Shown piece by piece: positions 1 through 31,618 of a stretch of 31,618 nt of DNA. A model generated the notes under the pieces. That model made no database searches and was not told the DNA's origin. It worked only from the letters and a program-made list of their open reading frames with translations. The position numbers and the translations under genes are program-made. The stretch spans positions 1-31,618 of the forward strand of contig JBGPGO010000027.1 in NCBI GenBank assembly GCA_041483895.1, written 5' to 3'. The stretch's first letter is position 1; the number at the start of each line of letters is the position of its first letter. Source of the stretch: Fimbriimonadia bacterium (GTDB taxonomy: Bacteria; Armatimonadota; Fimbriimonadia; Fimbriimonadales; JABRVX01).

Positions 1-96
1 ACCGCAACGGACGGATTGTACGACATCTGGTTTTGCGCCAAACGGATCGGTCAGATTAATCTTAGAACGGACAAAAACCAGGACAATCATGTGTAA
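1..96 (+). CDS. C-terminal fragment of IS481-family transposase (truncated by window start)
   Basis: Frame 1 reads TATDGLYDIWFCAKRIGQINLRTDKNQDNHV* (TAA 94-96). This resembles the DGxYxVxFxxxxIGxIDL C-terminus of IS481 transposases and is directly followed by an IS481-like end. Confidence 0.7.
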   Translation, partial: TATDGLYDIWFCAKRIGQINLRTDKNQDNHV

Positions 97-140
97 ACCA
101 TGTCTCCGAACACCAGTAAACTATCTCCCCGGTCTAAACA
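1..140 (+). mobile_element. Right end of IS481-family insertion sequence
   Basis: Sequence TGTAAACCATGTCTCCGAACACCAGTAAACTATCTCCCCGGTCTAAACA ends in ACA at 140 (5'-TGT on the other strand). It contains two copies of GTAAACYATSTCYCCG (93-108, 116-131), as expected of IS481 terminal repeats. Confidence 0.72.
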
Positions 141-170
141 CTTTGCGGGGGAGGGTTAGGGTGGGGGCGG
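141..170 (-). repeat. Half of a REP-like palindrome (CCCCCACCCTAACCCTCCCCCGCAAAG), interrupted by the IS end
   Basis: The reverse complement matches the leader and left arm of the intact hairpin at 3974-4010. Confidence 0.7.
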
Positions 171-242
171 ATTTGTGTTGGGGTCTGGGGTTGTCACCGT
201 TTCGTCGGTTTCGGCGCGCGAGGACCCCAACACATCGGGAAA
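171..242. repeat. 72-bp inverted-repeat element (TGTGTTGGGGTC...GACCCCAACACA), copy 1
   Basis: 12-bp inverted repeat at 174-185 and 223-234. Positions 218-242 are the exact reverse complement of 6738-6762. Confidence 0.8.
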
Positions 243-282
243 GATTTTCATTGATGATCGCATCATCAAGCGGGGATTCTGA

Positions 283-675
283 TTGAAACGCATCGTTTTT
301 ATCTGCTGGGCCAATCGGATCCGGTCGCAGATGGCGGAGGGCTGGGGGCAACATTTGGCGGGTGACAGGATCATCTTCGAAAGCGCCGGCGTCGCCGGCT
401 ACGGCACAGTGATGGCAGAGGCCGTCGAGGTGATGGCGGAGGTCGGCATCGATATCAGCGGCCGCATGGCGACTCCCATGGAAGAGGTGGACTGGGAGAA
501 CATAGACCTGGCGGTCTTCCTGCTGGACAATCCCCCACTCCCCCCGTCCACCTTCACCGGCGCCCTTCTCCATCGCCCGGTCGGCGACCCATTTGGCCGG
601 GACCTGGACACCTTTCGGCGAGTGCGGGACGAGATTTCTCGGCTGATTCGTGATGTCATCGCTGGTCTCGAATAG
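283..675 (+). CDS. ArsC/low-molecular-weight protein-tyrosine-phosphatase family protein
   Basis: P-loop CWANRIRSQMAE (CX5R), SAG, GIDIS, DP acid loop and FRRVRDEI. TTG start. Confidence 0.85.
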   Translation: MKRIVFICWANRIRSQMAEGWGQHLAGDRIIFESAGVAGYGTVMAEAVEVMAEVGIDISGRMATPMEEVDWENIDLAVFLLDNPPLPPSTFTGALLHRPVGDPFGRDLDTFRRVRDEISRLIRDVIAGLE

Positions 676-1075
676 TAGTGTCTTCTGAATCTAGGACATG
701 ATTCTGCCGCACAGTTTTCGTCTTCGGCTTCCAGAATAGGATGAGCGGAATTCCCATAATTCCCTTGCAATTCCATTCTCCATTCTCAAGCACTTCCAAT
801 CGCCAGGAATAGGGAAATCTTCCCCGTTGAAAGGTGATGAGCCGGGCGCGATCCGTGAGCGCCGTCCAAAACAGCCGGACGCCTGGTTCTACCTCACTGA
901 AGTGCCAATGCCAAGTTTCGCAGTAAACAACCGGACCTTGCTTCTCATCAACGATTGAGACGTCGAAGCCGCTATCATCCCGCGCCCGAACCCTGATCTC
1001 GAACTTGTCCTCCTCATAAGCGACCCCGAATCGCTGAAGCTCCATCTTGATTTTCTCGAACCAATCCGAAGCCAT
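656..1075 (-). CDS. Hypothetical protein (139 aa)
   Basis: The ATG lies 2 nt after the upstream gene's stop on the same strand and the composition looks globular. No family recognised. Confidence 0.65.
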   Translation of the reverse strand: MASDWFEKIKMELQRFGVAYEEDKFEIRVRARDDSGFDVSIVDEKQGPVVYCETWHWHFSEVEPGVRLFWTALTDRARLITFQRGRFPYSWRLEVLENGEWNCKGIMGIPLILFWKPKTKTVRQNHVLDSEDTTIRDQR

Positions 1076-1077
1076 GC

Positions 1078-1980
1078 CTATGTCGGGCTCTCTAAAGCTG
1101 CAAGCCGCTCGCCCATCCTCGTCAACTCCGCCGCCTCGGCATAATGTGTCTCGATGATCCAGGGGGCGTCTTTAGGGAAGGCCGAGAGTTCGGCCCGGAA
1201 GTCCACTTCGCCCGCTCCCATCGCCAGGTGGTCCTGACCGCGGAGGGTGTCATGCACATGCAGGGCGATGCCGCGGGAGGCCCACCGGTCGCGGTAGGCG
1301 TGGGGCGGATAGATTCCCAGATACTCGAGTACGGCCGCGTGGCCCATGTCGTGCCAGTACCCCGCGACATCCGGCGCCAAATCCAGAAACGCCCCGATCT
1401 CGTCCAGCCCAGGGATCTCGTGAAAGTAGAACCGATTCTCCACGCCGATCTTGATCCCAAGGGACCGCGCCGCCGAAATAATCTGAGAAAAGCTGTCGAG
1501 CGCCCGTTTCAAATGCTCCCCGACCTGCCGCTCGCGCTCCCGAAGCAAATCATCCAGGCCCGCGGGCTGCCCCGCCCGCACCCGCTCGATGGCCTTTTTC
1601 TGCGCCTCTTTCGCTCCCGGAATCTCGGTCGTCCCCCAGTGACCCACCATCAGCTTGGCGCCCAGCCGCGCCGCGGTTTCCAGCGTCCGGATGGTGTTCT
1701 CGATGCCCGCCTTTCGTACCGAGGCGTCCGGGGAAGAGAAATGGAACAGGTCGCCGCCCCCGCGCGTCCGCTCGATGCCCTGCGGCACGGGGCAGTAGTT
1801 GTGGACGCTGATCACCTCGATCTCGCCGCCCCGTACCATCCGCTCGGTCTCCCGCACCATCTCTTCGGAAAAGTGGACGTTGACCTCGAAGCGGCGGAAG
1901 CCGAGGGAAATCAGTTCGTCGAAGAGCGAGCGGGCGCTATCGTGGCGCTTGGCGTTCCATGCGGTCGAAAGTGCGATCAC
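1078..1980 (-). CDS. Sugar phosphate isomerase/epimerase (xylose-isomerase-like TIM barrel)
   Basis: Motifs SVHNYCP, GVENR, WHDMGH, LHVHD, DHLAMGAGEVDF and IIE. Start reassigned to GTG 1980 (VIALSTAW) because the longer ORF overlaps folK. Confidence 0.85.
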   Translation of the reverse strand: MIALSTAWNAKRHDSARSLFDELISLGFRRFEVNVHFSEEMVRETERMVRGGEIEVISVHNYCPVPQGIERTRGGGDLFHFSSPDASVRKAGIENTIRTLETAARLGAKLMVGHWGTTEIPGAKEAQKKAIERVRAGQPAGLDDLLRERERQVGEHLKRALDSFSQIISAARSLGIKIGVENRFYFHEIPGLDEIGAFLDLAPDVAGYWHDMGHAAVLEYLGIYPPHAYRDRWASRGIALHVHDTLRGQDHLAMGAGEVDFRAELSAFPKDAPWIIETHYAEAAELTRMGERLAALESPT

Positions 1981-1986
1981 GTCATG

Positions 1987-1992
1987 AGAATA
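1987..1992 (-). promoter_or_regulatory. -10-like hexamer TATTCT, probable leaderless promoter
   Basis: TANNNT 6 nt upstream of GTG 1980, with no Shine-Dalgarno. Confidence 0.5.
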
Positions 1993-2094
1993 CCGTAACG
2001 CTACCGGCGCCCCCCGGGAAAGAACCGATGCGCCGGGGTTCACTACAAAGACGACCTTCCGACCTCCAACAACCCAGACCCCGGCGCAAAGGGG

Positions 2095-2100
2095 TACGAT
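2095..2100 (+). promoter_or_regulatory. -10-like hexamer TACGAT, probable leaderless promoter of folK operon
   Basis: TANNNT 6 nt upstream of ATG 2107. Confidence 0.55.
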
Positions 2101-2106
2101 TCCAAC

Positions 2107-2607
2107 ATGGCGACGGTCTATTTCGGCCTGGGATCGAACGTTGGCGACCCGGAATCCCATCTACAATATGGATTGCGGGAGCTTGCCGCACGGGTCGGCC
2201 CTATCACGAAGGTCTCATCCACCTACGTGACCGCCCCATACGATGCGCCGGAGCAGCCGGACTTTCACAATCGGGTCGCCGAATGTGAAACCGACCTGCC
2301 GCCCGAAGAGGTACTTACATCGGCCCTGGCAATCGAGCGGGCGAGGGGACGGACGCGGGACCAAGTGCGCGGCCCCCGGACGCTGGACATCGATCTGCTG
2401 CTCTACGCCGGCGAAGAGCGGGAGACCCAATGGCTGGAGCTGCCGCATCCAAGAATGGAAGAGAGGGCGTTCGTCATCGTTCCATTGGCAGAGATCGCGC
2501 CCGATCTCATATTGCCAAGCGGTCGGATAGCGCGGGAGCGAGCGGAAGACCCGGACATCCAAAATCAGCGAGTGCAAAAGCAGCCGAATGGCATATTTTC
2601 GATATGA
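2107..2607 (+). CDS. folK: 2-amino-4-hydroxy-6-hydroxymethyldihydropteridine diphosphokinase (HPPK)
   Basis: Motifs YFGLGSNVGD, QPDFHN, IE..GR.R, GPRTLDIDLLLY and LPHPRMEERAFVIVPL. Confidence 0.95.
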   Translation: MATVYFGLGSNVGDPESHLQYGLRELAARVGPITKVSSTYVTAPYDAPEQPDFHNRVAECETDLPPEEVLTSALAIERARGRTRDQVRGPRTLDIDLLLYAGEERETQWLELPHPRMEERAFVIVPLAEIAPDLILPSGRIARERAEDPDIQNQRVQKQPNGIFSI

Positions 2608-3841
2608 GGTAGCGGACAACAAGGGCAAAGTGGTGAGCGGCACTATGCAGGCCGACACGCAGCACGAGGTCGTCCGACGGCTGCAAGAGAGCGGCTACAC
2701 CATTCGCGGCGTGCAATCGACGGCGCAACAGCAGCAGCGGCCTGTGCAAGAACAGCCGAGGGTGATCGCCCACCCGCCACAAGATTATGTGAAGGGAAGG
2801 GCCTCGGACAAGGACCTGTTCCTGTTTTTCTCGCAACTGGCCTCATTGCTAAAGGCGGGCATCAATCCGATGGACGCCCTGGGCAGCCTGTCCCAGCGCA
2901 CCTCGAAACGGGTCCTAAAGCAGGCGGCGACGGAGATGTCGCAGGCCGCGCTTAACGGCTATCCGATTTCGGTGGTGATGGAACGCTATCAGGCATTTCC
3001 CGGCTATGCGGTTGGCGGCGTACGGGCCGGGGAGCTGTCCGGTACGCTGCCGGATGCGGCTCTCGAACTTGCCGAACAATTCGGAAATTCGGCCCGATAT
3101 AAGCGGTGGTTTTGGCTGCCGCGTCTGGGGACGTGGCAGGCGGTATTTATCTTGACATTCGGTCTCCCATTCGCTCCCTCCTTTTGGGCAGGGTTGCAAT
3201 CGGGTTCTTTGTCATTTGAAGGCACGATTTCTGCCATGAGCAAGACGTATCTTCATCAGTTGTTCACCTTATCTATTCCCTTAACGATAGGACTGTTTCT
3301 CGCCTACTACCTGCTCAAATGGCTCCTTGGCGGGCCAAGTGGAACAAGGCTGCGCCACCAATGGGTGCTCAACACGCCGTATGGGATCGGTCGGCGAGCA
3401 TCGATGGAATCGCTGCGCATTTTTCTTTCGCAGCTATGGCGGCTGAATCGCGCCGCGCTGCCGCCGAGCACAGCATGGAACGCGGCGGCCGGGTCCGTGC
3501 CGAACATCGTTTATAGAGATCGACTCCTCGTTGCAGGCGCCGAGATCGAGCGGGGTGTCGGCGTGCCGGAGGCGGCGCAATCCAGCGGTCTTTTCACGCA
3601 CGATCAGATTTCTCTCCTCGCGACCGGACGACAATCGGGCGATATGGTGGCGATGCTTGAGCATTTGAAGCAAATGTACGATTACGAGTTCGAGGCGAGT
3701 GAAGTGCAGGCGAAACGAGGTACGTTCAGCCTCGGCTGCTTGATGTTGATAATTGGAACCGGAATCATCATGATATTGTTGGCGAAGGGATTGTATGGCG
3801 ATTTGATTCCGAACGTAGATAAGTTCATGGAAGGGAAATGA
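2588..3841 (+). CDS. Type II secretion system F family / PilC-like inner membrane protein
   Basis: N-terminus FRYEVADNKGKVVSG, FFSQLASLLKAGI, AGELSGTL, TGRQSGDM and predicted TM segments. Confidence 0.88.
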   Translation: MAYFRYEVADNKGKVVSGTMQADTQHEVVRRLQESGYTIRGVQSTAQQQQRPVQEQPRVIAHPPQDYVKGRASDKDLFLFFSQLASLLKAGINPMDALGSLSQRTSKRVLKQAATEMSQAALNGYPISVVMERYQAFPGYAVGGVRAGELSGTLPDAALELAEQFGNSARYKRWFWLPRLGTWQAVFILTFGLPFAPSFWAGLQSGSLSFEGTISAMSKTYLHQLFTLSIPLTIGLFLAYYLLKWLLGGPSGTRLRHQWVLNTPYGIGRRASMESLRIFLSQLWRLNRAALPPSTAWNAAAGSVPNIVYRDRLLVAGAEIERGVGVPEAAQSSGLFTHDQISLLATGRQSGDMVAMLEHLKQMYDYEFEASEVQAKRGTFSLGCLMLIIGTGIIMILLAKGLYGDLIPNVDKFMEGK

Positions 3842-5232
3842 CCGAGTTTCGATACATCGCGACGAATGAAGTGGGGGAAGAGGTCTCCGGGACCCTCCAG
3901 GCGGCGGATTTCGGTGACGTTGCCATGCGCCTGTTGGAGAAGGGGTACCAGGTCAAGTCCGTTCAGGTCGCCGGCCCCCACCCCACCCCTCCCCCGCTAG
4001 CGGGGGAGGGAATAAGCAACGATGCGACCGGTCTCCTGACCGAGTCGCAGGATTCTCGCGGGTCTCCTGACCCGGCGACTCGGTCAGGAGACCGGTCGCA
4101 TCAACAGGCTGACCTGGCGACTCGGTCAGGAGACCGGTCGCATCAACAGCCATTGGAGCGGACCGCGACGGCAGAGCGAACAGTGGAACGAGAGGAAATC
4201 CCGAGATACAGGCAGCTCACGCCGCAGCCGTTCAAGAAGCGCCACGGGCGTCTTAGCCCCTATATCCTGGCCCCTTTCTATCGCCAATTCGCCGTCCTGT
4301 ACAAGGCCGGGGTGCCGATGCAATCGTCCCTGGAATCGCTCGCCAAGCAGACACGCAGCCCTCGGCTTTCTCGCATCGTCCTGGAAATCCAGCGCGACGT
4401 GCTGTCCGGCATCTCCCTCACCGACAGCATGGCCCGCCATTCGCCTGCGTTTTCCGATGTGGACCTTTCGATCATGCGCTCCGCCGAGCACGGCGGCTTT
4501 GTGGACCGGGCGCTCGTGCACCTCGCCGACTACATGGACCATGAGATCGAACTGCGCCGCATCTTGCGCTCCGCCCTCTTCTATCCGGTGGCCACAATCG
4601 TCGTCGCCGTCTTCGTTTTCATCCTTCTCTGTTTTGTGATGGGTCCGGAGATTTTTGGCGACTGGGTGACAAACCCGCAATTCTGGATGACTCTCGGCAT
4701 CGCCATTGTGGCGCTCTTCGTCGGGTTCCGATCGCTCATGCAGGTGGGTGGTTTCCGGCTGGCGTGGGAGCATGTTCTCCTTTCGATTCCGTTTCTCGGA
4801 AACACGCGGCACATGACCACCATGGTGAAGTTTGGGCGCGCGTTGGGCGCGTTGTATCAGAGCGGGGTGGCGTTGCCAAGCGCCCTGCGGCTCGCTTCCG
4901 ACGCCTCCGGCAGCGACGTGCTTCGCGTGGGGGTCTACGAAGCGGCGCAGGGAATCGAGAGTGGCGTGTCCATCTCCGAATCGCTCGGCAGGACCGGCGT
5001 GATGAGCCCGATGATGATGGACATGATCCGCACGGGTGAAAACACCGGCGAGCTGGATCAGATGCTGGAAAAGGTGGCGGATTTTTCGGAGGAAGAGGCG
5101 AAGGTTCGGATACGTCAGTCGGGCATCTCGTTCGGAATTCTTGTCTATATTGTCGCGGCGCTGATGGTGCTTTACATCCTGCTGAAGGCATATAGCGGCT
5201 ATTTCGCCGGCATCTTCAAAGCGGCGCAATAA
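3838..5232 (+). CDS. Second T2SS-F/PilC-like protein with a REP-derived in-frame insertion
   Basis: FYRQFAVLYKAGVP, SAEHGGFVD, YP, LYQSGV and TGENTGELDQMLEKVADF. ATGA overlap with the previous gene. Confidence 0.9.
   Translation: MTEFRYIATNEVGEEVSGTLQAADFGDVAMRLLEKGYQVKSVQVAGPHPTPPPLAGEGISNDATGLLTESQDSRGSPDPATRSGDRSHQQADLATRSGDRSHQQPLERTATAERTVEREEIPRYRQLTPQPFKKRHGRLSPYILAPFYRQFAVLYKAGVPMQSSLESLAKQTRSPRLSRIVLEIQRDVLSGISLTDSMARHSPAFSDVDLSIMRSAEHGGFVDRALVHLADYMDHEIELRRILRSALFYPVATIVVAVFVFILLCFVMGPEIFGDWVTNPQFWMTLGIAIVALFVGFRSLMQVGGFRLAWEHVLLSIPFLGNTRHMTTMVKFGRALGALYQSGVALPSALRLASDASGSDVLRVGVYEAAQGIESGVSISESLGRTGVMSPMMMDMIRTGENTGELDQMLEKVADFSEEEAKVRIRQSGISFGILVYIVAALMVLYILLKAYSGYFAGIFKAAQ
3974..4010. 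repeat. REP-like hairpin inside CDS
   Basis: Perfect 24-bp palindrome CCCTCCCCCGCTAGCGGGGGAGGG at 3987-4010 with a CCCCCACCCCA leader. Same family as 141-170. Confidence 0.85.
4021..4149. repeat. Cluster of three 28-bp REP-like units inside CDS
   Basis: GATGCGACCGGTCTCCTGACCGAGTCGC at 4021-4048, with exact reverse complements at 4075-4102 and 4117-4144 (42-bp tandem period). Confidence 0.9.
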
Positions 5233-6335
5233 TGGCGTTTGTCGATCACTATTCCGTTCTCGGCCTGTCACCCACCGCGACGCAAGACACCATCAAGCGG
5301 CGGTATCGCGAGTTGGTGCGAACGATTCATCCCGACGTGAATCAGGGATCGGCTGAGCAGTTCCGATTGGTGACGGAGAGCTATCAGGTGCTCTCCGACC
5401 CGGATCGGCGGAAGCACTTTGACGTGATCCGTGGCCTGCACAAAAACGGCCCGCCGCCCACGACGTCCAAGCCTCGGCCGGAACCGAAATCAGCAACGAA
5501 AACAGCGCCTCCCAAGGAGAAGCCTGCGACGAAGGGGATGTCTGGCGATCTCAAAGATCGAATCGCGGCTGCTCAGAGAATGTTCGCGGCGGGACGGCTG
5601 CGGGATGCCCAGACGGCGGCGGAAGACCTGATCAAATCCCATCCGCGATTGGGTTTAGCCTACGCGCTGCTGGGCGATGTGTACCGATCGCAACAGGACC
5701 TGCGCCGGGCGGCCAAGATGTACTCGCTGGCGATTCAATTTGAGGCGAAAGATTCGAGCTTTCAGCGCCGGTACGAGCAGATTTTGGATGAGTTGGAGAA
5801 GTTGAGCGCCGAGCAAGCGATGAGCGTCGAGGATCGGCAGCGAGCGTTCGGGCGCGTTTTGCTGGCGCAGGCGATCGTCCAGTTAGCGCTTATGACGGCG
5901 GTACTCATCGCCAACCAACGCCCGATAGATCTGCTGCCGGTGATCAGCTCCTGGACCCCGGCGCTTTTTATCTGCCTTTTGCTGAGCGGCTTCGCGACCG
6001 GGGCGATTCTCTCCATCGCGGGTCAATTGGAGCGGTGGGATTCGCTTGGCAGCCACGGGGGCAATTTTTCGCGCGCGGGGCTGCTCGGAGTCATTGCGCT
6101 GATCAACTTCTGGGTTTCCGCGCTCTGGTATGTGATCACGGCGATGCTGCAAGATGCTTTCACCCCGGCGCTGAATACGCTGTTCGCATGGACGATTGTT
6201 CTTACCGTCGCTTTCACGATGGCGTTTGCCGTCGGGCAGTTTCACGACGCCATGCAGGCGCTGCTCTGGGGCGGCAACCTCATCTTCCTTGGCGCCCTGG
6301 CTGGGTGGCGGATTGTGGACGGCATTAAAGGGTGA
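5232..6335 (+). CDS. DnaJ J-domain protein with TPR region and multi-pass C-terminal membrane domain
   Basis: DHYSVLGL...HPD...YQVLSDP J-domain, TPR-like AYALLGDVY...AAKMYSLAIQF, and about 5-6 hydrophobic helices. Confidence 0.85.
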   Translation: MAFVDHYSVLGLSPTATQDTIKRRYRELVRTIHPDVNQGSAEQFRLVTESYQVLSDPDRRKHFDVIRGLHKNGPPPTTSKPRPEPKSATKTAPPKEKPATKGMSGDLKDRIAAAQRMFAAGRLRDAQTAAEDLIKSHPRLGLAYALLGDVYRSQQDLRRAAKMYSLAIQFEAKDSSFQRRYEQILDELEKLSAEQAMSVEDRQRAFGRVLLAQAIVQLALMTAVLIANQRPIDLLPVISSWTPALFICLLLSGFATGAILSIAGQLERWDSLGSHGGNFSRAGLLGVIALINFWVSALWYVITAMLQDAFTPALNTLFAWTIVLTVAFTMAFAVGQFHDAMQALLWGGNLIFLGALAGWRIVDGIKG

Positions 6336-6571
6336 CACCTATGGAACAATATCTTGTAATTACTTTACTACTCGTGGCATCGTTTTCAATCCACTTATTT
6401 CTGATTGTGTTCCTGCTCTGTCGCGAAAGGGGCATTAGCGGTCTGAGGGATGGCTGGCGCATCCTCCGACATCCAAAGATGGGCTTGGTCGTTGTCATCG
6501 CTTCCATGCTATGTGGGGTGATAGATGTCGCAGCATGCTGGGTGGTGGCAATGCTAATCCGCCCGCAGTAA
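6332..6571 (+). CDS. Small hypothetical membrane protein (79 aa)
   Basis: GTGA overlap with the preceding stop and two hydrophobic segments. Confidence 0.5.
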   Translation: MTPMEQYLVITLLLVASFSIHLFLIVFLLCRERGISGLRDGWRILRHPKMGLVVVIASMLCGVIDVAACWVVAMLIRPQ

Positions 6572-6599
6572 CATTGCATTTGATGTCCCCCACTATGAA

Positions 6600-6809
6600 G
6601 TGTTTGGGTCTTCGGGGCAGGAATGCGGGAGGATATCGGCAAACGAGTACCCCAACACAACAACCCCACCTCCGGAGATGAGAACTAGGGCGGTCTCATA
6701 GGTCGTATAGGACGTATTAGACCTATACGTCTTATGGTTTCCCGATGTGTTGGGGTCCTCGCCAGTCCGTACCTTCTCACATGCCGACCCCAAAGACCCA
6801 AACACAAAT
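6600..6809. repeat. Intergenic cluster of palindromic repeats
   Basis: 6738-6809 is an inverted copy of the 171-242 element and 6600-6659 is a degenerate copy. 6697-6736 is a separate hairpin (CGTATAGG...CCTATACG). Confidence 0.75.
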
Positions 6810-6837
6810 ATATTTTCAATAATTACTGAAAAATGAG

Positions 6838-6843
6838 TATACT
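6838..6843 (+). promoter_or_regulatory. -10-like hexamer TATACT, probable leaderless promoter
   Basis: TANNNT 5 nt upstream of ATG 6849. Confidence 0.55.
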
Positions 6844-6848
6844 GGCCC

Positions 6849-7574
6849 ATGATGGGAAGCACGCAAGCGCCAGTGAAGCCGTGGCAGACGGTGGGGGAAG
6901 AACGCAGCACATACGCGCGGCGCCTATTCGGTGACATCGCGGGCGTCTACGACCTCCAGAACAGCCTCATGACCCTGGGCGGCCACCACCGGTGGCGTCG
7001 CCGGGCCGTGAAACTGCTAGATCTGAAGCCGGGGGAATGCTCGCTCGACCTCTGTTGCGGGACGGGGGACTTCGCCGTCGCGCTGGCCCACGCAGGCAGC
7101 GCGAGCATCACGGCCATCGATTTCAGCGAGCCGATGCTGGTGCGGGCCAAGTCTAAGACTGCCAAGTACGGGGTAGGAATTGCCCTGGCCGACGCCCTGC
7201 ACCTGCCGCTTGCCGACTCATCGATGGACGCTATCACCGTAGGCTGGGGGATCCGCAATCTGGGCGATATCCGAGCCGGATTTGCAGAAATGTTCCGCGT
7301 CCTTCGGCCCGGCGGGCGCTTCGTCGTGCTGGATATGGCCAAGCCGACGGGACCCTTTGCGGGCATTGCGACCTGGAGCTTCAAACACCTAACGCCGCTG
7401 ATTGGGGCTCTCGTAGGGCAGCGGGAGGCCTATCGCTATCTGCCTAATTCCGTGGACAACTTCCCCAGCCGCGAGGAGTTGAAACGAACAGCGGAGGATG
7501 TCGGCTTCTCGAACGTGGACATCCACAACCTGACGCCGTGGGGCATCTGCGTCATCCATCGGGGGGTGAAGTAG
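6849..7574 (+). CDS. menG: Demethylmenaquinone methyltransferase (UbiE/MenG)
   Basis: F..IA..YDL.N.LMTLG.H..W, LDLCCGTGD (SAM motif), GWGIRN, EMFRVLRPGGR and AYRYLPNS. Confidence 0.92.
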   Translation: MMGSTQAPVKPWQTVGEERSTYARRLFGDIAGVYDLQNSLMTLGGHHRWRRRAVKLLDLKPGECSLDLCCGTGDFAVALAHAGSASITAIDFSEPMLVRAKSKTAKYGVGIALADALHLPLADSSMDAITVGWGIRNLGDIRAGFAEMFRVLRPGGRFVVLDMAKPTGPFAGIATWSFKHLTPLIGALVGQREAYRYLPNSVDNFPSREELKRTAEDVGFSNVDIHNLTPWGICVIHRGVK

Positions 7575-8584
7575 TGGCGTTGCCGAGCCTGGAAGCCGTG
7601 GGACGCGTGGCCGCCCCGGACCTGATGCTGGCGATAGCGGACGACATCCAGGCGGTCGAATTCCTTATCACCCAGGAGCTGGAGTCGGAGGAATTGGTGG
7701 TCACGGAACTGGCCCGCCACACATTCGGCGGTGGGGGTAAGCGGTTGCGGCCGGCGATGGTGAGCCTGGCGGCACGCGCGGTCGGCAAGCCTTACCAAAG
7801 CACGAGAGTCATAAGGGCCGGGGCGTCGATGGAAATGATCCACATGGCAACGCTGATCCACGATGATGTGATCGATGAAAGCCGTACGCGGCGCGGAAGG
7901 CCGACTGCCAACTCCCTATATGGAAATCGCACCTCTATTTTGTCCGGCGATGTGCTCCTTAGCAAGGCGCTGCGTCTGTTGGCGCTGGACGGGGACAACA
8001 AAGTGATCCGCACGGTGGCGGAGGCGGTCGCGGCGATGAGCGAGGGAGAGGTGGCGGAGGTGCAGGCGATGGGTTGCCTGGACCTCAACCCGCAGGCGCA
8101 TTTTGAGATCGTTCGGAAAAAGACCGCCGTCTTTATTGAATGCTGCTGCCGAATCGGCGCGCAGATCGCCGGGGCGGACGAGCGTTTGGAAGAGCGGCTC
8201 GGTCTGTATGGCCATCATGTCGGTATGGCGTTCCAGTTTGCCGACGATATTTTGGATTTCAAGGGCGATCCGGAAAAGACGGGCAAGGCGATTGGGGGCG
8301 ATTTCCGAGAGGGCTGTGCGACGCTGCCCCTTATCCATGCGCTGGCTCGTACCAGCCAATCGGAGCGGCACCAGATCGAGCGAACCTTTGGACAGAACCC
8401 GGACGATGGCAGCATCCGAGCGGTAGTGGAGATGATCGACCGCGCGGGCGGGTTTGACCACACGCGGGAGGTGGCGGCCGCCCACGTGCAGTCCGCCGTG
8501 GCGTCGCTGGCGGCCATCGGGGAGACGCCGGTGCGCGAATGCCTCTATTCCATCGCCGATTTCGTGGTCTCGCGCGATCGATGA
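7574..8584 (+). CDS. Long-chain polyprenyl diphosphate synthase
   Basis: GGKRLRP, first Asp-rich motif HDDVID..RRG, KT and second motif FQFADDILD. Start placed at GTG 7574, overlapping the menG stop. Confidence 0.92.
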   Translation: MALPSLEAVGRVAAPDLMLAIADDIQAVEFLITQELESEELVVTELARHTFGGGGKRLRPAMVSLAARAVGKPYQSTRVIRAGASMEMIHMATLIHDDVIDESRTRRGRPTANSLYGNRTSILSGDVLLSKALRLLALDGDNKVIRTVAEAVAAMSEGEVAEVQAMGCLDLNPQAHFEIVRKKTAVFIECCCRIGAQIAGADERLEERLGLYGHHVGMAFQFADDILDFKGDPEKTGKAIGGDFREGCATLPLIHALARTSQSERHQIERTFGQNPDDGSIRAVVEMIDRAGGFDHTREVAAAHVQSAVASLAAIGETPVRECLYSIADFVVSRDR

Positions 8585-9399
8585 GACGGTATGCGGCTTA
8601 TCTCTTTGATCTGGATGGCGTGATCTATCGGGGCAAGACGCCGTTGCCGGGCGCGGTGGAGGCGGTCAACACGCTGGCCCGGTCGTCCAAGATAGCGTTC
8701 CTGACCAACAACTCCGCGCTGCATCGGAGCGAGTTCGTGCAGCGGCTGACAATGATGGGAATCCGGGCCAATGCCGGCTGGAAGCCGGCGTTACAAAAGC
8801 AATCCGATCCCTGTAACGCCGGCTTCCAGCCGGCATTGGAGGTCTTCACATCCGGCTATGTCGCGGCGTGCCGGCTGGAGGAGCGTGGCTACCGACGGGT
8901 CTTCGTCGTCGGCGAATCGGGCCTGGTGGATGAGCTGCGGGAGAAGGGATTGGAAGTGGTGAAGGGCCCGCCGTGCGACGCGGTGATCGTGGGGCGTGAC
9001 ACCGGGTTCACGTTCGAGAAGCTGGTGCTGGCCAACCGCGCGATTCGCGATGGTGCTGCGTTCTTCGCCAGCAACCGCGACGTGACCTATCCGGTGGAAG
9101 ACGGACTGGAGCCGGGGGCGGGCGCAATCGTCGCTGCCGTGGCGGCGAGCGTCGAGCGCGAGCCGGAATCGTTTGGCAAGCCTTCGCCGGCGATGGCCCG
9201 GTTCGTCCTGGAAGCTCTCGGAGTCACGGCTTCCGACGCCCTGCTCGTTGGCGACCGGCTGGATACGGACATCGAATGCGCCCGCCGCGCCGGCATCGAT
9301 TCCGCCCTCGTCCTTACCGGCGTCACGACCGCCGAGCATGCGCAGGACGGCCCTGCGGCGACGTCTGTGATTGAAACGTTGAATGAATTGGTTACGTGA
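8581..9399 (+). CDS. HAD-IIA (NagD-like) hydrolase with an in-frame palindromic insertion
   Basis: FDLDGVIY, FLTNNS, GKP, VGDRLDTDI and VLTGVT. ATG 8581 overlaps the upstream stop. Confidence 0.92.
   Translation: MRRYAAYLFDLDGVIYRGKTPLPGAVEAVNTLARSSKIAFLTNNSALHRSEFVQRLTMMGIRANAGWKPALQKQSDPCNAGFQPALEVFTSGYVAACRLEERGYRRVFVVGESGLVDELREKGLEVVKGPPCDAVIVGRDTGFTFEKLVLANRAIRDGAAFFASNRDVTYPVEDGLEPGAGAIVAAVAASVEREPESFGKPSPAMARFVLEALGVTASDALLVGDRLDTDIECARRAGIDSALVLTGVTTAEHAQDGPAATSVIETLNELVT
8768..8839. repeat. REP doublet inside CDS
   Basis: Perfect 28-bp inverted repeat CCAATGCCGGCTGGAAGCCGGCGTTACA / TGTAACGCCGGCTTCCAGCCGGCATTGG with a 16-bp spacer. Each arm is itself a hairpin. Confidence 0.9.
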
Positions 9400-9418
9400 A
9401 CTCCCGATGTCTTTGAAT

Positions 9419-10018
9419 CTAAGGTTTCGGAGCAACGATGGGTAGCAGAGAGCGTTCCGCAGTTTCACCAACTATCCCGGGGCTTGGCCTTCGCCCATAG
9501 CGCGTCATCGCTTCTTCAAATTCGCTCTCAAAGTCCCTTCCGGGTCCTGACGCGAAATAAGGCTGAAAATCTGCAAATAGGATCAGTTCGCCATTATTGC
9601 CGACTTGGACCGGACGTTCTAAGCACACTTGCCCGGAAATCGCAGTAAGTTGGAGTAGGTCAGGGGGCAGATTATACAGGTAACGATTCAGCATGAAAAT
9701 ACGGCAATAAAACGTGTCGCTGAGCGCCAAAAATCGCTGATCAGAGCAGTACCGATGAACAGCTTTCTGAAGAACCTCATCGGGAAAGGATGAAAGCACC
9801 TTCATATGAAACGTCTTGACTTGGATGACTGAATTATCCGCTCGTCCATCTCCCTCAGAGAGCATCGGGCATGTCCGGAGTAATCCAAATGCCGCGTCAA
9901 CCGCAGCGCGAGATCTCAGAACGGAGAGGTCCTTGGTCGCATGACTCGATTCGGCATGTTGCGAAACCAGCAATGACGAGAATAATGCACAGCAAGCCGC
10001 CCATGCGTGGAAATACAT
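9419..10018 (-). CDS. Hypothetical protein with a possible signal peptide; candidate Rhs immunity/partner protein
   Basis: Starts 14 nt after the Rhs gene stop with SD-like GGAGG. The region has visibly lower GC. No family recognised. Confidence 0.6.
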   Translation of the reverse strand: MYFHAWAACCALFSSLLVSQHAESSHATKDLSVLRSRAAVDAAFGLLRTCPMLSEGDGRADNSVIQVKTFHMKVLSSFPDEVLQKAVHRYCSDQRFLALSDTFYCRIFMLNRYLYNLPPDLLQLTAISGQVCLERPVQVGNNGELILFADFQPYFASGPGRDFESEFEEAMTRYGRRPSPGIVGETAERSLLPIVAPKP

Positions 10019-10032
10019 TACCTAGCCTCCTT

Positions 10033-11001
10033 CTAAGGACATTGGCCTGATCGAGGGTCGTTGTCAGATGGTATTGGTGGACAACCGCCAGGCTCAAGCC
10101 CGATCCATTCTGCTGATCCTGGGTCCGTGCAGCAGTTCCATTGCAAAATTGCGTCGTGACTAATTCCACCACCTGACCATCCGTCAGGAGGAGTATTGCT
10201 GCACAGAAAATCCTTTCGCAGTCGATCCTTACACGGTCCCCATCCCGGTCCGGGCGGCCGGCTACAGTCGCCGGCGATTTCGGAACAGGGATAGAACACG
10301 ACAATGCCGAACCATGTAGCCACGCCCTTGCCGCAGTCAGCCTTCTGTTCCGTCGAATATACATCCTGGACCGATGCGGGAGTGCTAGTTACTTGCCAAG
10401 CTTCGTACAGCTTCTCGTCGAATCCCTTTGTGTCTTTGCCATCGCAAGATTTCGGATAAGATTTTATCTCTCTATACTGAACGACCCACCCACATTCGTC
10501 ACCTGGATCGAGATCGAAGCAAACCGCGTACAAGGCCTTCAGGCACGGCCTCACGATTCCAGCATATTTGCAATGGATTGATAACAACCCGGTGGGATCC
10601 GTCAGCTGCACCGGTCGCTCATTTGCATAAACGTATGGATGAGTGAGTTGATAGTAAAATGACCAATGTGCTGGCAAGGGCCGGTCTTTCGAAGTCCACA
10701 AGCCTGCGGCTGCCGTGAAATGTCTCGCCCGAACATAATAATCGGAGTGAGCGAGTCCGGTCTTGCGATAGCCAAGCGAGCCAACCCACTGGAATTTTGG
10801 ATCTGGGCCAACCCCCGATTTCGACAGCAGAGCCCCAAATGGTTTGTACCGATATTCGTTTATGATATTGGCAGATTGATCCACTGTGGCGGTAACGTTG
10901 CCCAGTGCATCCGTGAGGTAATCGGTCCGCACGCCGTCGGTTACTTCGCCGACGATCTGACCATTTATCGTTATGTAATTAGTAACCTTGGTTCCTGGCA
11001 T
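10033..11001 (-). CDS. Short Rhs repeat-associated core protein with Cys-rich C-terminal extension
   Basis: YLTDALGNV, YRYKPFG, YYVRARHF, GLWTSKD and YVYANERPVQLTDPTGL (PxxxxDPxGL). Start at ATG 11001 follows GGAGGAG. Confidence 0.88.
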   Translation of the reverse strand: MPGTKVTNYITINGQIVGEVTDGVRTDYLTDALGNVTATVDQSANIINEYRYKPFGALLSKSGVGPDPKFQWVGSLGYRKTGLAHSDYYVRARHFTAAAGLWTSKDRPLPAHWSFYYQLTHPYVYANERPVQLTDPTGLLSIHCKYAGIVRPCLKALYAVCFDLDPGDECGWVVQYREIKSYPKSCDGKDTKGFDEKLYEAWQVTSTPASVQDVYSTEQKADCGKGVATWFGIVVFYPCSEIAGDCSRPPGPGWGPCKDRLRKDFLCSNTPPDGWSGGGISHDAILQWNCCTDPGSAEWIGLEPGGCPPIPSDNDPRSGQCP

Positions 11002-11251
11002 CTCTGACTCCTCCGCTTCCGAAAGCCAGGCGAAATCTTTGGCCTGCTTCCGAGTCAATCAGTATAAAGCTCCTTACCGAGATAGACGGTTGAAAGTTCC
11101 CTTGTGGTTCGGCAAACCTCAAGAAAATAGCGTCGCATTCTTGTGTCGTACCTGTGCGTCATTAGACTGTCTACCGTGCTTCTACTTTCATGGAACGTTC
11201 AGAGTACGCGATATCACACATCTGATCGGCGACATTTCCGACATTTCACCG

Positions 11252-11257
11252 TACAAT
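11252..11257 (+). promoter_or_regulatory. -10-like hexamer TACAAT, probable leaderless promoter of the proteasome operon
   Basis: TANNNT 6 nt upstream of ATG 11264, preceded by tandem CGACATTTC x2 (11230-11247). Confidence 0.55.
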
Positions 11258-11263
11258 GAGGAT

Positions 11264-12742
11264 ATGCACCGGCTGGTAGGGATCGAAACGGAGTATGGCC
11301 TCGTGGTAGAGGGGCGGGATGCCTCGCACCAGATGGAGGAGGCCGCCGAGGTCGTGCGCTCGCTGGCCCGCAAGCATGCCCCCGGATGGGACTATCGCGC
11401 GGAGAGCCCGCGGAGGGACGCCAGGGGTTTTACGGCGGACCGACTGCGATTCGACCCGGAAGACGCCAAGCTGGGCAAGCCCGGAGAGACATTTGGGGAC
11501 GCCGCCAGCCGCAGCGACCGCGTGCTGACCAACGGCGCAAGACTATACAACGACCACGGCCACCCGGAATACTCCACACCGGAATGCCTCTCCCTCATGG
11601 ACCTGGTTGCGCACGACCAGGCAGGTGAGCGGATTGTGCAGGAATGCGCCCGCGTCTACGCGAAACGGACGGGCCGCGCGGCGCACGCGATCAAGAACAA
11701 CACCGACCATCAGGGCGCGAGCTACGGCACACACGAGAACTACCTGGCCCTGCGCTCTGTCCCGTTCGAGAGCTACGCCCACGCACTGCTCACATTCCTG
11801 GCGACGCGCATCCTCTATGTCGGGTCGGGCAAAGCCGGATCGTGGCGATTGAGCGAGCCCGCCTACCAAATCTCCCAGCGCGCGGACGTTTTCGCAGAGC
11901 CGATCGGGATCGACACGCTATATCGCCGGCCATTGATAAACACAAGAGACGAGCCACATGCCGACCCGTTGGAGTGGCGGCGGATTCATATCATCGCGGG
12001 CGACGCGAACATTCAGCCGTACGCGACTGCGCTCAAGGTCGGCGCCACCTGCCTAGTCCTCGACCTGGTGGAAGACGGTTGGCAGCCGCATATACTGCTC
12101 AGAGACCCCGTACGCGCCATCGCCCAGATCTCCCGCGACGACAGCTACCAATGGCCCGCGGATACCGACAAAGGCCCCATCGGCGCGATAGAAATCCAGC
12201 GCCAATTCTTGAACGAGGCCGAGCATAGATACCGGGGCCGCGATGCGCAGACGGACTGGACGCTGGATGCCTGGAAAGCCACCCTCGATGGCCTCGAAAT
12301 GGACCCGATGACGCTCGCGGACCGGCTGGACTGGCCGGCCAAGCTGAACATCCTGCGTATGTTCTTGGACGAAGACGGGGTGGAATGGGGATCGGACCGC
12401 CTGGTTGCGGCAGACCTGGAGTATCATAATGTCGATCCGGATGCCAGCCTGTTCGCCTGTCTGGAGACCGTGCCGCTGGTGAGCGAGGAACGAATTGAGG
12501 CGGCCATGAGCCGGCCGCCCAGCGATACGAGAGCGGGGATTCGGGGGCTGATTGTTGACCGGCTGACCGACCGAATCGAGGCGATTACATGGGGCGGAGT
12601 GGAACTGCGAACCGAAAGCGGGACGCTCCGCGTAGACCTTAATAGCTTCGTTGGGGAGCCGCTGAACGACTGGGTAACCACGCTGCGAAACGCGGCGACG
12701 GATGAAGAATTGCTGGAACTGCTCAAAAGGGGGTCCAAATGA
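11264..12742 (+). CDS. dop: Dop-like deamidase/depupylase (PafA/Dop family)
   Basis: GIETEYG, Dop loop WDYRAESPRRDARG, NGARLYNDHGHPEYSTPE, YGTHENY, INTRDEPHAD, R.HII.GDAN, DLEYH and TRA. Confidence 0.88.
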   Translation: MHRLVGIETEYGLVVEGRDASHQMEEAAEVVRSLARKHAPGWDYRAESPRRDARGFTADRLRFDPEDAKLGKPGETFGDAASRSDRVLTNGARLYNDHGHPEYSTPECLSLMDLVAHDQAGERIVQECARVYAKRTGRAAHAIKNNTDHQGASYGTHENYLALRSVPFESYAHALLTFLATRILYVGSGKAGSWRLSEPAYQISQRADVFAEPIGIDTLYRRPLINTRDEPHADPLEWRRIHIIAGDANIQPYATALKVGATCLVLDLVEDGWQPHILLRDPVRAIAQISRDDSYQWPADTDKGPIGAIEIQRQFLNEAEHRYRGRDAQTDWTLDAWKATLDGLEMDPMTLADRLDWPAKLNILRMFLDEDGVEWGSDRLVAADLEYHNVDPDASLFACLETVPLVSEERIEAAMSRPPSDTRAGIRGLIVDRLTDRIEAITWGGVELRTESGTLRVDLNSFVGEPLNDWVTTLRNAATDEELLELLKRGSK

Positions 12743-12927
12743 CGACAATGCAAGAACGGCGCACGCCGCAGAAGCCGCTCGACCCGATCACCAAGCCCAA
12801 TGACGGGGACGGGCCGTCCAAACCGGACGTGCGAAAGCCCGGCGGCGGGTCAGACGAGCTGCTCAAACGGTTGCGCAAAATCGATCCGGAACAGGCCAAG
12901 CGATACAGGCAGCGAAGCGGTCAGTGA
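12739..12927 (+). CDS. ubact: UBact, Pup-analogous protein modifier (62 aa)
   Basis: Sits between dop and the proteasome beta gene. Disordered N-terminus and C-terminus LLKRLRKIDPEQAKRYRQRSGQ, matching the UBact R[ST]G[EQ] ending. Confidence 0.9.
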   Translation: MTTMQERRTPQKPLDPITKPNDGDGPSKPDVRKPGGGSDELLKRLRKIDPEQAKRYRQRSGQ

Positions 12928-13673
12928 AAGGCGATTTTCTCGAACTGCTGAAGAATCAGGGCGCGTGGCGGGAGCCCGTCACCGGGACCGTCACTTCGCC
13001 GCCGATCGAGACGCATGGCACGACCGTCTTGGCGCTGCGGTACAAGGACGGTGTGCTGAATCTGGGAGACCGCCGCGCGACCGCCGCGAACGCCATCATG
13101 TTCGATCGCGCGGAAAAGATCATGCCGCTCGACGACTTCACGCTGGTGGCGATCGCCGGCGCCTACGCCAAGGCGATTGAGGTAGTCCGATACCTGCGCC
13201 ATGCCTTCAAATATTTTGCCCGCACTCAGCTTCAGGAGATCAGTTTGGAGGGGAAGCTCCAAGAGGTATCCCGCGCGCTTGCCGGCAATTTGGAAATGGC
13301 GATGCAGGGAATCGGGCTTTTTGTGCCGCTGATCAGCGCTTGGGACCAAAAGGACGGCGCGGCGAAGATCTACTTCTACGATGGCATGGGCGCCCGATTC
13401 GAATCGAGCGAGTTCGGCGCGGCGGGATCCGGATCGGAACGCATTCGCGGAGTCTTCAACTACATCGAGCGCACAAAGGGGCCGTTTGCGGACAGGTCTT
13501 TAAAAGAGGTCCTGCAAGAGGGTCTCTATCTGCTCGACATCGCCTCCGATCTGGACAGCGCGACCGGCGGGTATAACAAAATTTTGCCGACCGCGATGAC
13601 CGTGAGTTCCGATGGAGTTCGCGAGATTTCCGAAGAACAATTGCGGACCGCCATTGAAGGGGTGAAAAACTGA
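12924..13673 (+). CDS. prcB: 20S proteasome beta subunit
   Basis: 32-aa propeptide ending HG followed by TTVLAL (catalytic Thr1), plus GDRRAT, EKI, GSGS and D.ATGG. Confidence 0.92.
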   Translation: MKGDFLELLKNQGAWREPVTGTVTSPPIETHGTTVLALRYKDGVLNLGDRRATAANAIMFDRAEKIMPLDDFTLVAIAGAYAKAIEVVRYLRHAFKYFARTQLQEISLEGKLQEVSRALAGNLEMAMQGIGLFVPLISAWDQKDGAAKIYFYDGMGARFESSEFGAAGSGSERIRGVFNYIERTKGPFADRSLKEVLQEGLYLLDIASDLDSATGGYNKILPTAMTVSSDGVREISEEQLRTAIEGVKN

Positions 13674-14422
13674 TGTACACCCCTTATGACTGGCAGCAGA
13701 ACCTCACTCATCGATCGCAATACGTCGAGCATCGCATCGCATCTGGGAGTCCCGTCGTTGGGATCAGTTGTCCAAAGGGTGTAATTCTCGCAACGACTCG
13801 CACGACCGCGCGCAAGATTTTCGAAATCTATGACCGGCTGATCTTCGGCGGCATCGGCAGCCAGGCGGACCTCGAAACGCTCCGAATCAGCGCCACTGAT
13901 TTTGCCCATTCGGAAGGATTTACCCGCAGCGAGGATGACGTGACCGTTCAGCGCGTGGTCGGCTTCGCTCTTTCTCCCGCCCTCAAGCGCGCGTTTGCCG
14001 ATCCGATGACCACGCCGTTCGTTGCAAAGGCCCTCTTCGCCGAGATTGGGGACAAACAGGCCGACGACAAGTTTTATGTGCTGAACTGCGAAGGCGAATA
14101 TCATGCGCATGAAGGCCATGCCATCATCGCCGGATCCGCCGCCGCGGAAGAGGCAGCCGACGCCGTGCTTGCCAAGCGCGACAAGGGAAAGTCATTGGAA
14201 CATGCCGCCGCCTCCGCGCTCATCGCCTGGGGCGCGGCAAAGCACGCGCAGGAAGAGTTGCGGGACTATTCCGACGAGGATGAGGCATTGAAGCGGCTAA
14301 ATCAGGAGCTCGAAGGCGCGTCGGTGGAGATCGGATGGCTGGAACGCGAAACGCAGCGGCAAAGCAAGTTCTCTCTGTGGCCCGCGGAACGAATCGACGC
14401 CGCGGTAAAGATGTTGAAATGA
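13673..14422 (+). CDS. prcA: 20S proteasome alpha subunit
   Basis: YTPYDW..., GSPVVG, KIFEIYDR, G.G...D.E.LR and DDVT. TGATG coupling to prcB. Confidence 0.88.
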   Translation: MYTPYDWQQNLTHRSQYVEHRIASGSPVVGISCPKGVILATTRTTARKIFEIYDRLIFGGIGSQADLETLRISATDFAHSEGFTRSEDDVTVQRVVGFALSPALKRAFADPMTTPFVAKALFAEIGDKQADDKFYVLNCEGEYHAHEGHAIIAGSAAAEEAADAVLAKRDKGKSLEHAAASALIAWGAAKHAQEELRDYSDEDEALKRLNQELEGASVEIGWLERETQRQSKFSLWPAERIDAAVKMLK

Positions 14423-15927
14423 GCTTGGGTCGCCGCGTATTTGGGCTGGAAACCGAGTTCGGCTGCCTGGTGTTGGATGACAGTCTCGGCCCCATCGAGC
14501 ACGTGGTCGATTGCGTCAAGAACCACGCGTTTTATCATTGCAAGATGGGTGCGATCGATCTGGTCGCGCGCAACGAGGCTTTCGAGCCAGCGCGGTCCGG
14601 TGGATTTCTGATCAATGGCGGGCGGCTCTATGTGGACGCCGTCGGGAGTCACATGGAATACGCCACTCCTGAATGCCGCGATCTTGCTTCTTTGGTGGCG
14701 CACGACCGCGCCGGTCATCGATTGCTGCTGCAGTGCATTGCAGAGCTGGGATGGGACGGCAAAGTGGCGTTCTACAACAACAGCGTCGATCATTTCGGCG
14801 GACATACGTTCGGCTGTCACGAAAACTATCTCGTTCGCACCGACGACCAGTTTTTTGGCGAACCGATCCAACTGCTGTATCCGTTCTTGGTCACGCGTCA
14901 GATTTTTGCGGGAGTCGGCCGGGTCGGCGGGCATATTCTGGATCGCAACCGGGTCACCATCGATTCTCGCGACGTGGTAGAGAATCCAGTGGACTATATC
15001 TGGGTCTCACACGTCTATTCGGTCTTTCCCGATCCTACTATCGACTATCAGTTATCGCAACGCGCGGATCATATCATCCGCGCCGCGGCCACACGGGTGC
15101 GGTTCAATCGCGCGATCATCAATCCCAAGTGGGACGATCTATACACATTCGAAAGCATGAGCCGCCTGCATATACTGTTCGGGGAATCTAACATGTCGGA
15201 GTATGCGTATGCGCTAAAAATTGGGACAACGTGCCTCGTTCTCGATTTGTTGGAAGAGGGCGTACTCCCCTGCGATTGGGTGTTCGCGAACGAACTGGAC
15301 TGTCTGCGGGCGCTGCGATCCGTGTCGCGCGACGAGACATGGAAGTGGCCCGTGACATTGGATGATGGGGAGACGATTGGGGCCGTGGACCTGCAGCGAA
15401 AATATCTGCGATTGGCGCAACTGCATTTTGCCGGAAGGGATGCCGATACCGACTGGGTTCTCGTCGAATGGGAGCGGACGCTGGACGGGCTGGAGCGCGA
15501 TCCGATGTCGTTGGCGGACCGATTGGATTGGGTGGCGAAGCGGCAAGCGCTCGAAACCTATATCGCGGATGGCGGACTGGAATGGGACGATGACGCGCTG
15601 CATTCGGTGGACATGGAATACCACAACGTGGACCCGCGCGAGGGACTGTACTATGCGCTGGAACGAATGGGCCGGATGAAGAGGGTCTGCTCGGAGCGGC
15701 AGATATTGGATGCGATGACAGAGCCGCCCGCCGACACCCGCGCCGCCGGTCGGTCGCTGCTGGTGCATAGCATTTTGGAGACAAAGACCGCGCCGTATTG
15801 GATCGATTGGGACATGGTGGCGCTGGAGCGCGGCATCCAGTTCGCTATGCGCGATCCGTTCCATGCCTACACCAAAGAAGCGGCTTCTTTCTCCCACCGA
15901 TTGCCGGGTCCGAGACGGAAGCGGTAG
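14419..15927 (+). CDS. pafA: PafA-like tag-protein ligase
   Basis: VFGLETEFG, NGGRLYVDAVGSHMEYATPEC, FGCHENY, LSQRADH, RLHILFGESNMSE, LDWVAK and TRA. No Dop loop. ATG 14419 overlaps the prcA stop. Confidence 0.85.
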   Translation: MSLGRRVFGLETEFGCLVLDDSLGPIEHVVDCVKNHAFYHCKMGAIDLVARNEAFEPARSGGFLINGGRLYVDAVGSHMEYATPECRDLASLVAHDRAGHRLLLQCIAELGWDGKVAFYNNSVDHFGGHTFGCHENYLVRTDDQFFGEPIQLLYPFLVTRQIFAGVGRVGGHILDRNRVTIDSRDVVENPVDYIWVSHVYSVFPDPTIDYQLSQRADHIIRAAATRVRFNRAIINPKWDDLYTFESMSRLHILFGESNMSEYAYALKIGTTCLVLDLLEEGVLPCDWVFANELDCLRALRSVSRDETWKWPVTLDDGETIGAVDLQRKYLRLAQLHFAGRDADTDWVLVEWERTLDGLERDPMSLADRLDWVAKRQALETYIADGGLEWDDDALHSVDMEYHNVDPREGLYYALERMGRMKRVCSERQILDAMTEPPADTRAAGRSLLVHSILETKTAPYWIDWDMVALERGIQFAMRDPFHAYTKEAASFSHRLPGPRRKR

Positions 15928-15936
15928 CCGAAACCG

Positions 15937-15992
15937 GTAGCCGCAAGCTTTAGGTTGCGCTCCGATTTGCGCAGGCTAAAGCCTGCGGCTAC
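15937..15992. repeat. REP doublet (REPIN-like) between convergent genes; may act as terminator
   Basis: GTAGCCGCAAGCTTTAGGTTGCGC...GCGCAGGCTAAAGCCTGCGGCTAC: GTAG-headed inverted hairpins. It overlaps the DUF1003 stop codon. Confidence 0.82.
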
Positions 15993-16678
15993 TTCGACGT
16001 GATCTCGCGCAGCATCTCGATCTGCAGCTCCTGCACCTCCATCAGCCGCCGCATTTGGCGCAGCAGAAGGTGGTCCATTTTTTCATGCAACTGCCGGATC
16101 TCTAACTCGGCTTTTAGGTTGGTTTTGTAGTCGCTTTCGGCCCGCAATCGATCTCGATCCTCTTGACGATTTTGGCTCATCATGATCACCGGCGCTTGCA
16201 TAGCCGCGGTGCATGAGAGCAGCAGATTGAGGAGGATAAATGGGAACGGATCGAACGGTTTTTGCATCAGCCAGGCGGCATTGATCGTTATCCACGCGAC
16301 GATGATGACACCGAAGATAATGATGAACGCCCAACTGCCGCCGAACGAAGCGACCTTGTCGGCAATTCGCTCCCCAAACGTCAACTGTCGTTCAAACTGT
16401 TTGTTAATGTCCTGCGAAAGAATGTCGTGCTTTGCAAGGGTATCGACGACTTCTTGCTCCAAGTCCGTCAATTCTCCGCGATCGCTTGCCAAAAGCTGCT
16501 CGACAAATTCGGCGCGGTGTTGATTGATGCACGGGACGCAGATCGGGTCGCCGGGATTCCATTCCGGATGGCGCTTGTTGATGAACGCCGCAAACTCCGT
16601 ATCGGAGATGCCGATCACGGCGAGGCTGGCCGGCACTGTGGCGCCGCATATCGGGCACGTTAGCTTTTTTTCGTCCAT
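15989..16678 (-). CDS. DUF1003-family membrane protein with N-terminal CxxC...CxxC motif
   Basis: GERIADKVASFGGSW, FDPFPFILLNL.LS..AA.QAP.IMMSQNRQ and NLKAE.EI..LH.K.D. Confidence 0.9.
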   Translation of the reverse strand: MDEKKLTCPICGATVPASLAVIGISDTEFAAFINKRHPEWNPGDPICVPCINQHRAEFVEQLLASDRGELTDLEQEVVDTLAKHDILSQDINKQFERQLTFGERIADKVASFGGSWAFIIIFGVIIVAWITINAAWLMQKPFDPFPFILLNLLLSCTAAMQAPVIMMSQNRQEDRDRLRAESDYKTNLKAELEIRQLHEKMDHLLLRQMRRLMEVQELQIEMLREITSK

Positions 16679-18009
16679 GCGGCTATTGTGGCCAATCTGC
16701 TTCTTGGGCGGCGGAGTGTAGCAGCGAGGAGCACGAGGCCGGGGACGACGCTGAAAGACGGCTCCGGAACCGGGGACGAGAGCCAGACGGAGACGGTGCC
16801 GGCCATGTCCTTCGCGTACCAGAGCACCTGTCCATTTTCACCAACGGCAAGTGAGCGCGCGCCGAGGTAATTCAATCCGCCGTAAGCGTCCGCTGACAGG
16901 TCGAACCGGTTCACAAAAACGCTTTCGAGCGGTACCTTGTCGCCGGCCGCGGACCAGACGCCATTGCCGAAGCTATCGAGCCCAGTCATATGGAACACTG
17001 TCGGGATTCCCACGATGTCTGTCGTAAGGTTCTTGCCGTTCAAAACGGCCACGTAGCCAAAGTTGGTGGTGGAAGCGCTCCAGAACACGTCGCCCTCATC
17101 GTTAATGCGGCTCTTTCCCAACTGAATCAAATTTACTCCGAGGTCCGGCACTTCCGCGGTGAGATCCTCCATTCCCAGCATCATGTGATGCGTGTTGTCC
17201 TTGTCGATTCGGACCCAAAGGTAACTGTCCGAGGAGTTAATGTCCTCTGGGTGTCCGCCTTTCATCGAGGGGAACAGGCCCGCCGTCACGTTTTGATCGT
17301 TGAGGAAAAGATCGAACCGGCCGTTCGTGGTCGATCCAAGGGCGTCCCACAGCACGCTTCCGGTCCCGCCGATGATGCCCTCCGGCACGACCTGCGTCTC
17401 CCCAAGAACCCCCGCCGTGATGTTGACTCCGTTCTCATAGAGGTTCGCGAAAGAGTTCCCTTGTCCATCGTACGTCGTGGCCCCATACAGGGTGTCGCCC
17501 GCTCCGTTGATTCCGTAGAGCGCGACGTCGGAAATCGTCGCGCCGCCGGAAATCTCTTGGCTTCCTTTGAATACCCGCGTAGCGCCGGACTTTTGCCACT
17601 TCCAGAACGGGTTGCCGGCGTCGTCGATCCCTCGAATGACGACCCGATCTTGCGTCGGGTCCGGCGGAAATAGCGGACCATAAAAATCGTGGCCGTCGGC
17701 GTTGACGGAGATCGAGCTCACCGTGCCCCCCTCCCACGCCACCTGCCCGCCGCGGTTGATACCGTAGGTCGTGCCGTTGCTGACGGGTCCGAGGTAGGTG
17801 AAGTTGAGGTTGGTCTTGTACTTCCATGCGTCGAAATGGCCGTCCAGAGCCCTGGTTGTGTAACACGGAACGCCGTCGGCATTGATGAAGCTGTTGGTCG
17901 TCTGCCCGGGATCTAATATCTCCTTGATCAACCGCTCGTGCTTCCATTGGGTCTGGGACTCCGCGCACACGAATGCTAATGTCGCGATGACGGCGATGCA
18001 TGATTTCAT
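16660..18009 (-). CDS. PEP-CTERM sorting-domain protein, paralog 1
   Basis: Signal peptide, repeated INxxGxVxW-type beta units, and C-terminal VPEP + hydrophobic helix + RR. Confidence 0.85.
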   Translation of the reverse strand: MKSCIAVIATLAFVCAESQTQWKHERLIKEILDPGQTTNSFINADGVPCYTTRALDGHFDAWKYKTNLNFTYLGPVSNGTTYGINRGGQVAWEGGTVSSISVNADGHDFYGPLFPPDPTQDRVVIRGIDDAGNPFWKWQKSGATRVFKGSQEISGGATISDVALYGINGAGDTLYGATTYDGQGNSFANLYENGVNITAGVLGETQVVPEGIIGGTGSVLWDALGSTTNGRFDLFLNDQNVTAGLFPSMKGGHPEDINSSDSYLWVRIDKDNTHHMMLGMEDLTAEVPDLGVNLIQLGKSRINDEGDVFWSASTTNFGYVAVLNGKNLTTDIVGIPTVFHMTGLDSFGNGVWSAAGDKVPLESVFVNRFDLSADAYGGLNYLGARSLAVGENGQVLWYAKDMAGTVSVWLSSPVPEPSFSVVPGLVLLAATLRRPRSRLATIAAWTKKS

Positions 18010-18082
18010 CCAAGTATCTCCCTTCCAAGATCCACAGGCGATCGCCCGCGGCCCAATTCGGGCCGCGGGCGTCGCTCAACAG

Positions 18083-18646
18083 CTACATGCCCCAGTAGGC
18101 TTTCACATTGCCGTCGCTGGTGACAAAGATTATCGCACCGTCATAGTCCATCGCCAGGTCTTGGCGAGGGATCGTTTCACTCAGCGTTACCGGAAAGCTG
18201 CTCAGTATGGTCGTACTGCCCGGTACGGTGGCATAATACTTCCCGGTCGTTGTGATGTAGTACAGATACGCGTTGCCGCTGTGATGTACCTGATAGATCG
18301 GGGTCGAGGTGAGCTCATCCGAATCGGAGCCCATTTTTATTTGAACGTAGCCTTTTCCTTTGTTCTCGCCGGGATTCTTATCGAGAATCCGTGTCGCGGT
18401 TGGCTTTCCCGTCCCGGAGCCCGCGTCCATGGTGAGCTGGAACAGATTGGCGTTCGTACCCTGGTCGTTGGCCATGTTGGCGTTCAGGGGTCCAAGATCG
18501 AGAGGCACGGGCAAGCTGGGATCACGGAGCGTGATTCCGGAGGTCGTGAAGCTGCATCTATCGATCATGTTTCGTCCACCCATCGGCCATGTGAATGCTA
18601 AAGGATCGTCGGCAAAGACGAAGGAGCTTATCTCGCACCTTTGCAA
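18083..18646 (-). CDS. Hypothetical protein, possibly a 5'-truncated beta-propeller remnant
   Basis: The 3' part looks coding (ending GAIIFVTSDGNVKAYWGM). The start is uncertain and there is no signal peptide. Confidence 0.4.
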   Translation of the reverse strand: MQRCEISSFVFADDPLAFTWPMGGRNMIDRCSFTTSGITLRDPSLPVPLDLGPLNANMANDQGTNANLFQLTMDAGSGTGKPTATRILDKNPGENKGKGYVQIKMGSDSDELTSTPIYQVHHSGNAYLYYITTTGKYYATVPGSTTILSSFPVTLSETIPRQDLAMDYDGAIIFVTSDGNVKAYWGM

Positions 18647-18933
18647 CCATAGTCGCGCTAAACCTGTCCCTAATCCAACCTTCTTTCCTAGAAGGCGTCC
18701 CTAGGCATGATACTCCGCTTTCGGTAATTTCGCAACGAATCGGAGTTCACGGATAGGATCGTCGATTTTCCTGGAGGGTACCGGACGGGCAATGGCGCGT
18801 CTGCCCGTAATTCTTATGACATTGGATCGAACGACAGCGGAGATCAGTAACAGAGAACGAGGTGCAAAGTCAGCTTTTTTTCACGAGCGCCAACTTCAGC
18901 ACCTCGTCGACATTGTTGACGAATGGGTGGAGA

Positions 18934-19821
18934 TTAACCGCCGGAGGAATCCCAAACCTTGCGAATTCCGACGGCCAGGTCCGGCGCGTTGCCCTCGCCC
19001 TCATAATGCACGAACATCACCTCCCGGCTGGCCCCCAGCGTATGATTATGGATAGACGTGACGCTGATGCCTGCCTTGCGGAATTCTGTCAGGACCCGCT
19101 GCAGTTCTTCGCGGGTGCAGCAGGTATCGCCCATCACCATCGTCTTCCCGCATTCACACGCGTTGAACGCCGCCCAACTGGCAAGCCCCATGGCGGGAGT
19201 GAAACGGATCCCGTCCACAGTGACGGCAAGGTCCTTGCGAGGATGCGAGTATCGCAAAATCCCGCTCGGCTTGATTTCAGCTTTTGCGCCAAGTGCGCTT
19301 CCCAATTCGTCAGCGTTCAGTTGCGGCTTCACGGCTATGGGCAGGGTCCCAATAGGGACGGATTTCCCCAATATGGCCAGGGCATTCTTGAATCCTGATG
19401 CGAGCGCAAATGGTTGGCCAACGGCCTGAAAATGCAGGAAGAATAGCCTTGGGTTTTCCGTCGTCATGTGGTTGTGCAGCGCGACGATCTCGAATCCACC
19501 CGCGAGCAACGCGTCGACAACGCCATCGATCTCTCCACGCAGCATGGCGATGTCTCCCACCGCCAGCGCACGGTTCTTGTCGCCATAAAACGCGATGTAA
19601 GTCGCCAGCCCCAGGTCCACGGGTATCGGCATTCCCAATTCGCTGGCGAAGGACACATCTGTACGAGGGATATTGATGCGAAATGAACCATCGGCGTTTA
19701 CGGCCCCCTGGGTTCCGATCGTTTTTCCGACCGATGCCCACGGTTCGGGTAGCGGCGCTGTGGTTTGAGCGCCAACCACCGAGCCTACCAAAACGGCGGC
19801 TATCGTGAGTATCTGCTTCAT
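18934..19821 (-). CDS. DUF1259 (LppY/LpqO-like) exported protein
   Basis: Signal peptide and two repeats containing ALHNH/SIHNH and F.H[FY]. SD GGGAGG. Confidence 0.82.
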   Translation of the reverse strand: MKQILTIAAVLVGSVVGAQTTAPLPEPWASVGKTIGTQGAVNADGSFRINIPRTDVSFASELGMPIPVDLGLATYIAFYGDKNRALAVGDIAMLRGEIDGVVDALLAGGFEIVALHNHMTTENPRLFFLHFQAVGQPFALASGFKNALAILGKSVPIGTLPIAVKPQLNADELGSALGAKAEIKPSGILRYSHPRKDLAVTVDGIRFTPAMGLASWAAFNACECGKTMVMGDTCCTREELQRVLTEFRKAGISVTSIHNHTLGASREVMFVHYEGEGNAPDLAVGIRKVWDSSGG

Positions 19822-19835
19822 TGTCCAGCCCTCCC

Positions 19836-20264
19836 TTATGAGTTCTGTTTACACCAAGCGTACAATGCATCGTACAAGGGGAATTCGAGTTCCATCTTTT
19901 TCGCGTCGTCATCCCCGTGACAGATGGCGAAGCCGTGCGCGATGGCTTTCAGTCCGGGGCCTAACGGGGAGAAATGTTCGTCGCCGGTCACGTCGGCGGC
20001 ATGGACAACTTTCGCGAGAACATGCAATGCGGGATCATCCAGACCGTACTTGATCAGGATGCTTTCAAAGGAACATCTGCCGTCAACGTGTCCTAGCTCA
20101 ACGTTCGGTACATCGAACGGGATCGCGCCGGTGTCCGCAGCGACCTGCATCACCTGTTCGACGGGGACGAATAGGAACTCGGCGTTTGGATCGACAAATC
20201 TGCGAATCAGCCAAGGGCAGGCGATTCGGTCCACCTTGGCGTTCGCGCGCGTCACGAACTTCAT
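19836..20264 (-). CDS. Chromate resistance ChrB C-terminal domain protein
   Basis: VTR...VDRIACPWLIRRFVDP.AEFLFV, PFD, H....CSFE and YDALYAWC. Confidence 0.85.
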   Translation of the reverse strand: MKFVTRANAKVDRIACPWLIRRFVDPNAEFLFVPVEQVMQVAADTGAIPFDVPNVELGHVDGRCSFESILIKYGLDDPALHVLAKVVHAADVTGDEHFSPLGPGLKAIAHGFAICHGDDDAKKMELEFPLYDALYAWCKQNS

Positions 20265-20270
20265 GGACCG

Positions 20271-20276
20271 ATTGTA
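20271..20276 (-). promoter_or_regulatory. -10-like hexamer TACAAT, probable leaderless promoter
   Basis: TANNNT 6 nt upstream of ATG 20264, within the 19-bp gap after the lon stop. Confidence 0.55.
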
Positions 20277-20283
20277 GCGCGAA

Positions 20284-22665
20284 CTAAGGCTTCTTGACCA
20301 GCGCCAATTTCAACGCTTCGTCAACGTGGTTGACGAAGTGGAAGGTCATCTCCCGGCGGACCTTGTCCGGTATGTCGTCCAAATCGTGCTCGTTCAGCTT
20401 CGGCAAAATCACATTCAAAATCCCGGCCCGATGCGCGGCCAGCATCTTCTCCTTGATGCCCCCGACCGGCAGCACCTTTCCCCGCAGCGTGATCTCGCCC
20501 GTCATCACGATATCCCGGCGCACGAGCCGCTCCGTCACCGCGCTGGCGAGGGCGGTCGCGATGGTGATCCCGGCGCTCGGACCGTCCTTTGGAACCGCGC
20601 CCGCCGGAACGTGAATGTGCACATCGCGCGTCTTCAAAAGCTCCGGATTTACCCCCAAAGCCTGTGCGCGCGAACGAATGAAGGTCTGAGCCGCAAGGGC
20701 GGATTCCTTCATGACGTCCCCCAACTGCCCGGTTAATAAGAGTTCCTTCCCCGTCCCCGGCACCAGGCTGACCTCGACGGAAATAATGTCGCCGCCCGCC
20801 TCGGTATAAACCAGGCCGGTCGCCGTCGCCTCCAAATCCTTCGTTTCCGCGGTGCCATAGTGGTAGCGCGGATTGCCCAAATAAGAGCCGACCCCGCGCT
20901 TCGTGAGCGCCACCGAGGCCTTGCTCCCCTCCGCCACTTTGCGAGCCACTTTGCGGCAGACCGCGGCAATCTCCCGCTCCAGCCCTCGCACGCCGGCCTC
21001 GCGGGTATAGGACCGGATGATCGACCGAAGACCCTCATCCTCAAATTTCAGTCTTGACGCGCCGAGCCCGTGGTCGCGCAGATTTTTCGGGACCAAGAAT
21101 CCCTTCGCAATCGCCAGCTTTTCATCTTCGATGTAGCCCGGGAATCGCAACGTCTCCATGCGATCCATCAGCGCCGGCGGAACGGTGTCCAATATATTCG
21201 CGGTCATGATGAACATGGCGTCAGAAAGGTCGAACGGCACTTCCAGATAGTGATCGGAGAATCGCTCGTTTTGCTCGGGGTCCAGCGCCTCGAGAAGCGC
21301 CGCCGTGGGGTCCCCGCGAAAATCTATTCCCAGCTTATCGATCTCATCGAGCATGAACACAGGGTTCCGGCTGCCGCACTGTTTGATGCCGTGAATGATC
21401 CGCCCCGGCATGGAACCCACATAGGTACGTCGATGCCCTCGAATCTCCGCCTCGTCCCGCACGCCGCCCAGCGACACGCGGACGAATTTGCGTCCGAGGC
21501 TTCGGGCGATGCTGCGGCCGATGGAAGTTTTCCCGACTCCGGGAGGTCCCACGAAACAGAGGATCGGCCCCTTCTGCGCATGAGTCAATTGCCGGACCGC
21601 AAGAAATTCAAGAATTCTTTCCTTCACCTTTTGCAGCCCGTAATGGTCTTTGTCCAGAATCTTTTGCGCGGCCTTTATGTTGACCGTGTCCTGCGTTTCG
21701 ACCGACCATGGCAAGCTGCAAAGCCAATCCAAATACGTTCGGATGACAACTCCTTCGGGGGCGGCCGGAGGCATTCTCTCAAGGCGTTTGACTTCGTGCT
21801 CGGCTCGCTCGGCAACCTCGTCCGGCATGACCGCCAATGCCACTTTCTCGCGGTACTCGTCGATCTCCGTCAATCGGTCGTCGCGCTCGTTCAGCTCTTG
21901 CTGAATCACCCGAAGCTGTTCGCGCAAATAGTATTCGCGCTGCGTGTCCCCCATTTCGCGCTCGACTCGGCTGCGAATCTCAGACTGAATTTCAAGAACC
22001 TCTAGTTCGTTGACCAGAAGCTCCCGCAACGATTCCAGCCGCTCTTCCGGATCCGTCAGCGAAAGGATCTTTTGCTTCTCCGAAATGTGAATCTGAAGAT
22101 GGTGCGCGATGGCATCGGCGAGTCGGCCCGGTTTGTCGATGTAGTTGACGGAGGTCATCGCCTCCGCCGGAATCTGCTTCCCCATTTGCGCGGCTCGCTC
22201 GAACATCCGTACGCATTCTCGCATCATCGCCTCGATGCGGGGCGACATCGGCTCTTCCGTGGAGACGACGGAAATCCTTGCGATGATGTGCGGTTCCCGC
22301 TGGATGACGGACTCCATCCGGGCTCTGGCCAAACCGCGAAGCACGACTCGGACCGTGCCATCCGGCACCGGCAACACCTGCACCGCCTCCGAAATGACGC
22401 CCATGGTATGCAGGTCTTCAGCGTCCGGATCATCGATAGTCACATCCCGCTGCGCGACGACCAAAACCAGCCGATCCTGATTCAGCGCAAAGTCCAGCGC
22501 TTTAAGAGATCGGTCGCGCCCGACCAGCAGCGGCGAAAGCTCATCCGGAAAATGGACGGCGTCCCGAATCGGCAAAACGGGAATCTCGGTAGGAAACTCA
22601 GCGGCATCGACTCCCGCCGCCAGTTCCCGAAGCTCCTCTTCAATCCAGGCTGTTTGCTTTTTCAA
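20284..22665 (-). CDS. lon: ATP-dependent protease La (Lon)
   Basis: Lon N-domain, DHYGL..VKERI, Walker A GPPGVGKT, Walker [15 protein letters not shown] (catalytic Ser) and GGIKEK. Confidence 0.97.
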
Positions 22666-22674
22666 TCACGAAAC

Positions 22675-23949
22675 CTAGCTTGCCTGTTTGAGGTCGTCGG
22701 CGGTGAGCATCAACGGCGTTCGGTGCTCGGAGAACAGCTTGTCGGGGATGATCACCTTCTTGATGCTGGGCATCGACGGCGCATCATACATAACGTCCAG
22801 CATGATCGATTCGATAATGGCCCGAAGCGCTCTCGCTCCCGTGCCGCGGTTCATGGCCTCGCGGGCGATCTCCCGCAATGCGCCGTCTTCGAATTCCAGA
22901 TCCACGCCGTCCAGATCGAAGAACTTCGCGTACTGCTTGATGAGCGCGTTCTTCGGCTCCTGGAGAATTCGAACCAATGTGTCCTCTTCCAGCGGCTCAA
23001 GCGTCGCCACGACCGGGAGGCGACCGATGAATTCGGGTATGAGACCGAAGCTCAACAGGTCCTCCGGAAGCAGATGCTTCAAGAGATTGTGGCGCTTGGC
23101 GTCCTTGCTCTCCGGCTTTGATCGGAAGCCCATCGAATTGTCCCGCATTCGGCGCGCGATGATATTCTCAATTCCTTCGAACGAACCGCCGCACAGGAAC
23201 AGGATATTGGATGTGTCGATCTGGATGTATTCCTGGTGGGGATGCTTGCGGCCTCCCTGCGGTGGGACGTTGGCAATGGTGCCTTCCAAAATCTTGAGCA
23301 AGGCCTGTTGCACGCCTTCTCCGGACACATCGCGGGTAATCGAGGGATTGTCCGACTTTCGTCCTATCTTGTCGATTTCATCTATGTAGATGATTCCCCG
23401 CTCGGCGTTTTCGACCGTCTGCCGAGGGTCGCCGTTGGTATCCGCCGTTTGGAACAGCTTGAGCAAAATGTTCTCGACGTCTTCGCCAACGTAGCCGGCC
23501 TCTGTTAAGGCTGTGGCGTCGGCAATGCAGAACGGAACGTTGAGGATTTTGGCGAGCGACTGAGCCAGAAGGGTCTTGCCGCTTCCAGTCGGGCCGACGA
23601 GCAGAATGTTGCTCTTCTGCAGCTCGACTTCTGAGCTGCCGCCCATCCGGATGCGCTTATAGTGATTATAAACCGCGACCGACAGAGATCGCTTCGCAGC
23701 CTCTTGCCCGACGACGTACTGGCATAGGAAGTCGAATATCTCTTTCGGCTTCGGGATGGTTTCCACAAAGCTGCGTCCGATGGGTTTGTTCGGTTTGCCT
23801 GGCTCGGTCTTCATAATGTCTAAACAGAGATCGATGCACTCCGAGCAGACACCGCCATACAACCCTACGATCAGCTTTCTGACCTGATCCCGCGATTTCC
23901 CGCACAGTACACAACGCCCGTCCAGTCGTTCCATACCCGTCTTCGCCAC
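22675..23949 (-). CDS. clpX: ATP-dependent Clp protease ATP-binding subunit ClpX
   Basis: Zn-binding CVLC...[29 protein letters not shown] loop and MGF (IGF-type) loop. Confidence 0.97.
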
Positions 23950-23959
23950 CTAGTGTCTC

Positions 23960-24547
23960 CTACCGCTTCGCCCGCTCTAAGACCTGATCGACGATCCCGT
24001 ACTCCTTGGCCTCAGTGGCGGACATGAAATAGTCTCGTTCGGTGTCTTTCGTCACCTTCTCTATGGACTGTTTGGTGTGGCGGGAGAGTATCTGCATGAG
24101 ATATTCCATATTCCGTTCGATTTCCTTGGCTTGAATATTAATATCTAGCGCGGTACCCTGTACGCCGCCGCTGACCTGGTGAATCATTACGCGGGCGTGC
24201 GGCAGGCAATACCGCTTGGACTCCGATCCGCCGGCCAGCAGCACAGCGCCCATGCTGGCTGCCTGACCCACACAAATGGTAGCTATATCACATTTAACGA
24301 TCCGCATTGTGTCATAGATAGCCAGCCCTGCCGACACAACGCCGCCCGGCGAGTTGATATACATCTCGACATCTTTGTCCGGGTCCTCTTTCTCCAAGAA
24401 CAGCAACTCCGCAATGACCAAATTCGCGACATGGTCGTCAATTGGCTCGCCGATGAACACGATTCGGTCCTTCAGCAGCCGCGAGTAGATGTCGTAGGCG
24501 CGTTCTCCTCGCGCCGACTGTTCCACAACCATGGGGACTAAACTCAT
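23960..24547 (-). CDS. clpP: ATP-dependent Clp protease proteolytic subunit
   Basis: [23 protein letters not shown] (Ser), MIHQ (His) and ERD. Start at ATG 24547 after GGAGG. Confidence 0.97.
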
Positions 24548-24929
24548 CAAGCACCCTCCGAGAATGCGCGCCAATTGGGCATCATTCACTTATTATCGGC
24601 TTCGGACCGGATATCCCGATTGCCGGAACCGATTCCAGGCTCGGGCGCCGCTGGCCGATAGTTAAAGGTTACCCGGAGAGGGAGGCTTTTCGGCGTCTGG
24701 AGATATTGCGGGACCGTAGCCAGGCAAATATCGATCCGGCAAGCATCAACCCCGCCGCACCGGCCGGATTTTTCCAAGTACCCGGCATCGGTCCTTATTC
24801 CTGCCTGACATCGCTGCACAAGTTGTTTGTCGTCGGCTGTGGCTTGTGCTGTCGGCTGCGAACGCGCGGTCGTACGTGGCGGGGTTCAAGGGCCGGATTC
24901 GAAGAGTCCTGCCAACCAAGTACCCTCCA

Positions 24930-26297
24930 CTAGGTTTTGGGGGGATGCATGTGATGAAATATAATCGCGGGTCGGATGAACCATTTCCGCCGCCTACGAA
25001 TTAGCGCCAGGATAAGGATCGCCGGCACGATGAGCCCCGGCTCCGGGACGGGGGTGGAGAGCCAGACGGAGGATGTGTCGTCCGGATCCTGGGCCGTCCA
25101 TAGCACCTGCCCGTTGACGCCGACAGCGAGTCCAGCGGCTGCTCTGTAGTTGAATCCACCATACGCGTCCGCTGACAGATTGAACTGATTGACAAAAACG
25201 CTGCGAACAGGGACCTTCGGACCCGATGCGTACCAGACGCCGTTGCCGAATCCGTCTAGCCCAGTCATATCGAAATCGGTTGGGATTCCTACGATTTCCG
25301 TCGTCAGATTTTTTCCGTTGAGGATGGCCAAGTACCCTAAGGTGCTGCTTGCCCCGTTCCAGAAGACGTCGCCTTTTTTGTTGACAAAGTTCAGCCCTTG
25401 GCGGATGCCGTCGATGCCGAGCTCCGAAACCTCTGCGGTGAGGTCCCGCATGCCGAGCATCATATGATCCGTGTTGTTCGTGTCGACACGAATCCAAAGA
25501 TATTGGTCAGCCGAGTTGATCGCTTCAACATGCGCTGCTTTCATCGAAGGAAATAGGCCAAACGTCAGGTTCTGGTTGTTGAGAAACAGATCGAATCTGC
25601 CGTTCGTTGTTGCTCCATATCCGTCCCACAAAACACTGCCGCTAGCTCCCACAATCCCGGTCTGGGCGAATTGTGAGTCTCCGCCCAGGAGTCCTGCGGT
25701 GAAATTGACGCCGTTCTTGTACAAATTGATCTGTCCGCCAGAATCTGTTGCTCCATAAAGTGTGTCGCCTTTGCCGTTTGTCCCATAAAGCATGAGATCA
25801 GATATCGCCGCGCCGCCGGAGATCTCCGTCCCCCCTTGGAATACTCGGTGGACGCCGGATTTTTGGTAAAACCAAAATGGATCGCCGGCATCGTCGATTC
25901 CACGAATGAAGACGTGGCTCTGATTCGTGTCCGGGGGAAAAAGGGGGGCGTAGAAATCATGCCCGTCGGCGTTGACGGAGATCGAGGTGACCGTGCCGCC
26001 CTCCCACGCCACCTGCCCATATCGGTTGATGCCGAGGGTCGTTCCATTGCTGACCAGTCCGAGGTATGTTTGGTTGAGATTGAGAAGGGTTTTGGTTGAC
26101 GAGCGATACTTCCAGGCATCAAAATGACCGTCCAGTGATCTTGTCGTAAACGCGACGTCCCCATTTGCGTTGATGAAACTGTTGGTCTTCTGACCTGGAT
26201 ATAGAATCTCATCGATAAGCCTCTCGTGTTTCCATTGGGTCTGCGCCTCCGCGCAGACGAACGCCAGGACTAAGACGACTGCAGCGCATGATTTCAT
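24930..26297 (-). CDS. PEP-CTERM sorting-domain protein, paralog 2
   Basis: Collinear with 16660-18009 from MKSC onward, ending VPEPGLIVPAILILALIRRRRK. Start at ATG 26297. Confidence 0.85.
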   Translation of the reverse strand: MKSCAAVVLVLAFVCAEAQTQWKHERLIDEILYPGQKTNSFINANGDVAFTTRSLDGHFDAWKYRSSTKTLLNLNQTYLGLVSNGTTLGINRYGQVAWEGGTVTSISVNADGHDFYAPLFPPDTNQSHVFIRGIDDAGDPFWFYQKSGVHRVFQGGTEISGGAAISDLMLYGTNGKGDTLYGATDSGGQINLYKNGVNFTAGLLGGDSQFAQTGIVGASGSVLWDGYGATTNGRFDLFLNNQNLTFGLFPSMKAAHVEAINSADQYLWIRVDTNNTDHMMLGMRDLTAEVSELGIDGIRQGLNFVNKKGDVFWNGASSTLGYLAILNGKNLTTEIVGIPTDFDMTGLDGFGNGVWYASGPKVPVRSVFVNQFNLSADAYGGFNYRAAAGLAVGVNGQVLWTAQDPDDTSSVWLSTPVPEPGLIVPAILILALIRRRRKWFIRPAIIFHHMHPPKT

Positions 26298-26301
26298 CCA
26301 A

Positions 26302-26349
26302 GTTTTATCCCTCAACAGGTCCTCCTGTTGAGGGGGGTCCGGCAGCCAC
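26302..26349 (-). repeat. REP-like hairpin at the 3' end of the RAYT gene
   Basis: GTGG head, then perfect 11-bp stem CCCTCAACAGG/CCTGTTGAGGG (26309-26334). Confidence 0.8.
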
Positions 26350-26901
26350 ATCGGATAGCGGGAGAACCTCCCCTGGCATGCAAATCAGCCCGGACTCGGG
26401 GTCCCACCGCCCGGCCTCATGCAGATGGACGCTGGACCACTCATAATCCTCTGGACAAAGGCACAATCCTCTACGCACCGGATTTTCGTGCATGTATTTG
26501 ATCTTCTGCCAAAACACCTCGTCGGATTCGATCGGAAAACTGCGGAAGCTAACCTGCCAAAGAGTCCGTTGATTGAGTCCCCTTTGGATTGCGAACAGCG
26601 CGTCGATCTCTGGCGGGATCAGCGGCAACAATTGCTTTGCGGTATACGACTTCAGATTCTTGACGAAAGTTGAAACGTCCTTATCAGCGGGCAGCCGTGT
26701 TACGAAGTGGATATGCTCCGGCATGACGACATTTCCATGCAAGGCGGCGCCATAGTGTCGGTGCACCTCGAAAAGCAGCTCCACCATGCGCTCGGCAACT
26801 TCCTCTATGCGAAAGATCGGGACGAAGTCGAGAACAGTGGTGGTGACGAACACTAGCTGCCCGGCTTCGGCGACGTTCTTGAAGTGGCGATAGCGGGCCA
26901 T
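26305..26901 (-). CDS. REP-associated tyrosine transposase (RAYT; IS200-like HUH/Y1)
   Basis: FVTT, VVMPEHIH (HUH), LWQ, YMHENPVRRGL (catalytic Tyr) and YEWSS. Confidence 0.9.
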   Translation of the reverse strand: MARYRHFKNVAEAGQLVFVTTTVLDFVPIFRIEEVAERMVELLFEVHRHYGAALHGNVVMPEHIHFVTRLPADKDVSTFVKNLKSYTAKQLLPLIPPEIDALFAIQRGLNQRTLWQVSFRSFPIESDEVFWQKIKYMHENPVRRGLCLCPEDYEWSSVHLHEAGRWDPESGLICMPGEVLPLSDVAAGPPSTGGPVEG

Positions 26902-26939
26902 GTGTATATATTACACCAACTTTAGCGTCTTGGCGGCCG

Positions 26940-26989
26940 GTAGCCTCCCGAAGACCCTCAATAGGAGGACCTGTCTGAGGGATGCAAAC
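26940..26989 (+). repeat. REP-like hairpin upstream of the RAYT gene, inverted relative to 26302-26349
   Basis: GTAG head, then CCCTCAATAGGAGGACCTGTCTGAGGG, a near-copy of the downstream hairpin. Confidence 0.8.
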
Positions 26990-26998
26990 CTCTGCTCG

Positions 26999-27520
26999 CT
27001 ACGCGTTCTTCGCGTAATCGTCCCATTGCTGGCGAACGAGGTGGAGACCCTCCACAAACGTCTCGAACTGGTCGGAAAGCTGCTTGAAAAGCGGCGCCTC
27101 GTCCCGATACCGGCCCAATTCGAACGTGGAGACGATATAGTATGATTCCTTGCCCTGCCGGACATAGTCGATGAGCAAATCTTGCGTGCCGGACTTCAGG
27201 CGCGGGACGGATTCGGGGAAGAGTCCGGTCCAGAACAGGGTGAAATCGCCGATATGCCGGTGCACCTCACGCTCGCGCGCAAACGACGTCGCGTTCAACC
27301 GAACGTCTCCCTCGACCAGCATGTGCGCGACTTCGGTTAGACGCCGGCCATCCATCGCGCGAATCCGGTACAGGTTGTCGGATAGCGCGAATTGGGCCAG
27401 CAAATCGGCGAGGTAGTCCAATATCGCATGCTCAGATAGGCCCATCCGGCGGCGCATGGCGGTCTCGACCGCTTGGCCAAAGAATGACTTCAACTCCGCT
27501 CCAGAAAACAATCGGTCCAT
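26999..27520 (-). CDS. Hypothetical helical protein (173 aa)
   Basis: Coding-like composition, SD GGGAG before ATG 27520, and motif RHIGDFTLFWTGLFPE...YVRQGKESY. The longer ORF runs into repeat DNA. Confidence 0.75.
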   Translation of the reverse strand: MDRLFSGAELKSFFGQAVETAMRRRMGLSEHAILDYLADLLAQFALSDNLYRIRAMDGRRLTEVAHMLVEGDVRLNATSFAREREVHRHIGDFTLFWTGLFPESVPRLKSGTQDLLIDYVRQGKESYYIVSTFELGRYRDEAPLFKQLSDQFETFVEGLHLVRQQWDDYAKNA

Positions 27521-27672
27521 CGTTCGCTCCCAACCCCCGCGGGCTATATCTGGGCAATGTGCCACGAATTGGTCAATCCGGCATCGTTGGTAGTGCCGGT
27601 TTTTCGGGCTTCCATTGTGATATGACGCAAAGAAAACAGGCGTCGTTTCAATCAGTGGTCGCGAGCTATCGA

Positions 27673-27858
27673 TCTGACCCCCATGCCAAATCGCCGCCAA
27701 AACCCGCGCGAGATCGGTAGCCGCGGATTCTCGTTCTGACCCGTGATCGATTCGCCGCCGCCAAAACCCGCGCAAGATCGGTAGCCGCGGATTCTCGTTC
27801 TGACCCAAGATCGCATCGCCGCCGCCAAAACCCGCGCAAGATCGGTCCCGCGCGGGTC
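27673..27858. repeat. Tandem repeat, about 3 units of 64 bp
   Basis: CGCCGCCAAAACCCGCGCRAGATCGGT starts at 27692, 27756 and 27820. The last unit ends in hairpin ACCCGCGC...GCGCGGGT. Confidence 0.88.
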
Positions 27859-27893
27859 TTGTTCGTCTCAGGAGAGACAGAATCCGGGGTTGC

Positions 27894-29081
27894 CTATGGC
27901 TTCAACGCATACAGCTTGCCGTCGACACACCCCACGTACAGCGTACCGTCGTTGCCAAGCGCCGGGGAGGAAGTGCCCGTGATCTCCGGCAAGGAGAAGC
28001 TGCCGAGCGTCGCCCCAGTCAAACCGCGCAGGGCCCACACCTTCTTCTCGACGTCGATCGCCCACCTCTTGCCCGAGCCCAGACCCATGAACAGGTTCTT
28101 GTTCGCATCGACCAAGATCGCGCTGTACGATGAGCCGAGCGAAAATCCATCCGCGGTGATTGTCTTCTGCCAGGTTGTCGCCCCGAAGGAGGTCAATTTC
28201 CACACGTACACATAGGCGGAGTAGTAGATGCTCCCCGTCGGATCCACCGCCAAAGGCGCATAGTTGGTCAGACCGAAAGTCGGTTCGACCATCCATTTTA
28301 GGGTCCCGTCAGAACGCACCGCATAGATGCCCTCGGTTGCCGTGAGAATGGACCCGTCCGGCGCGACGACAGGCGTGCCAAGCGGCCAAAAATAGGGGTT
28401 CCAATAGTCGAACACCCATTTCTGCGTCCCATTGGGCAGGAAGGCGTAGAGTCTGGCTCCGACATCGATCGTTGCGCCGACCGCGTAGACCGTGCCGTCG
28501 GTAGCCAGCGAGGGACCACCGGGCAGGCCGATGGAGACTCCCAGCGTCTGACTCCATAGGACGGAGCCTTCGGGGCTGAACGCCACAATCTTCCCGTCCA
28601 TGCCCTCATAGACAGTCCCATCCGGGGCGACGACCGGGCTTTGGATCACGGGGTTTGCCGCCTTGTAGGTCCAGTGGACCGTTCCGTCCGGGCGGAGGGC
28701 GTATAGCTTGTTATCCGGCGCTCCGACATAGATATCGCCATTCGGACCGATCGCGGGGGATGAGGCGGTGTAGAACTTCACGTCTATGAACTTGATTCGC
28801 TTCGTCCACTTAATCGTTCCGTCCGGTCGGATGGCGTCGAATCGAAAACTGGGATGCAACTGCTGCTCCAGCGTAAAGCCAATGTAGATTGTGCCGTCGG
28901 CGCCAATTACCGGAGAGGAGATAACCGGCCCGTTGAGAGGGACGGTCCACTTGAGCTTTGGCGCGGTGGGACCCACAACAGGCACATATCCGGTGCGTTG
29001 CGCATTGCCATGGTACATGGTCCAATCCGCACAAACCGCGGAGCCGAATACGATACTGATGAGTATTGTGATTGATTTCAT
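27894..29081 (-). CDS. Exported PQQ-like (BamB-type) beta-propeller protein
   Basis: Signal peptide, W.MYHGNAQRTG and repeated SSP.IG.DGTIY.G...LYA..PDG..KW blades. Confidence 0.88.
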   Translation of the reverse strand: MKSITILISIVFGSAVCADWTMYHGNAQRTGYVPVVGPTAPKLKWTVPLNGPVISSPVIGADGTIYIGFTLEQQLHPSFRFDAIRPDGTIKWTKRIKFIDVKFYTASSPAIGPNGDIYVGAPDNKLYALRPDGTVHWTYKAANPVIQSPVVAPDGTVYEGMDGKIVAFSPEGSVLWSQTLGVSIGLPGGPSLATDGTVYAVGATIDVGARLYAFLPNGTQKWVFDYWNPYFWPLGTPVVAPDGSILTATEGIYAVRSDGTLKWMVEPTFGLTNYAPLAVDPTGSIYYSAYVYVWKLTSFGATTWQKTITADGFSLGSSYSAILVDANKNLFMGLGSGKRWAIDVEKKVWALRGLTGATLGSFSLPEITGTSSPALGNDGTLYVGCVDGKLYALKP

Positions 29082-29090
29082 TTTTCTTTC

Positions 29091-30308
29091 CTATCGAACG
29101 CAGTACACGAAGTCGGTCGTGCCTTCGCGCCCCGCCGCGATGATGCGGCCGTATGGACCGATGACGGGCGATGTGGTGAACTTGTCGCAGATCTTCACCA
29201 TCCACCAAATCGAGCCGGTGGGCCGAAAAGCGATGAGATAGCCCGTGTCCGTCGTCGCGTATATGATGTCACGGGCATCGAGGGCAAGTCCGTCCAGCAT
29301 CGAGCCGACGCCGCTGATGGGCAGCGTCCAGAGGACGGCGCCGGACTGAGGCTCCAAGGCGGCCATGAACACGCCCGTGGGGACATAAAGCTGATTGTTC
29401 TTGCCGAGCGCGGGAGTGCGGGTCCAGACACCGTACGGCTGCGACCAGAGCAGGTTTCCGTTTGGATCGTAGTGCCGAATCCCAAAGCCGTCCTCGCAGA
29501 CAAAGAGCGTTCCGTCTGGGGAAAATACGACCGTGCTGCCGCCGCCATTCGAAGAGTATTTGGTCCATCGATTCGTGCCATTGGCGTTGGCGTAGGTCAC
29601 TGTTGGAAACGTGTGCGGTTCCTTGCTGCGGATGAGGCCGAGCGCCATATCGCCGTTGGGGGCCACGGAGACTGTGCCGCCACCCGGAGCGCCAGTAAAC
29701 AACACCGTGCCGGTTGCCGTGAAGCCAATCGTCCCCTCAAGCGGAACACCCCACCGGATCGTAGTATCCGGCAAGATCGCAGGGGACACATTGGCAATAG
29801 ATTGGTTGTTCCCCGAATAGGACCAGAGCAGGTTGCCGACGGTGTCGAACTTCTGTAGCGTGGCGTTGGATGTGGGAACGACCGGGTTGCCATCCGCATC
29901 GACGGCAGGGGCCCCGGACGAACTTTGCGACATGCCCCACGGAAACGAGGGGACCTGCCTGCGCCACAAGACACCGCCAAAAGAGTCCAGTGCGGTCACG
30001 AAGTCTTCTCCGCTCCACCATGCATCGACCCACTCGTCCCCGACGACAATCATGCCGGTCTTTGAGACTGCGAAATGAGCGGGCGTGCCGGACATCTGGA
30101 ACTTCCAGACGATTTCACCCGTGGTCGCGCCCATACTGGGCGATTGTCCCGTACGGGCGGGATCGGCGTGCCGCATGGGCCAAGGATGGGCCAGGAACGG
30201 GAACAGGTCTTTCTTCAGAGGATCCGGCGCCGAGGTTTGGGCAAAACCCGCGGCGAGGCAGATTCCGGCGACAAGCGCCAAAACGCCTTTGCAGAAAGAT
30301 TTATACAT
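29091..30308 (-). CDS. Exported PQQ-like beta-propeller protein
   Basis: Signal peptide, WPMRHADPARTG, repeated G.LLW / SPA / SPVIG blades and SD GGAGGA. Confidence 0.85.
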   Translation of the reverse strand: MYKSFCKGVLALVAGICLAAGFAQTSAPDPLKKDLFPFLAHPWPMRHADPARTGQSPSMGATTGEIVWKFQMSGTPAHFAVSKTGMIVVGDEWVDAWWSGEDFVTALDSFGGVLWRRQVPSFPWGMSQSSSGAPAVDADGNPVVPTSNATLQKFDTVGNLLWSYSGNNQSIANVSPAILPDTTIRWGVPLEGTIGFTATGTVLFTGAPGGGTVSVAPNGDMALGLIRSKEPHTFPTVTYANANGTNRWTKYSSNGGGSTVVFSPDGTLFVCEDGFGIRHYDPNGNLLWSQPYGVWTRTPALGKNNQLYVPTGVFMAALEPQSGAVLWTLPISGVGSMLDGLALDARDIIYATTDTGYLIAFRPTGSIWWMVKICDKFTTSPVIGPYGRIIAAGREGTTDFVYCVR

Positions 30309-30511
30309 ATCGAGATTCCTCCATGATATGTCGAGAGGCTCGTCGGCGTTCGCGCGGTCCTTACTATGGTACTACTAGCACTACTTGCCGGCAAGTCGTT
30401 GTTTGTTATGTCATTAGAATCAATGACACTGTGTTTCGGCAGCGGCATCTTGGGGAACCAGCAACGAAGAAGAGACGATCACGTGGAGAGAAAATACGCT
30501 CCGGCGAGTGG

Positions 30512-31618
30512 TTAGTCCTCAGGCCGCAGTGTCGGGAAGAAGACCACATCGCGAATGGCTTGCGTGCCGGCAAAGACCATCGCCATCCGGTCCATCCCGA
30601 TCCCAAGGCCGCCGGCCGGCGGCATGCCGCACTCCATCGCGTACAAAAACTCCTCGTCCATCGGATGGGACGCTTCATCGCCCGCGCCCCGCTGAGCTGC
30701 TTGCACTGTCAGCCGTTCCCGTTGGTCCATCGGATCGTTCAGTTCGCTGAACGCATTGGCAACTTCCTGGGCCGCGACGAACCCCTCGAATCGACGAACG
30801 AGCCGCGGATCGTCCGGCATCTTCTTTGCCAGCGGCGATGTATCGAGCGGGTAGCCGGTCAGGAAGGTCGGCTGAATCAGATGCGGCTGGACGAACCGCT
30901 CCATCAGCTTCTCCATAATCCCGCCAATCAGCGTCTCCTCCGACATATCCAGGCCCAGGGATGTACCGGCCGTCTTTGCGGACTCCAGGCTGTCAAACGC
31001 CTCCGGTTTCACGCCTGTCCGTTCCTCAATCCCCTCAAGGAGCGAGATCCGTTGCCAGGGCCGGCCGAAATCCAGCTCGTGCCCGCCCGCCTTCACAATG
31101 GGGCCACCGAAACAGGTGACCGCAACGTGCCGAAACAGCCGCTCCGTCACGTCCATCATGTCCTCAAGCTGCACGTAGGCCTGGTACAACTCCAGCAGCG
31201 TGAACTCGGGCAAGTGCCGTGTGGACAGGCCCTCGTTGCGAAAAACGCGCCCCACCTCATACACCTTGTCGATTCCGCCGATCATGAGCCTCTTGAGGTA
31301 GAGTTCCAACGAGATGCGCAGCTTCATGTCCGTGTGCATCTCGTTGTGGTGGGTGACAAATGGCCGCGCCGCCGCGCCGCCCGCCTCATATTGCAGCACG
31401 GGCGTCTCGACCTCCAAAAACCCTTCGTCATCCAAGAAGCGGCGGACCTGCGAATTCATGCGGCATCGAGTGACCAACAGATCGAACGCTTCCCGGTTGC
31501 AGATCATGTCCAGATGCCGGTGGCGATACCGGATCTCCCGGTCCTCCAGGCCGTACCACTGCTTGCCGTCCTTCTCCTTGCCCAGCGGCAGCGGTTCCAG
31601 GCACTTGGCCAGGACGCA
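30512..31618 (-). CDS. lysS: Lysyl-tRNA synthetase class II (5' part outside window)
   Basis: Frame stays open to the window end. Motifs FLEVETP, GGAAARPF.THHN, FRNEG, H.PEFT.LE.Y, NAFSELNDP and GLGIGMDR. Confidence 0.96.
   Translation of the reverse strand, partial: CVLAKCLEPLPLGKEKDGKQWYGLEDREIRYRHRHLDMICNREAFDLLVTRCRMNSQVRRFLDDEGFLEVETPVLQYEAGGAAARPFVTHHNEMHTDMKLRISLELYLKRLMIGGIDKVYEVGRVFRNEGLSTRHLPEFTLLELYQAYVQLEDMMDVTERLFRHVAVTCFGGPIVKAGGHELDFGRPWQRISLLEGIEERTGVKPEAFDSLESAKTAGTSLGLDMSEETLIGGIMEKLMERFVQPHLIQPTFLTGYPLDTSPLAKKMPDDPRLVRRFEGFVAAQEVANAFSELNDPMDQRERLTVQAAQRGAGDEASHPMDEEFLYAMECGMPPAGGLGIGMDRMAMVFAGTQAIRDVVFFPTLRPED

Follow-up and report, generated by a model that had tools for sequence, protein, structure and literature searches.

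Judged from sequence comparison, the operon in the window, i.e., the whole stretch of 31,618 nucleotides that was analysed, is a real and intact copy of the already described UBact tagging and proteasome system, the ligase and ARC ATPase of which carry conserved changes at the sites used in mycobacteria for target picking and proteasome opening. Its five genes (Table 1) are joined by the junctions ATGA, GTGA, TGATG and ATGA, in complete agreement with the initial annotation. Profile searches (two matches each to PF03136 and PF00227, one each to PF20513 and NF033388) bear out the gene identities and the UBact membership proposed there, the tag gene lying inside a Dop/PafA-20S locus and the ARC gene elsewhere in the genome. 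The term "complete" that had been applied to the operon therefore holds for the genome but not for the operon itself. A non-actinobacterial host had been assumed, and the nearest named relatives of the ligase and of the locus are indeed Armatimonadota: named best ligase matches stem from Fimbriimonadales/Armatimonadetes (59-68%), and a named locus from the Chthonomonadales, L056, reaches 58%. The host is most likely a member of the Armatimonadota, Fimbriimonadales. With regard to the ligase start, related proteins begin near position 14419, and the ATG that lies farther 5' at 14335 does not match their start.

Table 1. Features of the UBact-proteasome system; positions refer to the window unless a contig is given.
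Feature	Position	Strand	Length	Profile match or property
dop-type gene	11264-12742	+	492 aa	PF03136, 475 bits
UBact tag gene	12739-12927	+	62 aa	PF20513 and NF033388, above cut-off
20S beta subunit gene (PrcB)	12924-13673	+	249 aa	PF00227; TIGR03690, 138 bits (under cut-off)
20S alpha subunit gene (PrcA)	13673-14422	+	249 aa	PF00227; TIGR03691, 78 bits (under cut-off)
PafA-like UBact ligase gene	14419-15927	+	502 aa	PF03136, 410 bits
Inverted repeat, just 3' of operon	15937-15992	.	24 bp	arms 88% complementary
ARC/Mpa ATPase gene	contig C22:32025-33800			TIGR03689, 399.5 bits (cut-off 504.75)

Chance arrangement of these genes is excluded by comparison with 20 related loci, five of which have the same five-gene order and all of which have dop and ubact adjoining. 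Armatimonadetes have been named among the holders of such 20S subunits (PMC5666114) and as having Dop/PafA homologues (PMC7947786). ARC, PrcA and UBact occur together in 39 of 61 genomes of the phylum, and none of the three was found in the remaining 22; a strong ligase match is present in 38 of the 39, the sole exception being a genome (G061) in which the operon runs off the contig end. At the level of the order, UBact was detected in 59/61 genomes, one of the 59 being the unpublished G036. That the operon is a decaying or silent remnant, as might be read from a promoter scan at chance level (2 sites found vs. 2.2 expected), is highly improbable given that all frames are open and coupled, that identity to genomes of the same family amounts to 59-76% with conserved gene order, and that UBact is nearly universal in the order. 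A terminator scan likewise stayed at chance level. The inverted repeat downstream of the operon is a REP-like genome repeat that forms 25 clusters across the genome; it is possibly a terminator and not specific to the UBact system.

The tag exceeds the cut-offs of both family models (PF20513, 70.6 vs. 27.8 bits; NF033388, 71.8 vs. 35 bits). It is basic (15 K+R vs. 9 D+E) and ends in YRQRSGQ, which fits the C-terminal R[ST]G[EQ] motif that we take to define UBact. In an 80-row alignment D49, P50, A53, Y56, R57, Q58, R59 and G61 are invariant, with Y56, Q58 and G61 being so by selection since rows were chosen by tail motif. Among 168 distinct tags, also chosen by tail motif, 27 end in RSGQ, 35 in RSGE, 66 in RTGQ and 40 in RTGE. 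The tail is thus SGQ and not the Pup-type GG[EQ], and a search for Pup (PF05639) returned no match in this genome while the control in C. glutamicum was positive. The SGE remnant predicted earlier for trypsin-treated target lysines requires one amendment: as the tail is RSGQ, deamidation has to precede its formation.

The first of the two PF03136 enzymes is a putative Dop-type deamidase/de-tagging enzyme. It scores higher with TIGR03688 (405 bits) than with TIGR03686 (302 bits), both values being below cut-off (492.3 for TIGR03688, passed by actinobacterial-type controls). Residues 1-446 align to Acidothermus cellulolyticus Dop (4B0R, E 1.8e-97), and in this alignment the Dop-loop WDYxxExPxxDARGF, DHGHPEYSTP (DH[AG]HPEYS in general form) and NTRDEPH with Arg227 are all retained. 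The second enzyme, the ligase, scores equally with both models (TIGR03686, 291 bits, cut-off 551.3 not reached; TIGR03688, 289 bits), and its AF2 model (pLDDT 91) resembles Dop and PafA to the same extent (Foldseek TM 0.79 and 0.77). It lacks the full Dop-loop and features equivalents of the PafA-specific residues Phe34, Phe47, V-G-S, Ala65, Thr66, His174 and Asp418 as listed in Table 1 of Hecht, differing from PafA at the equivalents of Ala30, Ser43/44, Leu56 and Ala67. Catalytic residues G9, E11, E13, R69, D73, H78, E80, H134, E135, R215 and R249 are invariant in all 120 closest relatives, such that every metal, nucleotide and catalytic site is covered. No PF03136 gene beyond these two was detected in the genome, which thus yielded no further candidate for a ligase.

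The substrate side of the ligase is different. The PafA alpha-loop WEGxSSATTRS with its TT pair and Arg193/207 is absent, the ligase having HIIRAAATRVRFNRAIINPK in its place; the loop is rewired (RVRFNRAIINPK), and in Armatimonadota ligases PafA TTRSRPIINTRDEPH is replaced by RVRFNRAxINPK. His174 is the only alpha-loop residue common to ligase and PafA. V227, R228, N235, P236 and K237 are invariant in 120/120 relatives, and in 30 ligases of the phylum the K237 position is occupied by K in 28 and by R in two. All 30 have 40-42 residues between GxVG and SQR, corresponding to an insert of about 30 residues (approximately 172-204). S248 takes the place of C. glutamicum R218. The AF2 model depicts the loop as short strands and coil with no helix (pLDDT 72-79). 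In Mycobacterium smegmatis PafA, loss of the TT pair or the Arg slows or abolishes activity (PMC7947786); the Arg at the K237 site is required for substrate recognition and not for phospho-Pup formation (PMC10465538). A ligase rendered dead by the R-to-K exchange was therefore considered and rejected, based on the latter study and on the interchange of K and R within the phylum. Equal scores against the Dop and PafA models, the altered Arg, TT pair and R218 equivalent, and an Armatimonadota-specific insert that could cover the substrate side would also fit a ligase of narrow specificity, another hydrolase or a partner of Dop with no catalysis of its own, none of which would generate a broad set of tagged proteins. 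We regard this as very unlikely, as the full Dop-loop is absent together with an Arg that Dop requires for hydrolysis (PMC10465538), none of the metal, nucleotide and catalytic positions varies among the 120 relatives, and the protein is the sole other PF03136 member in the genome.

A model of the complex of UBact and ligase scored 0.84 vs. 0.01 for the best of three controls, the applied mark being reached by 116/157 solved pairs and 2/215 mismatched pairs. At least 79% of the contacts recur between runs, and the partner pLDDT is at least 52. In the model, UBact occupies the groove and active site of the ligase, its tail reaching E13, D73, 75-78 and 124-132. The pass may reflect likeness to the solved Pup-PafA/Dop structures 4BJR and 7OXY.

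Regarding ligase ancestry, 105 of 150 representatives passed a length and motif filter. A FastTree analysis of 119 rows, restricted to sequences in which an NxRD/E or NPK motif could be recognised, grouped the ligase with PafA and several odd sequences (support 0.97). Two IQ-TREE runs, the second being a quick tree, on sets of 35 and 49 rows hand-picked from the FastTree tree grouped it with UBact Dop (86/78 and SH-aLRT 98). In AU tests on the whole alignment the PafA grouping was not rejected (p 0.38 and 0.17). The signal for the UBact-Dop grouping sits in residues 361-440, the part that contains the tag groove of the complex model: with these residues alone the PafA grouping was rejected (p 0.004), and neither grouping was preferred when they were removed (p 0.71 vs. 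0.41) or removed together with the alpha-loop (p 0.45 vs. 0.57). Shared adaptation to one tag would explain this signal as well as shared descent, and an independent origin of the ligase, which would then not be a PafA orthologue, was therefore not adopted; we consider it doubtful.

As had been stated before, PrcB has an intact Thr1. Its codon is 13020-13022, and the 32-residue propeptide ahead of it ends in ETHG; Gly(-1), Asp17, Lys33 (catalytic numbering) and a GSG motif, as expected of an Ntn threonine protease, can likewise be read from the translation. PrcA has its nearest solved relatives in Rhodococcus and M. tuberculosis PrcA (E about 1e-8) and keeps the pocket lysine (RKIFEIYD), the motif being present in 105/110 alpha ORFs. 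A naturally open-gate alpha subunit was rejected: the N-terminus is two residues shorter than in the Rhodococcus and M. tuberculosis proteins (query position 8 vs. chain position 10), compared to seven in open-gate variants. No enzyme or 20S subunit of the system attains its actinobacterial TIGR cut-off.

The ARC protein has an Mpa-related AAA core (best PDB match Mpa, E 9e-87) and ends in RGQIV. In mycobacteria, the GQYL motif is required for gate opening (PMC12288473; PMC8755798). A BLAST-based survey yielded 67 distinct tails among 72 complete UBact-type ARC proteins, and the penultimate Tyr of GQYL/HbYX is present in none of them. This finding, the unlinked arc gene and a low-complexity insert of about 26 residues near the ARC C-terminus would be compatible with working tagging and unfolding but an ARC decoupled from the 20S particle, which would act alone or with another activator. 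A search of the genome for Bpa/PafE gave no match, with the control likewise silent. Decoupling appears unlikely, considering that ARC and PrcA match in presence and absence across all 61 genomes, that the tails are non-random (I, V or F last in 67/67, V or I penultimate in 56/67), that the alpha-pocket lysine is retained, and that arc heads the prcBA gene run in L056 and many metagenome loci. HbYX-free docking of ARC on the 20S particle is somewhat more likely than not.

Taken together, a Pup-like tag-and-degrade pathway using UBact is the reading we consider quite probable. It is favoured by the family matches, the PafA-specific residues and the co-occurrence of ARC, PrcA and UBact, all directly observed, by the complex score, by arc immediately preceding dop-ubact in L056 as well as in many metagenome loci, and by the dispensability of the K237-site Arg for phospho-Pup formation together with the K/R interchange. 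Counted against it are the ligase's equal Dop and PafA scores, the missing TT pair and Arg, the non-helical alpha-loop model, ARC without GQYL, and the subthreshold TIGR matches. Intact catalytic residues, joint retention in the phylum and the tag-ligase model support what would be a working covalent tagging system. UBact would be made with a C-terminal Gln that, by homology to Dop, the Dop-type enzyme may deamidate to Glu, later removing tags. The helical groove of the ligase is predicted to bind UBact residues 37-62; given its intact active site, the enzyme would use ATP to phosphorylate the side chain of the terminal Glu and link it to target lysines, chosen perhaps via a rebuilt basic patch with K237 at the site of the main recognition Arg of PafA and R226/R228 as new elements. 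The unlinked ARC would capture and unfold tagged proteins and feed them to PrcAB, docking by its basic-then-aliphatic tail, the carboxylate contacting the alpha-pocket lysine, with no HbYX Tyr.

That UBact constitutes a separately wired tag-proteasome, with a ligase that arose by its own duplication of a Dop-like ancestor convergently with PafA, a different target surface in Armatimonadota and aliphatic-tail gate opening, is rather improbable as a whole; of these features, only the Tyr-free tail was directly observed. If ARC did open the 20S particle by an aliphatic tail, it would depart from the HbYX rule that holds for ATPase activators. As a locus, the operon is routine, every gene being named in databases and UBact being nearly universal in the order. 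An ARC family strictly kept with 20S genes and devoid of the HbYX Tyr provides a natural test of ATPase docking and gate opening, the rebuilt recognition patch bears on how one enzyme selects hundreds of targets, and the ligase could yield a proximity-labelling tag orthogonal to Pup/PafA.

UBact is an established family in Pfam and NCBIfam, and our literature search found no biochemical study of it. UBact-proteasome loci of Gram-negative phyla were reportedly the subject of Lehmann et al. in 2017 (BBRC 483:946, PMID 28087277). With such loci the present system shares a tag that passes both models and has the R[ST]G[EQ] tail, Dop and PafA homologues, PrcB, PrcA and ARC, but arc is unlinked in the present genome. 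In RTG-tail loci, RDEPL is kept by 34/34 ligases examined, whereas ligases of the Armatimonadota show NP[KR] together with the insert. Common to the actinobacterial Pup-proteasome are the order dop-tag-prcB-prcA, the catalytic residues, a Gln-ended tag, the enzyme fold (TM 0.77-0.79) and, as modelled here, a tag in the helical groove with its tail in the active site. In contrast, the tag described here is basic and has no Pup match, ARC lacks GQYL/HbYX, and the alpha-loop of the ligase is unrelated to ATTRSRP of actinobacterial PafA. As far as the title of the 2017 work permits comparison, ARC tails without Tyr and a rewired ligase alpha-loop with its insert are new here.

The initial annotation described a complete UBact tagging and 20S proteasome operon in an apparently non-actinobacterial host. 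All five ORFs lie where it placed them, joined by the overlaps ATGA, GTGA, TGATG and ATGA, and HMM searches returned the Pfam order Pup_ligase, UBact, Proteasome, Proteasome, Pup_ligase. The 62-aa tag exceeds the NCBIfam cut-off for UBact and ends in RSGQ, in agreement with the R[ST]G[EQ] tail ascribed to it; the NCBIfam scores of the other four products (Dop, beta, alpha, PafA/Dop) fall under the actinobacterial cut-offs. The beta Thr1 claimed to follow HG is intact (position 13020, preceded by ETHG), and Asp17, Lys33 (which we take to be the numbering of the catalytic residues) and GSG can all be read from the sequence. Each operon gene occurs once in the 3.95-Mb, 95%-complete genome, in which Pup had no match, while the control gave its expected match. 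A non-actinobacterial host is borne out by the closest named ligase homologues, which stem from Fimbriimonadales or Armatimonadetes (59-68% identity). Completeness applies to the genome and not to the operon, which has no ATPase; the ARC/Mpa gene resides on another contig, C22. The operon is a real, intact and new member of the known UBact system, whose function we infer.

UBact is present in 59 of 61 genomes at the order level (a tally including genome G036) and in 113 of 201 genomes of the phylum. A set of 61 genomes from the phylum divides into 39 that hold ARC, PrcA and UBact together and 22 in which none of the three was found; a strong ligase match accompanied them in 38 of the 39, the operon reaching the contig end in the exception. 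These counts show co-retention and are not a statistic, since kin genomes are not independent. Among 20 related loci, the full five-gene order is kept in five, dop-ubact-prcB in ten and dop-ubact in two, two lack the ligase and one has an inverted ligase and no prcA. A second, weaker UBact-like match occurs in four genomes of family f16, in three of them directly after the first, which suggests tandem tags. One genome (G066) carries a second, more distant ARC adjoining a distant Pup-ligase homologue, and in another (G079) a distant ligase homologue stands alone, ARC, PrcA and UBact giving no match there.

The first enzyme aligns end to end with Dop from A. cellulolyticus and carries the Dop-loop, DHGHPEYSTP and NTRDEPH; by its sequence it is a Dop, an enzyme that this host needs because its tag ends in Gln. 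The second enzyme scored equally against Dop and PafA and was therefore compared residue by residue with the accessible text of Hecht et al. (PMC7947786). The full Dop-loop is absent in this comparison, and equivalents of the PafA-type Phe34, Phe47, V-G-S, Ala65, Thr66, His174 and Asp418 are present, the catalytic positions being invariant in the 120 closest relatives. Its alpha-loop, apparently new, reads RVRFNRAxINPK in place of ATTRSRPIINTR, with R226-R231 and N235-K237 invariant in 120/120 of these relatives. At the key loop position, 28 of 30 phylum ligases have K and two have R, and the GxVG-to-SQR spacing is 40-42 residues in all 30; the insert relative to Dop amounts to roughly 30 residues. 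Overall confidence of the AF2 model is high (pLDDT 91.1, pTM 0.92), but low at the insert and alpha-loop. The accessible part of PMC10465538 describes the Arg lost here (R193 in M. smegmatis, R207 in C. glutamicum) as the residue on which substrate recognition by PafA mainly depends, and as dispensable for phospho-Pup formation. Ligases beside RTG-tail tags on metagenome contigs, in contrast, retain this Arg in 34/34 printed loops (from 80 examined of 120 listed stretches), but lack the TT pair just as the second enzyme does.

UBact ligases group in a clade of their own (100/100), as do UBact Dops (92/88); both clades are separate from actinobacterial-type PafA and Dop as labelled by TIGR cut-offs. 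The two UBact enzymes were joined in IQ-TREE trees and not in the FastTree tree, and AU tests did not reject a PafA grouping. The signal uniting the two enzymes resides in the tag-binding region and is lost on masking; it is more simply read as co-adaptation to a common tag. Many distant representatives of the Pup-ligase family (P0129, P0132, P0136, P0153, P0171 and others) lack Dop, PafA and UBact-ligase motifs altogether, pointing to further unclassified subfamilies.

A UBact-ligase complex model scored 0.84 (best of three controls 0.01), a mark attained by 116/157 solved and 2/215 mismatched pairs, with run-to-run contact agreement of at least 79% and partner pLDDT of at least 52. It places UBact 37-62 on ligase 377-417, with the tail contacting E13, D73, 75-78, 124-132 and R228. 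The model supports, but does not show, that UBact binds the ligase: because Pup-PafA and Pup-Dop structures are already solved, the result may partly reflect likeness to these complexes, although UBact has no Pup match.

The host ARC (591 aa, TIGR03689 399.5 bits) has Mpa as top solved-structure match. Its separation from the operon is probably secondary, since arc directly precedes dop in a Chthonomonadales locus (L056) and many metagenome loci. The gene contains an in-frame low-complexity insert (IGPIGP...GRIGRIG...) that is absent in 11 aligned relatives, with related DNA in 32 clusters across the host genome. Mycobacterial Mpa docks via GQYL with its penultimate Tyr, as stated in the accessible parts of PMC12288473, PMC8755798 and PMC4254994. 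The host ARC ends in RGQIV. A set of 67 distinct complete tails, of which 31 belong to Armatimonadota and 36 to RTG-tail loci, contains no penultimate Tyr; the actinobacterial side of this comparison, GQYL, is taken from the papers. The final residue is I in 39, V in 27 and F in one, the penultimate one V or I in 56/67, and the lysine motif of the alpha subunit is matched in 105/110 alpha ORFs. An altered docking code is preferred to a loss of coupling because ARC and PrcA are co-retained and the type of tail is conserved.

It is quite likely that Dop would deamidate UBact, the ligase would join it to lysines, ARC would unfold tagged proteins and pass them to PrcAB, and Dop would recycle the tag. 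In this scheme we observe gene content and residues, have a model for UBact-ligase binding and deduce the reactions.

The surroundings of the operon deserve mention (see table). A perfect 28-bp inverted repeat, in frame within a HAD-IIA phosphatase gene, adds two NAGxxPALQ/E peptides to the protein, has related sequence in 28 clusters in the host genome and looks like a palindromic repeat inserted into a coding gene. A GTAG-flanked REP-like hairpin (25 clusters in the host genome) follows the operon, and the window also holds a Y1_Tnp gene. Directly upstream of the operon, an RHS-core gene and its downstream ORF lie in a lower-GC stretch and possibly represent a polymorphic toxin tip and immunity gene. 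The distance from the operon to a clpP-clpX-lon cluster is 4.4 kb. A further gene encodes a secreted protein with a VPEP-type sorting motif at its end, which by eye resembles PEP-CTERM; this protein had no Pfam or NCBIfam match at E 0.001.

Coordinates of features in the window and in the compared genomes
Feature	Location	Strand	Remark
HAD-IIA phosphatase gene	window 8539-9399
28-bp inverted repeat	window 8768-8839
ORF downstream of RHS-core gene	window 9419-10018	-	no family
RHS-core protein	window 10033-11058	-	TIGR03696; unknown Cys-rich C-terminus
REP-like hairpin	window 15937-15992
VPEP-type secreted protein	window 16660-18009	-
clpP-clpX-lon cluster	window 20284-24589	-
Y1_Tnp gene	window 26305-26901		IS200/RAYT-like
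ARC gene insert (locus L036)	G000:C22 about 33490-33600		host genome
Second UBact-like match	G084:C4:768105-768378		family f16
Second UBact-like match	G219:C11:2499-2760		family f16
Second UBact-like match	G236:C30:12142-12415		family f16
Second UBact-like match	G071:C18 and C99		family f16
Second ARC with ligase homologue	G066:C18:3340-6258
Lone ligase homologue	G079:C49:24593-25393

Lehmann et al. 2017 reportedly described UBact and its loci. Searches of literature lying mostly outside subscription journals yielded neither a biochemical study of UBact nor a mention of the Tyr-less ARC tail or the NPK ligase; the latter two features could already be contained in the supplementary alignments of Hecht et al. 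or in Lehmann's paper. In their accessible parts, PMC11354881 mentions UBact briefly, Iyer 2008 had already seen Pup-like tags paired with PafA in verrucomicrobia and nitrospirae, and Fuchs 2017 assigned 20S subunits from armatimonadetes, nitrospirae and verrucomicrobia to a separate subcluster. In its ARC tail and its ligase loop the system deviates from the Pup paradigm in two conserved ways, both open to inexpensive tests.
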